Source of the DNA: a virus
IMG/VR virus record: IMGVR_UViG_3300022666_000353
Coordinates: 29,840-93,839 of that record
Reading direction: 5' to 3' (one strand)
Length of the DNA stretch: 64,000 nucleotides
This document shows, piece after piece, positions 1 to 64,000 of this stretch. The notes below the pieces were generated by a model that was not told the DNA's origin, searched no databases, and saw only the letters and a program-made list of their open reading frames with translations. Within the stretch, counting starts at the first letter, position 1. Each line of letters starts with the position of its first letter. A program made the translations under genes and the position numbers.

Positions 1-82
1 GGTGACCACGCCCCTACTCTGAATTTGTTCGCTTGCATGTAACGTCAATTCAATCATCTTCCACACTCCTTGCGCTTATATT

Positions 83-110
83 ATTATAGCGTGGATACAC
101 TAAATGTCAA
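83..110 (-). promoter_or_regulatory. sigma70-type promoter
   Basis: Minus strand TTGACA-N16-TATAAT, upstream of an ORF that starts at ~57 and runs off the window edge. Confidence 0.7.
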
Positions 111-657
111 GCATCAGTTGACCACTCCTGCGGGACAAATTTCTGACAACCGACCAGACTACGGCCTGAAAGGCAGCCGGCTCCATACCTACCAGCGCAG
201 CCGCCTCACGATACCCCTGCGCTATCCGGTGATACTTATACCTGGAGCAGTTGACCGGTCCACGCACTCGACCCTCCCAGGCCCGGATGGCCCAGGTGTC
301 AACCACAACCACGCGCTCTGTGTTGTGTGGGTCGTACAGCGACCAGGCAAACCTGGTGACCTTTGGCCCACGCAGGGCCCCCAGGTCGCCGGCCAAAATG
401 CGCCGTGCCTTTTCCTGGTTGGCACTGAAGGCAATGCGGCACCTGCCGTGTCGCACCATCTCCTCAGCGATAGAGATGTTCTGTTCCCAGCGTGTGAGGG
501 GTGACAACACAGCCACCACCCACACAAACGTCTTGAAATCCACACCACAGCGTGTCGCTGCGTATCGGCACTCCTCGTGAGCCTGCCGGTACCAGTCCAC
601 CTGAGACAGCTCCATGTTGGTAGCCATCCCGTAAAACATCAGTAGGTTGTCAATCAC
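100..657 (-). CDS. phage protein, DUF7178-like, HhH-glycosylase-like helical fold
   Basis: WY..A, AVLSP..RW..N, GPKV..F, VVDTWA and FQA..W motifs; SD GGAGGT upstream. Confidence 0.55.
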   Translation of the reverse strand: MIDNLLMFYGMATNMELSQVDWYRQAHEECRYAATRCGVDFKTFVWVVAVLSPLTRWEQNISIAEEMVRHGRCRIAFSANQEKARRILAGDLGALRGPKVTRFAWSLYDPHNTERVVVVDTWAIRAWEGRVRGPVNCSRYKYHRIAQGYREAAALVGMEPAAFQAVVWSVVRNLSRRSGQLMLDI

Positions 658-708
658 TGTACACCTCCAAAATCTAGCGGGGCCGGCTGTTACACCGACC
701 CCGTTCTA

Positions 709-1074
709 TTACGCGAACACCCCTTGCAGTTCGCGCTCCAGTTCGGCCCAGTCCTCGGGACCAAAGACCACGTAGGCGGACCAGCGTCCTCCGCACACAG
801 TCTCAATAGCCACCGACTCTTGCTTGTTCGCAGCTTGCAGCCAGCGGGCCAGCTTGAGCACCTTGCGGATGGTGACCCAGTCGTCGGTCCACACTTCGAC
901 CTTGACGCAGGGCTCCCGGTCGGTCTGCCCATTGTCCTCGCGGATGTAGGTACCGTAGCGCACCGTCTGGGTCGTGTAACCCATCAGCCGCTCGAATAGG
1001 CACACGAAGCGGTCGCGCTCCGCCTGTGTGTGACCACACACCGCCACAGCAACCCCGCAGTTGAACTTCAGCAC
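709..1074 (-). CDS. putative S-adenosylmethionine lyase (T3 SAMase/DUF3574-like)
   Basis: GTY...E-P-C-V-K-V...LA..L....QESV resembles T3 gp0.3 GCY...EKTVRV...EQDCV; small early gene with SD GGAGGT. Confidence 0.55.
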   Translation of the reverse strand: MLKFNCGVAVAVCGHTQAERDRFVCLFERLMGYTTQTVRYGTYIREDNGQTDREPCVKVEVWTDDWVTIRKVLKLARWLQAANKQESVAIETVCGGRWSAYVVFGPEDWAELERELQGVFA

Positions 1075-1162
1075 TATTCACCTCCACGTTCAGACAGGAC
1101 AAACAACAGGATGCCCAGGCAAATACCCAGGCATAACACAACGATTGCCCACGTCCCAAACA

Positions 1163-1360
1163 TCACAGCACCTCCTCGGTCACCTCAAAACATCGGCCAC
1201 CCAGCCCGTTGAAAACGACCCGGCAGGCACCTACGTTCTGACCTGCCGCTAACAACACACCGGTACCCGCCCCTCCACAGGGCCAGCACAGTTGGTACCC
1301 GTTAATCCACAACCAGACGGACAGGTCCGCCTGACACAGAAACCAGCGGATTTTGACCAT
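1163..1360 (-). CDS. hypothetical early protein
   Basis: ORF with SD GGAGGT; CxxC motif. Confidence 0.35.
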   Translation of the reverse strand: MVKIRWFLCQADLSVWLWINGYQLCWPCGGAGTGVLLAAGQNVGACRVVFNGLGGRCFEVTEEVL

Positions 1361-1480
1361 ACCCACCTCCAGGTTCTCTAATCCGGTTACTCCGCTACAG
1401 GGCAGAACCAGTACCCTGTAGCCGAGTGGGGACCCTTGCCGAAGGGGTCCCCTATTCAGTTGGCCGTGCCTACGGGGACG

Positions 1481-1714
1481 TTACGCCTTGCGACCCACGT
1501 AGACGTTGCCCTTCAGGCCCCCCGGCAGTGCCTGGAAGCCACCGGTCGAGGCGATACCAGCCATCTTGCCGCTGCTGCTGGGGCCGATGTCCTTGGTCGT
1601 GTCGGTCACCAGCACCAGCAGGTCGCCTACCTGGACAGCCAGCAGGTTCTCACCAGCGGGGACAGCCTTGCTCAGGTCGATGGTCAGGGTTACAGGGGTG
1701 TTCTTAGTAGCCAT
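1481..1714 (-). CDS. small SxSGK-motif protein
   Basis: SD GGAGG; GPSSSGKMAGIASTGGF motif shared with 2345..2773. Confidence 0.7.
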   Translation of the reverse strand: MATKNTPVTLTIDLSKAVPAGENLLAVQVGDLLVLVTDTTKDIGPSSSGKMAGIASTGGFQALPGGLKGNVYVGRKA

Positions 1715-1837
1715 GTGTATCCTCCAGATACGAGTTGGTTCCTGGCAGAATTACCAGGTGACAGGGGGGAACCTGTGTCCCCTCTCACCTGGCAGGGACC
1801 CCCGGTGCTTCAGGGGTCCCTACAACCGGGTCTATAC

Positions 1838-2023
1838 CTATAGCGGTCCGAATACTAAAACAGTACCTATGATGACAGCACACACCAGGGCAACTTTCAG
1901 GCTGTACGTGGCGAGGTAGGCCACTAAAACCAGGGCAACCCCCGCCCATGTAAACGGGGCGGGTACCGCCAGGGCGACGACAATCAGGGCAATTAGGGTC
2001 AGTACATGCTTGTTCAGTTTCAC
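1838..2023 (-). CDS. small hydrophobic membrane protein
   Basis: SD GGAGGT before GTG; almost entirely hydrophobic. Confidence 0.55.
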   Translation of the reverse strand: MKLNKHVLTLIALIVVALAVPAPFTWAGVALVLVAYLATYSLKVALVCAVIIGTVLVFGPL

Positions 2024-2344
2024 GATAACCTCCAGAGTTACATAACAGGATGCCAAGTAGACACCTCACAGGCGGGCCGGTTGTCGTTCCGTGGCGACCC
2101 TACTGTGTCTTGCTGTGCCCTCCGTCACTAGCTGTGTGTGACGGCATCGCGGCCTTTGACCCACGTTTGCTAAACGGGGTGGGTATCCGCCGATACCCAC
2201 GGGTTCCCTGAGTGCTGATGGAGCATAATTAACCCTTTCTCTTGACCGCCACTGCGGCCTAATGCCTCTCCATCACAGGGCTGGCACAAACCGGCCCTGG
2301 TGATTAGCCAGGGCCTTGTTACCGGTACGCGGGGCTGAGCTGGG

Positions 2345-2773
2345 TTACTTGCGTAACCCTACCCAGATATTCCCTTCGATGCCGTTCGGCAGTTCGCAGA
2401 ACCCGTGGGTATTACCCAGCGCCATGAACTTGCCGGACTTCGAGTCCCCTACGGGGGCGTTCAGGTCGATGGTCAGGATGAGCTTGCCATCCCGGATTTC
2501 AGCGGTGACGTTGTCACCGACCTTCTTGGCCGGGGCGCTCTTGGCACACAGTGCGGCCTTGCGGGATGCGGCGGCCTTACGGGCGGCCTCTTCGGCACTC
2601 CGCTTGAGCTGCTCTAACTCAGCCTGTGCGTTCTTGGCAGCAGCTACAGCCAGCGCCAGGCGCTCTTCGGCCTCTTTGACGGGGTCAATCTTGGACTTGG
2701 CCCACTCAGCTTCGCGCTGGGCACGATACAAACCAGACTGGATAGAATTGGTGGGGTTAGATTTCTTAGACAT
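2345..2773 (-). CDS. coiled-coil + SxSGK-motif domain protein
   Basis: SD AAGGAG; Ala/Lys/Glu coiled coil followed by LTIDL..PVGDSKSGK domain. Confidence 0.7.
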   Translation of the reverse strand: MSKKSNPTNSIQSGLYRAQREAEWAKSKIDPVKEAEERLALAVAAAKNAQAELEQLKRSAEEAARKAAASRKAALCAKSAPAKKVGDNVTAEIRDGKLILTIDLNAPVGDSKSGKFMALGNTHGFCELPNGIEGNIWVGLRK

Positions 2774-3592
2774 TTCGAGCTCTCCTTTTGTTTGCATAGT
2801 TTCGGTCCTGCTGGGACCATCATCAGTCAAGCGACACAGCTTGAGACTATATCCCGCCCATTGGGTTGGTGCGCGGGGGATTATGGCGCAAGGCATACCT
2901 TGCGTTGAATTGGTATAGGGTCAGTGTTTCACTAGCTCATATCGTCACAGAGTCCATCGTTCACGCGAGTTTCCCCGCCGCCGCCCGCCGCGCTCTTGTG
3001 TATCCCTACGGGTGCATACATTACCGCCTTGCGTGCTTTGCGATTTTACGGATTTACGCGATATTCTCAGCGCAATCTATGAGATAGCTAAACTGTCGCC
3101 CATGCTCACACCCTACGATGCAAGCCATATTCAGAATGAGCCGCGTGTCGGGTCAGTCCTTCGAACGCCCCGCTATGAAAGCTCATCACTATGTCAAGGT
3201 TCAGCCGGGAATTTCACCCCGTTCACTGGTATGCCAGTGAGAAAAAATCTGATACGCGCAAAAGATATAAATATGTCAGGCAAGCTCCTCTGTTCTGTGG
3301 TGGTCGGCGGTGGTGTTTCCCGCTCACACTCATAATAGTAGTCATAAACTGCCATATTTTCACTTTTATTTTCGGGTTTATTGCCAGTTTATTTTTATAG
3401 CGCAACTACGTCAAAAAGCGTTTTTTATTTCCGAATCCGACATGTTTTTATTATATTTACGTCGAAAGTTGGGATTTTACCGACCGGACGCTTTGGGGCT
3501 AATTACCTCAACTCCTATCGTACATCCCCCCGTTTTACCCTGTCCTATAAACCTACACACCCCCCACAAATAAAAAGACCCCTCATCGGGGT

Positions 3593-3916
3593 CTAGTCTG
3601 TCTGCGTATAAAAGAAACCTCTGCCTCCCGCCTTTTCGGCCCACCTCCTTGCTGGCGCTGTGACTAACACGTAGGGCATCGTCCCTGGTCGTAGGAGGGG
3701 TTCATCTTCCACAATCCCGTCCTCGATAAACCAGGTCTCTTCCCACTCTCGCTTAAGGAACCTGATTGTCACAGGGGTATCATCTATAGGGTACCGCCCG
3801 ATTTCCAGGTCCGGCAGCTCATCATCCGGTATGTTCAGTTTAAAAATGAAGTAGTTACGGTATTCGTTTTCCGTGCCTATGAAAATACTGAAGTCGTTTT
3901 GAAAAAGAGTGTCCAT
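3593..3916 (-). CDS. hypothetical protein
   Basis: ORF downstream of the MTase, followed by a hairpin terminator at 3570-3594. Confidence 0.5.
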   Translation of the reverse strand: MDTLFQNDFSIFIGTENEYRNYFIFKLNIPDDELPDLEIGRYPIDDTPVTIRFLKREWEETWFIEDGIVEDEPLLRPGTMPYVLVTAPARRWAEKAGGRGFFYTQTD

Positions 3917-3940
3917 AATTTTTTTATTTTATTTTAAATT

Positions 3941-5599
3941 TTAAAACCCAAGGGTACCCTGCTCTGTCTCTGTGTCCTTTTTTACCTTCTGGGCCTTTTT
4001 AAAGGAGCCTGTGGTCGGAGGCATTTTTACTTCTACTCCGCTCAGTATATCTTCAACGGTCAGTATCTGTATACGGGGATAGTCTTTTTGCCAGAGCTCT
4101 GACCGGTAGAAGCCAGCAGTCGCAGCCTCTTTGGTCATCTCACCCGTGGGAGCTTCAAGAGTGACAAATACCCCGATACAGGCGTCAGGTTCCCGTGAAA
4201 GAACGCCTACCAAATCTCGGATGTCTCCGCTCTTTACGTGTCCAGATTTCACCTGGACCAGAACCCGTTTGGCCTTTTTACTGGCGTCATCTATGAAGGT
4301 AATCACGCCGTCGATACCTTTATCTGAACCTTTCTTCCCCTTCTTGTCGCCTTCACTGCCGCCCAACGGCCTGGCCTGTATTAGTGACAGCGCCCACCAC
4401 TGGAACTGGTAGCGGTCTTCCTGGGCCAACTGCCGGGCTGCGCCCAGGTCTTCCGGTTCGCCAATCACATCATAGTCCTTGCATGGCACCAGGTCATACA
4501 TATCTTTGAGCCGGAGTTTGTGCATGGCAATCGCCAGATGGGTGATGTCAATGCCAATCCACTTGCGGCCCAATTTCTGTGCCGCTGCAATTGCGGTTCC
4601 ACAGCCGGAGAATGGGTCGAGCACAATGTCCCCTTCATTGCTCGACGCCTGGATGACGCGCTCCAGGAGCACAAGGGGTTTCTGGGTAGGATAACCTAAA
4701 CGTTCTGCCGCTTGTGCGCCAATAGGAGGTATGTCTAATAGAATATCTTGCAGGGCTATACCTTTAACCTCATCCAAGTACCGCTTGTAAGCAGGGACCC
4801 CCCCTTTCGGAGGCCAATAGATTCTCCCCTTTTTATCCAGTTCTTCGAGGTTTTCAATGGTATATTTCCAGTGGTTACCCTTTGCAGTTACATCAACGCC
4901 TCTCCATGACTCTCCTGAAGACCCGTGTCTAATTCCAGCCGCAGTCAGGTCACTCAGTCGGTAACGCCTTCCTTCGGTGTCAACATGCCGATAGAACTTC
5001 TCTACATAATCCGGGTCATGTGGAGTGAATTGCGGGTTCCATGTAAAGTCGCCCGATTTACTAAAGAACAACAATACATCGTGTACCGGGCCGTATCTTT
5101 TAGCTGAACTGTGGGCACTGGTCCGCTTCCAACAAATCTCATTTTGAAAATTCTGGACGCCAAACACTGTGTCTAGAATTATTTTTAAATAGTGACTCGC
5201 TGTAGGGTCACAGTGCAGGTAAAGACTTCCAGTTGGCTTCAATACCCGATGTAGCTCTACTAAACGAGCAGCCATCATCACCAGGTAGGCCATCATCTGG
5301 TTCGACCCAATAAACTGGCGCATGGCACTTATCATGGTGCTTACCTGAGGGTTGGAACTTTCAATAAGTTCGCTATAAATACTTTCTGCGGATTGGCCCC
5401 AGTGCCAGGAATCATCGAAGGCCGTGATTTGCGACTCGGAATCATGACCGCTTTCATCTTTGAATAAAACATTGTAAGAACGGCTGGAGTTGAAAGGCGG
5501 GTCCAGATAAATTAAATCTATACTTTCGTCAGGGATGTATTCCCGCAGGATACCAAGATTGTCCCCATAGAACAAAGTATTATTTTGTATGTGTTTCAC
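3941..5599 (-). CDS. beta-class N6A/N4C DNA methyltransferase with C-terminal Mrr-like endonuclease domain
   Basis: IYLDPPF (motif IV) precedes YPTQKP and DPFSGCGT (motif I); C-terminal DKGIDG...VQVKSG. Confidence 0.9.
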   Translation of the reverse strand: MKHIQNNTLFYGDNLGILREYIPDESIDLIYLDPPFNSSRSYNVLFKDESGHDSESQITAFDDSWHWGQSAESIYSELIESSNPQVSTMISAMRQFIGSNQMMAYLVMMAARLVELHRVLKPTGSLYLHCDPTASHYLKIILDTVFGVQNFQNEICWKRTSAHSSAKRYGPVHDVLLFFSKSGDFTWNPQFTPHDPDYVEKFYRHVDTEGRRYRLSDLTAAGIRHGSSGESWRGVDVTAKGNHWKYTIENLEELDKKGRIYWPPKGGVPAYKRYLDEVKGIALQDILLDIPPIGAQAAERLGYPTQKPLVLLERVIQASSNEGDIVLDPFSGCGTAIAAAQKLGRKWIGIDITHLAIAMHKLRLKDMYDLVPCKDYDVIGEPEDLGAARQLAQEDRYQFQWWALSLIQARPLGGSEGDKKGKKGSDKGIDGVITFIDDASKKAKRVLVQVKSGHVKSGDIRDLVGVLSREPDACIGVFVTLEAPTGEMTKEAATAGFYRSELWQKDYPRIQILTVEDILSGVEVKMPPTTGSFKKAQKVKKDTETEQGTLGF

Positions 5600-5686
5600 T
5601 GTGGTCTCCGGGTTGTTTGGACGAGTTACGTTATTCTACATCATTTCTACAGTATACATAATAAAACTTGAACCGGATACCCAAAT

Positions 5687-5720
5687 AAAAAAGCCCCTGG
5701 TTTCCCAAGGGCTTCTTGTT
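5687..5720. terminator. intrinsic terminator, near-direct repeat of 6603-6634
   Basis: AAAAAA-GCCCCTGG-TTTC-CCAAGGGC-TTCTT. Confidence 0.7.
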
Positions 5721-5819
5721 GTTTATTTCTAAGAGGACTTCCCGGAGTCTTTTCACATGGAAACACTTCTCCCCACACCATTCTTCCGTTCTGCTATAAT
5801 TACATAAAAGAGGTTTCCC

Positions 5820-6599
5820 ATGTCAAATGAGTTATTTCTACCATCAGGTATTGTCAAACACTACCGCAAGTATTTTACTCTTAATGAGGAAGCTCTCCGC
5901 CGCTTCCAGGCTATTCTCGAACGGGCAGGAAATGAAATATCAGAAGACGCTGTTGTTATATTTTACGTAGAGCGTGAAGATAGCCGTTTTTACAACACAC
6001 AAGATATTCAAGAGGTGCTGTCTGACCCTAACGTCAAGAACCGTCGTGTATCCGAGGTCCATATCGAATTGGTAGACAGAGCCACAAACAATATCATCGT
6101 CGTGTTTATACAATTTATAAGCAAGTATCGAGTGAATGATTTTTTTGGTTACGAAAGTCGCGTGGTTTTCAAGATATACAACGACAATAAAAACTGGGCT
6201 TTGCTTCTTTCGGATGAGTTAGAGCCGCAGCTACAACGCACGTTTAAACCAAAAGGTATCCCAAGTTGGCTGTTATTACTATTTATTGTACCGTTTGGAT
6301 TGACGACTGTAAAATGGATTGTTCTAAATAACGAATATTTACAATTGCCTGTTAGCTTGATTATGCCAATTACCGCCATGTTTGTGGTGTTCGCTACTAC
6401 AACGGTGCTATTGAGCTTAGGTAATATAAAAAACTTATATAAGCAGTTATTTGGGCCAGAATCAAGTTTTCTGTGGGGGGACGCAGCGATAGACTATATA
6501 CAACGAGAGAAAAATCGAAGCAACCTTACCTGGGTGGTTATAGTCGGGTTGTTAGTATCCTTGGTCGCAAGCCTTTTGTATACTTTTTTAGTTGCGTAA
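5820..6599 (+). CDS. low-GC membrane protein (moron-like)
   Basis: 259 aa with about 3 C-terminal TM helices; AT-rich; opposite strand to neighbours; TGcTATAAT upstream. Confidence 0.75.
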   Translation: MSNELFLPSGIVKHYRKYFTLNEEALRRFQAILERAGNEISEDAVVIFYVEREDSRFYNTQDIQEVLSDPNVKNRRVSEVHIELVDRATNNIIVVFIQFISKYRVNDFFGYESRVVFKIYNDNKNWALLLSDELEPQLQRTFKPKGIPSWLLLLFIVPFGLTTVKWIVLNNEYLQLPVSLIMPITAMFVVFATTTVLLSLGNIKNLYKQLFGPESSFLWGDAAIDYIQREKNRSNLTWVVIVGLLVSLVASLLYTFLVA

Positions 6600-6849
6600 A
6601 ACAAAAAAGCCCCCGGTCTCCCAGGGGCTCTTTCTGTTCGTCTTCTACGTGGACATCGCGTCGTCGTTTCTTGTGATTATATTTGTCACTGTGACACATA
6701 TAGCAGGCGTGGCGGTGACCCGACAGATGGCGTTTTTCGTACCACCAGTCGGGGGGTTCTTCATCCCCCCAGTAGCCCACGCGGACGGCTTCCCGCTTTC
6801 TCCGCAGACTAACCCGCTGTGTCCTTCGTCTGCGTTCTCTTCTGTCCAC
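6538..6849 (-). CDS. basic hypothetical protein with HxCxxC
   Basis: SD GGAGGT before GTG at 6849; Arg-rich. Confidence 0.5.
   Translation of the reverse strand: MDRRERRRRTQRVSLRRKREAVRVGYWGDEEPPDWWYEKRHLSGHRHACYMCHSDKYNHKKRRRDVHVEDEQKEPLGDRGLFCFTQLKKYTKGLRPRILTTRL
6603..6634. terminator. bidirectional intrinsic terminator
   Basis: AAAAAA-GCCCCCGG-TCTC-CCAGGGGC-TCTTT between convergent genes. Confidence 0.7.
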
Positions 6850-7210
6850 GTGTAGACCTCCTATTCGGTAATATTGCTCTTTTGGCCTTTCTTCGGGTCG
6901 GGGGTTTGCGTTCTCCCACAAGATGAAGTCCCCCACCTACCGGCTCTGGCAGTACAAGATTTTCTATCAGAGCCTTTCCCAACCGTGCCGCCGCGGTTAC
7001 TTTATTCACAAAGTCCACACTGTCATCTACAGTCGTGGTGTCATCACCCGGGACAACGGGCCCGGATAGTATGTCTATTGTCTCTTGGTAACTTAGTTGC
7101 CCAAGATAGAACATTTGGGACACAGCGAGAAGGCGTGCCACTCTAAGTCGGGGTAAATCAGCGTTCACAGTTTCTTTATTGTCCACCCAATACTGTGCCC
7201 GTCTACCCAC
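6809..7210 (-). CDS. hypothetical protein
   Basis: ORF within the leftward gene string. Confidence 0.45.
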   Translation of the reverse strand: MGRRAQYWVDNKETVNADLPRLRVARLLAVSQMFYLGQLSYQETIDILSGPVVPGDDTTTVDDSVDFVNKVTAAARLGKALIENLVLPEPVGGGLHLVGERKPPTRRKAKRAILPNRRSTRGQKRTQTKDTAG

Positions 7211-7410
7211 TGTCGGCTCTCCAGAACAGGCACGTTGTCAAACTGAAACACGACAACACCATCCCACGGCCTGCGCTCGAAGCTGACCATCCGCTGTGAC
7301 CATTCTTGCATTGAGCCACATTGTTCAAAGTACGGTTTAAGCGCCTCCTCAATTGCCTGGTAGTGCGCGGCCCGATGCTCGTATACCTGTTCCAAGAAGC
7401 TGTCAAACAT
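7165..7410 (-). CDS. hypothetical protein
   Basis: ATG overlaps the stop codon of the upstream gene. Confidence 0.5.
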   Translation of the reverse strand: MFDSFLEQVYEHRAAHYQAIEEALKPYFEQCGSMQEWSQRMVSFERRPWDGVVVFQFDNVPVLESRQWVDGHSIGWTIKKL

Positions 7411-8477
7411 TATACCTTCCGCATGTAATTCCAGGTGACAGACAGGGCCGTCCAACCACGCTCATGGCGGCCCCAGGTGTACACGTAACCTCTGGCGTCT
7501 GTAACGTTTTTGGTCTCCAGCATTTCAACCCGTTCGTCTTCCTTCAACTTACCTACGACTTCCCCATTAATGTCTGGGGTCTTGCGAATACGCAGGTCGT
7601 CCACATTGCTGGCGTAAACACCAAGATTTGACACAGGGGGCTCCGGCGTGATAACTGCTGGCGTGAACCGTAACCAGTCTACCAGGGCCGTGGGTGTACC
7701 ATTAAAGAAGTGCAGCGCAGGAGGGTACTGTGTCCCTTCCATGCCGGTGTAACGCTTCGCCCATTGTACCATTTTCCAGGTGGCATGTCCCGGCGTAGGA
7801 ATAGGAAAGTTCAATGCTGGGATGTGGGTGTTCTTCAGTGTGTCCCAGGTTGCCGGAGTGTTCGACATGGGCACAGGCTGTACCATCACCAGGTCCTTCG
7901 ACCGTCCCTGACTGGCAAGCCAGGTCACCAATTCTGTACTGGCTTCAATCAGGCTGATAGGCATCATAAACAGAATAGGGACCGGAGTGCCCTGGTAGCT
8001 GAACTGCGGGTCTTTCAGTATCCAGGCATAGAAGGTCTCCAGCTTGCCCTTCACGAACACATTACTCTCGCGGTATCCGTCGCGCCCGGTGTCGTACAGT
8101 CGCAGGACGATACCGTGGAACGATTTGCCTGCCACCTTATTCCGCATGGCGTGTTTAAAGCCTTTGTACTGCCAGTCGGACTCCGGGCTACCTGCCTGGT
8201 AGATGTCCGTGTCAGGCCGGAAGTTGTGCACCGCAAACAGCGGAACCCCGGCGCGGTACGCCTTGTCTACATTGGCTGAAAACTGGTCGTCCACGTAGGT
8301 GCCCATATCATATTGACCACCAGTGGTATCCAGTTGGTAGCCGTCACTGGCGCGGGCCAGGACAAAATCTACACCACCGGCGACCATCTTTCCGATGTCT
8401 ACACTACCGTTATTTTTATTGACCTCTACGCCCAGAGCCAACTTTGTGGGGTCAATCCCACTTCCAATACTACCCAT
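7410..8477 (-). CDS. GH25-like (lysozyme) barrel + C-terminal SH3b; catalytic acids appear degenerate
   Basis: GVDFVLARASDG, D.QFSANVDKA..AG, WKMVQW; SH3b LRIRKTP..GEVVGKL...GW. Confidence 0.75.
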   Translation of the reverse strand: MGSIGSGIDPTKLALGVEVNKNNGSVDIGKMVAGGVDFVLARASDGYQLDTTGGQYDMGTYVDDQFSANVDKAYRAGVPLFAVHNFRPDTDIYQAGSPESDWQYKGFKHAMRNKVAGKSFHGIVLRLYDTGRDGYRESNVFVKGKLETFYAWILKDPQFSYQGTPVPILFMMPISLIEASTELVTWLASQGRSKDLVMVQPVPMSNTPATWDTLKNTHIPALNFPIPTPGHATWKMVQWAKRYTGMEGTQYPPALHFFNGTPTALVDWLRFTPAVITPEPPVSNLGVYASNVDDLRIRKTPDINGEVVGKLKEDERVEMLETKNVTDARGYVYTWGRHERGWTALSVTWNYMRKV

Positions 8478-8498
8478 AGTTACTCCTTTCATAGTTAG

Positions 8499-8705
8499 TT
8501 ACCAATTCATTACTACCCGTATCAAGGCGGCAGCAGTTATTAGCGTACCCAAGATAACGCCCACTACCCAGAACAACAGTCGAATAGCGTCCGCTAATGG
8601 CATTCCCATACCAACAGACGCCGCAGTCGCTAAACCCAATAACACCGCGAGTACCGAAAAGAACAACGAACGTATTACAACCCACCCCCACTTAATGCTT
8701 TTCAT
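8499..8705 (-). CDS. small 2-TM membrane protein
   Basis: Two hydrophobic helices; lies directly upstream of the GH25-like gene. Confidence 0.6.
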   Translation of the reverse strand: MKSIKWGWVVIRSLFFSVLAVLLGLATAASVGMGMPLADAIRLLFWVVGVILGTLITAAALIRVVMNW

Positions 8706-9292
8706 TTAGTCTCTCCTGGCAAAAACAACCCGCCGGATTTTTGTAACAAAGTTTGCATCGCCTCTGGTTCGCCCATGAAAGCAGCCACCCGCAGTCGTGC
8801 GCTCTCAATAACTGCGACCAGGTCCAATGCCCCCTGCCAGGTGGCTTCGTCGTACGGCAAATACGTGGTGTCGTTGATGGTCTGCGGCGGGTTAAACTCC
8901 CCTGACCAGCGATAGTCCCCTGGGTAGAACACATCAGCACGGTCGGCCCGCTCTTCCTGGCCCCAATTAATTTTGTACAGCTTCCCGTTTGCGGCCTTGG
9001 CCCACTTAAACCGGTCTACGTATAACCCAACAAAAGATAACTGGGCCCAAGTTGGCCTAGATAACAAAGCCTGTTTCGCAAGCAGCATCGCCGGCTGAAA
9101 CTTAAGTGCGTAGACTTCGTCCAGCAACTTCTCAGCCTTGATAAATACTTCATTGGCCGTGTCCCCGCCTACCACTGTTCCCGCCAACACGCTACTCTTG
9201 AATTTGTTGTCAGGGGTCAACAGAACTTGGTACACAATACCACTCTCACGATGCCGGTGTTCATCCACCACGATGTCTTTACGTCTCGCCAT
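8702..9292 (-). CDS. hypothetical protein
   Basis: SD GAGGAG; 196 aa. Confidence 0.65.
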   Translation of the reverse strand: MARRKDIVVDEHRHRESGIVYQVLLTPDNKFKSSVLAGTVVGGDTANEVFIKAEKLLDEVYALKFQPAMLLAKQALLSRPTWAQLSFVGLYVDRFKWAKAANGKLYKINWGQEERADRADVFYPGDYRWSGEFNPPQTINDTTYLPYDEATWQGALDLVAVIESARLRVAAFMGEPEAMQTLLQKSGGLFLPGETK

Positions 9293-9311
9293 TCTATTGT
9301 CTCCTCTATTC

Positions 9312-9779
9312 CTATGGCATAGGAGAAGTCCAACGAGTTGCGCCCTTACGGATGAGCCAGTTCTCTACTTCAGCCCAAACCTTCGTCCCATCTTTTACCG
9401 GAAATGACGTGATTTCCGTTCGCTTGCCGTTGATGACCTCCACGACCATATCCAAGAACGACCCCGTCAACGGGTCCAGACAGAACAGGTGCCAGCGAAA
9501 ACCAGAGCCAGATTTCTCACGATACACACGATAGGTTCCGTTGTCCCGCAGGCACCCCCGCACCCAATTCACATCGGACGCGCTGTGCGCCAGGAATGGG
9601 TGAGACGCATTGAGCTCAATGCTCCCTACGCCAGGGACTTCGAGTGTTCCTTCCTGCACCCTACCCGGTGCGTCGGCAACCACCCGAAGAACCGCAAACG
9701 CCGTGGCTGCGATAATACCCAAAAGAAGGATTAACGTAGGAAGACCATTGTTTCTGTGGCAGCACTCAGTTGCATTCAT
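9312..9779 (-). CDS. membrane-anchored hypothetical protein
   Basis: N-terminal TM helix followed by a soluble domain ending EITSF. Confidence 0.6.
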   Translation of the reverse strand: MNATECCHRNNGLPTLILLLGIIAATAFAVLRVVADAPGRVQEGTLEVPGVGSIELNASHPFLAHSASDVNWVRGCLRDNGTYRVYREKSGSGFRWHLFCLDPLTGSFLDMVVEVINGKRTEITSFPVKDGTKVWAEVENWLIRKGATRWTSPMP

Positions 9780-10029
9780 CCAACACCTCCGAAAGCTCGG
9801 ATACTAGAAGTTCTATCGACGCTTTACGCGTTTCTTCAGTTGATAGATTGGCACCGATGAGCATATCCAGCCACTGCCGTTCGTCACAGCTCAGTGTTTC
9901 CCACACCGGGCCGGCTTTCACATCGCCGGCCAAAGTTACGTCCTCAACCGCTAACCTGTTGCTCAACACAGACCAGGCCAGCGCAGACAATACAGGTTTA
10001 AGTTTGGTCAGACGTTCCAGGTTTTCCAT
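9766..10029 (-). CDS. hypothetical protein
   Basis: SD GGAGG; downstream of a promoter. Confidence 0.6.
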   Translation of the reverse strand: MENLERLTKLKPVLSALAWSVLSNRLAVEDVTLAGDVKAGPVWETLSCDERQWLDMLIGANLSTEETRKASIELLVSELSEVLDECN

Positions 10030-10064
10030 GCTTTCCTCCAGGTCACTTAACTAATTACACTATA

Positions 10065-10094
10065 ATTATAGCATAAAAACCTATGAGAAGTCAA
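10065..10094 (-). promoter_or_regulatory. sigma70-type promoter
   Basis: TTGACT-N18-TATAAT with TGn extension and TATAATTATA palindrome. Confidence 0.7.
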
Positions 10095-10905
10095 CCCAGT
10101 CTTCACCAATTTCCAGCTTTGAACGCATTGTGTCCCACACATACCCCGAGTTAGACGTGTCCTCTGGCTTACAATTCAGAGCGGACAGCCCCGCATCATC
10201 TTCTGATACGAACCAGGCGATGTGTTCGAACGGACTCATGTGCCCGTTATATAGAAGACGTTGGGCCAGTTCAAAGTTATCTCCGTCGTTCTTACCGGAG
10301 TACGTCACACGGGCAATGCGCCCAGCAGCTTCCATAGGGTGCCCGCCGAACGGGACGTGTACCCCGCTATACTGCCAGTTGATGGTGTCAATAACATGCT
10401 TGACGGAACGTGCAAATATTTGCATGGCTGTGTCCGCGTTAGTCGTCAGGCGAAGTTCCAGAAACTTTTCCCAGGCGTGTTCGGTTCCGGTGATAATCCC
10501 TGTAACCATTTTAATTGTCGGCAACAGCCGATTAGCCTGTTCACGAGAAACCCCAAGCTCGGTCAACAGGTTTACGTAGGATACTGCGTCTTCCCAGGCT
10601 TGTTCCCACACACGCGATGCTAAGATTTGTGTGTCCTCTGGTAGTGCGGCTCCCACGCTCATTCCCGGGCGGTCCTCATAAAACGTTTCCGGCGTGTAAT
10701 GTCCCATGCCAACATGGCGGTCAGGTCGCTGTGCGCGTGAGCTAGAAGCGTTGCGGGCAAAACGTCGATGCGTCAAAATCTCGGTCCAGATGTAGACCGG
10801 CAAGTGAACCTGTAACGTAATTAAACCGTTATACGCGTACGGTTCGCCCCGCGTGGCAAGCACAGGTAGCACCGTCATTGCATTATTAGTTTCCGTCATC
10901 GTCAC
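10081..10905 (-). CDS. thyX: FAD-dependent thymidylate synthase
   Basis: EILTHRRFARNASSSRA signature, EQANRLLP, ARVTY, GHMSPFEH. Confidence 0.85.
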   Translation of the reverse strand: MTMTETNNAMTVLPVLATRGEPYAYNGLITLQVHLPVYIWTEILTHRRFARNASSSRAQRPDRHVGMGHYTPETFYEDRPGMSVGAALPEDTQILASRVWEQAWEDAVSYVNLLTELGVSREQANRLLPTIKMVTGIITGTEHAWEKFLELRLTTNADTAMQIFARSVKHVIDTINWQYSGVHVPFGGHPMEAAGRIARVTYSGKNDGDNFELAQRLLYNGHMSPFEHIAWFVSEDDAGLSALNCKPEDTSNSGYVWDTMRSKLEIGEDWVDFS

Positions 10906-11233
10906 TCCCGTTTAGTTTTACACGTGAAAATAAAATGTCCGCCAGGCTGACTTCAGACTTACCACAAGTCCACACATTCGTATACTTCGTGTCGCCGCAG
11001 CTCGGACACTGAATTGGGTTTACCCTGTTAATCTGGTCGTATTGAGTACCGTTTATCAGCACGTGCTCCCCAACAACCCCAAACACACTCGGGTCATACA
11101 CGTCAGACCCGCACACGGCACACCTGGTGTAAGGGTGGTCGGGTACATAAACAATCACCTGGTCAACGACGGCCCTATCTAAAATACACGCGTCTGGTCC
11201 GATATGATAAACGTTGTTAATCTCCTCAGACAT
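10886..11233 (-). CDS. Zn-binding hypothetical protein
   Basis: Two CxxC motifs. Confidence 0.55.
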   Translation of the reverse strand: MSEEINNVYHIGPDACILDRAVVDQVIVYVPDHPYTRCAVCGSDVYDPSVFGVVGEHVLINGTQYDQINRVNPIQCPSCGDTKYTNVWTCGKSEVSLADILFSRVKLNGSDDDGN

Positions 11234-11241
11234 TGTCTCAC

Positions 11242-11715
11242 CTATACCACGTCACCTACAAAGTGCAATGTGTCAGCCAGGGACAAGCCAAAGAACGCAC
11301 CAACAAGTCCCGTAAAAACCAGAGGATGCACAGCCACATTGAAATACCACACAGACACGGCAGGGATAAACAATAACCACACTATCCGAATCGCCGTGCT
11401 AACAAACGGGAAGTGTGAGAAAAAATTTCTGTGCCCCTTTCTGCCAAACCCTACGAAACGCATAACCCACGCGTATATAACGAACCATGCCACCAGGACC
11501 GCCCCAACAATCTTTAACTCACGCATCATGCGCCCCTCTGAGTTGGTCAAGCCAAGCAGGTCAAGGTCGGGGTCGAACCACCTGCCTGACAGGTACCCAG
11601 CAACGACTCCAACAGAATAAACCGGCTCACCAGACACAACCCCCACGACCAGGGCTGCGCCGGCTGCCGGTATAATCCCATATTTCCATACCTTTAAATG
11701 TCCTTTTCCGTCCAC
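11242..11715 (-). CDS. DUF2227-like membrane metal-binding protein
   Basis: H, PDLD, HR..FSH and DTLH motifs with TM helices. Confidence 0.75.
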   Translation of the reverse strand: MDGKGHLKVWKYGIIPAAGAALVVGVVSGEPVYSVGVVAGYLSGRWFDPDLDLLGLTNSEGRMMRELKIVGAVLVAWFVIYAWVMRFVGFGRKGHRNFFSHFPFVSTAIRIVWLLFIPAVSVWYFNVAVHPLVFTGLVGAFFGLSLADTLHFVGDVV

Positions 11716-11963
11716 TTGTTTTTACCTATAAACGGCGGCTCCTCTCCAATAAAATCGTCCCCGTCGAAAATCAGAACCGGTTTGTAAAGTGCCTCAGCAT
11801 ACATATCTGCGGACGACTTAAACTCTTCCCGGTTGTCTCCTCCCGGACCTATACCGCGAACGGTCAACCCATTCGGTTTACCGGCGTCGTCGTAGTAAAC
11901 TTCGTGGATTTCGTAATAGCTGCGCGGGTGCTGCTTAACTACTCGGTAATTCCATCCGGCCAC
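11694..11963 (-). CDS. conserved phage protein (WNYRV family)
   Basis: WNYRVV...IHEVYYD..G.P motif. Confidence 0.65.
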   Translation of the reverse strand: MAGWNYRVVKQHPRSYYEIHEVYYDDAGKPNGLTVRGIGPGGDNREEFKSSADMYAEALYKPVLIFDGDDFIGEEPPFIGKNKWTEKDI

Positions 11964-12196
11964 GTACCCTCCGTTTCCAACGTTATTAAAGACTCCAGGT
12001 CATTAACGAGTCCGCGCAACTGCTCTACTGATAACCAAATAGCTCCGCTGCTGTCCCCGACGTCCACGGATAACATAAAAGTTCTTTCTCCGTTATCCCC
12101 TTTATCTGGCTGTATCGCGGCTGACCCGGAACAATAACGAGAACCACACCCGCACGGGACGTAAATCATTGGACGGCCCAATTCATTTCTTTCCAT
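11939..12196 (-). CDS. hypothetical protein
   Basis: SD GGAGGA; CxCxxxxC. Confidence 0.5.
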   Translation of the reverse strand: MERNELGRPMIYVPCGCGSRYCSGSAAIQPDKGDNGERTFMLSVDVGDSSGAIWLSVEQLRGLVNDLESLITLETEGTWPDGITE

Positions 12197-12434
12197 CGTC
12201 CTCCTCCTTTGCCATTCGGATGATGTCAGCCAGGGTCTCAATTATTTCTCTGCGAATGTCTGGGTCTATTTCTTCAAACCCATGCTTAATACCGCGCCGG
12301 TCACAAAGGTTTGCTACAACACCACGGGCCGCCCGGTAAGCCCAGTCTCCCTCAACTACAAACCCTTCTCCATCCGGGGCATCATACGGCCACTGTGTCC
12401 CTGCCTCAAGGTTCCATTTTGCGTAATCGGTCAC
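12183..12434 (-). CDS. hypothetical protein
   Basis: SD AAGGAGG; DRRGIK motif. Confidence 0.6.
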   Translation of the reverse strand: MTDYAKWNLEAGTQWPYDAPDGEGFVVEGDWAYRAARGVVANLCDRRGIKHGFEEIDPDIRREIIETLADIIRMAKEEDDGKK

Positions 12435-12462
12435 TATGTCCTCCTTAAATCAAAACGACCCG

Positions 12463-12705
12463 TTATTCTTTCGGGGCGTTAAAGATGGAAACAGGCATTG
12501 AGGCCGCACTTACTGACGGTATTTCTACCCAACAATACAACGTGCCATGGTAATACCACAGCCTGCCAGGTTGCACGCGGGCCAGGTCTTGTAAGCATTC
12601 CTCAGAAATCACATCGCCGCTTCCGTCTACGTCACCAACTTTTGCAATAATCCCCCGAACAAATACTTTTGGGTCGTTATCGCTGCTAAGAATAACATTG
12701 TTCAA
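12463..12705 (-). CDS. small protein resembling a prohead-protease/XkdF N-terminus
   Basis: VRGII..VGDVDGSGDVIS resembles VRGFF..DNKDETGDIIT of the protease at 34235. Confidence 0.4.
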   Translation of the reverse strand: MNNVILSSDNDPKVFVRGIIAKVGDVDGSGDVISEECLQDLARVQPGRLWYYHGTLYCWVEIPSVSAASMPVSIFNAPKE

Positions 12706-12733
12706 AACGCACCATCCTTTAAATTAAAAAAGA

Positions 12734-12805
12734 AGCCCCCACCCAGACGTGCGCTGGGTTCTCCTGATTACAGGTCAGGTGCGTCACTATATACGCTTTA
12801 GGGGC
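12734..12805 (-). tRNA. tRNA-Thr(UGU), atypical (C33, T-loop CGCACGU)
   Basis: Cloverleaf: GCCCCTA/TGGGGGC, GCGT/ACGC, CCTGA-CCTGTAA-TCAGG, CCCAG/CTGGG. Confidence 0.75.
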
Positions 12806-12811
12806 AGTCAA

Positions 12812-12883
12812 AGCCGAAGGAGAGATTTGAACTCTCAACCTACCCGATACGAACGGGCTGCTCTACCGTTGGGCTACTTCGGC
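12812..12883 (-). tRNA. tRNA-Thr(CGU)
   Basis: GCCGAAG/CTTCGGC, GCCCG-TTCGTAT-CGGGT, GAGAG-TTCAAAT-CTCTC. Confidence 0.9.
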
Positions 12884-13024
12884 GTACGGGTACGGGCATT
12901 GCGACAGAGGCTCGTTAGGTAGTGGCCCTAGATTTGTTATGCGCTTCCTGCTGCGGCAAGGGGAACCACTCGCGCTTCCACCCACTCCGGCTTGTATCCC
13001 GGTTTGTACGTCCTTGACCCGTTA
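12884..13024 (-). ncRNA. unassigned structured RNA A
   Basis: Closing stem ACGGGT/ACCCGT; AGTGGTTC/GGGCCACT; CTTGC-CGCA-GCAGG; no plausible ORF. Confidence 0.45.
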
Positions 13025-13060
13025 GTTTTAAAAATAGGACACAGCGACCTGTGTCCTTCT

Positions 13061-13172
13061 GCACCAGGTTTACTACCACCTCACGGATACTGTTTAGCTA
13101 TTCGACTATCCGCGGTTCATCGAACGTGCTTTAGCAAGGTCTTCTTTGTACTTGAGAAGACGAGCCTGGTAC
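13061..13172 (-). ncRNA. unassigned structured RNA B
   Basis: GTACCAGG/CCTGGTGC closes arms GTCTTCT/AGAAGAC and CGCGGATA/TATCCGTG. Confidence 0.55.
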
Positions 13173-13176
13173 ATAG

Positions 13177-13244
13177 TAGCGGGGGAGAGGGTCGAACTCT
13201 CTTAAGGAAGGTTATGGGCCTGCCGGGTTCCGAACCACCCCGCT
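13177..13244 (-). tRNA. tRNA-Met(CAU)-like with collapsed D-arm
   Basis: AGCGGGG/CCCCGCT-A, AGG-CCCATAA-CCT, GAGAG-TTCGACC-CTCTC; D region only GTTCGGAAC; 68 nt. Confidence 0.65.
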
Positions 13245-13249
13245 TCAAA

Positions 13250-13453
13250 TCAACTAACTTTTACGTACCTAATTTCTTTTGCTTGTCGTTCTTCCGTCTG
13301 TCCTACGTAGTACGCAGCCACAATCAAAGCATCCACATTGGACATGTCCACGGCCTTACCATACAACTGACCTGCGGCAATCTTTTCCTTAATGGTCCGT
13401 GCCATGAACTCAATCGAAAGTTTCTCTACATCCTGATACGGGCCCATAATCAT
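13250..13453 (-). CDS. hypothetical protein inside the RNA operon
   Basis: SD AGGAG; 67 aa. Confidence 0.55.
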   Translation of the reverse strand: MIMGPYQDVEKLSIEFMARTIKEKIAAGQLYGKAVDMSNVDALIVAAYYVGQTEERQAKEIRYVKVS

Positions 13454-13477
13454 TCTCCTGGTTTTGCTGGCCTAGAG

Positions 13478-13612
13478 TGGTCATCCAGCGCGGGGTCAGT
13501 GCTCGAACCCTTTGTACGGTGCTTCTTCCGTCAGTAGGATTGAACAGCGGGCCTGTTCTCCCCAGCAAGTCCAGTTGCAACGACTGTCGGCTATCACTGT
13601 GTGCCGAATGAC
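13478..13612 (-). ncRNA. unassigned structured RNA C
   Basis: 10-bp closing stem GTCATTCGGC/GCTGGATGAC then CA; arms GAACAG/CTGTTC, ACGG/CCGT, GGGTT/GACCC. Confidence 0.6.
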
Positions 13613-13616
13613 TAGG

Positions 13617-13688
13617 CGGGCTGGGAGCGTCTCGAACGCTCACTTCCCGTTTAAACGGCGGGTGTTCTGCCTAATGAACTTCCAACCC
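13617..13688 (-). tRNA. tRNA-Lys(UUU)-like, atypical anticodon loop
   Basis: GGGTTGG/CCAGCCC-G, GTTC/GAAC, CCCGC-CGTTTAA-ACGGG (G33, C31.A39), GAGCG-TTCGAGA-CGCTC. Confidence 0.7.
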
Positions 13689-13722
13689 GTGTGGACACAG
13701 TCGCCGCTGTGTCCGTTTCGTG

Positions 13723-14082
13723 CTAGTTAATTTCGTGGTACTCCAGCACCGCCACATCGGGGAACCGGACGTAGCCTTCGTCCGCGTCAAAGTAATACAG
13801 TTCTGCCGCGTTCAGCGGGGCAGGCCAACGCTCTTTCCACATCACCACCATTGCGCCCGCCTCTTCTTCCGTCACCGTGCCGGTGGACGCCAGGTAATTC
13901 GCCAGGTTGCGAACCGCACTCAACGCGGCCTCATACTTTTTCTGCGCCCGTTCGAACGTGCCGATTGCGGTGTTCTGCCACTCCTGCCAGGGGCCGTCAT
14001 CGGACAGCACCCGCACACCATCTTCAACCACACGGGCCGTGATTTTCTCCGAACACCAATCTTTCACTACTTCGATATACAC
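13723..14082 (-). CDS. hypothetical protein inside the RNA operon
   Basis: SD AGGAGG before GTG at 14082. Confidence 0.65.
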   Translation of the reverse strand: MYIEVVKDWCSEKITARVVEDGVRVLSDDGPWQEWQNTAIGTFERAQKKYEAALSAVRNLANYLASTGTVTEEEAGAMVVMWKERWPAPLNAAELYYFDADEGYVRFPDVAVLEYHEIN

Positions 14083-14118
14083 GTGTAATCCTCCTAAACT
14101 AGTAGAATAAAGGACCAG

Positions 14119-14212
14119 AGCGGGAGAGTGGACTTGAACCACTACCTCCTCCACTGCCTGTTTAAGCTACCAGTCACAGTGGCGTGCTGTACCGCACTAT
14201 ACACCACCCCGC
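14119..14212 (-). tRNA. tRNA-like RNA with Gly-type acceptor and extended anticodon arm
   Basis: GCGGGG/CTCCCGC-U, D arm GTGT/GCAC, T arm AGTGG-TTCAAGT-CCACT; anticodon arm is 32 nt. Confidence 0.65.
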
Positions 14213-14258
14213 ATAATAGGGACACGGGCAATCCTTAGTCATGCCGCTGTGTCCCATA

Positions 14259-14353
14259 CCGCCCATCCGTCTTTCCCCGTCCTTCCCCGGTCTGGTTTCC
14301 CCTAATCCCTGTTTCCAGGGGAATGGTAGAACTCTCAGTCACGTGATGGGCAG
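14259..14353 (-). ncRNA. unassigned structured RNA D (G-run rich)
   Basis: CTGCCCATC/GATGGGCGG closing stem; CCCTG-GAAA-CAGGG; three GGGGAA repeats. Confidence 0.5.
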
Positions 14354-14357
14354 TGAG

Positions 14358-14443
14358 TGGTGACGGCTGGATTTGAACCAGCATTACCCATGTGGGAACC
14401 TGTTTTACAGACAAGCGCGACTAACCGTATTCGCATCGTCACC
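14358..14443 (-). tRNA. tRNA-Tyr(GUA)
   Basis: GGTGACG/CGTCACC-A, CTTGT-CTGTAAA-ACAGG, long variable arm, TTCAAAT loop. Confidence 0.9.
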
Positions 14444-14479
14444 GTAAATAAACTAAATTTTTGTGGTACACCAAAAGAC

Positions 14480-14560
14480 CAATCTCCGGGGGACTAAGGC
14501 GGTCAGACCCTAGTCCCCCTTTACCTGGAGGTTGAAAATGAAGGGGCGGTCAGACCCCTA
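14480..14560 (-). ncRNA. twin-hairpin RNA E with identical UCUGACCG loops
   Basis: AGGGG-TCTGACCG-CCCCT and GGGGGACTAGGG-TCTGACCG-CCTTAGTCCCCC. Confidence 0.55.
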
Positions 14561-14561
14561 G

Positions 14562-14636
14562 AGAGCGGGGCAGGGGTTGAACCTGCTACCTCCTGGTTGT
14601 CTTACCCAGGGCTCCTACCGCGGAGCTTCCCACTCT
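14562..14636 (-). tRNA. tRNA-like RNA with 9-nt anticodon loop (identity undetermined)
   Basis: GAGTGGG/CCCGCTC, GCTC/GAGC, CCTGG-GTAAGACAA-CCAGG, GCAGG-TTCAACC-CCTGC. Confidence 0.7.
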
Positions 14637-14747
14637 GGTCGAGCGTCCCAGCGTCGTCTGGGTTAGCCGGTCACGTTGGTGGCCTCCCGCTGAACCCGGC
14701 GCGGTACACCTGCCATACCGCTGGCGTCCGTTCACCACATCACTCGA
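14636..14747 (-). ncRNA. enlarged tRNA-like RNA F ending in ACCA
   Basis: TCGAGTG/CGCTCGA followed by CCA; CCCAG/CTGGG arm next to the acceptor; long TGAAC..GCGGTA/TACCGC..GTTCA arm. Confidence 0.55.
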
Positions 14748-14768
14748 AGTAAATGTCCCAGTCCACAA

Positions 14769-14843
14769 AGCCCCGTCAGGGTCGGGTATCTAACCTGGAT
14801 ACCACCACTCTATATTTCAAGAGTTTCGATGGGTGGGCGGGCT
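14769..14843 (-). ncRNA. tRNA-sized structured RNA G
   Basis: AGCCC/GGGCT closing stem; ACTCT/AGAGT and GGTATC/GATACC arms. Confidence 0.4.
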
Positions 14844-14972
14844 TATCACTGGTTTGTCCCTGTCGCTGCCGGTCTGCTTGCCGACTGTCATCACCACTCC
14901 GCGCTAAATCCAGGTGACGGAAAGGAGAGATGGTTACTCCTCTGGCGGGCTGTCTTTTCCAGCGGTCATTGT

Positions 14973-15106
14973 CCGACTGAATTGTGTCCGGCTACCGAGT
15001 TTTTTGATGTGTTGGTAAATGGATTGGGTATGCGCCAAAGAGCCTATCCTCTGTAATAGCTCCTGATAAGTCACCAACACGTCTCTGACCCGTTCCAGTC
15101 AGTCGC
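14973..15106 (-). ncRNA. rod-shaped RNA H with central bubble
   Basis: CGACTGA/TCAGTCG closing stem, A-rich internal loop, GTGTTGGTGA/TTACCAACAC stem. Confidence 0.5.
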
Positions 15107-15113
15107 AACCAAA

Positions 15114-15185
15114 AGGCACTTGAGTGATTCGAACACTCGTCTGCGCCGTACAACCGGCGCGTTTTCCCAATTAAACTAAAGTGCC
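15114..15185 (-). tRNA. tRNA-like RNA with Cys-type acceptor and 6-nt anticodon loop
   Basis: GGCACTT/AAGTGCC-U, GTTT/AAAC, CGCCG-GTTGTA-CGGCG, GAGTG-TTCGAAT-CACTC. Confidence 0.7.
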
Positions 15186-15274
15186 GTCGTCCCTACGTTC
15201 CCGTCATTACGGGTCTATGGGTTGCCTCAGTCCCAACTCTGGAGGTGAACATGACTGGCCACACCTGGCCAAGG

Positions 15275-15348
15275 CGGTGCCGGGGGGGAGTTGAACCCAC
15301 AACCTCCTGTTTTGGAGACAGGTGCTCTGCCAATTGAGCCTCCGGCCC
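15275..15348 (-). tRNA. tRNA-Trp(CCA)
   Basis: GCTC/GAGC D arm, CCTGT-CTCCAAA-ACAGG, TTCAACT loop; acceptor stem imperfect. Confidence 0.85.
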
Positions 15349-15350
15349 GT

Positions 15351-15562
15351 AAGATTGGGACACGGTGAGGTGCCTGAGAATAGCGCCGCGCCAGTTATTC
15401 TTCGTTCGTTTATCGGCCATCTCCTGGACCCTCCTGGTACTGGATGCGCCCCCGCAGTGCCACGTACTACCAGGATTAGAGCATTCCGACTACCCACGAC
15501 ACCGAGGCCACTCACCTAACTTACAGGTCGGTGCGGCTGACACAACCCGTGTCCCAAATCTT
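15351..15562 (-). ncRNA. unassigned ~210-nt structured RNA I
   Basis: ~15-bp closing stem AAGATT(T)GGGACACGG/CCGTGTCCCAATCTT; TCCTGGTA/TACCAGGA and AGAATA/TATTCT arms. Confidence 0.6.
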
Positions 15563-15638
15563 TAAATTAAGTTTTCTTCCCAACGCACCTCCCACGGGTT
15601 CTATGGGTTGCCTCTGTCCCTTCTTGTCCAACTCGCAG

Positions 15639-15901
15639 TGGACCCGGTGGCATCGAAGCCACGTCACTCAGCGCCTTTAGTTCTCCTGATGTAGAGTCAT
15701 TCCCGTTATATCCTGCGGGTCAGGTCTTACCACCCCCACCACCTGGTTACTTACGCGAAGGCCAGGACTTCGTCAGACACAGGTGCTACGATAACTTTGC
15801 ACCCAAACAACTGTTCAGCTAAAGAGACTTCGTCTTTATTGGCTTTTGTTTTTTGTGACTCTCGGATTAGTTTGACACCAAGCTCGAAACCTTGCGGGCC
15901 C
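15639..15901 (-). ncRNA. ssrA: tmRNA, compact (263 nt)
   Basis: 5' GGGCCCG..GGTTTCGA; 3' GAC-GTGGC-TTCGAT-GCCAC-CGGGTCC-A with G3.U70; tag frame ANKDEVSLAEQLFGCKVIVAPVSDEVLAFA*. Confidence 0.9.
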
Positions 15902-15902
15902 T

Positions 15903-16456
15903 TAGTTGCCGGTCTCTGCCGGCTGTCACGGTGTCTGGTTGGCACATTTCCTTGACGCGTTGTGGCATACGATTAACGCCTTCACTCGACCGCCTCATGC
16001 TCTGTGTGTCACCGTTTACACGTTTAGGTTTAACAGTTCCGGCTATGACGGCGTCGCTCTCGCGCAAAGGCTCTGAGGGCGTTACACGGGCGTCCAGGAA
16101 TACTCTCGGACAGTCTCACCCTATCCTGTCAAACCCGCAGTTCCTCTCGTTGTGCGGGCAAACCCGTGCACTAGCACTGTTGTAAAGTCTCGAACCACAC
16201 AGTTCTTTGGAACTCCACCTGTTACCAGGTATAGAAGAAGACCGCGTAGTCGTCTAACAGCAGCGATTGTTTCCCTGTGGTTCTTACCAACTCCTCGCGT
16301 GTCCCGCTGTGTTAGGCTTGATTTCAGGTTGCGCCTCCCTACTCTCTTCCACTCGCCACTCTTTAAAGGATGACGTGCTAAGTCAACCTCCCGTCAGTCT
16401 CAGCCGGATGTGACCACCTGGTGTGTTATTACTACAAACACCACCAGGCTCATCCA
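15903..16456 (-). ncRNA. candidate large (~550 nt) ornate ncRNA
   Basis: No SD-led ORF; nested helices CCTGGTG/ACCAGG, AGGTTG/CAACCT, CTAACA-CAGCG/CGCTG-TGTTAG, AACAGT/ACTGTT, TGCACGGGT/GCCCGTGTA, GCCCGCA/TGCGGGT; GUAA and GAGA tetraloops. Confidence 0.65.
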
Positions 16457-16510
16457 AATAATATACGGTTGTTAATGTGCTATTAAAAACATTTTATATT
16501 TCTATGTATA

Positions 16511-16539
16511 ATTATAGCGCGTTAACCACCAGAAGTCAA
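16511..16539 (-). promoter_or_regulatory. sigma70 promoter of the RNA operon
   Basis: TTGACT-N17-TATAAT. Confidence 0.85.
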
Positions 16540-16544
16540 GCAGT

Positions 16545-16775
16545 TTATTCACTTTCTTTTGCAATTCTTATAAACTCTTGCTGCGCTACCCTCAACCACA
16601 GTCGTTCAAACGCGGCGTTGCCGCTGTGTCCATCCGCCAAAATACCCCAGTCTTTACGAACTGCATCCAGGTCACGGATGTTTTTAATCATCCTACGGTA
16701 CTGAAGCAGGTTCGCAGTTTCCAAACCAATAAGAATTACCAATAATAAACAAACCATAACCGTAATCATAGCCAT
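16545..16775 (-). CDS. small membrane-anchored protein
   Basis: N-terminal TM helix. Confidence 0.45.
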   Translation of the reverse strand: MAMITVMVCLLLVILIGLETANLLQYRRMIKNIRDLDAVRKDWGILADGHSGNAAFERLWLRVAQQEFIRIAKESE

Positions 16776-16799
16776 TTCCTATATGTTATAATTCGGCCT

Positions 16800-17189
16800 A
16801 TGAGCGACACACCTCTTATCCATTTCCGTCACCGCGTGGGCGACGGAGTTCACTATATTACCGAACACCCCCGCACCTTCAAAAAAGACGGAGAAACCCA
16901 GAGGGGAGACACATCCGAGCTTTGTATATTGCTAAACCTTGAAATCGTGTTGTCCTGTTTCGGACTACCAGGGCTGGACGAGCTGTGGAACTCCGTATAC
17001 CCAAACGATTTCATGTCTGTGGAAGATGTGTCATATATCATGTCCACTGCCATCGCGTTCTCGGACGAGTTCAATCCTAGAATACCGGATAATGTGGCTG
17101 ACGTTCTGCGCGACGTGCAAGCTATGCACTGCGACGAACTGGCAGACGCGGCAGAAGAGTTATTAAAATCACAGGGGGCTGTTGTTTAA
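16800..17189 (+). CDS. hypothetical protein, probably leaderless
   Basis: TGtTATAAT ends 7 nt before the ATG; no SD. Confidence 0.55.
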   Translation: MSDTPLIHFRHRVGDGVHYITEHPRTFKKDGETQRGDTSELCILLNLEIVLSCFGLPGLDELWNSVYPNDFMSVEDVSYIMSTAIAFSDEFNPRIPDNVADVLRDVQAMHCDELADAAEELLKSQGAVV

Positions 17190-17489
17190 CGCCGCCAGTT
17201 TACGCTCCATCTTTTCGATAAGAGCTTCCACTGGGTCCACACCCTCGGCAATACCCGCTACAATCGCCATGAGAATAACATCCCCAAGTTCTTCGGCGTA
17301 GTGCGTTGTATCCCATGTTGGTTTGTTCTGCGGGTTGTTGCGCACCCAGCCACCTTTTCTTTGAAGCAAAAGTTCCCACACCTCGGCCTGCTCCGTTGTG
17401 AGAAACCCGAGGGCCTCCATAGCTTCTGGGTACTTCAATCCCCTGCGGTCATAATAGTGCTTAACCATCTCCGTTAATTTGTTATCCAC
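17169..17489 (-). CDS. MazG-like nucleotide pyrophosphohydrolase
   Basis: E..EV.E and EELGDV motifs. Confidence 0.8.
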   Translation of the reverse strand: MDNKLTEMVKHYYDRRGLKYPEAMEALGFLTTEQAEVWELLLQRKGGWVRNNPQNKPTWDTTHYAEELGDVILMAIVAGIAEGVDPVEALIEKMERKLAALNNSPL

Positions 17490-18240
17490 CGTTCTGCTCC
17501 TTTTTAAACGCGTCTATCCACGTCCACCCAGTACGTGGTGTTACTCTATATATCTCTGCTACAGTGTCCGCTGAAAAAGACAGACCCCGCGACTGTAACT
17601 CTTGCTGCAAGCGACCCGACCGTGCGTCGTCAAAGAACTTAGCGCGGCGGTATTTCAGGCGTTCTAATTTCTCTTCCCTGGTTGGCACACTAGACGTCTG
17701 GTTCTGTCCACGTGTGGACTGCCCGCGCTGCTCCCTACGCGCCGCCTTGGCCATCTCTAACCCATCCAGCAACTCATTGTGCTGTGTACGGATAGCCAGT
17801 AGTATAGCTGCCGGAACGGTTAACAAGGTCAACATTGCGCGGGCTGCAATCAAACTGGTGTCTTTGTCTACGGTCCACGACGGCACACTAGCAGCATCCA
17901 GCAACACATTCATAGACAGGATTACAGCCAGGTAAAATAGGAACGTTCCGATGGCAATTCCTACCGGAGCTTTTAGCTTGTCGTCGCGGTACTTCCTGTT
18001 GTGACTCCAGAACGATATGATAGTAGACACAGACGCCATACCCATGACCTCGACCACAAACGCAATAGCCCCCGCAATTATTTTGTCAAACGCTAAACTG
18101 TTGACCATGTGCGCCCACGACATCGCCGCTGGTGCAAGTGGTGCCAGCCAGGGAGCAACGGCGGTCAGTGCGTTAACAATAGAGCCTTCCGTGTCACGAA
18201 TAAAATTGTTAATTTTGTCAAAAAAGTTTTCTTCTTTCAC
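17482..18240 (-). CDS. multi-TM + coiled coil + C-terminal HTH protein (DUF2637/Spd-like architecture)
   Basis: 4 TM helices, then SADTVAEIYRVTPRTGWTW HTH. Confidence 0.6.
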   Translation of the reverse strand: MKEENFFDKINNFIRDTEGSIVNALTAVAPWLAPLAPAAMSWAHMVNSLAFDKIIAGAIAFVVEVMGMASVSTIISFWSHNRKYRDDKLKAPVGIAIGTFLFYLAVILSMNVLLDAASVPSWTVDKDTSLIAARAMLTLLTVPAAILLAIRTQHNELLDGLEMAKAARREQRGQSTRGQNQTSSVPTREEKLERLKYRRAKFFDDARSGRLQQELQSRGLSFSADTVAEIYRVTPRTGWTWIDAFKKEQNGG

Positions 18241-18286
18241 CGGTAAACCCTCCTGTTAAGGGTAATGAGGCTGTCTTTCAACAGCC

Positions 18287-18544
18287 TCATTCGAACGATA
18301 TTTCAACTTCGTTTTTAATTCGGTCTTCCGGTATTACCCGGAGGACCCCTGGATATTTGTACGGAATGACCGCACCCCCATGACCCGCCAGTCCGCGCAC
18401 CTGTCCTGGTTTTAATTCCTCCAGGTAGTGGTGCGTGCCATCCCGTCGTACTCTAAAGTAAAACCACTCCTGTTCCCCGTGTTTACGTACTGCGACTAAT
18501 TCACCATCTAAACCGGGTTCACCCTCCCACAGTGAAGCTAACAT
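18287..18544 (-). CDS. hypothetical protein
   Basis: SD AGGAG. Confidence 0.55.
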   Translation of the reverse strand: MLASLWEGEPGLDGELVAVRKHGEQEWFYFRVRRDGTHHYLEELKPGQVRGLAGHGGAVIPYKYPGVLRVIPEDRIKNEVEISFE

Positions 18545-18546
18545 GC

Positions 18547-19197
18547 CTATCTCCTAAAACTGTGGAAGTCTTCTTCTACACGCGCCTTTTGTTGTGTCTG
18601 CTGTTGCTTAGGGCGGTTTCCCTGTAGCGTTGGATACGACGGTTGTTCTGTTCTTCGCCCGTGGCCCTGTTCTTGTTTACCACCGCGGTGCGAAGACTGC
18701 TGCTGGGGGTACCCGTTGAACTGTTCCTGCCGGTTATTCTGCTGTTGCGGCTGGTTATTACGAGCAGTGCCGAAAATATTTGAAAGGAAGTCTCCGCCCC
18801 CGGTCATACCCACCAAGCCCCAAACAAGAAGAGGTTCTGGAACCACTTCCAGGAAAATACCCAACACAGCGGGAAAAGCAACGGAGAACGGGTTTTCACC
18901 AACGGTTGCCCAGCTATATCCCTGGGCGTTAAGAATGCCGGAGACGTTCGTAAATATACCGTACCCGTAGCACATTAACCCTGCGACAGCCAACGTCAAG
19001 TTGTCACCCATACCCTGCTTGTTCCAAATTAATTGCACCACCGTGACCCCGACGGCTAAAACAATACCCACCCAGGCCATGTTCGGCACGTTGATGTTGA
19101 AGCCGTCGTATGAGAAGTTCATACTAACCACCCAAAACACGACAGCCATAATAGTGCCCAAAACACGAAGCATTTTGTTATACACTTCGAGCGTCAT
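18547..19197 (-). CDS. multi-TM protein with Gln-rich tail
   Basis: SD GGAGGT; 4 TM helices; Q/N-rich C-terminus. Confidence 0.7.
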   Translation of the reverse strand: MTLEVYNKMLRVLGTIMAVVFWVVSMNFSYDGFNINVPNMAWVGIVLAVGVTVVQLIWNKQGMGDNLTLAVAGLMCYGYGIFTNVSGILNAQGYSWATVGENPFSVAFPAVLGIFLEVVPEPLLVWGLVGMTGGGDFLSNIFGTARNNQPQQQNNRQEQFNGYPQQQSSHRGGKQEQGHGRRTEQPSYPTLQGNRPKQQQTQQKARVEEDFHSFRR

Positions 19198-19239
19198 AAC
19201 ACACCTCCAAAACAAACCCCCCGAATATTCTGCTATATT

Positions 19240-19269
19240 ATTATAGCATAGTATCCAGGGGCAAGTCAA
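19240..19269 (-). promoter_or_regulatory. sigma70-type promoter
   Basis: TTGACT-N18-TATAAT with TGn extension. Confidence 0.7.
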
Positions 19270-19293
19270 TACCTAGTTTATTTTTATAGCGTA

Positions 19294-20976
19294 CTAACCA
19301 ATCTCACACAACGAAAAGTCACAGTTCTCACAGTGTGTGCAGCCGCCCTCCTTCACCAGGTTACCATCACAAACAGGGCACTTGTCCTTCTTTATATTTT
19401 TCGGTTGCAGAACCTCGACCTGCCGCGAACCGTTGCGATATACAGTCAGGCCCTTAATGTACGGCGTCTTCCACGCTTCCATAAACATCTTAGCCACAGT
19501 CTCACGGCGAGTGCCGTTCGCGCAGTTAATAGTCTTTGACACGCCGCTGTCCACAAACCTCTGAGCAGCGTTCTGTACCGCGATGTGTTCCTCCCAGGTG
19601 ACCTCCTTTGCGCCGTTAGCAGACACAGCGCAGCGGAAGTGTTCCTGCTCAAACATGGGGTGGTGGATATTATACGTTCCTGTGTTATCTGTGCGCACCA
19701 TCAGCTCCGAAAAAATAGGTTCGATGCCACTTGAGCACCCAGCCAGTAACGAGATGGTGCCTGTCGGCGCGATGGATAATAAAGTCACGTTGCGACGCTT
19801 TACGGGCAAAACCTGGCAGGCTTCTGGAACGCCCAACTCCTTGCCGAGTTTTACAGACTCATCTTCAGCAACCGTGTAAATGAACCCCATGATACTTTCC
19901 AACTCGACCAAGGATTTCTGAGAACCGTAGGCAATCCCACGTTTAAGCAAATAATCCGCGTACCCCATAATGCCTGTTCCCACGGGTCGGTTGGCAGCAG
20001 CCCAATCTGTGATTTCCTTTGTGGGGAATGTGTTAACGGTGATGACTTTGTCCAAAAAACGAACAGACAGTCGCACCGCCTTTTCCATAAGTTCCCAATC
20101 CATACGGTTGTCCGGCGTAATAAACTTCGACACGTCCAATGAACCTAAGTTGCACACACCATAAGGAGGAAGTCCCTGCTCACCGCACGGGTTGGTGGCA
20201 TAAATGGTCTGCCCAGAATACTTATACGGGCTGTTATTCGTCTTTTCGAAGAACAACATGCCGGGCTCCCCATTTCGCCAGGCTCCCTCAACAATGGTAT
20301 TGAACACATCCCGAGCGCGAAGCTCCTCATATTTAACGCCGTTAAACTCAGTCCAGTACGTGCCGTCGTTCTCGACTGCCTGCATGAACGCGTTGTCCAC
20401 CATGACGGAGATGTTCGTGGTGGTCATCACGCCTTCTTTTTCCTTGGCATTGATGAACTTCATAATGTCTGGATGGTATACCGTCATTACACCCATCATA
20501 GCCATCGGTCGGAAACCACTTTGTGTCAAAGCGGACATGTCTCCGCAGACGGTGTCATAGAATTTAATCGGACCCCCAGCGTATCCGTGTGCAGAACCAG
20601 CCACAGGGCTGCCCTCGGGACGAATAAACGATAACGTAGTTCCACACCCGCCGCCTTTACGGGCAATTAAAGCGTAGTCGAGTTTGGTCTTATAAATATC
20701 TTCAATGGTGTCCTCGAACGGCAGTACAAAACACGCAGATAGACCACCATTCGGTTTACCAGCGTTAACGAGTGTCGGGGAGTTGGGGATGAAGTAAGCG
20801 TTTTCCAACATCGCCAGGGTCTCGTCATAATCCGGGTCGTCCCTTCCTAATACGTAGTCAACCACGCGGACGGCCACATCATGCCAGGTAGTTTCTCCTG
20901 GATGAAAATAACGCTTCTCCAAAATATTCTGACCAACGGGGTCAATATCACGAACGTGTATAAATTGTTTACTCAT
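19294..20976 (-). CDS. nrdJ: class II (adenosylcobalamin-dependent) ribonucleotide reductase with C-terminal Zn ribbon
   Basis: PNSPTLVNAG, SACFV, TNPCGEQ, CNLGS, APTGTIS, KGLTVYR; no nrdB nearby. Confidence 0.9.
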   Translation of the reverse strand: MSKQFIHVRDIDPVGQNILEKRYFHPGETTWHDVAVRVVDYVLGRDDPDYDETLAMLENAYFIPNSPTLVNAGKPNGGLSACFVLPFEDTIEDIYKTKLDYALIARKGGGCGTTLSFIRPEGSPVAGSAHGYAGGPIKFYDTVCGDMSALTQSGFRPMAMMGVMTVYHPDIMKFINAKEKEGVMTTTNISVMVDNAFMQAVENDGTYWTEFNGVKYEELRARDVFNTIVEGAWRNGEPGMLFFEKTNNSPYKYSGQTIYATNPCGEQGLPPYGVCNLGSLDVSKFITPDNRMDWELMEKAVRLSVRFLDKVITVNTFPTKEITDWAAANRPVGTGIMGYADYLLKRGIAYGSQKSLVELESIMGFIYTVAEDESVKLGKELGVPEACQVLPVKRRNVTLLSIAPTGTISLLAGCSSGIEPIFSELMVRTDNTGTYNIHHPMFEQEHFRCAVSANGAKEVTWEEHIAVQNAAQRFVDSGVSKTINCANGTRRETVAKMFMEAWKTPYIKGLTVYRNGSRQVEVLQPKNIKKDKCPVCDGNLVKEGGCTHCENCDFSLCEIG

Positions 20977-20999
20977 CCTTGCCTCCTAGAGAGAAAAAT

Positions 21000-21024
21000 G
21001 TGCGGGTCGTATGATGACCCGCAC
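21000..21024. terminator. GC-rich hairpin
   Basis: GTGCGGGTC-GTATGAT-GACCCGCAC. Confidence 0.5.
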
Positions 21025-21053
21025 GGGAATATAAAGTTGTTTCGTATGTGTTG

Positions 21054-21365
21054 TTAGTTGGGTTTTTCAACCTGCCAGAAAATGAGGGGCAGCGCGATTT
21101 GTGCTCCGAAGCCACGGTCGATTTCTATACCGCTTGTCATAACCTTCTGAATAGAGGCGCGATACACATCACCCGTGTCTTTGTCACGGACCTCAATCAT
21201 CTCCGCTCCCAGTTCCTGAGCTTGTTCCAATACCAGCGCATCCGTAGCGATAGCCAGGGGTTTGCGCAAAAAATGCCGCTTACCCGACAAGGTCTTACGA
21301 AACACAATACCGTCTACCGCTCCAACAATGTGACCGTCTGACGAAAACATAGGTGTAGATGCCAC
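21054..21365 (-). CDS. conserved phage hypothetical protein
   Basis: K...KRHFLRKP.AIA.D...DRGFG.Q..LPL..W. Confidence 0.65.
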   Translation of the reverse strand: MASTPMFSSDGHIVGAVDGIVFRKTLSGKRHFLRKPLAIATDALVLEQAQELGAEMIEVRDKDTGDVYRASIQKVMTSGIEIDRGFGAQIALPLIFWQVEKPN

Positions 21366-21366
21366 G

Positions 21367-21705
21367 TCACTCCTCCTCTTTAGTCTCGTTGATAAAGTAA
21401 CGGGAAAACTCTCGAAGACTCATCACAACCAGGCTGTCCTCATACCTCGCACCCTCTGGATGAATAACCGCAACTGGAATATCACCCGGCTGGTCCCTGT
21501 TATTTTCCGCCTGCGCTACAGCGCCTGTCATTAATCCCCAGGTCGGCCTGCGAGAATGCTTGACTTCTATACTCCAACCTGACGTAAGAATATCGTTCTT
21601 CCCCCCGTTCTTATCCCCATAGTCAGCACCACGCCGTTTTGCCCCAGGCCAGAACCGTGCAATCTCTGCTTCAACATGCTTCCAGGTCTTCGGTGGTTTC
21701 GTCAT
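21367..21705 (-). CDS. PD-(D/E)xK Holliday-junction resolvase-like protein
   Basis: E..IA, D...SIEVK motifs. Confidence 0.75.
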   Translation of the reverse strand: MTKPPKTWKHVEAEIARFWPGAKRRGADYGDKNGGKNDILTSGWSIEVKHSRRPTWGLMTGAVAQAENNRDQPGDIPVAVIHPEGARYEDSLVVMSLREFSRYFINETKEEE

Positions 21706-21745
21706 AATAACCTCTTCAAACGCGTACCAATAAAAAACACTAACA

Positions 21746-21970
21746 CTAATTTAGTGCAATCTCAGCTTCGTCACAGAACGCATCCACCGAACTGGAAGTC
21801 AAAACGAGAAAATAGTTTTCACGTGCAAAACGAATAGCGGCCATCCAGTCTTTAACCACGTCTCCTGAATACCACACACGGGGTTGTGGTTCATCTTTCG
21901 AACTCACAACGACGCCGCGATACGTTTCAGGTTTACCTTCGTCGTAGTCAATACGAATAATACAAATCAT
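21746..21970 (-). CDS. hypothetical protein
   Basis: ATGA overlap with the upstream gene. Confidence 0.5.
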   Translation of the reverse strand: MICIIRIDYDEGKPETYRGVVVSSKDEPQPRVWYSGDVVKDWMAAIRFARENYFLVLTSSSVDAFCDEAEIALN

Positions 21971-22197
21971 TCCATGTTCTCCAGTTCTGGTAACCATTCT
22001 GTTGGGCAGCCCCAACCAAACCGGTCAAGGTTTTCATCCACAGTGTCAACTATCACGCGAAAGTCGTCTGCATCAGACAGCAGTAAAGGAATACAGTCCT
22101 CCAACCGCAGTGAGTGGGATTCCATAACCAATTCTCCATCTATATAAAGACCCTGCCAGTCCCCACTCTGTGCTTTCAATATGCGGATTGATTTCAT
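21967..22197 (-). CDS. hypothetical protein
   Basis: DW.GLYIDG.L..E.HS motif. Confidence 0.6.
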   Translation of the reverse strand: MKSIRILKAQSGDWQGLYIDGELVMESHSLRLEDCIPLLLSDADDFRVIVDTVDENLDRFGWGCPTEWLPELENME

Positions 22198-22553
22198 TGT
22201 CCAAACCTCCTGTTGATAGGTGTTTCATTTGCCTGCTTACGTACGCGCTCGATGTAATCCAACTCTGGGCTCCCCCCAGTAATGATTGGCGGCGGGTGGC
22301 ATTCTCGGCAAACGCAGAGAAGGTTAGTGTAGTGTTCTCGTGGGTCGCCCGCTGTGTCCCCCCGCCCAAATGTGTGGTGGACATCAGAACGTGGAGTTCT
22401 TTTTCCATGTAGGAAGAAACAAAAGACGCATAGGCTTCCATCACGCTCGATTGCAAGAGCCGATTGAACCCGCCTGTATTCCTGTAGGTCTTTTTTCCTC
22501 TGTTCTTCTTCACGGCGTTTATCCTTCTTCTGTGTTTTTGGCGCTGCTGGCAT
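22194..22553 (-). CDS. HNH-family nuclease-like protein
   Basis: RD..CxxC...HH...NL..VCxxCH. Confidence 0.75.
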   Translation of the reverse strand: MPAAPKTQKKDKRREEEQRKKDLQEYRRVQSALAIERDGSLCVFCFFLHGKRTPRSDVHHTFGRGDTAGDPREHYTNLLCVCRECHPPPIITGGSPELDYIERVRKQANETPINRRFGQ

Positions 22554-22767
22554 GTTTATCCTTCACCATCCACAAAAAACGTCGGCCTTCTTTTTGTGTG
22601 TACACAGGCCACCCATTCAGGTTCATCTCACGAATAACATAGGAGACCTGGCTCGTTGTCGAGTTGGACACAGCGGCTACATCGGCAGTTGTGAACCACA
22701 CATTCAGGTGCGCTCTAATCCAGCGTTCAATACGAAACCGTGCTGTTCTTCCTGTTGCTACTGGCAT
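22519..22767 (-). CDS. winged-helix DNA-binding protein
   Basis: FTTADVA...SQVSYVIREM...GWPV. Confidence 0.55.
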   Translation of the reverse strand: MPVATGRTARFRIERWIRAHLNVWFTTADVAAVSNSTTSQVSYVIREMNLNGWPVYTQKEGRRFLWMVKDKHASSAKNTEEG

Positions 22768-22770
22768 GGG

Positions 22771-23160
22771 TTATTTATCCTTACATGCTGGGCACAGAAT
22801 ACGGATACCTGGTTCGACCACCCAGCCGTACTCTTGGAACAGCTTGACCACGACATCATCTGGCAGGTCGGTCCGTGACACGTCATAATCGAACTTTATT
22901 CCAATAGACAGGTCGCACGACACACAATCAACGAAGATGTGTGCCCAGTGAATGGACCAGCGCATGGCGTAGGACGCCTGAAAAGCAACCCGCCTGTGCC
23001 CCTGCTTCAGGTAAAACGTACGACCGTCTTCTGTCTGGAGTTTAATAGGGTCTGCCATATTTACCTCGGCGTCCAATCTAGTTCGCTTCTCGGACCACCA
23101 CAGCCTGCACAATGACCCCGCTGGTCGTTCTTGGTCCACCCAATACCCAGGCGTCTCCAC
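22771..23160 (-). CDS. Zn-binding hypothetical protein
   Basis: CxxC ... GW...CPAC. Confidence 0.5.
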   Translation of the reverse strand: METPGYWVDQERPAGSLCRLWWSEKRTRLDAEVNMADPIKLQTEDGRTFYLKQGHRRVAFQASYAMRWSIHWAHIFVDCVSCDLSIGIKFDYDVSRTDLPDDVVVKLFQEYGWVVEPGIRILCPACKDK

Positions 23161-23197
23161 AAATCATTTGGTTGGATAAGGTCAGACAGTTTACTCA

Positions 23198-24157
23198 TTA
23201 CTTCTCCACAGGCAGCCACGGTACGTCACCAGGATTAAGGTGCAGAGATAAAGCAAACATCAGGCGGGTGAACGCGTGCGCCAGGTGGTCGTCTGATTTG
23301 TCTTGCGCCAGGTATCCGTAGATGTGAGAGAGTGCGTGATTTAAATGGTCGTTGATTGAGATGCGTCTCCAGTTGTTAGGCGCATAACGACGTGCCCCGT
23401 AGTCTAACACGTTCGCTAGTGCGAACATGGTCACAGGGTCAATCAGGTCAAACCGGTAGTCCAGCTTTGACTGCATACCACCGCTGGCGCTGACCGCAAT
23501 GGGCGCATCTTTTCCGATGCCCGAAATTTTATACGCCGTGACATCTGGGTAGGCACCAACCTTGCCTTCCTCCAACAAACTACGCATCTGGTCCAAGTTA
23601 TTTGCGATGGTGAACACAGCGGCGATGTTTTCAATGAACTCCACTACCTCGTCCCAAGTGTCCGCCCGAAACGCGTCAACGGTTGAGCCCTGATTATGGG
23701 TTCGGGTAAACAGCACCCGCTTTCCTGGGTGGTTGCGTAAGTTCTCCGGGTTGTCGTCAATAATTACGTCCGCAGGAATAAGGTCCTTGCGGTGGGTCAC
23801 CACGTACTGGGCTCTGTCCGGGTTGCCGTTATTCGCTGGAATAAACCCATACTCCACCAACCAACTAAATTTGTTAGGATGGTCGCGCACGGTCACAAAC
23901 AAGAGCTCGTGGCCTGCCTCCCGTAGAGCGTCTACCCCATCTTTGGCGGTGTATACCGGTGGTACAAAGCGGTACAAATTAAGGTCTTCCAGGTAGTCAT
24001 AAATTTTGGACCCGCACTCCGGCTTCACAAACTTCGTCAGGTCCCACTCTGTAATATCAAACGGCTCTACGGTGTCATCGTAGTCGCGGTTGTACAAATC
24101 CAACCAGGTCGGAAGCAGGTCGGCCACCACGTCGTCCACGTCAACTAGGATTTTCAT
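23198..24157 (-). CDS. 5'(3')-deoxyribonucleotidase (HAD/NT5C) fused to a DUF5664 dNTP diphosphohydrolase-like domain
   Basis: DVDDV, IIDD.P.N, HN; C-terminal RFDLI...VL.YGA..Y...NW...H...DHLAHA. Confidence 0.8.
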   Translation of the reverse strand: MKILVDVDDVVADLLPTWLDLYNRDYDDTVEPFDITEWDLTKFVKPECGSKIYDYLEDLNLYRFVPPVYTAKDGVDALREAGHELLFVTVRDHPNKFSWLVEYGFIPANNGNPDRAQYVVTHRKDLIPADVIIDDNPENLRNHPGKRVLFTRTHNQGSTVDAFRADTWDEVVEFIENIAAVFTIANNLDQMRSLLEEGKVGAYPDVTAYKISGIGKDAPIAVSASGGMQSKLDYRFDLIDPVTMFALANVLDYGARRYAPNNWRRISINDHLNHALSHIYGYLAQDKSDDHLAHAFTRLMFALSLHLNPGDVPWLPVEK

Positions 24158-24621
24158 TTTTGCACCCAAACTGTACGATACTCAGGAGCTTTAAGGTTTT
24201 CTTTGTAAACTTCTGACTGACTGTCCGCGCAGTACCCGGCAACCTGGTCAGCCATGTTGTTGTACCTATTCGGACCATGGGCTTTAATGTGTTCCGCAGA
24301 AATCCGATGACCGCCTTTATTAAGTGTATAAATAAGACGGGCCCAGATAGGTGTGTTTGTAGCCGGAGTAATTCCTAGCAGGACTTTGTTAATCCCACTG
24401 ATAACATACGTACTGTCCGTCATAATTTTTACGTCACACGGCTCGGGTAGTTTGGCCAGGCCGCCAATAACCGCCTCAGTTTCCATGGCGTTATTCGTAA
24501 CCAGACGGGCGTGACCACCCACAATAATGTGCCCGTCGTCTGAGACAATCACGGCAGCCCAGCCACCTTTACCTGGGTTACCCCTACTCGACCCGTCAGT
24601 CCAAATTTGTACTGATTTCAT
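24154..24621 (-). CDS. rnhA: ribonuclease HI
   Basis: TDGS..GNPG.GGWA, TNN.ME, TDS.YV, KAH, N..AD. Confidence 0.92.
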   Translation of the reverse strand: MKSVQIWTDGSSRGNPGKGGWAAVIVSDDGHIIVGGHARLVTNNAMETEAVIGGLAKLPEPCDVKIMTDSTYVISGINKVLLGITPATNTPIWARLIYTLNKGGHRISAEHIKAHGPNRYNNMADQVAGYCADSQSEVYKENLKAPEYRTVWVQK

Positions 24622-24813
24622 TTACACCTCGTCGGAGTTGCCCATCGTGGCCAAAATAAACTGAAGGGTCTGACCCAGAAGATTTTCTAACTGTTCGTCC
24701 GTAATTCCCATAGACTCAGCTAACATCCTCTGCTGTGCTGGGACTTTCAAATCAACGGTCAACACGGCGTACACAGGGTCTTTAAGTACAACCTTTAGCT
24801 TTGCTGGTTTCAT
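24622..24813 (-). CDS. hypothetical protein
   Basis: Translationally coupled ORF. Confidence 0.5.
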   Translation of the reverse strand: MKPAKLKVVLKDPVYAVLTVDLKVPAQQRMLAESMGITDEQLENLLGQTLQFILATMGNSDEV

Positions 24814-25103
24814 ACAACTAACCGTCCTAATCTTGTGATAACCGACACGTCCAAACTTTCTGGAGGAAGTTTCATACGTACGTACAGGGCCTCACGATAA
24901 GCTCGTTCTAATGCAGGTGTGACAAGGGGCTTTCCTGCCAACTCTCCCAGGTCGGCCCCCTGTCCTTTCAAGCGCATTGCAGCACCGTACGCGGCAGCGA
25001 TGTATATCAAAAGGTCGTACGACGGGTCGTCACTTTCTACCGTTAAAAAACCGTCAGTAACCGCCTTAGCGACCTCTTGAATACTCGCGCCGTAAGCTGC
25101 CAT
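24810..25103 (-). CDS. hypothetical protein
   Basis: Translationally coupled ORF. Confidence 0.55.
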   Translation of the reverse strand: MAAYGASIQEVAKAVTDGFLTVESDDPSYDLLIYIAAAYGAAMRLKGQGADLGELAGKPLVTPALERAYREALYVRMKLPPESLDVSVITRLGRLVV

Positions 25104-25504
25104 TAGAACGCGTATTCCTCGTCGTCGTCATCTTTTGAAGGCTTCGACTGGCCGGAGCCGCTCTTACCAGAAAGTTTCTTAAAGTCTTGCAGGGTGAACG
25201 TGGGGTACTCGCGTTCTTCCCCATCTTCAGTCTTGCCTTTCTGGAGGGAAAACTCCGTGGTTACGATGACCTTGTCACCTTTCTTCAGCAGCTTGTTAAC
25301 GGTCTCAGCCTGCGGACCCCAAGACGTTACGCGTATCCACGTCGTCTCCTCACGACCCTCGGCCCCATCCTTTCCGGGAATCCACTTCGTAACCGCGATT
25401 GAAAAATTTGTAACCGCCCGGCCAGACGCCAGATAACGCATCTCCGGGTCCCGGCCTAAGTTTCCAATAAACTGACACTGGTTTGCTAAATTAGCGAACG
25501 CCAT
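25103..25504 (-). CDS. ssb: single-stranded DNA-binding protein
   Basis: IGNLGRDPE.RY..SG.AV.NFSIAV; acidic C-terminal tail. Confidence 0.93.
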   Translation of the reverse strand: MAFANLANQCQFIGNLGRDPEMRYLASGRAVTNFSIAVTKWIPGKDGAEGREETTWIRVTSWGPQAETVNKLLKKGDKVIVTTEFSLQKGKTEDGEEREYPTFTLQDFKKLSGKSGSGQSKPSKDDDDEEYAF

Positions 25505-25531
25505 TACAACACTCTCCTTTCGGGACGCATC

Positions 25532-25588
25532 TTTACATAAGTTATGTTTCTGTGCTATAATTATATAATGGTTTTAATAATTTGTAAA
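25532..25588. promoter_or_regulatory. overlapping divergent sigma70 promoters
   Basis: TTTACA-N18-TATAAT on + and TTTACA-N17-TATAAT on -, sharing the palindrome TATAATTATA. Confidence 0.75.
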
Positions 25589-25601
25589 GAGGGAAAAATT
25601 T

Positions 25602-25847
25602 ATGGGTGTAGACTACAAACTAGAAAGCACGTTGTTAGACCGTCTGTTGTTGATAAACCTGATTAAGCAGCTAACGGCGAAACAACAGGCCACTGTTGCC
25701 CTACGAGCAGCCGGCTACAAACACAAAGAGATTGGTGCGATTTTTGGAATGACGCCTGCGTCAATCGGGTTCATTGAACGCCACGCCTTGCTCAGACTCC
25801 AACAACTTATACGGGAACAAAGCAATGACACAATCACACTTTCATAG
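25602..25847 (+). CDS. stand-alone sigma70 region-4 HTH protein
   Basis: LTAKQQATVALRAAGYKHKEIGAIFGMTPASI...RHALLRL. Confidence 0.8.
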   Translation: MGVDYKLESTLLDRLLLINLIKQLTAKQQATVALRAAGYKHKEIGAIFGMTPASIGFIERHALLRLQQLIREQSNDTITLS

Positions 25848-26097
25848 TTGCATGGCTTGTGGGAAAACAATCACGTGGGCATTCGCAATATGCGAAGACT
25901 GTGAGCGTATTTACGGAACGCGTACCCCACAGTGGCCGGAGTGGTTAAAGTTTCTGTGGCGTGACGAAGCGCGTAAACGCAGGCAAGCAAAACGTCGTAG
26001 CCAGTTCGAAGTTGCAGTAGACGCAGAGGTTCTCGACAACTTACGGGAAGAGGAATCAGGACGCAAAATTGCCGCACTCTTCGAAGAAATGAAATAA
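25825..26097 (+). CDS. Zn-finger protein coupled to the sigma4 gene
   Basis: CMAC-x10-CEDC, then helix WPEWLKFLWRDEARKRR. Confidence 0.7.
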   Translation: MTQSHFHSCMACGKTITWAFAICEDCERIYGTRTPQWPEWLKFLWRDEARKRRQAKRRSQFEVAVDAEVLDNLREEESGRKIAALFEEMK

Positions 26098-26244
26098 CAA
26101 ATTTGCGTGGAAATTTTCACGCAAATTGCAGTGCCGCACGTGAAGGTAGTTTAGATTTTTCATGCAATTCTATGAAAAAACAAAATTGCAATATCTGCCC
26201 ACAAAAAACCAGTGTATTTGCACAGTTTTTTGCAAAGGAGTGTT

Positions 26245-27060
26245 ATGAGTAACGACATCGTTCCAAAAGGGGAACCTATTACAAGCGACGAGGAGTGGCA
26301 GTCGATTGTTGAAAAGTTAGTTAACGAACTAAGGCCGTCAGAACTACCTGACAAAGTGGTTCGTGCAACAGAATATCTTCTTTCAGGCTGGCCGCGTTAT
26401 AAGGTGGCTCGTCAACTGCACGTTGACACAGCGACGATACGCAACTGGATTACGGAGTACCCCAGTGTGGCAGCTACGCTGGCGCTTAGAGACAAGCTGC
26501 TCACTAAGTGGAGACTGGGAAAACTAGAACAGCAGTTCCAGCTTGCCATGGAGCGGTCGGAAGAAATTCTCAACATGGAGTTGGACGGAACCTACGTCAA
26601 CAGGGACGGAGAAAAGAGCTACGCAAATCCGAAGGTTCTACCGGTTCTTGCAGCGCAGGTGCGTTACATGATTGGCCTGGCGGTAGGACAGAAACTGGAT
26701 ATTCGCGTAACACACGAGATGGGGGAGACTGTGCTTAAGGCGCGACAGGATGCGCTTGATTACCTGGCGGACAGGCTGTCTGAAAAAGACGAACCGGTAG
26801 AAGTTACGTACCGCGTTATTGACGAGAGAAGAGACACAGTGGGACCGGTGTTAAACGAACACGGTGAGCCGCCATTCGGGAAGATGGGTGAACTCGACAC
26901 CAACGAAGAGGGCACACAGTGCCACGTGTGCGGAAAACGGTTTAACGGTACAGGGCTTGTCAAACACATATCAGCCGCGCACGACACGACCGTAGAGGAT
27001 TACGAACTGCTCTACATGCTTCCTGAAGGAGCCGTTCGTAGCCTGGGCAGGGACATTTAG
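26245..27060 (+). CDS. probable terminase small subunit (HTH; C-terminal C2H2/Ros-like finger)
   Basis: HTH KVARQLHVDTATIRNW; CHVC...H...H; directly upstream of TerL. Confidence 0.65.
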   Translation: MSNDIVPKGEPITSDEEWQSIVEKLVNELRPSELPDKVVRATEYLLSGWPRYKVARQLHVDTATIRNWITEYPSVAATLALRDKLLTKWRLGKLEQQFQLAMERSEEILNMELDGTYVNRDGEKSYANPKVLPVLAAQVRYMIGLAVGQKLDIRVTHEMGETVLKARQDALDYLADRLSEKDEPVEVTYRVIDERRDTVGPVLNEHGEPPFGKMGELDTNEEGTQCHVCGKRFNGTGLVKHISAAHDTTVEDYELLYMLPEGAVRSLGRDI

Positions 27061-27074
27061 CACAAACTGTGTCC

Positions 27075-27090
27075 AAATCGTTTGGAGGGT
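27075..27090 (+). promoter_or_regulatory. late-promoter motif (degenerate copy)
   Basis: AAATCGTTTGGAGGGT upstream of terL. Confidence 0.5.
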
Positions 27091-27121
27091 GCAGTGACAT
27101 TTTTCTTGTGGAAAACATAAT

Positions 27122-29050
27122 ATGAGAGCTGAACAATTACAAAGCCTAACAAAACGCGACCCGCTGGCCTTCGGAGTAGCTTACGTAGATTTACTGGAAG
27201 ACCGACACTGGGAAGTATCAACCAGGGCGTGGGCTACAGAAATATACCAGGCAGTCAACCCGTGGTATATAGAGCGTGACCCAATTGGACGCGCCCGGCG
27301 CTTGGTGGTTACGAAATCAACGCAGGCCGGTATCAGTACAATGGCACTTACGAAGATGCTGCACTTTGCCACCAACTGGCCTGTCCGTATTTTCTACACA
27401 CTGCCGCGCCAGCAAGATGTGCTGGACATGGTAACCACACGTATGGACCCGATGATTGCAGCGTCACCGTACCTGCGGTCCAAACTTGGACAACCAGACA
27501 GCGCACATGCCAAGAGAATAGGTGATAGCTATGTATTCTTTATGGAGCTCAGTGTAGAGCCCCGTATGATGCCGGCTGATTCGTTGTTCGTGGACGAGGT
27601 TGACCTGAGTAACCCGGACTTTATGAGCACGGCGCTCAACCGCCTGGATGCTTCCAGATGGAAACTATCAACCTATCTATCCACGCCTACTGTACCCAAT
27701 TATGGCATCCACGGTCTATACAATGCGTCTGATATGCGCCAGTGGTTCGTTAAGTGCCCGGCATGTAATCACGAACAGACGCTTGACTGGGAACAGAACC
27801 TCCGAGTTGTGGGTGCACAAAACAATCCTACGCGTGTGTACTACGCATGTACTCAGTGCGGGGAAGAGTTGACGGTTCCGCACATACAGACCGGGCGTTG
27901 GGTAGCCGAACATCCAGAACGCTCTGACGACGTTGTTGGGTACCATGTCCACCAGATGCTCACTACACCCGCATGGGACATGTACAAAATATACAGAGAC
28001 CCCCAGACTAAATTGGTGGAGTTCTACCGCAAGCGATTAGGCAAACCGTATGAAATTGGCGGAGGGTCTCTCGAGCGGGACGACATCCTGGCTACCTGCT
28101 TTGATGCACCATACGACCCGGAGCCGGGATGGGACGGTAAGTCTACGTACTACCTCGGGGCTGACCAGGGAAACGAACTTCAGGTGCTGGTGTCCAAAGT
28201 CGATAAAAATAGTCGCAGACCGAAGATTGTGCATATCGAACTCATTCCGATGAACAAAGGGTTTGATAGGCTTGCGCAACTTATTGACCTGTACCACGTT
28301 CGAAAGGCTGTTGTAGATGGAAGTCCAAACCGGCATGAATCTATACGGTTGGTAAAACGCTTCCCGGGACGGGTGTTGATTGCAGACTACATTGAACAGA
28401 AAGAACCTTACATTGCCAAACGCGGAATGAAAGAGTTCCCCGACGTTCTTACAAATGTAACCATCAACCGAACAACAGGGTTCGATGGACTGATGGCGTC
28501 TATTAAAGACGGGCAGTGGCAACTTCCAGGAACACCACCCAACCTAAGCCCAGACGTTGAGTTAGTGATTGACCATCTCACCGCGCTTAAACGCGACATC
28601 GAAACCAGGCGCACACAATCCGGCGAAACCCAGGTGGCCGTGTGGCGTAAGCTACGAGCAGAGCACCTCGCGCACGCCTGGTTATACATGAAAACCGCGA
28701 TGGAAGTAGAGAAGGGTCGCACCATGCGTGTCGCAGTTATTGGTAGCCATACTGCATCCGAACCCACGCCTGATACGGGAGACGTGTACAGACCAAAAGA
28801 CGAAACCATCGTGGGTATAACAGAGTTCCTGGCTGAAGTTCCCAAAGAGCAGCTATCAGAGTTTTTGGGGCACTACGCAGCAGGAGAACAATACGACCTG
28901 CCGTTCCCGTTATCCTATAAACTTAAGCGTGTTCTGGACCAGGGTTACGAAGACCAGGACATTGCTTGGGTCATGGAACTTTTAATAAACCAGAAGAAAA
29001 GCGCACCGAAGGTATTGACAGTTGATAGAAACGATGCTATAATTATATAG
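27122..29050 (+). CDS. terL: terminase large subunit (lambda GpA-like)
   Basis: KSTQAGIS Walker A, VDEVD Walker B, STP motif, CxxC insert, GADQG nuclease. Confidence 0.9.
   Translation: MRAEQLQSLTKRDPLAFGVAYVDLLEDRHWEVSTRAWATEIYQAVNPWYIERDPIGRARRLVVTKSTQAGISTMALTKMLHFATNWPVRIFYTLPRQQDVLDMVTTRMDPMIAASPYLRSKLGQPDSAHAKRIGDSYVFFMELSVEPRMMPADSLFVDEVDLSNPDFMSTALNRLDASRWKLSTYLSTPTVPNYGIHGLYNASDMRQWFVKCPACNHEQTLDWEQNLRVVGAQNNPTRVYYACTQCGEELTVPHIQTGRWVAEHPERSDDVVGYHVHQMLTTPAWDMYKIYRDPQTKLVEFYRKRLGKPYEIGGGSLERDDILATCFDAPYDPEPGWDGKSTYYLGADQGNELQVLVSKVDKNSRRPKIVHIELIPMNKGFDRLAQLIDLYHVRKAVVDGSPNRHESIRLVKRFPGRVLIADYIEQKEPYIAKRGMKEFPDVLTNVTINRTTGFDGLMASIKDGQWQLPGTPPNLSPDVELVIDHLTALKRDIETRRTQSGETQVAVWRKLRAEHLAHAWLYMKTAMEVEKGRTMRVAVIGSHTASEPTPDTGDVYRPKDETIVGITEFLAEVPKEQLSEFLGHYAAGEQYDLPFPLSYKLKRVLDQGYEDQDIAWVMELLINQKKSAPKVLTVDRNDAIII
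29015..29043 (+). promoter_or_regulatory. consensus sigma70 promoter inside the end of terL
   Basis: TTGACA-N17-TATAAT with TGn extension. Confidence 0.85.
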
Positions 29051-29735
29051 CATTATTTAAAATTGTTAGGTTGGTCAGTAAACCTAACGCACATACAGCA
29101 ACACACCTCGCTGGGTGGGCCAAGTTTCTGCGGAAGCGCGTAGGCTCCCCCCGGGAAGCGGCTGACGCGGCACCGGTTCCTGTACTTCCTCGTTATCACG
29201 ATAGTGCAGAGACAAACTGGCGGTACGTTGACTGGGCTTTGCCGCCCGCTCAACATCACAGGCTCACCCCAGAGTGAGCGAAACGAGTCTGTGTCCAACT
29301 TAAAGCTCACAAACCACCCGAACCCCCCGTCCTGCTTGGGGGCGTAGCGAAGACCCGATGACACAACGTCGGTCACCTGATAACGGCAGACCTGGGCAGG
29401 TCAATATAAGCTACGCTTTGAATGCAAACATTCTTAACCTCCCCCGGATAGGGGGATTCTACCTACCTGCCGAGGTGACGAGTACGTTATACCCGACGCA
29501 GTACGTCATATCTGTATAAAGGAACTAACAGATATAAGACACAGGGCGGCAGGTGTGAAGATACCCATACTGCGCTGTGACTATCTTATACAGTTAGTTT
29601 CATTAGCACATTTATTCTAAGATAGTACGAATGAATAATAGGCCGCTGTGTAATCTTATTATTATTTTTATGTACCGTCAGGTAGATTGTTACACAGTCA
29701 ACCCCTGTGACTAAGGGATAGTTATACCTATTTTT
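29050..29735 (+). ncRNA. candidate large structured ncRNA (or structured origin)
   Basis: No SD-led ORF; at least 12 helices including GTTAGGTT/AACCTAAC, GCGTAGC/GCTACGC, ACCTGCCG/CGGCAGGT. Confidence 0.55.
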
Positions 29736-29746
29736 ATGGAGGTGGT

Positions 29747-30031
29747 ATGTTTTTAGTGACGAACAAACAGGTTGAGACGTTTGTACGAAAACTCCTGGAG
29801 GAAGAACGCGGCGCTTTTGGCGACGTGGTAGAGGCGGCTATTCAGCACATGCTTAAGGACAGATTGCCAGATTATGTGCATGAGCTGGACCCAAAGAAAT
29901 CTTACATCCTTGTTTTGCCGGAGAGCCTGCCATCGGATGATGTGCAGACGCTGTTGAAATCGCTGCGCGATGTGGATGTTAACCTTTTTGTAGTTCAGTC
30001 CGACAGTGTGAAAATCGTGGAGTTTAACTAA
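29747..30031 (+). CDS. hypothetical protein
   Basis: SD GGAGGT. Confidence 0.65.
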   Translation: MFLVTNKQVETFVRKLLEEERGAFGDVVEAAIQHMLKDRLPDYVHELDPKKSYILVLPESLPSDDVQTLLKSLRDVDVNLFVVQSDSVKIVEFN

Positions 30032-30657
30032 TGGCGGATAAAAGTATTTGTTACCTGGATATTGAGACCAGCGGTTTGTACCCGAACTCCGGGCATGTTA
30101 TTCTGTCTATTGGAGCTGTGGTTGACCGCGGCACCAAGAAGAACCCTATCGCTGAGTTTTACGTAGAGATTGCACCAACGGCTGCGCAGTGGCAGCACGC
30201 TGCTGATGCAGCCTTACGTGTTAACGGCATGACTTGGGAGCGGCTTCAGCAGAATGGTAAGCCTTTTAACCAGGCGTCCGACGAGTTCTCTGCGTTCCTC
30301 GTAGAGAACAAAGTAAAAACAGGTAAGGCCGTCATTGTTGGGCACTACCCTGCGTTCGATATGGGTTTTCTCGAACACTATATGCGCGGAGCACTGGACT
30401 TCATTGACTTCCCAACCTCGGCTGAGGACGTTATTGATGTGTTCGACCTCTATTCCATTCTTATGAACCGGCGTGTTGTTCCCTTCTTGAACCGCAGGCG
30501 TGGTGAAATGACGGCTAAAACTGTGGCGCGAAACCTAGGGGTTCAGGAGGAGCCGGAAGTTCACAATGCTCTTGAAGGTGCCCGCCTTGCGCAGAGGAAC
30601 TACGAACGTGCGATGTCGTTGATAAACACAGGTGGTCAAGATGGTACAACGGGGTAA
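30031..30657 (+). CDS. DEDDh 3'-5' exonuclease
   Basis: DIETSG, GH..FD..FL, HNAL. Confidence 0.85.
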   Translation: MADKSICYLDIETSGLYPNSGHVILSIGAVVDRGTKKNPIAEFYVEIAPTAAQWQHAADAALRVNGMTWERLQQNGKPFNQASDEFSAFLVENKVKTGKAVIVGHYPAFDMGFLEHYMRGALDFIDFPTSAEDVIDVFDLYSILMNRRVVPFLNRRRGEMTAKTVARNLGVQEEPEVHNALEGARLAQRNYERAMSLINTGGQDGTTG

Positions 30658-30985
30658 TAAAAATATGGCGATACTAACAGGAGAACCCGTTCGTGTTTAT
30701 ATAGAGACGAAGGACGGTGCTGTACGAGAAATAACCGGGCACGTTATTTCCGTTAGCATATCCCCGTCTTACAGCGATATGGTAGAAGCAACGTTTTCTG
30801 TTCTGAGCGACAACATTAGCTTTCTTGAGCCAGCACAGATGAGCGACGTTGTCAACGACGCCCGTACTGCAAAAGAGTGGAGGTGCCCACATTGTGGGAA
30901 TGTTAACCCACGTTCGGCAAGGTACTGTGGTGCCGCGGACTCCAGCATGGGCTGCCGCGCCGCCAGGCCGTTCTTATATAGTTAA
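30641..30985 (+). CDS. hypothetical protein with C-terminal zinc ribbon
   Basis: WRCPHCG..N.....C. Confidence 0.6.
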   Translation: MVQRGNKNMAILTGEPVRVYIETKDGAVREITGHVISVSISPSYSDMVEATFSVLSDNISFLEPAQMSDVVNDARTAKEWRCPHCGNVNPRSARYCGAADSSMGCRAARPFLYS

Positions 30986-31029
30986 GGTACGCTGGCTAAC
31001 AAACTAAATTAAGGTACCCCTGTAGCACA

Positions 31030-31058
31030 AAAAAGACCTCATAATCGGGGTCTTTTTT
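31030..31058 (+). terminator. intrinsic terminator
   Basis: AAAAAGACCTC...GGGGTCTTTTTT. Confidence 0.7.
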
Positions 31059-31060
31059 AT

Positions 31061-31087
31061 TTTCCTTGTGAAAACCGTTTGAAGAGT
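31061..31087 (+). promoter_or_regulatory. late-promoter motif
   Basis: TTTCC-N10-CGTTTGAAGAGT before the portal gene. Confidence 0.75.
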
Positions 31088-31128
31088 GCAGGGAAAAACT
31101 ATGTGTAGACCAATAGGGGAGGCATAAG

Positions 31129-32745
31129 GTGCCGTCGATTTATAGTGTCCGTAAGAAGAAACAGAATAGTGTAGCAATCACACGGTCACCTAGCCCTGTT
31201 ATGGTCGGCGGTCAGTCGTTCTTAAGTCGTGACCTAAACCCAACCATTCTCCGCTTCGTAGAGTTCTGGGAACTGATTGACGTTGTAGAAAAGCATGGAT
31301 ACCTACGGGCGGCCATGTCCGTTGTTGGTCGTTCTACGGTGGGGACCTGGTGGACACTTCGCAGACATGCGGAGTACGGAAAACGTGCGCCAGACAGGCA
31401 CCGTCGCCGGCTGATTAATTTTTATATGCCGAATAAAAAGGAATGGAACAACATCAAGGATTTCCAGACCTTTGCGTATAAGCTGATGATTGGCGCGATG
31501 TATTTAAAATTAGTGGGGCAGGTTGCGTATCACATTATACGTGACGCCAACAATCAGGCGGTTGGTCTTGACCACCTGCCAGGATTAGTTATCCCTAACG
31601 TTGACAGCAGCGGCTATTTTAAAACCCCCGCGTTTGTTCAGTACCCAACCAAAAATCCCAAAGACGCTGTATTCTTCAACAACCCCCGTGACATTGTTTT
31701 TATTACAACGCCAGACTGGCGCGGTTCTCCTATGGGTGGTTCAGACATCGAGGCGCTGACAGAGTATATACTCCCGCTGGATATTTACCTGCAAGTGGCT
31801 GCCCGCGATTACATGAAGAACCGTGACAAGCCAGAGGTGGTGTACGAGTTAGCTCCTGATATTAGTGAAGAGGGGTTCAACAATTTTGTAGAGGAGCTCA
31901 ATGCCCGTCACTCTGGTCCTGCGAACATGGGTCGTAACCCCATTGCGGTACAGGGCGAATTTAAAGTACACGAGCTGCGACCGTACCCCAACTCACTGCC
32001 GTACCAGGATTCTCGTAAGGCTGCTCGGGAGGAAGAGCTGGCTGTGGCCGGCGTCAGCGGTGCCAAAATGGGCATCTCTGACCAGATGGCCAGTGCCAAC
32101 ATTCGTGAGTTGCGCCGCGAGTTCCATGAAACTTCGATGCGCCCGTTATTCCGGCTTATCGAAATCGCGTTTTACGAACAGATACACGTGCGTGAGTTTG
32201 GGTTTATGGGGTGGGAGTTCACATTCAGCAACCCAGATTTCCTGAGCGCCGTTGAGCGTGCCACTGTGGACATGCGGTATCACGATATGGGTGTTCTTAC
32301 TCCAAACGAAATTCGTCACGACAGCTTGGATAAAGAGCCGCGCAAGGACGAACAGGGTGATATGTACGTAGACCAGGGGTCGGACGCGGAAGACTCAGAA
32401 CCGACAGATTACCCAGGCAGTCCTCCAGAAGGCAGACCGGTAGAACCTGACGACCCATCGCAAACCGGTGAACCCACGCTGGACGACCAAGACCCACCGA
32501 GAGGGGACGGTCACGATGAAACGACACGTGACAACGTTCTGCGCGAACTACGTCAGTGGCGTACTTTTGTTATTCGACGTATGCGTTATGGACGTAAGAC
32601 ACGAGATTTCAATACTCGGGAAATTCGCCCAGAATTGCGTGACTTAATTAAAGAATACGTGGGCAGGGCTGTGTCTCCGTCGGAGGTGACGCAGATATTC
32701 AATGAGGTTATCGAAGCAGTAGAGGAGGCTTACGATGCAAGCTAA
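31129..32745 (+). CDS. portal protein (HK97-like)
   Basis: G.S.IEA, HSGPANMG, GVLTPNEIR; position after terminase. Confidence 0.85.
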   Translation: MPSIYSVRKKKQNSVAITRSPSPVMVGGQSFLSRDLNPTILRFVEFWELIDVVEKHGYLRAAMSVVGRSTVGTWWTLRRHAEYGKRAPDRHRRRLINFYMPNKKEWNNIKDFQTFAYKLMIGAMYLKLVGQVAYHIIRDANNQAVGLDHLPGLVIPNVDSSGYFKTPAFVQYPTKNPKDAVFFNNPRDIVFITTPDWRGSPMGGSDIEALTEYILPLDIYLQVAARDYMKNRDKPEVVYELAPDISEEGFNNFVEELNARHSGPANMGRNPIAVQGEFKVHELRPYPNSLPYQDSRKAAREEELAVAGVSGAKMGISDQMASANIRELRREFHETSMRPLFRLIEIAFYEQIHVREFGFMGWEFTFSNPDFLSAVERATVDMRYHDMGVLTPNEIRHDSLDKEPRKDEQGDMYVDQGSDAEDSEPTDYPGSPPEGRPVEPDDPSQTGEPTLDDQDPPRGDGHDETTRDNVLRELRQWRTFVIRRMRYGRKTRDFNTREIRPELRDLIKEYVGRAVSPSEVTQIFNEVIEAVEEAYDAS

Positions 32746-33046
32746 TAATGGCTGGTTGTGCCCAAAGTGTGGGCACGTGCTAGGCAAGATGTTGGGTGGG
32801 GAATTATACCCGTCATCTGACGCGGTGGATGTACACACTGCGGGTCCCAATCTGAACGTTACTTGTCCAGATTGTGGGAACGTAAAAGTGTTCTACACCA
32901 GTGACCCTGTTGTTCGTGCTGTTTATCAGTTGACTGGTGCAGTGGCTGACGTTGCAGCGCGGAGCATGATTGCGCAGGTAGGTCGGTCTCTTCATACCGA
33001 CGTTCCTGAAATTTTACAGGGTCTAAAGGACAAAACAAATTCGTGA
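32735..33046 (+). CDS. Zn-ribbon protein (Com-like)
   Basis: CPKCG..LG...CPDCG. Confidence 0.6.
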   Translation: MQANNGWLCPKCGHVLGKMLGGELYPSSDAVDVHTAGPNLNVTCPDCGNVKVFYTSDPVVRAVYQLTGAVADVAARSMIAQVGRSLHTDVPEILQGLKDKTNS

Positions 33047-33054
33047 TTTTGTTT

Positions 33055-33080
33055 TTTCCACGTGAAATCGTTTGAAGAGT
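33055..33080 (+). promoter_or_regulatory. late-promoter motif
   Basis: TTTCC-N9-CGTTTGAAGAGT. Confidence 0.75.
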
Positions 33081-33092
33081 TTAGGAGTTTAG

Positions 33093-33359
33093 ATGGCGAA
33101 AAACATCACAGTCAAGTATCGGGCCGGAACTGCGTACGCCAGGGGAACAACCATTGACCCTTATTTGACGGACGAGGACCGCGAGGTACTTTATGAAAAG
33201 TGGGACAATGCCTGGGGTTATCCACAGGAGTTTCATGGTGGGGACACAGCCATTACGTGTGAAATGGTCATTGAAGTTAGTGAGGGTAACCTCGCTAAGG
33301 TCTTTGGAAAATCACGCGCCGGAAGAATTTTAACTGCGGCACGTAGCAACGCTGGATAA
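33093..33359 (+). CDS. hypothetical protein
   Basis: SD AGGAG. Confidence 0.6.
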   Translation: MAKNITVKYRAGTAYARGTTIDPYLTDEDREVLYEKWDNAWGYPQEFHGGDTAITCEMVIEVSEGNLAKVFGKSRAGRILTAARSNAG

Positions 33360-33370
33360 GGGGATAACAA

Positions 33371-34231
33371 ATGACTGACATTAATTACACGTTAGGGCAG
33401 CCGTTTTCATTTATGCAATCATCGAGCGTTTCCATGCTCGACGGGCGCTTCGAAGCCACCATTAGTATTTTCGACGCAGGTGTGCGCGTTCTTCGCATTT
33501 CAGAGGCCAACAGCAATGTTTTGATTTCGCGGCAGGAGGACAGTATCACGTTTTTAACTGCGGCCAACGTCATGTCTGGACTTACAGCAAAAACGTATAC
33601 ATACAGTGTTCGCCTGATGAAGCCTGACCTGGCCGAGATTGAGTTAGCGTCAGGAAACCTCGTCGTTTACGGAACGCCTTCAGTTACGCGGCCCGCTGCG
33701 GGTACGCTTACGTTTGCTTATCCTATGCACTACCGGATTACTCCGGTCAATGCGGGCAACACGACGGTACACGCTGCGATTACGCTGCCTGACGCAGATA
33801 CTTTGGACGTAGCTACAGCTATTACTAACCCTGATTATCCCCGCGTGCTGTCCATTACTGGAAGCGCGTCGGGCATTACGGGTAATGTAGTTATTACCGG
33901 AACCAACATTAACGACGAGGCCATTACAGACACCATTGCCCTGAGTGGGGCGTCCACGGTTAATGGTACCAAGGCTTTTAAGACGGTCACAAACATCAAC
34001 GTGCCGGCCAAGACCAACGCTTCTGGAGACACGGTTGCTGTAGGCGTCACCAAACTTATCGGCTTGCCTCATGTGGTAGCGTCCGTAGCTCAGGTATTCC
34101 TGAAGATTTTTGATGGCACCGCTGAAACCGGCACGGTCGCAAGGGATAATGCCGTTGAGAAAAACCTGTACACCATTGCTGGAACCCCCAACGGCGCGAA
34201 GATTGTGGATATTTATTACTACCAGGGGTAA
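33371..34231 (+). CDS. virion structural/decoration-like beta protein
   Basis: Thr/Gly/Val-rich; ITGT...D.I.L.G...G.KAFKTVT motif; located in the head module. Confidence 0.55.
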   Translation: MTDINYTLGQPFSFMQSSSVSMLDGRFEATISIFDAGVRVLRISEANSNVLISRQEDSITFLTAANVMSGLTAKTYTYSVRLMKPDLAEIELASGNLVVYGTPSVTRPAAGTLTFAYPMHYRITPVNAGNTTVHAAITLPDADTLDVATAITNPDYPRVLSITGSASGITGNVVITGTNINDEAITDTIALSGASTVNGTKAFKTVTNINVPAKTNASGDTVAVGVTKLIGLPHVVASVAQVFLKIFDGTAETGTVARDNAVEKNLYTIAGTPNGAKIVDIYYYQG

Positions 34232-34234
34232 ACG

Positions 34235-35365
34235 ATGCGATTAGAAAAGTGGACACAGCCGCGCACTAAGTTTTTTGGTGTCTCCCTCCAGAAGGATATG
34301 ACCGAGGGGGATGACGGAACCCTGCTCGTTCGTGGGTTCTTCACCAGTGACAACAAAGACGAAACCGGTGACATCATTACCCGCTCTGCCACGGAACGTG
34401 CCATTCCCAAGTACCGGCAGTGGGGCAATATCCGATATATGCACCAACCGCGCCCAGTGGCCGTGGTCACGGGCATTGGTGTGGAGGATGGCCTGGCGTG
34501 GAATGAAGTTGAAATTAAAGTCATCGACCCGCAGGCTGTGTTTGAGGTAAAGAACCGGCTTCTGAAGGCTTTGTCTGTTGGCATCCTAATTAAATATGAG
34601 GATGTGGATTTTCTGGAAGACGGTGGTTTGATTATCAACGACTACACGTTGGCAGAGATTTCTCTAGTGGACCACCCTGCCAACTATGACGCAGCACTGC
34701 GGACCTCTAGTGTTTCTGACGGTATCCGTACACTGGCACGTAGCTTTGGGATGGACGCGGTGGCCCAGTCATTCCAAGAAATTTTAGAAAAGGAGATTGA
34801 CGCAATGAAGACTAACACGCTTGTTGCCGGTGACGCTAACGAAATTAACAAAGATATAGAACCGGTTGAAGAACAGGTTAAAGAACAACCTGAAGAAACT
34901 TCGGTGGAAGCGGTTGTAGAGACAGAGGTCCCTGCTCCCAATGAAGAACCCGCTGTGGAAGCACCACAGGATGGAGACGCTCCTGCTGAACAGCCGGTGG
35001 ACGAAGACCCCGCTGTGTCTGCTGAGGCAGATGCGCCCGCACAAGAAGAGGACGAGACGAAGGTTTTACTTCGTTCCATGATGGACCAGTTGGCCGCGCT
35101 CACTGAAGCGGTTAAAGCCTTGCGCCCGTCTCAGGAGGCCCCGGCAGTGGAGGTTCAGGTCGAACCGAAGTCTGTGGGCGGAGACGATGCTGTTGAGAAG
35201 GCGGTTTCCGGTGTTTCGGACGAGCCCCAACTTGGTGCGCCTGTAAATCGTGGCGGCGGCATTCCGGCTACGGAGCTGCCCGACACAGCGTCAGTGGAAG
35301 GTACCCGGCGTGACTACACTCTGCGGGAAGCCCTCCAAAAAATCTTAGAGTATCGGAATCAATAA
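34235..35365 (+). CDS. prohead protease with acidic scaffold-like C-terminus
   Basis: D..GDII, YMH, ALSVG, LAEISLVDHPAN. Confidence 0.88.
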   Translation: MRLEKWTQPRTKFFGVSLQKDMTEGDDGTLLVRGFFTSDNKDETGDIITRSATERAIPKYRQWGNIRYMHQPRPVAVVTGIGVEDGLAWNEVEIKVIDPQAVFEVKNRLLKALSVGILIKYEDVDFLEDGGLIINDYTLAEISLVDHPANYDAALRTSSVSDGIRTLARSFGMDAVAQSFQEILEKEIDAMKTNTLVAGDANEINKDIEPVEEQVKEQPEETSVEAVVETEVPAPNEEPAVEAPQDGDAPAEQPVDEDPAVSAEADAPAQEEDETKVLLRSMMDQLAALTEAVKALRPSQEAPAVEVQVEPKSVGGDDAVEKAVSGVSDEPQLGAPVNRGGGIPATELPDTASVEGTRRDYTLREALQKILEYRNQ

Positions 35366-35385
35366 CTCATTTAGAGGTAACAACA

Positions 35386-36711
35386 ATGTTTAAGAACTTC
35401 GCTTCTCAATTAAGTAAGGCATTAACCAGCGCGGGGGATGGCGCTAACCTGGCTGACATCCCTGACTTCGACATGGTTCTGCACGAAGAGCTGCTTAGGA
35501 TGCAGCCCCTCGCCCAGATGTTAAGTGTCATTCAGGCCGAAGGAAAAACCCATGAGTACCGTTCGAAGACCAGCCACCCGATGGGTTGGTTTGAAGGCGA
35601 GACCACGGGGGCTAACAACCAGAACGGCGTCTATGGCCGTAACTCGGTACAGCTCAAAATCATGCGGCAGTGGGGTTCGGTGACCGGTTTTAGTCGCGCC
35701 GTTGACGCCAAGTTTATTGACGCCCTGGCCGAAGAACTGACCGGTTCTCTGGAAGGCATGTCTAACCTGCTGGAGTTCGGCACGTTGTTCGGAACGTCCA
35801 ACGATATTGGTTTTACCGGCGACGCTTACCAGTTCACCGGTATTCTGCCGCTTGTCTACAAATACGCCCCGTCAAACGTTATTGACGCAGGTGGTGACAA
35901 AATCGCTCTGGCCGATTTGGACAACGCCCTGGCGAAAGTTCAGGGGGCCGGACGCCAGGTCCGCAATGACCCCAAGCTGTGGATGATGGGCCTCCAGATG
36001 AAGCAGGTTGTAGACGGTCTCCAGACCAAGGTCTCCCTGCCCCTTGCTACCGCCACGCTGGCGGACGGTAAAATCGAGATGGACGCCTACGGCAAAGCCC
36101 CCATCTATGAGACCGACTACTTGGTCCCGGCTTCGACCACCACGTCCCCCGCTGTGACTGCGGCTCAGGGAGACAACACCGGTAACCTGTCCGCTGGTAC
36201 CTACACCTACATCATCTCATCGGTGACTGCGTACGGTGAGCAGGTCGGCGGGACCGCGTCCAGCGGAATCGTTGCTGACGCTTCTCACAAGAACATTGAC
36301 CTGACCTGGACAGCCGACAGCAACGCCAAGTCTTACATGATTTTCCGCAAAGAAGGTTCGGGCGCTTACGGCCTGCTGGACATCATCGCCGCCAAGACCT
36401 ATGACGCGGACGGCGCTGTGAACGGCTCGGTAGAATCCTATGAGGACGCCGGAGCCAAAACTCCGATTACCGGGGTCAAGCCACTGGCTACTGGTGAACA
36501 GGTTATCACCCTGTTAGACATCAACCCCGCACGTGGTGCTGCTTTTGTCGGCCTGGTGGACGATATGGGTTCACGCACCGACGGCCTGGTTTCGTATGTT
36601 GAGCTGGCCCGGGTGAAGGACACCTACGACTACATGCTCAAGAGCTACGTGACCCTGCGGATGATTTACCGAAATCTGAGCGCAGTGATTCGTCACGCGA
36701 AACTCAGCTAA
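35386..36711 (+). CDS. major capsid protein with inserted Ig/FN3-like domain
   Basis: Follows the protease; GE.....G.Y....V.LK, F.GI, ELAR..D...Y motifs. Confidence 0.85.
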   Translation: MFKNFASQLSKALTSAGDGANLADIPDFDMVLHEELLRMQPLAQMLSVIQAEGKTHEYRSKTSHPMGWFEGETTGANNQNGVYGRNSVQLKIMRQWGSVTGFSRAVDAKFIDALAEELTGSLEGMSNLLEFGTLFGTSNDIGFTGDAYQFTGILPLVYKYAPSNVIDAGGDKIALADLDNALAKVQGAGRQVRNDPKLWMMGLQMKQVVDGLQTKVSLPLATATLADGKIEMDAYGKAPIYETDYLVPASTTTSPAVTAAQGDNTGNLSAGTYTYIISSVTAYGEQVGGTASSGIVADASHKNIDLTWTADSNAKSYMIFRKEGSGAYGLLDIIAAKTYDADGAVNGSVESYEDAGAKTPITGVKPLATGEQVITLLDINPARGAAFVGLVDDMGSRTDGLVSYVELARVKDTYDYMLKSYVTLRMIYRNLSAVIRHAKLS

Positions 36712-36749
36712 CCCTGAACATTTATCGGTACATTATCTTAATTGGTATA

Positions 36750-36779
36750 GAAAAAGCCCCAGTAAACCTGGGGTTTTTT
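36750..36779 (+). terminator. intrinsic terminator after the capsid gene
   Basis: GCCCCAG-TAAAC-CTGGGGT-TTTTT. Confidence 0.8.
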
Positions 36780-36781
36780 CT

Positions 36782-36808
36782 TTTCCTTGTGGAAATCGTT
36801 TGAAGAAT
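36782..36808 (+). promoter_or_regulatory. late-promoter motif
   Basis: TTTCC-N10-CGTTTGAAGAAT. Confidence 0.7.
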
Positions 36809-36855
36809 TTAAGGCGGTGTATGTTCCGTGATTATTGCTGATTTTAGGAGACCCT

Positions 36856-37419
36856 ATGCCCTGGACTCTGTGTACAAAAGACGACATTATGGCCTTTCAC
36901 CCGATACCCGTGGCTGAAATACGCGACGAGTGGTCGGATATGGTGGAGGGTCTTATTCGTGAGCACCTGGGCCAGGAGTATCTGGGGCTAAACCAGGTCA
37001 TTACAGACGAGTGGCACAGCGGTGACGGCACGAACATTCTGAAGGTGCGTCACTCCCCAATTGTGTCTGTGGAATCTGTGTCGGTGAACGACGCGGTATT
37101 AACTGCCAGTGATTACGTAGTGTTTACCGGGTTTATCCAGCTTAAAGCACAGACGTTTCCTGTGGGCACGTTGAACGTTAAAGTGTCGTACACCTCCGGT
37201 TCGTCTGACATGGACCCAATTGTGCGGCTGGCTGCAACAACGATGGTAATTGCAATTATCAATTATCGCAAGCGGGCAGGCGCGGATAGCAGCCTTCGCT
37301 GGTCATCCACAGACCAGAAGACAGGAGAAGAAAGCCCGAACTCTACACTGGGGTTGGTTGGTCATTTGAAATCTATTATGAAGGGTGTGTTGAAGCGCCC
37401 TGGATTGAAGGTACGGTAA
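36856..37419 (+). CDS. head-tail adaptor
   Basis: PIVSVESV, FP.G..NVKVSYTSG; position after capsid. Confidence 0.75.
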   Translation: MPWTLCTKDDIMAFHPIPVAEIRDEWSDMVEGLIREHLGQEYLGLNQVITDEWHSGDGTNILKVRHSPIVSVESVSVNDAVLTASDYVVFTGFIQLKAQTFPVGTLNVKVSYTSGSSDMDPIVRLAATTMVIAIINYRKRAGADSSLRWSSTDQKTGEESPNSTLGLVGHLKSIMKGVLKRPGLKVR

Positions 37420-38333
37420 TGCCTAATAACGGCACCCCTCTAGTAAAAATACGAATATCCCCACAAAGTGCCCTTTTTAAAGGGTATACGTCTGAAATAC
37501 GCAGTGAGGACCGTATTAAATCGGGGCCATCATCGTACAAGTCTATCCAAGAATCTTCTCGTGGTGATTTTGTTAGGCAGCTAACAAGGGTATGGGGGAG
37601 ACTACTCGCGGATGCAGTAAGAAACAAAATGGCAGCTTCCCTGTCTATTGGTGGTGGATTTAATATCGGAGCCACCGATACGGCTTCCAGTAATATTAGC
37701 GTTGCGTTGTCCGGTGAAGACGTGCGTGTTGTGGAAGGAAATTTAACTGACGCTAACCAAGCTATTCGTACCGGGGTAAAACCAGGTCGAATGCGTAAAG
37801 GAGACCTTACGCGACTTCGACAATGGGCGGGCGTTAAGGGAGTAGACCTGAACGACCGTAGTCGTAAGGATTTTGTTACGTTAAAACGGCGTACGCGTAA
37901 AAATAAAACTGTTTTTGGTGCTGCTAGGGGTGAGGGTAAACGAGCCAACGAAGCATTGTGGCGTGTTTGGTGGGCGTTACAGAAATACGGTTCAGACCGC
38001 GCCCCCTCACCGACACGCGGTAAGTACGGTTCAAACTGGTGGGATGCGCCGCCCGTCGGTCAAGGCCGGTTTGATTACCCTAAGTTCGCGGTTGAGAGTC
38101 AGTGGAGTGCGCTGAACACCATGATTAAAAAATCCGCAGAGGTGGTTGGTGAGGTTGTTGTGGAAACCGTATTCAGCGGGCAGAAATATCCTGGAGAGTA
38201 CGGACTTAAATCTATAGTGAACGCTGTGGTTAAGACCGAGTATTACACGTCCGCCGAAATGGAAGCTAGAAGCAAGTTTAAGGTCAAGAACCCCATACTT
38301 GGGTTGGTGGGTTGGCGGAAAGGGAGAATGTAA
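37419..38333 (+). CDS. basic neck/tail-completion protein
   Basis: G.KPG, LRQWA..KG; position. Confidence 0.5.
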   Translation: MPNNGTPLVKIRISPQSALFKGYTSEIRSEDRIKSGPSSYKSIQESSRGDFVRQLTRVWGRLLADAVRNKMAASLSIGGGFNIGATDTASSNISVALSGEDVRVVEGNLTDANQAIRTGVKPGRMRKGDLTRLRQWAGVKGVDLNDRSRKDFVTLKRRTRKNKTVFGAARGEGKRANEALWRVWWALQKYGSDRAPSPTRGKYGSNWWDAPPVGQGRFDYPKFAVESQWSALNTMIKKSAEVVGEVVVETVFSGQKYPGEYGLKSIVNAVVKTEYYTSAEMEARSKFKVKNPILGLVGWRKGRM

Positions 38334-38335
38334 CC

Positions 38336-38785
38336 ATGTCGTTTTCTTCAATTACGGACGGGCTGGTAACGCGCTTTAGAAACCACTTCAGTGATGAGCT
38401 GAATGAAACTCGTTGTCAATTTGACAACATTGACGGGGTGTTTGAGGCGGTGTTGTCCGAGGGGGCGAACTACGCGTGTACTATTCATTTCAACGGCGGG
38501 GGTCCGCAGCACCGACAATCAATGGAGGCGCGGGGCTCAGGGCCGGTTGATTGGTCATGGTCCTACGTTGGTGTTTTTCTTATTCGCTATCGTGGTGACG
38601 TAGACATGCGCGAGGAGCAGAAGCGCGTTGTTGAGAAATTGTCACAGGTGCTTCGTGAAGACTTCCGCCTTGGAGGTGTGACGCCTTTAGCCAGGTTCAC
38701 GGAAATTGGTGCACCCGAACCCAGCCAGATAGGCGACGTGTATTTTGACTGGATACCTTTTATTGTAGAGGTTTTAGAAAAATAG
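38336..38785 (+). CDS. tail terminator-like protein
   Basis: LR.D..LGG motif; position. Confidence 0.6.
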   Translation: MSFSSITDGLVTRFRNHFSDELNETRCQFDNIDGVFEAVLSEGANYACTIHFNGGGPQHRQSMEARGSGPVDWSWSYVGVFLIRYRGDVDMREEQKRVVEKLSQVLREDFRLGGVTPLARFTEIGAPEPSQIGDVYFDWIPFIVEVLEK

Positions 38786-38793
38786 GAGACCGT

Positions 38794-39165
38794 ATGAAAG
38801 AACCCGAGATTGTTGAAGAGAAAAAGGAAGTATCTGCGCCTGTGAAGGTGGTAGAAGAACTGCCCGCGGCAGACCTGGTGATGAACGCTGAAGTTGCGCA
38901 GCTCTGGCTTACCGATGGTAATGCCCGTCTGAGAGGCGTGTATCGTAGCGTTCGGTTTGAACCGGCTGGTATTCCTGCGCACCACATTACATTTCTACTC
39001 AGTTTAGCTTCCGAAGCGATTCGCGGTGAGTACGAGTATGACTGGGATAATAAAAAGGCTAGAGGGGTGCTCTATGTCCCCGTGTCGTTCGCCAATACGC
39101 CGGTACTGGCGGACATGGTTAAAGGTAAACCCGTGGCCGGGTACGTCCCCATGCAGAGAAAGTAG
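38794..39165 (+). CDS. hypothetical protein
   Basis: SD AGGAG. Confidence 0.55.
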   Translation: MKEPEIVEEKKEVSAPVKVVEELPAADLVMNAEVAQLWLTDGNARLRGVYRSVRFEPAGIPAHHITFLLSLASEAIRGEYEYDWDNKKARGVLYVPVSFANTPVLADMVKGKPVAGYVPMQRK

Positions 39166-39178
39166 CTGTATTTTGTTT

Positions 39179-39204
39179 TTTCCACGTGAAATCGTTTGAA
39201 GAGT
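39179..39204 (+). promoter_or_regulatory. late-promoter motif
   Basis: TTTCC-N9-CGTTTGAAGAGT, identical to the 33055 copy. Confidence 0.75.
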
Positions 39205-39298
39205 TCGATGAATTAAATATGTGAATTGTCTGGTTGTGAAAACCCTGTGTGAAGCGGAGGTGCTTATCGAACCAATTTGACTAGGAGGGTAATTACCC

Positions 39299-39709
39299 AT
39301 GGCAGCTATTGTTGGGCTTGATGCAAAAATTCAATATTCGAGTGACGGTGTTAGCTGGACGGACTTTACAGAACGTAACGAGTTCTCCATCAGCATCAAC
39401 GTGGATGTGGCAGAGCGCAAAGTATTCGTTGCCAATTTTGCCGCCGCGTGGACCTCGAAATCTCGAACCTGGATGTCCTGGTCGGGTAGTCTGGCCGGTT
39501 ATTACGACGATGCGGACAACGCCATTTTCAACACCGTGGTCGCCGGTCAGGTTATTTACCTGCGTTTCTACGACAGCCGGAACACTTCAACGAAATACTG
39601 GCAGGGGCAGGCGCTGCTAACTTCGGTGGAACACTCCACCAATACCGACGACTTCTCTACACTGAGTGTGGACTTTGAAGGGTCGGGTGCGCTGACCCGC
39701 GTGTCGTAG
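39299..39709 (+). CDS. major tail tube protein
   Basis: WSGSL.G.YD, G.ALLTS, SVDFEGSGAL. Confidence 0.85.
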   Translation: MAAIVGLDAKIQYSSDGVSWTDFTERNEFSISINVDVAERKVFVANFAAAWTSKSRTWMSWSGSLAGYYDDADNAIFNTVVAGQVIYLRFYDSRNTSTKYWQGQALLTSVEHSTNTDDFSTLSVDFEGSGALTRVS

Positions 39710-39733
39710 TAATTTGCTTATCGCTTTGGATTA

Positions 39734-39770
39734 CCCCAGGTTCCCCGCACAAGCGGGGTTCTTGGGGTTT
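39734..39770 (+). terminator. intrinsic terminator
   Basis: CCCCAGG..CCCCGC-ACAA-GCGGGG..CTTGGGG-TTTT. Confidence 0.6.
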
Positions 39771-39795
39771 TGTGTTTAAAGGGAGTGACGATTAA

Positions 39796-40245
39796 ATGTC
39801 TGAAACAGAATTTGTGACCGTGACCGTAGGCGAAAAACAATATGCCGTGATTAAAACGGGTAGAGCACAGGCGCGACAGGTTCTCCAGCTCACCCGCTGG
39901 ATTGGCAAGCATGGTTCAAAAGCATTTGGCGCGTTCCGTAACGACGATGAATTTAAGATTGACAACGCAACGGGACTGGATTTTATCCAGCGGTTTGCCG
40001 AAGCCCTGGATGAAGACGCGCTTATCGACCTGTTCCAGTTATTGGTTGGGTGCTCGATGGAAGAGGCGGAGACGTACTTTGACGTCGCAACACTCATCGA
40101 GGTTGTGATTGCTGTGTACAACGGACAGCCGGCAGTAGGACGGCTCATTGACCGTTTTTTCTCTCCTTCCAACTCGAACAACTCCACGGACGCGCCCTCC
40201 ACGACGTCCGAGTCGCCTACGGATGGACCAACGACCAAATCGTAG
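39796..40245 (+). CDS. tail assembly chaperone (G)
   Basis: Lies between tail tube and tape measure genes. Confidence 0.8.
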   Translation: MSETEFVTVTVGEKQYAVIKTGRAQARQVLQLTRWIGKHGSKAFGAFRNDDEFKIDNATGLDFIQRFAEALDEDALIDLFQLLVGCSMEEAETYFDVATLIEVVIAVYNGQPAVGRLIDRFFSPSNSNNSTDAPSTTSESPTDGPTTKS

Positions 40246-40580
40246 ACCACGTTGAACAGTTTGGTTTTGGGTGGTTACTCAAGACCTGGAGGTACATTGT
40301 TGAAGATAAGGTGGAGGCGTACCGCGTACAGATGGTACTCCTCCCCATAGCAAGAACACCGATGGACGAGAAGTCGGGACGCGCCGCGCAAAACCACGTG
40401 AAAGAAGTGGAGAAGATGTTGAGCGACCTTGTCCCATGGCAAACAAAGGAGACCGGCAGGAAATTAAGAAGAAGCCTGCTTAGGAAGAACGTGCAGCCTG
40501 GTGAGGTGGTGGTCATGTTAGACGGAGATGAGTTAGCAGACAACCCCTTATACGCAGACGCAAAGGTAACCAGGGAGTAG
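39796..40580 (+). CDS. tail assembly chaperone GT via -1 frameshift at T-TTT-TTC (40155-40161)
   Basis: The -1 frame is open from the slippery site (LSFQLEQLHG...YGWT) to the stop at 40580. Confidence 0.8.
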
Positions 40581-40581
40581 T

Positions 40582-43500
40582 ATGGCGGGCTATAAAATTC
40601 TTCTGTCGTTTCTAGGCAACTCAAGCAGCTTGGTGGGGGCTACTAGCAAAGCTGGCGCTGCGATTAGTAGCCTCTCCAGCAATTTTAAGAACGCCTCCAA
40701 TATGGCAAACAACCTGTCTGCGCGAATTAATAGTGCAGGCGGGTCTATTTCACAGGCCGCCACAAAAGCGGCCAGTTTTGGTTCCCGGTTACAGGGGGCG
40801 TTTAAGTCCGTCAATGTTTCCGCAAGTAGTAAACAACTCGATATATTAAAACAGAAGCTAAGTTTAGCTGACCGGACTGTCGCGCAGTTTCAGAAAAAGA
40901 TGCAAGACGTGAACAGTCCAAATGTGGACACAGCGCGTGTAGATGTTTTGAAAAAGAAACTTACCGAAGCGACGACCCGTGTTACTCTTCTATCCCAGAA
41001 ACTTCAGGAAGTACAACAACCGCCTGTTGACACGCGAAGAGTTTCGGCTCTCACCGGGGCGTTACAGCAAACCGAAAAGTCCATTGATTTGATTAGAACC
41101 AAACTAAGTGCGGCGTTATCCCCCGCGCCTGATACGCGCCGTGTGTCAGAGTTAAAGGGGCAGCTTAAACTTGTAGAAAATCAGGCCACCTCCCTTAAGC
41201 AAAAACTAATTCAACTAAACACCCCCGCAACAGCAAATCCTCAAGATGTTAAATTACTTGAGGACCGGCTTGCCGTGTTACAAAAACAAAAGGCAGCGGT
41301 GCAGGCTGCGCAAAAGCAGGCGGGAGCAGGTGCCACGGATGCACAAAAGCTGGGGTTTGAAAAGGCCCTCTCTACGGTAGATATTCAGATTGACCGTACA
41401 GTTAAACAACTTAGTAAATTAAAGTTTCCTCCGCTAAACACCTCCGCGATTAAGCAGGTCGAGGACGAACTTGCTCGGGTTACCCAACGGGCGAAGGACC
41501 TAAAGGCGCGTCTTAAAGACGCGCAAAATCCACAAGCCAACCCAGTCGTAGTTACAGAACTACAGAATCGACTGGACGCCGCTATTGGAAAGTCAAGGCG
41601 CTTACAAGCGGAGTTAAGCCGCGCAATGCGCCCTAGTGCTAATCCCGAAAAAGTGGCTGAGTTGCAGCAACGTTTAGACAAAGCAAGGGGTAACGCGGAG
41701 AGCTTACAAAAACAACTTGATGCCGCACTGAACCCAAGCGCCGACCCTAACGAAATTCTTAAAGTTGAGAAGCAGTTACTGGCCGCTACGGAACAGGCAG
41801 ATAAACTACGTGCCGCTGTGGCCGCTGCCGGAGACGCTGGTAAAGGTAGTGGTAGCAAAGGTCCGGGAGTGTTCTCCGGGCTAATCAGCGGGTACAAGAG
41901 TTTCTATAACAGCCTGAGTAGTATGGATGTTAGGAAACGGTTTCAGGGCATATTTCAGGGCGCGAGTAAGGCCATCGACACCTTTCGTGCGCAAGTTATT
42001 AATCTGACTGATTCTATCCGTCTATCTGCTCAGGGTCTTACTAACTTTGGGCGTAGTATGATGTTCTTCATTAGCATACCCCTGGCGGGTGCCATGGGCA
42101 TGGCGGCCAACCAGGCGATTAGTTTTGAGGACGCCATGATTCGCGTGGGCAAGACGTCGAACATGGATGGCGCGTCTCTGACTAAACTGTCCGGGAACAT
42201 CAGCAAGTTAGCAAACAACACAGCCACGAGTACCGTTGAACTGGCACAACTAGCTGAAGTGTTGGGTCAGCAAGGTATGGGCCGTGTGTTTGACAAAGCC
42301 ACACAGCAGTGGGTCGATTTGCCCAATACCATGTTTAGCATGATTCGGACTGTGGACATGTTCGCTGTTGCGACGGCGCAGTCTGGAGAAGAAGCCGGCC
42401 TGGCGTTAGGAAAAATAGCTGCGGCGTTTGGTAAGAATTTAAATACAGCCGGCGACGACGTGTACAGACTGGCAAACGTTATTAACTACCTCGAAAATAC
42501 AACCGCCGCCAGTGCTCAAGATATTCAAAACGCGTTACTTGAGTTTGCTTCGTTCTCCGCCACAATCGGCATTCGGATGCAGGACGCCGCTGGATTTGCT
42601 GCTACCCTGGTGAGCCTGGGTTTGTCCGCACAGGAAGCCGGAACGTCATTAAAGAACATGACGGTCAACGTCCCACGTCACGCGCAAGAATTGGCCGACG
42701 CGATGCAAGGCGTAAACGATAAATACACCTCGGCAGATGCCGTGATTAAGGCGATGAACGAGGACGCCGTGGGGTTCTTCAAGGACCTTATCACAGCGGC
42801 GGCAGGTGGTAACGATAAAGTTTCCACACTGCTTACGTTGATGGAAGTGGCCGACATCCGAGGTGGCCGTGGTATCGCGGCTATGGCAAATAACCTCACT
42901 GTGTTTAACGACAACATGGATGCCGCCAATCGTGAGTGGGTTGAGGCACTGTCTCTGGCAGCAGAGTATGAAAAGGCGATGAGCTCAACCAAGTCGCAGT
43001 TAGCAATGTTGAAAAATAATCTCACTGACGCCGCGAACACAGCGGGGGCTGCGTTCTTACCCGCGATTAACCAGCTCATCCAGATTGCTGTTCCTGCGAT
43101 TCGGATGTTGTCTGATGCGTTTAAATCCCTGAGTAAAAATCAGCAGTTGATGGTAATTGGTGGCGTGCTTGTTATAGCAGTGCTCGGCCCGATGCTGATG
43201 TTCTTTGGGCAGTTGGTCCACTCTGTGTCACTCCTTGTCATGGGTTTCGGTCAAGCCGTACGTGTTGTTGCGTTCTTTATTGGGTCGTTAAGTAACCTGG
43301 TACCTGCCATCCTGAGCATCGGACGGTTCTTGTTGGGATGGCCTGGTATGGTATTGCTGGCGGGTGCTGGGATTCTTAAAGTTCTACAGGCGCTGGGTGT
43401 GGACATAGCTGGATTTTTTAGCGGCATCGCTAAGAAAGCACTGGATTGGGGACAGAACCTTGCGGCTAACCTGGCGGACGGTTTGTTGGGTGGTGCAGTT

Positions 43501-46383
43501 CGTTACATCACACAGGCTATCAATTTTATCGCTAACCTGATTTCAAGTTTCTTTGAGAGCCACTCCCCTCCTGACGCTGGTCCTCTTAAGACTATTGACA
43601 TGTGGGGTATCGGCTTAATGAAAACCTTCCTCAAAGGTTTCAAGAATGCCGACTTCTCAATTCTGAGCGACATCAGTTCTATTGTCGAGCGTGAGCTTAC
43701 TCGCGGTGTGACTGACGAAGGAATGCCCGGGGCTCTAAAAGCCCTTGCGAACGCACGGTTGAGTATTACTGAACTTGTTAGTAAGTTCAACGCCACCGGA
43801 GTAATTGATGAGGGCATACTAGACAACATTACCCGGGGTCTAGGAGAAGTGTCGGACGAGACAAAGGAAATCATCCGACTATCCATTAAGTATAACGGCC
43901 TTCAAGAACGTCTGGCGGAAATCGAGGCGCGACGTAAGGGTGTTGTTAAGTCGTACAACGACGAAGTCTCAGCGATTGCTCGGTCTAACCGCTCACTTAC
44001 GGATAAGATTGCGGCAATTCGTGCGCTGCAACGCAACCGTGATGACGGACTGCGGGGGCTTGATAAAGAGGAAGAGGCTCTGAAAGAACAGTCCGACCAG
44101 GTGAAAGAGCAGCTCGACTACCAGAAAAACCTGGTGGGGGCTATTCAGGACCAGGAGGATTTGTTCGCACGAATTGCTGACGCAATTGAAAACCTGGCGA
44201 ATAAATTAAAGAACGCGGGCGGCGGCGGTGCCGACACCAACCTCGGCGGTCTTGGCGGCGGCGGGTTACCAGAAGACCCGGGTAAGGGTTTGCAGGACCT
44301 GGCTGACCAGGCCATTGAAATAAAGGACCGTTTTGAAAACGGCAAGTTGATGTTGCAGGGACTCTTTGACGCGTGGAACGGCGTTAAGGCTCCTGACGAT
44401 ATATTCCCAGACGACGCCACCAAGTCCGGGTATGACACCATGTACAAGATTGGTGAACTAGCTGGGAACGTTAGAGATAAGTTCTTCGAATTACGCGACG
44501 GCGCAGTTTCCACGTGGGAAACCATTACCGGTAAGGTATCGGAGTTCAGAAAAAACTTCGAAAGTATGAAGGGCGGTCTAAGTATAGACTGGAAAGAAGT
44601 GCCGGTTATCGGTGAGTTCATAAAGGGCTTTGAAACCGGTTTTGACCCTACTGCCATAGAGATGGTAAAGAAGGCGCTCGATGAAGTAAAAAAAGCGTGG
44701 GACGAGCTGATGGTTGTCGTAGGACGCCCTGAGTTTAAAGAGGCGTCGTTAACGCTGCTCGGTGTAATTGGTGCGATTGCTGGCGGATTGGCCTGGGTTA
44801 TCGGGTTTGTGGTCGGGCGGGTTGCCGCTGTGCTTACTTTTGTTGTTGGGTTCATCACATGGTACAAGGCAAGGATTGCTCAAAACTACATCTTCTTATT
44901 GAACATTGTTCTGAGTATTATCGAATGGTTCAATGGTATGAAGGACGCTGTTGGGCGTGTGTGGGAAGATGTAAAAACAGCGGCTGCCGGCGTGTGGGAA
45001 AACATAAAAACAACGGTCACCACCAAAATCAACGAGTTGTTGGCAGCCTTCGGAATTACGGAAGAAATAAAGACGAAGTGGCAGAAGATTTGGGATGACG
45101 TCGTTCTTATAGCCTCAGCCGTCTGGGAGAACATTAAGACTTCGGTGTCCAACGGGCTGTCCGTTGCGGAAGGTGCCGTGTCTGATGGTCTAGCCAACGT
45201 GAGAGGCGTGGTTGAAGCGGGTAACACCTTGATGAAGACCGCTGCTGACAAGGTATGGCAAGCAGTTATAGACGCTGCTGTGGCGGTACTTGCCGGACCT
45301 GAAACCTGGTTTGGTGGCGCGTTAAAACCCACGTGGGACTGGCTGGAAAAACAGCGCGACACTGCGTACGCTATCGCCGGTAATATAATCCAGGGGCTCA
45401 TTGATGGGTGGGTTAAACGCAATCAAGAGTTTGTTGATATAGTGACGGGCGGTGTTCAAAATGCTCTGGACGCGGTCAAGAAACTGCTCGGCATTAACTC
45501 ACCCTCCACTGTGTTTTCAGACATCGGCGTCAACATTATCCAGGGCCTAATCGACGGGTTGAACAGCTTGCTGAAGACGTTGCTGTCCACCGTGGGGGAT
45601 ATTGCGGGCAGTGTACTGGAAGGGTTCACCAGTATATTTAGCGGCAAGGACAGTGAAGACAACACAGCGGATATGGCGTTCATCACCAACTTCTCCACTG
45701 TGACGGTCCCTTCAATGAAAACGACGTGGGCGGAGTTCACAAACTTCTTGTTGGAGTCTTGGGCGACAATGTGGGTGTCGGCTAAGGTTACATTGGACAC
45801 GTACGTGCCGATGTTTACAGGAATGATAAACGGTTTGTTTTCTCTACTTACCGTAGCAATGACGTCTGCCAAAACCAGTATTGACCAGGCTAAGACATCT
45901 ATTGACACACTGATTGCAACAATTGGGACAATTGTTACAGACCCGATAACCGCGATAGGTACCGCGTTTGGTGAAGTAGAGTCAGCCGTTTTGGGCGCAC
46001 AGGGTGCTATTGATGGCTTTGTCGCCGGCCTCGACAAGTTGGATGGCAAGGTGATTACCATTACCCTGCAAGCCGTCGAGGCTGGTCAAAAAGAAGTAGC
46101 CCACGCCAGTGGTGGTCTCGTTGTTGCTGGCAACCCGTACCATATTAACGAAATCGGCGGTGAGGGATTCATTCCTAACACGAACGGACGCATCGTACCC
46201 GCACACGTTATGCGCGGTATAGAAACAGTGGCAAGTGCCGGTGGCGGAAACGTGAGTGTAGAGGTAAACATTCATAATCCGCAAGTACGGGACGACCGCG
46301 ACATCGACAAGATTATTAAACAAACCAAGGACGAGATTGTAAAGGCCATTTCGCAGAGGAACCGGCTAGGAGGGACTATTTAA
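40582..46383 (+). CDS. tape measure protein
   Basis: 1933 aa, helical; TP901-type core (FEDAM..V.K, AGTSLKN); TM region; HASGG..EIGGE C-terminus. Confidence 0.93.
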   Translation: MAGYKILLSFLGNSSSLVGATSKAGAAISSLSSNFKNASNMANNLSARINSAGGSISQAATKAASFGSRLQGAFKSVNVSASSKQLDILKQKLSLADRTVAQFQKKMQDVNSPNVDTARVDVLKKKLTEATTRVTLLSQKLQEVQQPPVDTRRVSALTGALQQTEKSIDLIRTKLSAALSPAPDTRRVSELKGQLKLVENQATSLKQKLIQLNTPATANPQDVKLLEDRLAVLQKQKAAVQAAQKQAGAGATDAQKLGFEKALSTVDIQIDRTVKQLSKLKFPPLNTSAIKQVEDELARVTQRAKDLKARLKDAQNPQANPVVVTELQNRLDAAIGKSRRLQAELSRAMRPSANPEKVAELQQRLDKARGNAESLQKQLDAALNPSADPNEILKVEKQLLAATEQADKLRAAVAAAGDAGKGSGSKGPGVFSGLISGYKSFYNSLSSMDVRKRFQGIFQGASKAIDTFRAQVINLTDSIRLSAQGLTNFGRSMMFFISIPLAGAMGMAANQAISFEDAMIRVGKTSNMDGASLTKLSGNISKLANNTATSTVELAQLAEVLGQQGMGRVFDKATQQWVDLPNTMFSMIRTVDMFAVATAQSGEEAGLALGKIAAAFGKNLNTAGDDVYRLANVINYLENTTAASAQDIQNALLEFASFSATIGIRMQDAAGFAATLVSLGLSAQEAGTSLKNMTVNVPRHAQELADAMQGVNDKYTSADAVIKAMNEDAVGFFKDLITAAAGGNDKVSTLLTLMEVADIRGGRGIAAMANNLTVFNDNMDAANREWVEALSLAAEYEKAMSSTKSQLAMLKNNLTDAANTAGAAFLPAINQLIQIAVPAIRMLSDAFKSLSKNQQLMVIGGVLVIAVLGPMLMFFGQLVHSVSLLVMGFGQAVRVVAFFIGSLSNLVPAILSIGRFLLGWPGMVLLAGAGILKVLQALGVDIAGFFSGIAKKALDWGQNLAANLADGLLGGAVRYITQAINFIANLISSFFESHSPPDAGPLKTIDMWGIGLMKTFLKGFKNADFSILSDISSIVERELTRGVTDEGMPGALKALANARLSITELVSKFNATGVIDEGILDNITRGLGEVSDETKEIIRLSIKYNGLQERLAEIEARRKGVVKSYNDEVSAIARSNRSLTDKIAAIRALQRNRDDGLRGLDKEEEALKEQSDQVKEQLDYQKNLVGAIQDQEDLFARIADAIENLANKLKNAGGGGADTNLGGLGGGGLPEDPGKGLQDLADQAIEIKDRFENGKLMLQGLFDAWNGVKAPDDIFPDDATKSGYDTMYKIGELAGNVRDKFFELRDGAVSTWETITGKVSEFRKNFESMKGGLSIDWKEVPVIGEFIKGFETGFDPTAIEMVKKALDEVKKAWDELMVVVGRPEFKEASLTLLGVIGAIAGGLAWVIGFVVGRVAAVLTFVVGFITWYKARIAQNYIFLLNIVLSIIEWFNGMKDAVGRVWEDVKTAAAGVWENIKTTVTTKINELLAAFGITEEIKTKWQKIWDDVVLIASAVWENIKTSVSNGLSVAEGAVSDGLANVRGVVEAGNTLMKTAADKVWQAVIDAAVAVLAGPETWFGGALKPTWDWLEKQRDTAYAIAGNIIQGLIDGWVKRNQEFVDIVTGGVQNALDAVKKLLGINSPSTVFSDIGVNIIQGLIDGLNSLLKTLLSTVGDIAGSVLEGFTSIFSGKDSEDNTADMAFITNFSTVTVPSMKTTWAEFTNFLLESWATMWVSAKVTLDTYVPMFTGMINGLFSLLTVAMTSAKTSIDQAKTSIDTLIATIGTIVTDPITAIGTAFGEVESAVLGAQGAIDGFVAGLDKLDGKVITITLQAVEAGQKEVAHASGGLVVAGNPYHINEIGGEGFIPNTNGRIVPAHVMRGIETVASAGGGNVSVEVNIHNPQVRDDRDIDKIIKQTKDEIVKAISQRNRLGGTI

Positions 46384-47843
46384 TGGCGCAGTTGTGGAAA
46401 CTTACGCTGACCGACAACGTAGAGACGGTTAATTTTATTTCCGACCCTGTCTACTTTGTCGAGGACGGAGAATTTAACATTGGTATGCCGTCAGTACGCA
46501 GGGAGCTTGCACCGATTCGTTCGGGATTTTATATTCCGGTGTTGCACGAAATCGAGTATCGAGAAGCGTCAATTAAGTTCCAGGTCCGTGGGGCTACTCG
46601 CACCGCTGTGTTGTCTTCCATACAGAAAATTGAGCGTATTCTACGGAACATCGCCGCCCAGGTTCGTCTATCAGCCGGTCGCCGCGGCGAACTCTCCTAT
46701 TCCTGGGAAGGGTCTATCAACGTCACATATTTTGAGGTGTACGGAGGAACCGTAAAACTCCCTGACGACGCACTGTCGGTGGAAAAGATGTACGCCACCG
46801 AAAATGGTTCGATAGTTTTACCAGAGGTAGAACTCACTTTGTACATGAGCGGTATGGGCTACGGCCTGTCGTTATTCTCTGAGCCCACCCTGGAAATCCC
46901 CCTGTTAAACCCGTCCGTGGGAGCCAAGCAGACAGGGGGTGTGCGGGTACAGAATGCGTGGACTTCTGGGCAGAATAACTATGTTGAATTAAACGCCGTT
47001 GACCTGCCTGGCAGCCTGCCGTTAATTACCAAAATCCAACTGGCGTCCGATACCCCGTATTCAGCCTGGCGCAGCCTGTTCATGGGGTTACAGCAGTCAC
47101 CTTACCCAACGGGGTTGTTTTTTGACAGCGCCAATACCGCCCAAAACCTATTGAGTGGCACAGAACCAGCAAACGCCAATGCCAGCGGCGGCAGTTACAA
47201 GAGTTTCAGTTGGGGGTCTCCGTTATCAAGCTCGGCACTCTCTAAGTTTGGCTGGTCTTTGGGTAACAGTTCAGTCGGAACTTTCTTTGCCTTCTACAAT
47301 GCGTTCAACGCAATACCCCAGGATGTGCAATTGGCGGTGGGTATTGAAGACTACAGCTACTACGGCATTCGCCAACTCGATGAGTTCACGGGTCCCGTTA
47401 CCACGGGAATTTACAGCCTGCCCCTGGGTGTTGTTAATTTCCCGCCTGGTGGAGCCGCTGTGTCCAATGCTGGTACGCTGATGAGTAACATCCTGCTGAG
47501 TATATGGGTAACCTCTGGGCAAGCCAGCAGCCTGACCTTAGACCACGTTACCCTGCTGCCCATGGCAAATGGCCTACGGGTGTGGAACTCTCGTTCGCCC
47601 ATCAATGCTTCCACTGGTTCGTTTATTGACGACGGGTGGCGCGGGATTGAATACGTGAAGAACGTGTCTAACCAAATCCTGACCCCGTTCTACGGTCTGA
47701 TGGAGCCATTAAAACTGGAGCCCAACGTTACGCAGCGTATTTACTTTAATTCGGTTGGGTTGTCCTATGGAACTACGGAGGCCAGCCGCGCATTTGTTGT
47801 AAGGGTGTACGCAGTACCAACTTATTCCACCCTGGCACTGTAG
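46383..47843 (+). CDS. distal tail protein (Dit-like)
   Basis: Directly follows the TMP; beta-rich. Confidence 0.6.
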   Translation: MAQLWKLTLTDNVETVNFISDPVYFVEDGEFNIGMPSVRRELAPIRSGFYIPVLHEIEYREASIKFQVRGATRTAVLSSIQKIERILRNIAAQVRLSAGRRGELSYSWEGSINVTYFEVYGGTVKLPDDALSVEKMYATENGSIVLPEVELTLYMSGMGYGLSLFSEPTLEIPLLNPSVGAKQTGGVRVQNAWTSGQNNYVELNAVDLPGSLPLITKIQLASDTPYSAWRSLFMGLQQSPYPTGLFFDSANTAQNLLSGTEPANANASGGSYKSFSWGSPLSSSALSKFGWSLGNSSVGTFFAFYNAFNAIPQDVQLAVGIEDYSYYGIRQLDEFTGPVTTGIYSLPLGVVNFPPGGAAVSNAGTLMSNILLSIWVTSGQASSLTLDHVTLLPMANGLRVWNSRSPINASTGSFIDDGWRGIEYVKNVSNQILTPFYGLMEPLKLEPNVTQRIYFNSVGLSYGTTEASRAFVVRVYAVPTYSTLAL

Positions 47844-47851
47844 GAGACGCC

Positions 47852-49018
47852 ATGAAATTTTATGCAGGTGTGTGGAGCTTCTTTAACGGACAATTAGAAA
47901 ACAGCAACCAGTTTATTACCACACTGGATGTGAGTAGCAGTCTTAAGTTTGGTACTCAGTTTCATGGTGGGTACGGCACGGCCAGTTTTACCGTGTACGC
48001 AGCAGAAGACCGCCTCATGTCTTGGGCCCGCCTGTTCCTGAATGCGCATGTCGTGGTGTTTGATGGATTAGGCCGGCGTACGTATGAGGGATTTATTAAT
48101 AACGCCGTGTTACAGGACACAGGGCTCTCCGTGTCGTGTGTCGGGTACTACGCGAAAGCGACAGACGTCACGTTTGAAAGCCTGTATGCGCCGGGTGCAA
48201 GCCTGACTGTCTCCCAGGTTATTCAGGACTGCGTTGCTTTAATACCAGAGTGGCGGCAAGTCACAGCGTTTTTACGAGACGCGACTACGGTGATTACAAC
48301 AGAAGAACTTGGCGACCTGTCCCGTCGTAAGGTGAAGGATGTGATTGAGACCGTCACCAAGTTTGGTTATTCGGATGCTGACGCCAGGCCCGTGTATTTT
48401 GGTATATGGAATAACCAGGTGCCTAAACTAATGACGGAACTTGCGACAAACAACGTGGCCTATGTAGATTGGTTTATTCGGGCCAGGTTAGGGTCAAACC
48501 AGGGCCGGTTAGATGGGTACGGGTACAGCACAGACGGAGTGTACAACAAAATTTACGCCACGTATGATGACCAGGGTCAAGGACCGTCTGCTACATTACC
48601 CGCAGAGGATGCTGTGTCCCAATTACGCTTTGGTGTGCGCGAAGGATTTGTAGAGAACGGCAGTACACCAGAAGGATTGACCCTGGCAAACAGTTTAAGA
48701 GATGCGGCGTTAGCTGCCTATAAATACCCAAGGCAGACACTACCCTTAGAGGTGTTCGGCGTAGCCCAAAATGGGGCAGGACAATTGGATTACCCACACA
48801 GAATACGTGCCGGGCATACCATTCGGGTGCTAGATGTTGACCCGATGATTGGCGTGAACGGCGTATCCGGTGGTTTGAGGGCCCACGGGTTTACTGGTCT
48901 GGTTTTGGGAACCGAGTTCGACGCCAGCACCATGACCTGTCGTGTAGACGTGGGAACGACTGACACTAAATTAGAGGTGTTGTTAGGACGAGCAGGCTTG
49001 AGTGGAGGACTTTCTTAA
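47852..49018 (+). CDS. baseplate hub/Tal-like tail protein
   Basis: GGYG.ASF, D..SQ.RFG.RE, IRAG..I motifs. Confidence 0.65.
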   Translation: MKFYAGVWSFFNGQLENSNQFITTLDVSSSLKFGTQFHGGYGTASFTVYAAEDRLMSWARLFLNAHVVVFDGLGRRTYEGFINNAVLQDTGLSVSCVGYYAKATDVTFESLYAPGASLTVSQVIQDCVALIPEWRQVTAFLRDATTVITTEELGDLSRRKVKDVIETVTKFGYSDADARPVYFGIWNNQVPKLMTELATNNVAYVDWFIRARLGSNQGRLDGYGYSTDGVYNKIYATYDDQGQGPSATLPAEDAVSQLRFGVREGFVENGSTPEGLTLANSLRDAALAAYKYPRQTLPLEVFGVAQNGAGQLDYPHRIRAGHTIRVLDVDPMIGVNGVSGGLRAHGFTGLVLGTEFDASTMTCRVDVGTTDTKLEVLLGRAGLSGGLS

Positions 49019-52000
49019 TGGGACTGACTGCTTCAGATATTAATCAAATGGTACTGCGGTTTCTTCCGCGTGTTGGCGACAGCACGGTAGGCGGAACCAT
49101 CATACCTAACGCAACCAACACGCATAACCTGGGGTCAGCCGCGAACCGGTTTGACACCATCTACGCACGCCAGATTGTAGCGGATTCATTGTCGGGTACG
49201 GGTGGCAGCGCGGACACAGTTGACGGCTTTCACGCGTATTCCACCCCCAATGCTTCGGCGCTGCTGGCCCTGGATGCCTCCAGTGTCTTTCCAACATCGG
49301 TATACCCGAACGCATTATTGCGTGATGGCTCCCGGTCTCTGACCGGCAATCTCGCTGTGTCCGCTGGCGTTACCATCGACGGCGTAGACATCAGTGCCCA
49401 CGCAGTAGACGGCACAATCCACCATACCGGTGGAATGAGCGCAGACGACCACAGCCAGTACGTACACACGTCTTTGTCCCGCACCATCACGGCATCACAC
49501 CAGTTTGCACCTGGTTCGGCGGCGGCTCCATTTACCCTGGGGGTAAACGCGCAAGGTCAAACGGTTACTGGTTTTAAGGCTGACCAACTAAATAAGTCGG
49601 TTATTGCGGGAAGCGGTCTAACAGGCGGCGGAGCTTTGACTGCCAGTGTTACGCTTAACGTTGGAGCAGGAAACGGTATTACGGTTAACGCCGATGATGT
49701 GGCTGTTAATTTGAAGTCCACATCTGGACTCGAAGTAGACGGGACCGGCCTGGCTCTGGCCGATACGGTGGCTGGTTCAGGTCTTACGGTTGCCAGCAAG
49801 GTGCTGTCGGTTGGCGCGGGTACGTTAATTTCTGTTGCTGCTGACACGGTTAGTTTATCCAACGGCAGCGCACAGTATCAGGTCCCCATGACAGGGGCTA
49901 CTCCGTTTACTCCGGCGTGGACCAACCTGTCTACGCTGGCGGGTAACGGCCTGGTGTTCTCCAGCGGAACATTCGCAGTCGGAGCAGGCACGGGTATTAC
50001 GGTCAATGCTGACGACATCCAGGTAAAATTAAAAACACTGTCTGGTTTAGAGGCAGACAGCGCGGGCCTGGCCGTGCAAGACGCAATTGCTGGTAATGGT
50101 TTGTCAATTACCAATAAGGTCCTGGCAGTTAACGTGGCGTCCCCTCTTGCCATCGTGAGTGATACCGTTACTCTGTCTGGTGGTACGGCTCAGTACCAAA
50201 CCCTGGTGACTGGCGCAGGCCCTAACTATACTGGGACCTGGACGGATTTAAACACCATGGCTGGTGCGGGTATTGCGTTCAATACTGGCGTGTTTGACAT
50301 CGGAGCAGGCAATGGTATTCAGGTCAATGCTGACAGTATCCAGGTAAAACTTCAGTCACCGTCTGGGCTAACTGCGGACAGTTCTGGCCTGGCGATTGCG
50401 GACACAGTGGCGGGTGCCGGGTTAACTATTGCCAGCAAGGTGTTGGCTGTTGGGGCCGGTGCGCTTATCACTGTAGCCGCTGACACGGTGGGTGTTGCGA
50501 ACGGCTCCGCGCAGTGGCAGGTTCCGGTCACCGGGGCCTCCCCGTTTACGCCTGCGTACACTTCATTATCCAGTTTGGCTGGAGACGGCCTGACCTTCTC
50601 GACCAATTTCACAGTAGCACTTTCGGCCACGTCGGGGCTCCAGTTGGTGGGTACGTCCCCCAACAAGACCCTGGAAATTAATGACACCGTCGCAGGGAAC
50701 GGCCTGACAATCTCAAGCAAAGTTCTGGCGGTCGGAGCGGGCACATTGATTACAGTCGGCTCAACCGCTGTGTCCCTCTCGAACGGCACCGCACAATACC
50801 AGGTCCCTGTTACCGGAGCCAACCCGTATACACCTGCTTATACAGCATTAAGCACATTTGCCGGAGTCGGTTTAAATTTCACGGGCGGCCAGTTTGTTCT
50901 TGGCACCCCTTCTACCCTGACTGCTGGAACCACCAACAGTTCGTCAGGTACGACGCACAGTCACGCAATTACCGCCAGTGCAAACCCAGGGGCGGCAGAG
51001 TTCATCCTCAAGACTACTCCTGCGGGCGGATTAACCCTGGCAAGTGCGGCCATTACTGGCGCACTAACAGTAGGACAAGACCTCACGGTTGGGACAAACG
51101 TTTTGTTTGTTGACCAGAGTGAGGGGTTGGTGGGTATCAACTGTGTTCCTGACCCGCAGTTCCAATTGGATGTGAACTCGAACATCCGCGCTCGTGGTTA
51201 CATTGTGGGTAAGCACGCCATCCAGCTTAAAGACGCCAAACTGATTGCTCACTTCGATGGTCCTGAACCCTTTGAAACGAACTTTACTGGTGAGGCTACT
51301 GGACACATGGGCCAGGTGGCTACTCTGTCTGGTGGGTATGCCTTCCGGCCTGGTAAATTCCAGAAGGGCCTACAGGTGGCAGAGGCTACCACCAACGAAA
51401 TCACCAACCCGTCGTTTGAGTACGGAGCAAACGGAGCCAGTGTTACGTCGGATGGTTGGACGCTGTCGCAAAGTGGAACCGGGGCAACGGCCACGTATGA
51501 TACCTCTCGTGCGTACATTGGTAGCCAGTCCTGTAAATTGGTTGCGTCTACCGTAAGTAATTCAAACGTTTACCGGGCTGTTTCGGTAGCAGACGGTGAG
51601 ACCATTACTGTACAGGCGCGAGTATATCGCACCGGTGCGGTTAGTTCAAAGCTCCGCATTTTTGACGCCACAAACTCTGTGGAACGGGCTACGGCTTCCA
51701 CAACGGCTACCGACACCTGGGAATACTTGACCTGCACTTGGACGAATAACCTGGGCTCAACCGTTAATGCTGCTCTCATGGTTACCAACTCAGCAGCGGA
51801 CGGTACATCGGCTATCTGGGTGGACGCCTGCCAGTTAGAGCGCAAGGCATATTCCACGCCATACTGCGATGGCTCTATGGGCAGCGGGCATACCTGGGCG
51901 GGCACGGCGCACCTGTCTGCCTCCAGCCGCACTAACGCCGTTGTGTCCTACTCCGGTGTAAACAACATCAACCTTAACGCGGGTACGGTGTCCCTGTGGT

Positions 52001-55000
52001 ACTACAATGACGGAACACACAAACGGGGCTACGCCCGTGCTTTCCAGTATCGCATTGACGCCAACAACTACATTGGTATTAATGTAAGCTCTACAACCAA
52101 TAATCCGTATGCTATTGATATGTCAGGTGGAGTATCCGTTCAGACTTCTTCGGGTGCGACGGCTGCTGTAGTTGGATGGAACTACCTGGTTGCCACGTGG
52201 AAAACAGGTGGACAGTTTAAGTTGTATTTGAACGGTCAGCTAACTGGTACTACGCCTTCCTACACGGCTCCTGTGGGTTCAGGGGGTACGATTGCCATCG
52301 GTCGTGACGTGACCGGTGTGTCGCAGCACCTCAATGATGTCATAGACGACGTGGTTATTGTGGGTCGAGAACTAACCGTAGATGAAATTCGGGCCATTTA
52401 CGAAAGTGATGCCCCTGTTTTTGCGGAGAGTTCAACCTGGGCCTTTAAATCTGCTTCTCAAATTGTATGGGCGGATGAAGAAGGTTTGTGGGCCATTGAT
52501 ACAAGCGGGAATCCAGCCTTCGGCGTCTCTGGCGTAGACGGCAAGAGTTGGGGTGGGAACACCCTGGACAAGGGCGACATTCTCATGGGGCGCTCGTCAA
52601 ACTATTTGAAGTGGGACGCTTCCGCTGGGCTTATCAGCCTGTATTCTCCGGGGTCGTCACTGACGAAAGAGGAATATTTCGACGGCACCACGGAAGAAGT
52701 CAATAACCGCTGGACTCCCTACCTGGGCAGCACGTCACTTCTCTCGGTCACTTCTGGCGGTTATGCTGGCGGCAACGTTTTACGCATCGGTGACAACTCC
52801 GGCAATGATGAGTGTCGGATAATCAGCAACCAATCTATCCCGTTTGACCCGAACAAGCTATATCGGGTATTCTTCCGCGTTCGCCTGGTGGCGTCTAGCA
52901 GTCCGGGCACCGTTTATCTTGGGGTAGCGGGGCGCAATGCCACAGATACAGCCTGGGTAAACGTGACGGGAAGCGATGTCAATACATCACAGCACTATTT
53001 TGCAGCCAGCAATCAGGTACTAACCGCGGTGGGCGAGGGTGGCGCATGGTCTGAATTTACTGGTTATTTCCGAGGGGTAAACACGACAGGTAATGGCGGC
53101 GTTCATGCTCTGGCCTCTGCCCCTGGCACGCTGCACGAAAGCAGCAGGTATTTCAGGCTATTCTTGTGGGTAAACTGGTTGGCTAAACCGGGCATCGTTG
53201 AGGTTGACGAAATCCGTGTAGACATCATGCCCAATTATTCGGACAGTCCGTTCGCGCACTCGTCTGACACCACGACCATTGATGGTGGAAAGATTTTTAC
53301 CGGGTCTATCACGGCTGATAAAATCACCACCGCCACCCTGAGTGCAATTGTGGCTGACCTGGGTACGGTTACAGCCGGGTCAATTGTGGTAGGGACCACC
53401 AATAAACTCTGGCTCAATGACGCCGCGGACGGTGCACTAGCCATCGGTGGTACAGTAAAGGGAAGTGCGCCGTTTCGGGTTACTGCGGCAGGGGTGTTGA
53501 CTGCTACTTCGGGAACGATTGGTGGCTGGTCCATTACTTCCACGCAAATCAATAGCTCTGGCATCACAATGATTGCCGATGCTACCGCAGCCAGTAATAA
53601 AATCTACGTGGGAACCGGGACGTACAACAGTTCGGACACAGCGTTCTACGTGGATGGGTCGGGCAGGTTCTCTCTGAAGAACAAACTGGTGTGGGACGGG
53701 TCCTCCCTGACCATTGATGGCGGGGTTACTGCGACCACGGGTTCAATTGGTGGTTGGACGATTGCTACCAACACCCTGTCCGCTACCAACATCCTTCTTG
53801 ACTCGAACAGCAAATACTTCCGTATCGGGGCTACACCTGCCTCCATGACCTTCGGGTCTACAGACGGGGTGCAGATTGAGTACAACGGTGGGGACCCCAG
53901 GGTCTACTTCGGTAATGGAACAAACCGGTACTTTAGTTTTGACGGAACCAACATTTCCTGGCAGGGAGCCAGCACCAGCTTAACCACGGGTGGTTTGTTC
54001 ACGGCCAACAACGCCAGCATCACCGGCGCAATCACCGCCAACTCTGGTTCAATCGCGGGCAGTTTCACAGTGGGCGCGAACCTGTCTGTGTCTACGTCGG
54101 GCAGTTTCTCCTCTGGTGCGACGGCGTACAACACAGGAACAGGCTGGTGGATGGAGTACAACGCGGGAACACCCCGGTTTTTCTTAGGTAACGCAGCCGG
54201 CAACAAACTTACCTGGAATGGTAGCAGCCTGGACATCACAGGCAATATTACAGCTAACGGAACCGGTCAGATTGGTGGCTGGACCATTGCTTCGACGGGT
54301 CTGTCAAGTGGTGGTATCAACCTGGTGTCTAGTGGCACTGCCGTCAACAATAAAATTTATGTGGGTACCGGCAACTACGCCAACGGGGACACAGCGTTCC
54401 TGGTGGATGGTTCGGGACGTATGTCCCTCAAGGATAAGCTGGTGTGGGACGGCACAAAGCTCAGTGTGAGCGGAGCCGTGGTTTTGGGTGCTGGTGTTGG
54501 GTTCACAGTTTCTAATCCTAACCTGCATCTGCCGTTTGATGGCCCCGCACCGTATGAAACTGACTACCAGGTAACGCTCACTGGTCACCTGGGGCAGCGC
54601 CCTGTGTCCACTTCGGGGGGTCTGATTGGTCGCCCAGGTAAATACGGCAAAGGCTTACAGGTGGCAGAAGCCACAACCAACGAATTGACGAACCCCTCAT
54701 TCGAGGCTGGAAACGTGGGAGACGCTGTTACATCCTACGGGTGGTCTTATTCACAAACGGGTACGGGTGGGACAGCCACAAATGACAACTTACGGGCATA
54801 CGTGGGGGTGCGTTCGTGCAAAATTCTGGCATCCAGCACTGGAGTCAGCAGTATCTACAAGACCGTGTCTGTAACAAACGGCGACACCATCACGGTACAA
54901 GCGCGGGTATGGAGAGGCAGTGCAATTGCCACACGTTTGCGCGTCTACGACCATACGAACAACACCACCAGGGTCACAACAAACGCTGCGGAAACAAATA

Positions 55001-56895
55001 CGTGGGAACTGTTGACGGCGACGTGGACAAACAACACCGGTGGAACCGTTAATGCCTCTATCATGGTGACCAACGACGGAGCCGACAGTGCATCCATGAT
55101 TTGGGTGGACGCCTGCCAGGTAGAACGTAAGACCCGGCCTACTCCGTACTGCGATGGTTCGTTGGGTGCGGGTCACAGTTGGTCCGGTACTGCACATGCG
55201 TCAACCAGTTCTCGCACGGCTGCCGCTGTGTCCTATAACAACAGTAACATTATCGACAGCACACCTGGAACATTCGCTGCCTGGGTATATATGTATGGAT
55301 ACCCCGTCAGCGGTGAGACGTCTTATCTGTTCGACAGTCGGGATATATCAAACACCAACAGCCCGTCATTGTTAATCGGAGCATCTGGTGGTGTAGTGTG
55401 GCAGTATAACGGCGCGAGTGTAATCTCCACCGCGGCGTCGTCTGTTGGCGTAAGAGCCTGGTATCACGTAGCCGTAACGTACGACTACACCAGCGGCTCG
55501 CAAGTGCTTTATGTTAATGGTACTCAGATTGGCACGTCTAGTTCTACCACACCCCCGTCGAATTTCGGCGCAAAGCTGTTTATTGGAAGCCGCTATACCA
55601 GCGTCTTTATGTTGAACGGAGTAATTGATGACGCAGTGTTTGTTGACCGGGTTCTATCAGCCGACGAGGTGTACGCCCTCTACAATTCTGGGCAGGCCAT
55701 TCAAGCCACGACCAGCCCGTTCCAGCTTATGCTCACTGGCTCCGGCCTGGGAAAAGTATGGGGTGATTCATCCGGTTTGTTCGGGCAGACTTCTAGTGGA
55801 ACAGCGTCGTTTGCCTTAGTCAACGAGAACGGTATATCCTGGGCAGGCGGGACCCTGGACGCGGGCGATGTGATGATTGGTACGTCAACGACGTACTTGA
55901 AGTGGGACACCAGCCTGGCGGAGCTCGAAGTAAAGGGCAAGATTTCTGCTACCAGCGGGTCTATTACCAACACATTGTCCGTCCTGGGTACGCTGGATGT
56001 GGGGTCAAGTGGTGTTATCAAGTCAGGTGCTACGGGGTACGACAGCGGGACTGGCTGGTGGTTGGATTATAACGCTGGTTCTCCGCGGTTCTTCATCGGC
56101 AACAGCGCCGGGAATAAACTGACGTACAGCGCCGGGACACTGTCTTTGTCAGGAACAGTAAGTGCGGCCACCATCACAGGGGACGCAGCGGTTACTACTG
56201 GTAAAATCACCGCAGCCAGCGGCGCGGTGCGGCTGGATTCGAACGGCGTGTCCGTCAACATGGCAGGTCTCACGAACGGCGTCCGGTGGTACACGTCATC
56301 CGCGTTCAGTACACAGGCCGGCGAAATTTACGTGTCCTCCGACACATCTGGCGAACCGATGATTGACCTTCGTACCGGAAGCAGCCCAACAACCGGTGTT
56401 AAAATTAACGGTAACTATTCTGGCATACGTGCGCCCAATGTGTACGTTGACAACGCGGGTGCTGGCGGGGGTGGGTATTTTATTGGGTCCACTGCGGGAG
56501 GGTTTTCACGTGGAAACTTGTTTATCCCGATTGTCCCAGGAAACACCAGCACGTCGTTTGATGGGGACGCGTTCTCCACTACGTCTGCTACGAACTATAC
56601 CGTGAACACTTACTTTTCGAGTGTACCAAACATAGCTAAGGCAATTTTAGTACGTGTGTCTTGCCGAGACAGTGGAAGTGCGTCAAACAACAGTTTGTAC
56701 GTAGCCTTGGGAACCAGTGACGACACGACGAACTACCCGCTGATTGTGCGCCCGGCTGGGTTGCCAAATGACTACTTCGCGGAGGGCCAAGGAATCGTTC
56801 CCCTCAACTCAAGTGGTCAGTTCCGGTTTCAGTGTGTGGCGTCGGGCACGGGTACGCTGGATGTGTATATCCAAGTATGGGGGTACTTCCTGTAA
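49018..56895 (+). CDS. giant tail fibre/receptor-binding protein with two CBM-LamG modules
   Basis: G/T/S-rich repeats; TN.ITNPSFE...D..Q.E carbohydrate-binding modules; LamG W.H.A.T..LY.NG..IDD. Confidence 0.85.
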   Translation: MGLTASDINQMVLRFLPRVGDSTVGGTIIPNATNTHNLGSAANRFDTIYARQIVADSLSGTGGSADTVDGFHAYSTPNASALLALDASSVFPTSVYPNALLRDGSRSLTGNLAVSAGVTIDGVDISAHAVDGTIHHTGGMSADDHSQYVHTSLSRTITASHQFAPGSAAAPFTLGVNAQGQTVTGFKADQLNKSVIAGSGLTGGGALTASVTLNVGAGNGITVNADDVAVNLKSTSGLEVDGTGLALADTVAGSGLTVASKVLSVGAGTLISVAADTVSLSNGSAQYQVPMTGATPFTPAWTNLSTLAGNGLVFSSGTFAVGAGTGITVNADDIQVKLKTLSGLEADSAGLAVQDAIAGNGLSITNKVLAVNVASPLAIVSDTVTLSGGTAQYQTLVTGAGPNYTGTWTDLNTMAGAGIAFNTGVFDIGAGNGIQVNADSIQVKLQSPSGLTADSSGLAIADTVAGAGLTIASKVLAVGAGALITVAADTVGVANGSAQWQVPVTGASPFTPAYTSLSSLAGDGLTFSTNFTVALSATSGLQLVGTSPNKTLEINDTVAGNGLTISSKVLAVGAGTLITVGSTAVSLSNGTAQYQVPVTGANPYTPAYTALSTFAGVGLNFTGGQFVLGTPSTLTAGTTNSSSGTTHSHAITASANPGAAEFILKTTPAGGLTLASAAITGALTVGQDLTVGTNVLFVDQSEGLVGINCVPDPQFQLDVNSNIRARGYIVGKHAIQLKDAKLIAHFDGPEPFETNFTGEATGHMGQVATLSGGYAFRPGKFQKGLQVAEATTNEITNPSFEYGANGASVTSDGWTLSQSGTGATATYDTSRAYIGSQSCKLVASTVSNSNVYRAVSVADGETITVQARVYRTGAVSSKLRIFDATNSVERATASTTATDTWEYLTCTWTNNLGSTVNAALMVTNSAADGTSAIWVDACQLERKAYSTPYCDGSMGSGHTWAGTAHLSASSRTNAVVSYSGVNNINLNAGTVSLWYYNDGTHKRGYARAFQYRIDANNYIGINVSSTTNNPYAIDMSGGVSVQTSSGATAAVVGWNYLVATWKTGGQFKLYLNGQLTGTTPSYTAPVGSGGTIAIGRDVTGVSQHLNDVIDDVVIVGRELTVDEIRAIYESDAPVFAESSTWAFKSASQIVWADEEGLWAIDTSGNPAFGVSGVDGKSWGGNTLDKGDILMGRSSNYLKWDASAGLISLYSPGSSLTKEEYFDGTTEEVNNRWTPYLGSTSLLSVTSGGYAGGNVLRIGDNSGNDECRIISNQSIPFDPNKLYRVFFRVRLVASSSPGTVYLGVAGRNATDTAWVNVTGSDVNTSQHYFAASNQVLTAVGEGGAWSEFTGYFRGVNTTGNGGVHALASAPGTLHESSRYFRLFLWVNWLAKPGIVEVDEIRVDIMPNYSDSPFAHSSDTTTIDGGKIFTGSITADKITTATLSAIVADLGTVTAGSIVVGTTNKLWLNDAADGALAIGGTVKGSAPFRVTAAGVLTATSGTIGGWSITSTQINSSGITMIADATAASNKIYVGTGTYNSSDTAFYVDGSGRFSLKNKLVWDGSSLTIDGGVTATTGSIGGWTIATNTLSATNILLDSNSKYFRIGATPASMTFGSTDGVQIEYNGGDPRVYFGNGTNRYFSFDGTNISWQGASTSLTTGGLFTANNASITGAITANSGSIAGSFTVGANLSVSTSGSFSSGATAYNTGTGWWMEYNAGTPRFFLGNAAGNKLTWNGSSLDITGNITANGTGQIGGWTIASTGLSSGGINLVSSGTAVNNKIYVGTGNYANGDTAFLVDGSGRMSLKDKLVWDGTKLSVSGAVVLGAGVGFTVSNPNLHLPFDGPAPYETDYQVTLTGHLGQRPVSTSGGLIGRPGKYGKGLQVAEATTNELTNPSFEAGNVGDAVTSYGWSYSQTGTGGTATNDNLRAYVGVRSCKILASSTGVSSIYKTVSVTNGDTITVQARVWRGSAIATRLRVYDHTNNTTRVTTNAAETNTWELLTATWTNNTGGTVNASIMVTNDGADSASMIWVDACQVERKTRPTPYCDGSLGAGHSWSGTAHASTSSRTAAAVSYNNSNIIDSTPGTFAAWVYMYGYPVSGETSYLFDSRDISNTNSPSLLIGASGGVVWQYNGASVISTAASSVGVRAWYHVAVTYDYTSGSQVLYVNGTQIGTSSSTTPPSNFGAKLFIGSRYTSVFMLNGVIDDAVFVDRVLSADEVYALYNSGQAIQATTSPFQLMLTGSGLGKVWGDSSGLFGQTSSGTASFALVNENGISWAGGTLDAGDVMIGTSTTYLKWDTSLAELEVKGKISATSGSITNTLSVLGTLDVGSSGVIKSGATGYDSGTGWWLDYNAGSPRFFIGNSAGNKLTYSAGTLSLSGTVSAATITGDAAVTTGKITAASGAVRLDSNGVSVNMAGLTNGVRWYTSSAFSTQAGEIYVSSDTSGEPMIDLRTGSSPTTGVKINGNYSGIRAPNVYVDNAGAGGGGYFIGSTAGGFSRGNLFIPIVPGNTSTSFDGDAFSTTSATNYTVNTYFSSVPNIAKAILVRVSCRDSGSASNNSLYVALGTSDDTTNYPLIVRPAGLPNDYFAEGQGIVPLNSSGQFRFQCVASGTGTLDVYIQVWGYFL

Positions 56896-56899
56896 ATCC

Positions 56900-56928
56900 T
56901 TGACAGGAACGTGTTTTGTCGCTATAAT
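56900..56928 (+). promoter_or_regulatory. consensus sigma70 promoter
   Basis: TTGACA-N17-TATAAT. Confidence 0.8.
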
Positions 56929-56972
56929 TATAGTCTATAATGTAGTAGTGAAAATAGGAGGATTTAAAATCA

Positions 56973-57350
56973 ATGCGTAATCGTAACAACAATCCTGTCG
57001 CTGTCGCGTCCCGTGGATTGTACAGCGTAGAACTTACCAAGAGTGAGCGATTAATCGTATCCTGGGTGCTCGGGTCAATTGAAGGTATGGGCCGGGACGA
57101 CTCACGTAAGGCTGCCGCGGTCATCGAAGAACTTGACCTGGAGAATCTGGGGGATGTTACGCCGGAACAGCTCAACGACGCGGAGAGCTACAAACTCTCT
57201 GGCTACGAAATCCGCTTTGTTGCGGACGAGCTTGACAAAATGTGGGACCAGAAGAAAGTCCGGGCCAGCCAGGCGAAGCCTGCTGTGTCGCTGTATGACA
57301 AACTCAAAGCAGCGATGGAGACCAAGGAAACCGATAACGCGGCTGAATAA
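56973..57350 (+). CDS. hypothetical protein with its own promoter and terminator
   Basis: SD AGGAGG; terminator at 57370-57399. Confidence 0.7.
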   Translation: MRNRNNNPVAVASRGLYSVELTKSERLIVSWVLGSIEGMGRDDSRKAAAVIEELDLENLGDVTPEQLNDAESYKLSGYEIRFVADELDKMWDQKKVRASQAKPAVSLYDKLKAAMETKETDNAAE

Positions 57351-57402
57351 CTTATCGGTATGTCGTGTGAAAAAGACCGTCAAATTTGATGGTCTTTTTC
57401 TT

Positions 57403-57428
57403 TTTCCACACTTATTCGTTTGAAGAGT
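57403..57428 (+). promoter_or_regulatory. late-promoter motif before the lysis module
   Basis: TTTCC-N9-CGTTTGAAGAGT. Confidence 0.7.
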
Positions 57429-57461
57429 GTAGGTTGGATTCCTTTTATTGGAGTTGTTTTT

Positions 57462-57857
57462 ATGGGTGACATTGACACGTTGAACGAGCGGCTCATGGAT
57501 GTTCAGAGATTATTGGTTCGTATGGAAGCCGCACAGCAGGCGCAAGATAGACACTTGATTTCATTAGACGCGTCGGTAGAGGAGTTAAATCGTACGGTGC
57601 GTGGACACAACGGCACTCCGGGTCTGGTCACGGATGTTGCCCTTGTTAGAGAGGCTGTACAGAAGATGCAGGTAGTTCCTGCTGCCATCCCAGCCAGCCC
57701 CAAGACACAGAATGACGAAGACGAGAGTAATAACGGGTCGCGTATGTGGGTTATTGAAAAACTTTTTCTTCCTGTAGTGGTGCCCGCGATTACTGCCGCA
57801 ATTATCTATCTTATTTTTAGTGTGATTCCCCACGTATCGCAGGTCCCTGTCCCGTAG
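57462..57857 (+). CDS. coiled-coil protein with C-terminal TM (lysis accessory)
   Basis: G.NG.PGL motif; C-terminal TM; precedes the endolysin. Confidence 0.6.
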   Translation: MGDIDTLNERLMDVQRLLVRMEAAQQAQDRHLISLDASVEELNRTVRGHNGTPGLVTDVALVREAVQKMQVVPAAIPASPKTQNDEDESNNGSRMWVIEKLFLPVVVPAITAAIIYLIFSVIPHVSQVPVP

Positions 57858-57867
57858 AAGGCGGCGT

Positions 57868-58920
57868 ATGAAAGAACTGGGTTTTTTAATCTGGCGTTTA
57901 AATAACATCCGGCCCATTGACGACACGATTGAGAAGTTGCTGGCTGTCGGGGCTAGGTGGGTGAGTATTAAAGTTAGGGACGGTTCATCTAATTTTAATT
58001 ACTACGACGCTGATGGCCGGTGGACTGGAAACCCAGACTATCTTAGTCAGGTTATTCAGAAAATGAAAGCTGCCGGCCTTGAAGTAGGCGGATGGCAGTT
58101 TGTGTACACCGACCGCATGAAACAGCAAGCCGAAGCTGCCCGCGCCGCTGTGTCCACATTTGGACTCAGCCACTGGCTGATAGACGCTGAGGAATACGCT
58201 CCCCTGGGCGCGATGTGGAAGCAAGACCCGGCTGCTGCCAGCAAGGCGCAGCAGTATATGGACAACTTACAGCTTCCAGCGGGTGTTGAAGTAGGGCTGT
58301 GTTCATACCGGTTCCCATCTGTTCACCGACCCTTCCCGTTTGGGACATTTATGCGCCATCGTGCCAGTACCATCACGGCCCCCCAAGTGTACTGGATGTT
58401 AGCAAACAATCCCGGGGCCCAACTAGAGCGGTCAAAGAGGGAACACGATGCTATTCACGTCTTACCCATGGTTCCCATTGGCGCTTCATTTCGTGAGCAC
58501 GGTTGGGAGCCAGGACCAGGAGAGATTAGAGAGTTTATTACCACTGCCAGGCGGCTGGGTATGCCGGCGTGGGGGTTCTGGGACCTGGACGAGGCGCTCT
58601 ATCGAGAAGATTGGTTAACAGAAATGGCGGGTGTACCGCTTCCACCCCCACCCCCGGCAAAGGAGCCTGAAATGGGTCAACATACGATTTACCACGTGGA
58701 AACTTCGGGACTGAATGTTAGAGACAACATCATTCCGAGTAGAGTTTTTGGTAAGGTACCCGGCAAGGTGTACCGTTCCAGTAAGGTGTGGTTCACCTTA
58801 AGTGAAGGTTCACAAGTAGAAGCATTGGAAGAAGTTACGGACGGACCCAACGTTTGGGTTCGCGTCGGACAGCGACAGTTTGTCGCAAAGATTTACGATA
58901 ATACAGTTTTCCTAAAGTAG
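57868..58920 (+). CDS. endolysin (glycoside-hydrolase barrel + SH3-like domain)
   Basis: IK..DG, GGWQF.Y, IDAE, PQVYW, Pro linker, LNVR. Confidence 0.8.
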   Translation: MKELGFLIWRLNNIRPIDDTIEKLLAVGARWVSIKVRDGSSNFNYYDADGRWTGNPDYLSQVIQKMKAAGLEVGGWQFVYTDRMKQQAEAARAAVSTFGLSHWLIDAEEYAPLGAMWKQDPAAASKAQQYMDNLQLPAGVEVGLCSYRFPSVHRPFPFGTFMRHRASTITAPQVYWMLANNPGAQLERSKREHDAIHVLPMVPIGASFREHGWEPGPGEIREFITTARRLGMPAWGFWDLDEALYREDWLTEMAGVPLPPPPPAKEPEMGQHTIYHVETSGLNVRDNIIPSRVFGKVPGKVYRSSKVWFTLSEGSQVEALEEVTDGPNVWVRVGQRQFVAKIYDNTVFLK

Positions 58921-58930
58921 GAGGAAGTAA

Positions 58931-59305
58931 ATGGCTCGTGGCATTCTCACACCCAAAGTTACTAACCGCACGCCCGCACAGGCGGCCATCTCGTTTACAG
59001 CGGCGGACGCAACAAACAACCATGTGTTCGATAACACAACGCCGGACAAGGTGCTGCTCATCAAGAACGCCCACTCGTCCGACCATATCGTTACGATTAA
59101 GCGTCCCGCTACCGTTGACGGTGCGACCCTGGGAGACCTGACTGTGACGGTGGCCGCTGGAGCAACGGCTGTTGTCGGCCCATTCCCGACCACGTTATAC
59201 AACCAGGCAGACGCCCCGAACAGCCTGACACAGGCTGTGTTGATTGACCCGCCTGCTACGCCTACAGCGTTGTCGTTTGCTCTGATTAAGGTAGGCAGTC
59301 TGTAA
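58931..59305 (+). CDS. small beta-rich virion-type protein
   Basis: LLIKN...VTI...VTVAAGA...GPFP..YNQ. Confidence 0.55.
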   Translation: MARGILTPKVTNRTPAQAAISFTAADATNNHVFDNTTPDKVLLIKNAHSSDHIVTIKRPATVDGATLGDLTVTVAAGATAVVGPFPTTLYNQADAPNSLTQAVLIDPPATPTALSFALIKVGSL

Positions 59306-59327
59306 ATCTGTTTAGGAGGAAGTAGTA

Positions 59328-59687
59328 ATGGAAGAATTATTGGTTAAAGTAGCCGAGGTTGTTATCCCGCTTGTGGTGACCGCCATCTTGGCTTTCGTTT
59401 CCAAGAAACTTAATGAGTTTATCAACGCCAAATTGTCGGCGCAGCAGCTTGCGATGGCGAAAGACTTTGCAGCCCGCGCTGTGTTGGCCGCTGAACAGAG
59501 TGGCCTGGCTGGGTATATCGCCCAGGAGGGGCAGGCCAAGAAAGAGTTTGCTGTAAACCTGGTGGAGACCTGGTTGCTGGATAATGGGGTCAGTTTGCCG
59601 GTTGACACGATTGTCAATCTGATTGAAGCCGCAGTTTTTGAGTACCTTACCGCAAGCAAACCGCAACAGATTGCTCCTAAAGGCTAG
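59328..59687 (+). CDS. holin, LL-H family
   Basis: N-terminal TM; AV.AAEQ, G..KK..A, IEAAV. Confidence 0.85.
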   Translation: MEELLVKVAEVVIPLVVTAILAFVSKKLNEFINAKLSAQQLAMAKDFAARAVLAAEQSGLAGYIAQEGQAKKEFAVNLVETWLLDNGVSLPVDTIVNLIEAAVFEYLTASKPQQIAPKG

Positions 59688-59710
59688 TAGTACATAGGGG
59701 GACATTGATT

Positions 59711-59743
59711 AGAGGGTAGCTGAATTAACGCTGCCCTCTTTTT
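59711..59743 (+). terminator. intrinsic terminator
   Basis: AGAGGGTAGC...GCTGCCCTCT-TTT. Confidence 0.7.
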
Positions 59744-59745
59744 AA

Positions 59746-59774
59746 TTGACATGCTTAGGTATTCATGCTATAAT
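59746..59774 (+). promoter_or_regulatory. consensus sigma70 promoter
   Basis: TTGACA-N17-TATAAT with TGn extension. Confidence 0.85.
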
Positions 59775-59803
59775 TATATAACAAAATATAATAGGAGATA
59801 ATT

Positions 59804-60586
59804 ATGGGTAGTAAGTGGTCGTCCATATCTGACGATAAACGGATGGATTTGTTACGCAGAAAGCTGGCTGGTGAGGATGTAGGGGTGCTGGCTACGGAAG
59901 TTGGTATGAACACAACAACGCTTAACCGGAGACTTCAAGAGTTCCGGTCGGACAACCCAATAGAGATTAAAGAGCCGGTTGACGGCGCATCGCAACCATC
60001 TCGTACGGTTGCGTACCCAGAAGTTAAGATGAACGCCGCTGTATTCGACATCGAAACGACCGACTTTAACACGTCTGGCATCAACGGGCACCTTGTTTGC
60101 ACGGTGGTTCTACCGCTCGGAGCTAAGAAAGCCACGGTGCACCAAATTGAGTTCTCGGATAACCGCGACGACCGCCGCCTGTTGCAAGAAGTGCTGGATG
60201 ACTTGTCCAAATACGACATCCTAATCGGGCACAACATCAAGGCATTTGACCTGAACTGGCTTTATAGCCGAAACATGTATTTTGGTGGGGGTAAGCTCCC
60301 TGCGTGGAACGTATACGACACTTATCAGGCTGCCAGGGGTATTGCTATCAAGATTGAGAGTAAGAGTCTAGGGGCGCTGGGTTCGTACTTCGGTGTCAAG
60401 GGCAATAAGACCAGGATTTTTAGAACGGATTGGTCGATGGTAGACAGCCCTAACGAAGAAGAATTTAATCGGGCCATCCAAGAAATCGTTGACCACTGTG
60501 TTGCGGATGTTCAGTTGAACCGGGGCGTGTTCAACGCACTGTGGGCATACGACCCGAAGCGGCAGCTATCAAAGACGAAGTGGTAG
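59804..60586 (+). CDS. HTH + DnaQ/RNase H-like 3'-5' exonuclease
   Basis: FDIET, GHN..FD, HC.ADV. Confidence 0.85.
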   Translation: MGSKWSSISDDKRMDLLRRKLAGEDVGVLATEVGMNTTTLNRRLQEFRSDNPIEIKEPVDGASQPSRTVAYPEVKMNAAVFDIETTDFNTSGINGHLVCTVVLPLGAKKATVHQIEFSDNRDDRRLLQEVLDDLSKYDILIGHNIKAFDLNWLYSRNMYFGGGKLPAWNVYDTYQAARGIAIKIESKSLGALGSYFGVKGNKTRIFRTDWSMVDSPNEEEFNRAIQEIVDHCVADVQLNRGVFNALWAYDPKRQLSKTKW

Positions 60587-60595
60587 GAGGCGCGT

Positions 60596-60904
60596 GTGAA
60601 AGCTAAGGAATACGCAGAACAGTACCAAAAGGATATTGACGCAGGCGTGTCAATTGAGCAGGCTGGGTGGAATGTGCTACGGTCTATGTACGCTGAATCA
60701 GTTGACCTGGCGAAAGAAAGAAGTCACGGCGACACTCCTTCGAACGAGTGTGTTGTCGGTGTGTTGAACGAACAGGCACTAAAGTGGCGGGCGTTTGTAC
60801 GCCGGTCAGGTGCACCTCTTCAAAACACCGCGTTCTTTACCATCATCCGCCATTTTATGAAGGAAAGCTGGGCGGAATTGGTACAGGCCGGCTTCCGGGG
60901 GTAG
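60596..60904 (+). CDS. hypothetical protein
   Basis: SD AGGAGG. Confidence 0.6.
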   Translation: MKAKEYAEQYQKDIDAGVSIEQAGWNVLRSMYAESVDLAKERSHGDTPSNECVVGVLNEQALKWRAFVRRSGAPLQNTAFFTIIRHFMKESWAELVQAGFRG

Positions 60905-60905
60905 C

Positions 60906-61277
60906 GTGGGAATCCAGGTTGTGAAAAAGTCGGACGACGGCCCCACGGGATGCCACATTGGCCCTGCCTTTACTGGGGTAGTGATATTCAGTAACCCGTT
61001 TGCACCAGAGATTACTGGCATGGCCCGCGACGAAGCCGTGCGCAAATACGCAGAGTGGTTGCCCGGCGCGTACGCAAACGGCGTGAACTCTTTTCGTTTT
61101 TCATTTAACGAAATGGCCCGACTGAGTATGCGCGGTACGGTATATCTGGTGGACGACGTTGAACCAGAAGAGTCACACGGGCGTGTGTTGAAAGAGTTCA
61201 TTGAGAACCTTATTAGTTACGGGGTCGTGACTGAGCAGCCACAGACGTACGAGGAACGTAGGTTATGGAGTCTTTAG
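60906..61277 (+). CDS. DUF4326-like protein (degenerate)
   Basis: IG...F.NPF...RDEAV.KY..WL...HG.VL. Confidence 0.6.
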   Translation: MGIQVVKKSDDGPTGCHIGPAFTGVVIFSNPFAPEITGMARDEAVRKYAEWLPGAYANGVNSFRFSFNEMARLSMRGTVYLVDDVEPEESHGRVLKEFIENLISYGVVTEQPQTYEERRLWSL

Positions 61278-61780
61278 AAGTGGTTGGGGTCGTTGGGTCA
61301 CGCCGTTTCAAGGATTACCCGTTCCTCAGTAAGACGCTCAACACGCTACGTGAGTGGGTGTTTGGTGACTTTATTGTCGTTAGTGGCGGTGCGTCTGGAG
61401 CAGACACCATGGCATGGCGTTGGGCCGTGGACGAGATGGGCATTCCACCCATTACGTACCCAGCTTACTGGGACGACCTGAGCCATCCAGACGCCGTGAT
61501 TAAGCGCAGGAAGGACGGCACACTGTATGATGCACTGGCAGGGTTTCGTCGTAACCAGGAGATTGTGTCTGCGGCAGACCGTGTTATTGTGGCGTTTTGG
61601 GATGGGTGGTCGCCCGGAACAAAGAACACCGTTGAATTAGCTGTAACGGCTGGCCTGGCTGTGTACGTATTTTGGCCGGGCAAAGAGTCAGTTGTACTGG
61701 ACGCTGCAACGTCAGGCATAAAGCAGAAGGACCAGGACGTTCGTAAAAAGAAGAGAAAGGGGCCACGCAGACATGTCTAA
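61265..61780 (+). CDS. SLOG-family (DUF2493/YspA-like) protein
   Basis: GSR.F.DY, VSGGA.GAD, AG..RN, AFWDG.S.GT. Confidence 0.85.
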   Translation: MESLEVVGVVGSRRFKDYPFLSKTLNTLREWVFGDFIVVSGGASGADTMAWRWAVDEMGIPPITYPAYWDDLSHPDAVIKRRKDGTLYDALAGFRRNQEIVSAADRVIVAFWDGWSPGTKNTVELAVTAGLAVYVFWPGKESVVLDAATSGIKQKDQDVRKKKRKGPRRHV

Positions 61781-62753
61781 TATTATTGCACCTCATTGGA
61801 ACCGTGTAGTAAGAGAGACCAAGGACGTTAAAGTGCGTGATTATATCTACGCGTCTGAGCTTGGAAAACCGATGTTGGACCGTTGGTTGTCCATGAAGGG
61901 TACGCCGGTGACCAACCCGTTCTCTGATAGGGCACTGCGTATATTTGGCGCTGGGAATGTCATTGAGTTCATCGTCTTGCGTGCATTGACGATGGCAGGG
62001 GTGCTCAATCGTAAGCAGGCTCCCGTTGAGTTGGCTGCGGGACCAGACAACCTCCGTGTGACAGGTAGGCTCGACGCAACTATTGGCGGGTTTGTGGACT
62101 GGGAACAGGCAAAGGCGCGTATTCTGGATAACCTTGGACAGTACCGTCTGGACCTGGACGAAGAACTACTGGAGAGCAAGGCCATGAGTCTGCTTGATGG
62201 GTTAAAGGAGCAGTACCCTGACGGCTGGTCAGAAGAGATGGTAGTCGAGGTGAAGTCTATCAACTCGATGGCGTTCTGGAAGAAGGGGAATAGGGATGCA
62301 CAGGGGAGGTTTAAGGGGTATGACCACAACAAGTTGCAGTTATACGCCTACCTCAAGATGACCGGTCTGCGGCAAGGGGTCCTTCTGTATTTGAGCAAGG
62401 ATGACTTTACCCTGGCCGAGGTCGGGGTTACCCTGGGCGATGAGGAAATGGAACAAGTCTTCTGGGACGACGTGCACAAGATGACACAGTTCTATCGGTG
62501 GGACACGCAGCCGCCCAAAGAACCAGAGGTTGTTTACAATGACGGTCGCGGTGTGTTTGAAGTTAACTGGGCTGTCGGTCGAAGCCTCTATCTAACACAT
62601 GCGTACGGGTATGAAGACGAAGACGCGTTCGAGCGGCTGCACCACCAGGAACTACTGGACGTTAACAGAGCTTTAAAACATCTTCGAGAAAACAAAGTAA
62701 AACCCGAAGACTTACCGGTAATTGATAGTTGGAACTTAAAGGAGTTCGTATGA
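61773..62753 (+). CDS. PD-(D/E)xK RecB-like exonuclease
   Basis: ASELG, GRLD, EVKS, QL.AY. Confidence 0.8.
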   Translation: MSNIIAPHWNRVVRETKDVKVRDYIYASELGKPMLDRWLSMKGTPVTNPFSDRALRIFGAGNVIEFIVLRALTMAGVLNRKQAPVELAAGPDNLRVTGRLDATIGGFVDWEQAKARILDNLGQYRLDLDEELLESKAMSLLDGLKEQYPDGWSEEMVVEVKSINSMAFWKKGNRDAQGRFKGYDHNKLQLYAYLKMTGLRQGVLLYLSKDDFTLAEVGVTLGDEEMEQVFWDDVHKMTQFYRWDTQPPKEPEVVYNDGRGVFEVNWAVGRSLYLTHAYGYEDEDAFERLHHQELLDVNRALKHLRENKVKPEDLPVIDSWNLKEFV

Positions 62754-62938
62754 CACTGGCAAAGACGGTCGCCCTGTTTGGGTGGATTTCTACGTTTACA
62801 CTTTCGTGGCTTATGGTTTTGAAGAACCTGGACACGGGTTTGTTGACTTGGTTTTTCTGGGTGTTCTTTTTTGTGGTGGCCCTATTCGGGTCCATCATGG
62901 CAAATGACAAGGTTAGGAATGTTGGCCGAACTGTATAA
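62750..62938 (+). CDS. small 2-TM membrane protein
   Basis: Hydrophobic; ATGA-coupled to the upstream gene. Confidence 0.55.
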   Translation: MTLAKTVALFGWISTFTLSWLMVLKNLDTGLLTWFFWVFFFVVALFGSIMANDKVRNVGRTV

Positions 62939-62949
62939 CGGAGGGAGCA

Positions 62950-63837
62950 ATGACCGGAGTTGTCGAACTGGTGAATGCGTATCGCAGTCACGGTTTCACG
63001 CCCTTTCCTCTCAAGAACATGTCGAAGGAACCTGCTGCCCGCAGCCTGGCCTATGCAGAACGAGAGCGTTTCAGACCCGATAACAATATCGGGCTGTTCA
63101 CCGGCAGTCCAAACCGTCTGCTGGTGGTTGATGCTGACGAGCCGTCTGCCCGGGTATTTGTGGAGAACCGGTTGAGGGCTATCGGCCTGTTGGATTGGAC
63201 CACCCTGGTACTGACACCTAAGAGAAAGTCCTTTCACTTCTGGTTGCGTGTTGCTGATGTTCCTTCCAATGCACAGTCTTACTACAAGCTCCCAAAGTTT
63301 ATTGGTGGGGGAGAAATCAGAATACACAGGCCGGCTTACGTTGTGGCTCCGGGGAGTACATTGGTTGAAGGGCAGTACGTGTTTTATCAGGGGGGTATCG
63401 AGTTTTTCCTGAACCAGCCGCTTCTTCATTACGAAGACCTCAAGTGGTTGTTGCCAGACCATGCTATGTACGGGAGTACAGGTGTACCGGATGAACAGAA
63501 CAGTGTACGGTTTAATTTTGAGCATGTTGATAGACCTCCAATTCTGGCATTGTTCGATTATCTTCAGCGCGGGAAGGGTTCTAAAATACCGAAGGTGGAC
63601 TATAAGACCGGAGAGCGCACAGGAGACGTGTATCATTCTCGTTCTGAAGCAGAGGCCGGCTTGGTTGTTGGGTTGGTGATGGCCGGATGGTCGTTTGAAG
63701 AAATAGAGCTGGCGTTTAAACTTAGGAAGCCAGGCCATTATATGGAAGCTCCGTTGCGGCATAATTACCTGGCAGGTACGTACGCCAAAGCAACAAGGTT
63801 TGTGGCGGGTAGGAGTGGGAGTGAGCGACGAGGATAA
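62950..63837 (+). CDS. bifunctional DNA primase/polymerase (prim-pol)
   Basis: FPL...K.P, NIGL.TG, VVDAD, TP...H.W, YVVAPGS, SRSE. Confidence 0.85.
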   Translation: MTGVVELVNAYRSHGFTPFPLKNMSKEPAARSLAYAERERFRPDNNIGLFTGSPNRLLVVDADEPSARVFVENRLRAIGLLDWTTLVLTPKRKSFHFWLRVADVPSNAQSYYKLPKFIGGGEIRIHRPAYVVAPGSTLVEGQYVFYQGGIEFFLNQPLLHYEDLKWLLPDHAMYGSTGVPDEQNSVRFNFEHVDRPPILALFDYLQRGKGSKIPKVDYKTGERTGDVYHSRSEAEAGLVVGLVMAGWSFEEIELAFKLRKPGHYMEAPLRHNYLAGTYAKATRFVAGRSGSERRG

Positions 63838-64000
63838 TTTAGAGAAGCAGTTGTGGGACCTGGTGGAAGACGCTGAAACATTACTTAATGGCGGCGCGAT
63901 AGACTACGACATTTGGGTTATTGGTCTTGACGGGTGGCTCGACCGGTATCGTAGACTGTTAAAACAGCGTCAACATGAGCCTGTTGACAAGGAGTCCTAA
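63821..64000 (+). CDS. hypothetical protein
   Basis: SD GGAG before GTG; stop at the window end. Confidence 0.4.
   Translation: MSDEDNLEKQLWDLVEDAETLLNGGAIDYDIWVIGLDGWLDRYRRLLKQRQHEPVDKES

Follow-up and report, generated by a model that had tools for sequence, protein, structure and literature searches.

The switches by which phages turn on their late genes are known mostly from a few models, namely T4 gp55/gp33, lambda Q, P2 Ogr, Mu C and staphylococcal Ltr. In T4, late transcription is carried out by the host core polymerase with gp55 and gp33 (together with the gp45 clamp), which divide the roles of sigma regions 2 and 4 between them, gp55 being a diverged form of region 2 and gp33 a flap-binding protein that does not bind DNA. 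Within sigma factors, recognition of the -35 element falls to region 4, which is seated on the beta-flap of RNA polymerase. P2 Ogr and P4 Delta are small zinc-finger activators of late genes, of which Ogr acts alone, at an upstream dyad and via the alpha subunit. The WhiB-like (Wbl) proteins of Actinobacteria and actinophages bind region 4 of the host sigma-A and have an Fe-S cluster and a helical fold. To our knowledge, there is almost no phage molecular biology for the Chloroflexia. The Ltr late regulators (RinA/ArpU/LtrA-C) are those of Gram-positive temperate phages (PMC3753634, PMC3152322); the LtrA family resembles Sigma70_r4 and its genes lie immediately 5' of terS, and the site of action of Ltr proteins is a single repeat region ahead of terS (PMC3753634). 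A sigma factor distributed over two polypeptides has been described in SigO-RsoA (PMC7826278).

Here, we describe a pair of overlapping genes whose closest characterised analogue is, by comparison of their features, the LtrA (Sigma70_r4) class. The pair lies in a window of 64,000 nucleotides, bases 29840-93839 of the 93,839-bp IMG/VR provirus record IMGVR_UViG_3300022666_000353, which CheckV rates as 100% complete. An integrase gene stands at the left end of the record, a leftward arm carries replication and nucleotide genes (DNA polymerase A, ribonucleotide reductase, ThyX, RNase H and SSB) and a rightward arm carries the packaging, head and tail genes. A preliminary description had placed the pair as the first unit of the rightward arm, ahead of the terminase, and this is its position: the SSB gene diverges from it, and a terS-like gene and terL follow (Table 1). 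Among 50,697 phage records, the pair region found no nucleotide match by megablast, nor did P0001 or P0002 find one by tblastn, and terL is about 26% identical to its best cultured relatives, so the phage has no close cultured relative. The source is a temperate phage, and its host phylum is most likely Chloroflexota, because a prophage on a 255-kb Chloroflexia MAG contig (L013) shows a gene arrangement near-identical to that of the window. On the minus strand the window also holds a 552-aa protein in which an N6/N4 DNA methylase is joined to an Mrr-type restriction endonuclease domain (3941-5599), and a 5'-deoxynucleotidase (NT5C) fused to the N-terminal domain of a dATP/dGTP diphosphohydrolase (23198-24169). 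A Z-base genome was considered and rejected: the latter fusion is present, but the record is without a PurZ-type adenylosuccinate synthetase.

Table 1. Positions in the window of the gene pair, its neighbours and the associated sequence elements
Feature	Position	Strand	Remarks
Second late box alone	21713..21722	-	T-tract upstream, no CC; 7 nt before ATG, leftward arm
SSB gene	25103-25504	-	Divergent from the pair
Host-type (sigma-70 class) promoter of the pair	25532..25561	+	TTTACA-18-TATAAT, TG-extended, 11/12 matches
Opposing promoter for the leftward SSB arm	25560..25588	-	TTTACA-17-TATAAT
P0001, 81-aa sigma region-4-only HTH	25602..25847	+	Assigned by Pfam, NCBIfam, PDB profile and orthologue alignment
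P0002, 90-aa Cys4 zinc-ribbon protein	25825..26097	+	WPxWLxxL(W) helix running into basic RERRR helix
28-bp near-perfect palindrome	26100..26127	.	Directly 3' of the Zn gene stop, 93% complementary
terS-like gene (N-terminal HTH, C-terminal C2H2 finger)	26236..27060	+	Directly after the pair in all close relatives
Weak late box variant CGTTTGGAGG	27061..27088	+	33 nt before terL
terL, large terminase	27122..29050	+	phrog_675, E 1.6e-90
Late motif copy	31060..31085	+	After terminator hairpin, before portal gene (31129)
Late motif copy	33054..33078	+	14 nt before ATG of first head-module gene (33093)
Late motif copy	36781..36806	+	After terminator, before head-tail adaptor gene (36835)
Late motif copy	39178..39202	+	Before major tail protein gene (39299)
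Late motif copy	57402..57426	+	After terminator, before unassigned gene downstream of tail-fibre genes

An 81-aa helix-turn-helix (HTH) protein confined to sigma region 4 had been claimed to overlap a 90-aa CxxC-CxxC protein, and both reading frames are as claimed, with an overlap of 23 nt. The first of them, P0001, matches Pfam Sigma70_r4_2 with an E of 2e-5 and 24.6 bits, just below the cut-off of 25.7, and aligns with the NCBIfam ECF-sigma superfamily model over positions 108-164 of 165 only, i.e. it covers only the last third of sigma models, the C-terminal region 4. Aligned with hhalign, it falls on residues 135-180 of RpoE (E 9e-4). In eight syntenic orthologues, 71-88 aa long, the usual pattern of region 4 is seen and the typical DNA-recognition helix is kept in the alignment, and two of them pass the Pfam cut-offs (L013, Sigma70_r4 at 33 bits; L019, r4_2 at 27.3 bits). 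A sequence search of the PDB with a two-orthologue profile gave 47 sequences, almost all of them region 4 of ECF, FliA/WhiG, RpoS and primary sigmas, and no LuxR-type regulator was among the 47. P0001 is not the tail of a longer, broken sigma, because a spacer of 97 nt is all that separates it from the divergent SSB gene upstream. By sequence comparison, the assignment of P0001 as a lone sigma region 4 is confirmed.

Like LtrA, P0001 is a small protein similar to sigma region 4 only. Both P0001 and the LtrA of phage 37 (YP_240149) match Sigma70_r4 weakly, and hhalign detects no homology between the two (probability 0.2%, E 0.31, 13 columns). The gene order that is characteristic of Ltr regulators (PMC3753634) is found here and in seven relatives. 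The HTH proteins described here differ from LtrA in having 71-88 aa and no N-terminal domain, in having a conserved and sometimes fused Zn-protein partner which LtrA is without, in a candidate target that is a motif repeated along the late arm instead of one site before terS, and in hosts that are most likely Chloroflexota instead of Gram-positive bacteria.

A full-length sigma factor or an RNA polymerase encoded elsewhere in the genome would offer another source of late transcription, as the preliminary description pointed out; neither a full-length sigma nor a match to a T7-type RNA polymerase was found in the complete record. Sigma region 2 (PF04542) has no match in six frames over the whole 93.8-kb record, and the ECF full-length model locates none either. 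The ECF model matches only P0001 and, faintly, a ParB; the second sigma-4-like match in the record is this ParB and was rejected as a sigma. For a T7-type RNA polymerase (PF00940) there is likewise no match in the 93.8-kb record, an absence that carries less weight, as this model was run without a positive control.

The second protein, P0002, begins with an ATG matching the starts of its orthologues and has the cysteine pattern CxxC-x10-CxxC. It falls into no family in Pfam, NCBIfam or PHROGs and is, judged from its sequence, the founding member here of an undescribed family. When 1.84 billion cluster representatives were searched with a profile of P0002 and its L003 orthologue, 309 were found at E <= 1e-3 and 54 at E <= 1e-10, mostly proteins of 65-100 aa. 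Their signature reads H-x-C-x2/3-C-G-K-x-I-T, then F-x-x-C-x-x-C-E-x-x-Y-G, five residues, W-P-x-W-L-x-x-L and a run like D-x-Q-R-E-R-R-R. Scanning 114 members gave generic zinc-ribbon signals only in Pfam and nothing useful in PHROGs; a profile of 114 sequences retrieved 12 unnamed proteins in a word-indexed search, and such searches with the single sequences of P0001 and P0002 recovered the queries alone. In the AlphaFold model of P0002 (pLDDT 91, 114-sequence alignment), which is not a helical bundle, a small zinc ribbon is combined with three helices, one short, one long (39-61) and one at 67-89. Searched with this model, the PDB gave no Foldseek match at E <= 0.001, VIA-align wide reached a Z of 3.9 at best, on coiled coils, and BFVD returned generic zinc ribbons only; in the ESM Atlas, nothing beyond small clusters with no name or an automatic one turned up, which is at most a lead.

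In the helix WPEWLKFLWRDEARKRR of P0002 the preliminary description had seen a loose likeness to sigma region 2.3-2.4. Neither this likeness nor a role of the zinc protein as an equivalent of region 2 is supported. The likeness is not significant (hhalign E 0.83, probability 0.05%), Sigma70_r2 gives no signal in P0002 or in 114 relatives, and Foldseek and VIA-align return no meaningful match of any kind; P0002 does not come out as the region 2-like partner of a two-subunit sigma. The origin of the idea can be traced, because the only local alignment that hhalign finds between the Zn family and E. coli RpoE joins that very stretch, as QWPEWLKFLWRDEAR, to residues 69-83 over 15 columns. The proposed check of both proteins by fold and profile thus identified P0001 as region 4 by its profiles and left P0002 without a meaningful match in Foldseek.

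What P0002 has in common with Ogr and Delta is its small size, a Cys4 zinc motif, an origin in a temperate phage or satellite and a proposed link to late activation; it differs from them in its cysteine spacing and in having a sigma-4 domain as partner; Ogr_Delta has no Pfam match in P0002 at E up to 1, nor among the 114 relatives. With the Wbl proteins it would share the design of a small four-cysteine metal-binding protein that has conserved Trp residues and a basic, DNA-contacting C-terminal segment and works with sigma region 4. The Whib domain has no match in P0002 or in 114 family members, the cysteines are arranged as C-Xn-C-X2-C-X5-C in Wbl and as CxxC-x10-CxxC here, P0002 is modelled as a zinc ribbon, and the partner of Wbl is the host's own sigma.

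Three independent lines of evidence, namely synteny, adjacency in metagenomes and natural fusions, show that P0001 and P0002 belong together. The order HTH, Zn, terS-like and terL recurs in seven further viral or prophage loci (L003, L005, L006, L013, L017, L018 and L019), where the HTH and Zn genes usually overlap by 4-23 nt and otherwise lie a few nt apart; the pair proteins are 36-44% identical to their syntenic orthologues. In a metagenome scan via the Zn protein we obtained 57 loci, 44 of which could be assessed with at least 300 nt upstream, and counted a pair if a sigma-4-like gene lay less than 300 nt upstream of the Zn gene on the same strand. Using local HMMs, before iteration, such a gene was found just upstream at 31 of the 44 loci, or in 21 of 27 lineages by a crude grouping, and after one profile iteration directly upstream at 38 of the 44; in the largest 'negative' lineage (10 loci) the sigma-4-like gene was confirmed by eye. 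In other lineages, the pair is separated from terS by further genes.

The natural fusions (P0023, P0027, P0029, P0041, P0046, P0068, P0133 and P0066) are proteins of about 150-180 aa with the Zn module at the N-terminus, a disordered linker and the HTH at the C-terminus. Sigma70_r4_2 is matched by 6 of 34 longer Zn-family members (best E 5e-10), and GerE by 4 fusions. An AF2 model of P0046 has two confident domains on either side of a disordered linker of about 25 residues and defines no contact between them (pTM 0.47). For the C-terminal domain, the best superposition is on an ECF sigma region 4 (3hug, TM 0.77-0.81, rmsd 1.3-2.8), and LuxR/GerE-type HTH proteins are also among the structural matches. 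From the fusions with their linker we infer that the pair corresponds to two tethered modules, as sigma-2 and sigma-4 are in ECF sigmas, and the conservation of the Zn partner suggests that the HTH does not act alone here. In a viral contig (L016), the fused gene is flanked by a methylase gene and the portal gene, and the stretch read shows no terminase gene next to it. The adjacent and co-transcribed genes expected of a two-subunit sigma are found in the 23-nt overlap, the 38 of 44 loci and the fusions. To this extent the locus is like SigO-RsoA, where the sigma function is split over two small co-transcribed polypeptides, one with region 4 (PMC7826278), a division that is only proposed for our pair. 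In SigO-RsoA as described there, however, recognisable sigma-2 and sigma-4 lie on separate chains (PMC7826278), whereas P0002 is a zinc ribbon without detectable region 2.

The host-type promoter that had been claimed for the pair is present (Table 1), and strong host-type promoters likewise stand 5' of the HTH gene in all relatives examined (L003, L005 and L006). It lies face to face with the promoter of the SSB arm, their -10 elements overlapping in the palindromic TATAATTATA, an inverted repeat, and RNA polymerase probably occupies only one of the two at a time. The -10 element gcTATAATTATA also occurs at two consensus promoters of the late arm, at about 56900-56935 and 59755-59790. A perfect TTGACA-17-TATAAT with TG lies within the 3' end of terL (window 29015-29746) and points into about 370 nt, lying between terL and the following plus-strand gene, that hold no credible ORF. 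The palindrome directly after the pair includes GTGGAAAT, as in the upstream half of the late motif, and the 138-nt spacer before the terS-like gene (26098-26235) contains six TTGCA/TTGCG words. Palindrome or spacer could serve as an operator, an RNA hairpin, an attenuator or part of a pac site; the palindrome was not seen at the equivalent place in L003.

The bipartite late motif on which the preliminary description built exists. The box CGTTTGAAGA has 7 copies in the window against 0.2 expected, and the full form TTTTCC-N9/10-CGTTTGAAGA has 5 against 0 expected (none in 100 shuffles); the form TTTTCC-N7-12-CGTTTGRAGR likewise has 5 against 0.0. All five copies are intergenic and on the plus strand, and three of them follow directly 3' of terminator hairpins. 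In four cases, from the window phage and two relatives, the distance from the end of the box to the start codon is 13-16 nt, with a Shine-Dalgarno in between; this spacing would put the transcription start within a few bases of the box, and thus suggests a compact core promoter and not a distant activator site. The motif is unlike the phage's own early promoters of the TTGACA/TATAAT class and may be read with a -10 in CGT and a -35 in the T-tract. Other readings of the letters were rejected. For sigma-54, in GTGGAAAT-CGTTTG, the copies differ in the GG and their spacing falls 1-2 bases short of GG-N10-GC; for an ECF-type promoter (GGAAC-like -35, CGT -10), the two words abut and are not 16-17 nt apart; and a TATGTG/T word 13-15 nt after three copies was treated as chance, its spacing being variable and the word being absent from the others.

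That the motif should accompany the pair across phages proved correct in part. The second box is kept as CGWTTGWAGA, with a preceding T-tract, in G003, G002 and L013, and it stands before the portal gene in L016, the phage with a fused gene; L013 also has CGATTGAAGG before terL, similar to the weak variant in the window. In a more distant 98.9-kb relative (G001, L008-L009), the box occurs as ATTGTAGAAAGRTACAWT before tRNA clusters (for example at record positions 22323, 26407, 31336 and 40974), and many of the protein-coding blocks that follow the pair have ordinary promoters of the TTGACA/TATAAT type. The box was not found in the short contigs of distant pair-carrying lineages and may therefore be clade-specific. 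The upstream half of the motif varies between phages, as the HTH does, in a set with too few sequences for covariation. Two small phage proteins and a compact late promoter unlike host promoters recall T4 gp55/gp33; the T4 system differs in that the recognisable half here is region 4 with a DNA-reading helix, and there is no homology.

We read the pair as a two-part late-promoter factor that works with the host RNA polymerase, a reading to which we give about an even chance, and most likely it is the virion genes that the pair switches on. Both proteins would be made from the strong host-type promoter at the head of the rightward arm, their translation probably coupled, and would form the two halves of one phage transcription factor. 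P0001 would act as a free-standing region 4, and in P0002 the Trp-rich helix would pack on the zinc ribbon and continue as an exposed arginine-rich helix. Together they would steer the polymerase of the host towards compact late promoters (T-tract/TTCC, 9-10 nt, CGTTTGAAGA), and these would restart transcription after each terminator, before the portal, head, adaptor and tail genes. P0001 and P0002 would thereby be expected to bind each other, to bind RNA polymerase and to act on the late motif. This reading is supported by the conservation of the pair in gene order across loci, by the Zn-HTH single-chain fusions, and by the record holding no other match to sigma region 2 or to a T7-type polymerase. 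It is further supported by a motif that precedes virion genes within core promoter distance, by the recurrence of the second box in pair-carrying and fused-gene phages, and by a position that matches that of the Ltr late activators (PMC3753634). Of the composite sigma or appropriation of host sigma that had been proposed earlier, the pairing, the position, the lack of a rival sigma and the second box stand, and a part for P0002 as region 2 is not supported. Several observations speak against a late factor: the constitutive-looking host promoter implies an unexpected timing, unless it is repressed in the lysogen; the predicted structure of P0046 shows no fixed contact between its domains; in G001 ordinary promoters lie downstream of the pair and the box precedes tRNA clusters; and the box is not seen in the short contigs of distant pair lineages. 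Any of the many unassigned ORFs of the phage could also be the real late factor.

Could the pair instead be a sigma factor in the full sense? The pair and the fusions of about 150 aa would then represent a minimal sigma in which P0001 as region 4 is tethered, covalently or not, to a module that replaces region 2 and displaces the host sigma. In this scheme a zinc-ribbon/arginine-rich-helix module of about 60 residues would bind the beta-prime clamp, read or melt the CGTTTGAAGA box and bring core RNA polymerase to TTTTCC-N9/10-CGTTTGAAGA promoters in widespread uncultured phages. The fusions, with N-domain, linker of about 25 disordered residues and sigma-4, do mimic ECF sigmas, region 2 is found nowhere in the record, and the late signal, 13-16 nt away from start codons, has the look of a compact core promoter that differs from TTGACA/TATAAT; SigO-RsoA offers a precedent for sigma domains on two polypeptides (PMC7826278). 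Region 2.3-2.4 is where the Zn family finds its sole local alignment to RpoE, but this alignment is not significant, and Sigma70_r2 matches neither P0002 nor its relatives. Moreover, the modelled zinc ribbon with single long helices has no meaningful structural match, and some 60 residues are very few for both clamp binding and promoter melting, so that we regard a true minimal sigma as improbable. A regulator of narrower reach, binding one operator and controlling only the packaging operon or the divergent early and late promoters, is possible, if unlikely. Ltr proteins do act at a single repeat region upstream of terS (PMC3753634), candidate operators are at hand in the palindrome directly after the pair and in the face-to-face promoters (25532-25588), and the LuxR/GerE-type matches of the fusions, structural ones to the C-terminal domain and GerE in four of them, would suit such a protein. 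The HTH profiles, however, match sigma region 4 almost exclusively and no LuxR-type regulators, the palindrome is not at the same place in L003, and the late motif would be left without a reader.

A part in packaging, in which the pair helps the small terminase to recognise the pac/cos region, would agree with its constant place beside terS/terL in the close clade and with the TTGCA-rich spacer before terS. We hold it to be very unlikely: the fused gene of L016 precedes the portal gene with no adjacent terminase gene in the stretch read, other genes intervene between the pair and terS in other lineages, the phage already has a separate terS-like protein that carries an HTH of its own, and the sigma-4 fold and the fusion architecture are of the transcription-factor type. 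The proteins might also act on the host alone, with a sigma-4 decoy and the Zn protein sequestering or remodelling the host RNA polymerase (beta-flap) or sigma, so that host transcription is shut off and nothing is activated. Early expression from a strong host-type promoter would fit such a take-over, and the flap and sigma region 4 are well-known targets of phage proteins such as T4 AsiA and gp33. P23-45 gp39 is a further one (PMC3950348). Yet the recognition helix of the HTH remains typical of DNA binders and the domain is conserved as one of the DNA-binding type, a temperate phage with host-type early promoters needs the activity of the host sigma, and the late motif would go unexplained, which makes a take-over hardly probable at all.

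The two-part late-promoter factor that we prefer would belong to a module, encoded as a pair or as one fused chain, that is conserved in dozens of uncultured phage lineages and at least one Chloroflexia prophage, and that comes with a candidate target in the form of a statistically solid late-promoter motif. If the Zn module substitutes for sigma region 2, it would represent a new way of building a promoter-specificity factor. If the Zn protein is an activator or adaptor, a large unnamed family has been identified, together with a handle for annotating the late switch in these phages.

Besides the architectures described above, the Zn family includes tandem Zn modules, a fusion with a GIY-YIG nuclease and a recurrent C-terminal RYAPYxDExxNRxYRxANGI (variant architectures in P0004, P0066, P0092, P0052, P0075, P0087, P0099, P0102, P0148 and P0149). 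On an Anaerolineaceae MAG contig (L014:3974-4213), a Zn-family gene without an adjoining HTH gene lies in what appears to be an integrated element of small size. Its neighbours are an AAA-type replication protein and a tRNA-like stretch, and the setting recalls P4 Delta and similar late activators of satellites.

Follow-up and report, generated by a model that had tools for sequence, protein, structure and literature searches.

Evidence for a transcription unit with an EGFOA-type RNA core in the terminase-portal interval of a temperate phage

The gap of approximately 700 nucleotides between the genes for the large terminase (TerL) and a small protein, p94, in a 64,000-nucleotide stretch of viral DNA (IMG/VR record IMGVR_UViG_3300022666_000353, positions 29,840 to 93,839; hereafter the window) is very probably a transcription unit for a structured RNA with a core of the EGFOA type (Rfam RF02955). 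Since this core matches a catalogued family, the RNA is regarded as an enlarged member of a known orphan class and does not define a class of its own. EGFOA RNAs were described as putative small RNAs that are found in large gene-free regions and form a trimer and a dimer (cryo-EM preprint 10.64898/2026.07.01.735769); the oligomers observed in vitro, i.e., trimers, hexamers and dimers, were obtained with two members only, both of them other than the RNA of the window. The preprint credits the motif to its reference 41 (Weinberg et al., 2017; PMC5737381), the main text of which does not mention EGFOA.

The phage harboring this RNA gene represents a temperate lineage of approximately 90 kb that is linked to Chloroflexota. 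The gene order TerS-TerL-gap-p94-portal is common to 14 related uncultured phages, with TerL homologues of 49–70% identity at all 14 loci and p94 homologues in at least 10; together with the window, these loci make up the 15 lineages considered here, and the position of the gap between terminase and portal, as described in the first-pass annotation of this DNA, is syntenic in all of them. Among deposited phages, a nucleotide search with the gap region returned no match, and among the relatives returned by a protein search with TerL none exceeded 28% identity, so that no cultured relative is available. A query with the 33-nt core gave no useful match, and one of 151 sampled Chloroflexota genomes contained EGFOA, namely a genome with a related provirus. 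The main features of the locus are as follows.

27122–29050, + strand: TerL, large terminase of 642 amino acids with a GpA-type ATPase domain (Pfam GpA_ATPase, E = 1.2e-26)
29015–29043, + strand: sigma-70-type promoter TTGACA-N17-TGnTATAAT, 12 of 12 matches plus the TG extension, overlapping the end of TerL
29051–29746, + strand: TerL-p94 gap, non-coding RNA region of approximately 700 nt
29747–30031, + strand: p94, a small conserved protein encoded 3′ of the RNA in most relatives

The perfect TTGACA-N17-TATAAT that the first-pass annotation had placed within the end of terL was confirmed; the last TerL codons contain it, the stop codon being 29048–29050, and transcription is predicted from its sequence to start at about 29050–29052. 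A near-consensus promoter is also retained at the syntenic locus in 13 of the 15 lineages, within approximately 20 nt of the TerL stop. Sites with no more than one mismatch number approximately 10 in the window, against approximately 0.4 expected by our own estimate, and two other perfect promoters of the phage, at 56900 and 59746, precede ordinary genes behind short leaders. The first hairpin of the RNA, H1, begins 17–22 nt past the -10 element in seven of nine sequences, indicating that the RNA and its promoter belong together as a single unit.

The absence of a credible open reading frame from the roughly 700 nt of the gap, also claimed earlier, was likewise borne out. The short frames present on both strands (34–107 amino acids) are what would speak for unannotated small proteins encoded here; however, none is preceded by a Shine-Dalgarno sequence, matches Pfam or is conserved in the 14 relatives, whereas p94, as the control, was recovered in more than 10, and this reading is considered exceedingly improbable. 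The lone match of a gap frame (E = 6e-4) spans the invariant nucleotides of the EGFOA loop. The + strand folds at -240 kcal/mol (z = -5.96 against shuffles), compared with z = -1.90 for the - strand; the sub-regions 29417–29640 and 29051–29257 have z = -4.44 and -2.18, respectively, and all covariance-model matches lie on the TerL strand. The eight helices listed in the first-pass annotation are all present in place, with two reservations: the hairpin GCTCAC/GTGAGC (29262–67/29274–79) exists locally, but the relatives keep a different pairing; and ACCTGCCG and CGGCAGGT (29465–72/29547–54) are complementary, but lie outside the minimum-energy fold, in a tail that has no homologue.

A cmscan search revealed at the center of the region a match to the catalogued family EGFOA, which is absent from the first-pass annotation. 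The match forms the 3′ part of a larger domain, composed as follows.

29257–29416, + strand: extended EGFOA domain
29257–65/29285–93, + strand: helix A, ACAGGCUC (29258–65) paired with GAGUCUGU (29285–92)
29268–72, + strand: CCCAG strand, paired with CUGGG at 29392–96 as a loop-strand pseudoknot
29274–79/29305–10, + strand: helix B, GUGAGC paired with a downstream GCUCAC
29311–29416, + strand: Rfam EGFOA (RF02955) match, 40.8 bits, model positions 1–108, local-search E = 1.7e-5
29327–34, + strand: CCGUCCUG, in a loop closed by 29325–28/29338–41
29342–48/29410–16, + strand: P2, outer helix
29352–74, + strand: P3, hairpin
29375–79/29397–401, + strand: P4, hairpin

With the Rfam model, for which the gathering score is 37.7 bits, the window (40.8 bits), L002 (49.0), L042 (42.9) and L068 (41.7) exceed the cut-off, and the domain is not detected at E up to 5 in L053, L056, L058, L060 and L061. 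Three further covariance models were used, R1 built from the window alone, R2 from the relatives and R3 from the subfamily to which the window belongs. Model R1 recovered a domain of 170 nt in nine relatives (E = 2e-13 to 1e-5), and in the resulting alignment 95.1% of cells are paired, compared with 31–42% in slid controls; 23 of the 35 pairs show changes on both sides, the pairing and compensation values are reached by 0 of 500 shuffles, and the covariation score is 0.522, compared with at most 0.068 in slid controls. All seven pairs of P2 have changed on both sides (98.4% of cells paired), and compensatory changes affect six of the eight pairs of P3 and four of the five of P4. Helices A and B jointly form a pseudoknot, the arms of which differ in sequence in every lineage, and CCCAG:CUGGG is replaced by CCCAA:UUGGG in L053 and by UCCAG:CUGGA in L058, L060 and L056. 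Covariation at the syntenic locus is thus abundant, and the large structured non-coding RNA that had been proposed on the + strand, transcribed from the promoter at the end of terL, is upheld by its conservation there.

The compensatory changes are of the RNA type and on one strand, which is not expected from selection on a DNA element. They therefore argue against a transcription-primed replication origin, the alternative raised in the first-pass annotation, in which the phage was also said to encode RNase H; here, weak matches to the RNase_H superfamily were obtained on the exonuclease. An origin would be in keeping with the strong promoter and with the structured non-coding tract of variable GC content behind it. 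This idea was not sustained: the region contains no iterons or repeated boxes but a single AT-rich 17-nt repeat in two copies, and the cumulative GC-skew minimum is found away from 29 kb, at approximately 25–26 kb, the point of divergence of the transcription arms. An origin at this site is accordingly judged very unlikely.

The domain shares with EGFOA a P2 helix that encloses two hairpins, a terminal loop of the form (G/A)UAA-NN-GCAGACCUGGG (in the window 29380–29396, AUAACGGCAGACCUGGG, with an exact match to the core GCAGACCUGGGC), both 5′ strands, CCCAGA and CCGUCCUG, and a phage-borne, gene-free location without known function. Detection is also reciprocal, as model R3 found the canonical copies L045, L044, L043 and L041 (E = 1e-7 to 2e-4). 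Two divergent relatives, L058 and L059, were likewise recovered by R3; in L056, L060 and L061, which it did not detect, the core is visible as a motif only. In the window subfamily, by contrast with EGFOA, the A/B pseudoknot of approximately 50 nt is inserted between CCCAGA (29268–73) and CCGUCCUG, which consequently lie approximately 50 nt apart, and cmscan aligns the CCcAG of the model to another stretch. The P1 hairpin that follows CCGUCCUAGU is absent, with model positions 28–41 deleted by cmscan in the window, and is replaced by a CCCC/GGGG helix (29325–28/29338–41; CUCC/GGAG in L057, L058 and L060) that closes the CCGUCCUG loop; since P1 is a variable element of the model, its absence is not taken to exclude membership. 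The subfamily further adds a conserved C/G hairpin and a 5′ domain of approximately 200 nt that has a loop-strand pairing of its own, occupies a fixed slot from the TerL stop to p94 behind a consensus promoter, and totals 410–700 nt, compared with the 108 positions of the Rfam model.

The 5′ domain contains the following elements.

29051–29256, + strand: 5′ domain, comprising H1, a multi-stem junction, CUGAC and hairpins at 29181–29208 and 29227–29254
29064–29089, + strand: hairpin H1, with loop GGUCAGUA
29162–29166, + strand: CUGAC, complement of the H1 loop

In nine sequences, H1 carries a GUC(A/G)G loop on a stem of 5–11 bp, no two of these stems being alike in sequence, and the CUGAC complement lies 91–129 nt past the start, with the compensatory pair GGUCGG:CCGAC in L047. 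The 5′ domain of the window has no primary-sequence similarity to the relatives; model R2, built for this domain, did not find the window, found L062 and L068, and detected others weakly, and MAFFT alignments of the domain did not agree well enough with one another to serve as the seed of an improved model. The 5′ domain of the window is tied to those of the relatives by motif, position and topology only.

At the opposite end, the conserved RNA stops at 29456 and is followed by a tail.

29440–29456, + strand: C-run/G-run hairpin, UCCCCC-GGAUA-GGGGGA, the 3′ edge of the conserved RNA
29457–29746, + strand: lineage-specific structured tail of approximately 290 nt, ending at the ribosome-binding site of p94
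29581–88/29618–25, + strand: tail hairpin
29634–63, + strand: weak AU-rich terminator-like hairpin, followed by a U-run at 29664–72
29646–53/29690–97, + strand: competing tail helix

A YUCCCCC...GGGGGGAR helix with an insert of 5–60 nt lies 3′ of the EGFOA domain in the window, L047, L048, L053, L055, L056, L060, L062, L063 and L068, and in variant forms in L052 and L057; its sequence is conserved, without covariation, and it may serve as a 3′-end stabilizer or as a terminator that has no U-tract. The tail shows no similarity to the relatives, and the RNA consists of approximately 410 conserved nucleotides plus this lineage-specific tail. A terminator scan found none on the + strand of the window gap, and in the window, L053 and L057 the interval from the RNA to p94 lacks a canonical intrinsic terminator. 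Read-through into p94 is consequently likely, and a leader is equally compatible with this arrangement.

Such a cis-acting leader would be a structured 5′ untranslated region of the p94-(exonuclease)-portal transcript that exerts co-transcriptional control, either by attenuation (29634–29672 versus 29646–53/29690–97) or by modification of the polymerase for terminator-resistant late transcription, as in HK022 put or EAR. In its favor are the invariable position of the RNA directly upstream of, and co-oriented with, p94 and the portal gene, the mutually exclusive helices beside the U-run, the protein genes driven by the other consensus promoters of the phage and the canonical EGFOA copies that also lie within co-oriented gene strings. 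However, the candidate terminator and antiterminator fall in the unconserved tail, and the slot resembles one for stable RNAs, with a tRNA gene and its own promoter interposed directly before the promoter of the RNA in L058 and L060 and five tRNAs in this slot in L061. Approximately 410 nt with three pseudoknots also far exceeds the known antitermination and attenuation RNAs. HK022 put and EAR share with the locus only their topology, i.e., a promoter, a structured RNA and a long co-oriented operon, and no Rfam family of processive-antitermination RNAs matched within 28500–30300 (E up to 10). The classification of EGFOA in Rfam and in the preprint (10.64898/2026.07.01.735769), namely as a small RNA found in gene-free regions, also counts against a leader. 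On balance, a cis-acting leader is a serious but clearly less probable explanation.

An RNA or ribonucleoprotein linked to packaging was considered as well; it would oligomerize and, like phi29 pRNA, cooperate with components of this gene neighborhood, namely terminase, portal, p94 or the exonuclease. The slot between TerL and the portal gene is invariable in the 15 lineages, p94 is next after the RNA in most relatives, and the oligomerization of EGFOA in vitro would fit such a role (10.64898/2026.07.01.735769). The resemblance to phi29 pRNA, which oligomerizes and is functionally tied to the portal and the packaging ATPase, is one of gene position only, and no phi29-type pRNA was matched among all Rfam families within 28500–30300 at E up to 10. 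The known pRNAs come only from phi29-like phages, which have a small packaging ATPase. In contrast, TerL is a terminase of full size and GpA type, and phages with such a terminase are not known to require a packaging RNA. No Pfam match was found for p94, and its PHROG matches are weak and of unknown function. Its AlphaFold2 model (pLDDT 74) has no Foldseek match below E = 0.05, and the many L7Ae/L30e-type proteins in the weak Foldseek list were not confirmed by a VIA search, in which the highest Z among 48,161 aligned chains was 4.8 and the folds were unrelated; a significant match to an RNA-binding fold is thus lacking. The DEDDh exonuclease is missing in L053, L057, L058 and L060, all of which retain the RNA, and the exonuclease partnership suggested in the first-pass annotation was rejected on this basis. 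Canonical EGFOA copies in other viruses are located after a Toprim/AAA_25 primase-helicase gene, between DUF6551 and M23 peptidase genes, or near an HTH/HNH gene; a general link between EGFOA and terminase was rejected on these grounds, and a packaging role is weakened because these copies sit in replication or lysis contexts. We consider it quite unlikely.

The RNA may also be compared with GOLLD and ROOL, which are likewise large, ornate, phage-borne RNAs, often encoded beside tRNA genes. Multimerization has been shown for both. They differ from the RNA of the window in size and conserved motifs, and neither gave an Rfam match, whether locally (E up to 10) or across the whole window with the gathering score as threshold.

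The mechanism that we favor over a cis-acting leader is that of a stable RNA acting in trans, to which we give about an even chance; the explanation as a whole, as laid out below, is held with slightly more confidence. Host RNA polymerase would start at the sigma-70 promoter on the TerL stop codon and produce a multi-domain, multiply pseudoknotted RNA. The first hairpin of its 5′ domain would offer a GGUCAG loop to the downstream CUGAC, and in the extended EGFOA domain the A/B pseudoknot would form between the canonical 5′ strands, and base pairs would link CCCAG to the terminal-loop CUGGG. Cleavage or termination would release the RNA from a transcript that otherwise continues into p94 and the portal gene, and the RNA would accumulate as a stable particle, possibly as a homo-oligomer of the kind seen by cryo-EM for two EGFOA RNAs. 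Its activity would presumably depend on its fold rather than on antisense pairing, and its target would be a component of the host or the phage at the time of induction or infection. A stable trans-acting RNA is suggested by the tRNA genes that share the slot in L058, L060 and L061, by the description of EGFOA as small oligomeric RNAs (10.64898/2026.07.01.735769), and by the occurrence of canonical copies in unrelated gene contexts. The absence of a canonical intrinsic terminator, the gene-driving role of the other promoters and the unconserved last 290 nt count against it.

EGFOA is a catalogued class that has solved oligomeric structures and no known biology. The present locus supplies it with a defined transcription unit, placed behind a consensus promoter in a fixed terminase-portal slot and with a likely 5′ end, and with approximately 15 syntenic relatives that are rich in covariation. 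It indicates that an RNA of 410 nt or more with multiple pseudoknots can be built around the 108-nt motif as its core, and it corrects the 5′ boundary of EGFOA for the window subfamily. More speculatively, EGFOA-type RNAs could be co-transcriptional devices, in which the fold, formed just behind the host-type promoter at the TerL stop, may load onto or alter the transcribing polymerase, in the manner of put, or its transcript, or this RNA could form a particle with p94 that acts at the terminase-portal step; we regard this pair of ideas as improbable. If the former were true, the 35-kb co-oriented string of head and tail genes would be expressed without a canonical late activator, and either would provide the first function for the orphan EGFOA class. 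The locus makes the question of whether EGFOA is a stable trans-acting particle or a cis-acting leader experimentally approachable.

The TerL gene is separated by a gap from a 94-aa ORF (p94), upstream of the portal gene, and the features of this locus, including helices of the RNA described below, are as follows.

27122-29050, + strand: TerL gene, GpA-type ATPase domain (E = 1.2e-26)
29015-29043, + strand: perfect promoter TTGACA-N17-TATAAT with a TG extension, overlapping the last TerL codons
696 nt, + strand: gap from the TerL gene to p94, ending at the ORF start at 29747
29064-29089, + strand: hairpin H1 (across lineages, stems of 5-11 bp and a (G)GUC(A/G)G loop)
29257-65/29285-93, + strand: helix A, enclosing the CCCAG strand
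29274-79/29305-10, + strand: helix B, beginning in the loop of A and ending past A
From 29747, + strand: p94, with a strong ribosome-binding site
30031-30657, + strand: DEDDh/RNase_T-type exonuclease, after p94
Between the exonuclease and the portal gene, + strand: zinc-ribbon protein
31129-32745, + strand: portal gene

The first-pass annotation had described this promoter, which is present with the TG extension in addition. The window contains about ten sites that deviate from this consensus by no more than one mismatch, against ~0.4 expected by our own estimate, an excess indicating that the phage really uses such promoters. Three further perfect TTGACA-N16/17-TATAAT promoters are located at 56900-56928 (+), 59746-59774 (+) and 110-83 (−); the two on the + strand lie at late-arm gene boundaries, each separated by a short leader from an ORF (starts at 56973 and 59804). 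The earlier view that the gap holds no credible ORF agrees with our comparison: its ORFs (34-107 aa) show no Shine-Dalgarno sequence, no Pfam match and no conservation among relatives, and p94, the control for ORF conservation, was found in more than ten. The small p94 product (29747-30031), which is 3′ of the RNA in most relatives, is conserved (motif ELDPxKxYILVxPE ... VKLLEL); its structure model gave no significant fold match, and its weak Foldseek matches are rich in L7Ae/L30e/eS12-type k-turn binders, none being significant or confirmed by VIA-align.

The + strand of the gap folds at −240 kcal/mol (z = −5.96; − strand, z = −1.90), and all eight helices listed in the first-pass annotation are present. 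A cmscan of the region, which that annotation had proposed, returned the Rfam family EGFOA (RF02955) at 29311-29416 (+), scoring 40.8 bits against a gathering threshold of 37.7. No other non-tRNA Rfam match in the window exceeds its cut-off, and no second EGFOA copy occurs within the whole 93.8-kb virus record. A cryo-EM study describes EGFOA RNAs as putative small RNAs from unusually large gene-free regions, resolves one trimeric structure, with a hexamer class, and one strand-exchanged dimer, and attributes no biological function to them (10.64898/2026.07.01.735769). Elsewhere in the window, at 12812-15901 (−), ARAGORN and Rfam identified a tRNA cluster, in which one tRNA has an aberrant anticodon loop, and a tmRNA-like gene of 264 nt with a 30-aa tag.

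TerL searches of viral contigs and metagenomes identified 14 further lineages (TerL identity 49-70%), including one Chloroflexia MAG, all with the gene order TerS-like, TerL, gap, (p94), (exonuclease), (zinc-ribbon protein), portal; no close cultured phage was found, the best TerL identity being 28%. The virus record, classed as a provirus, encodes a tyrosine integrase at its left end (G000:C1:361-897, outside the window), and one relative (L068) is embedded in a 255-kb contig of host DNA. These features mark the lineage as temperate and point to a probable host in the Chloroflexota. A near-consensus promoter, mostly with the TG extension, is positioned ~20 nt or less from the TerL stop in 13 of the 15 lineages, the exceptions being L047 (extended −10 element, poor −35) and L052, which lacks the 5′ part. 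In the latter (= L002, 5250-5400), promoter and H1 are missing and a shorter TerL (600 aa) extends directly to midway along the 5′ domain; either the RNA could arise only within the TerL transcript, or the contig is deleted there.

A covariance model derived solely from the window (29256-29425; helices B, P1′, P2, P3 and P4) gave full-length matches in nine relatives, at the syntenic site and on the TerL strand (E = 2e-13 to 1e-5). Covariation at this locus, named by the first-pass annotation as a check, proved abundant. Standard pairs occupy 95.1% of the alignment cells, a value biased toward the structure by the fitting of the alignment to the model, compared with 31-42% once the pairing partners are shifted by 1-3 columns; changes on both sides occur in 23 of 35 pairs, and the covariation score is 0.522 (slid controls, at most 0.068; 0 of 500 shuffles reach the observed values). 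Even allowing for the fitted alignment, the slid controls and the diversity of pair types (in P2, 7/7 compensatory) argue for a real central structure. Two of its features are additional to the Rfam model. The strand CCCAG(A) at 29268-72 is complementary to CUGGG (29392-96) in the P4 loop, and the variants CCCAA with UUGGG in L053 and UCCAG with CUGGA in L058, L060 and L056 represent at least two independent compensatory changes in this loop-strand pseudoknot. In canonical EGFOA, a few nucleotides separate CCCAGA from CCGUCCUG, whereas here ~50 nt are inserted between them, forming the two interlocked helices A and B, whose arms differ in sequence in every lineage. The previously noted hairpin GCTCAC/GTGAGC exists, but as a window-only alternative pairing that cannot form in relatives. 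A model from ten aligned subfamily sequences (R3) detects the divergent relatives L058 and L059 and also canonical EGFOA in unrelated phages (E = 1e-7 to 2e-4); subfamily and family thus recognise each other. One 37-kb viral contig (G019) carries slightly different EGFOA copies at both ends (L043:470-566 and L044:6909-7006) with near-identical upstream sequence, explained either by terminal redundancy combined with strain variation or by duplication of the RNA gene.

In seven of nine sequences, H1 of the 5′ domain starts 17-22 nt past the −10 element; its stems differ in every lineage around the (G)GUC(A/G)G loop. The exact loop complement CUGAC, located at 29162-66 in the window, is found 91-129 nt past the inferred start. 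In L047 both sides have changed, to GGUCGG and CCGAC, and other helices between H1 and the complement covary among relatives. Because the window's larger 5′ domain is neither alignable nor found by the relatives-built model, its proposed homology rests on motif, spacing and topology. On the 3′ side, the conserved part ends in nearly all lineages with a C-run/G-run helix (29440-56 in the window; inserts of 5-60 nt elsewhere). The remaining ~290 nt show strong structure (z = −4.44) and have no counterpart in relatives, which puts the predicted conserved RNA at ~410 nt (29051-29456), rather than the 650-700 nt originally proposed.

No canonical intrinsic terminator was identified between the RNA and p94 in the window, L053 or L057, and other perfect promoters drive ordinary genes; transcripts from 29050 thus probably continue, at least partly, into p94 and the portal gene. 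A purely cis-acting role nevertheless has several observations against it. The TerL-to-portal slot behaves as a stable-RNA island, containing a promoter, a tRNA, a second promoter and the EGFOA-like RNA in L058 (5247-5382) and L060 (5138-5275), and five downstream tRNAs in L061 (6177-8276). Canonical EGFOA copies occur in unrelated contexts (after a primase-helicase, by a DUF6551 gene and an M23 peptidase gene, near an HTH/HNH gene), and the candidate terminator/antiterminator pair lies inside the non-conserved tail. These observations favour, at about even confidence, a stable folded RNA that would act in trans over a cis-acting leader, which is rather unlikely. A packaging-linked RNA or ribonucleoprotein is improbable, and the exonuclease, earlier suggested as a partner, is not an obligate one, since four RNA-bearing relatives lack it. 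Less probable still is a transcription-primed replication origin, also raised initially, since the region has no iterons and no local GC-skew inflection. The cumulative GC-skew minimum and a minus-to-plus gene switch are located at ~24000-26000, 3-4 kb upstream of the RNA.

The RNA is a variant of the known orphan family EGFOA, made useful by the unusual clarity of its promoter, slot and covariation.
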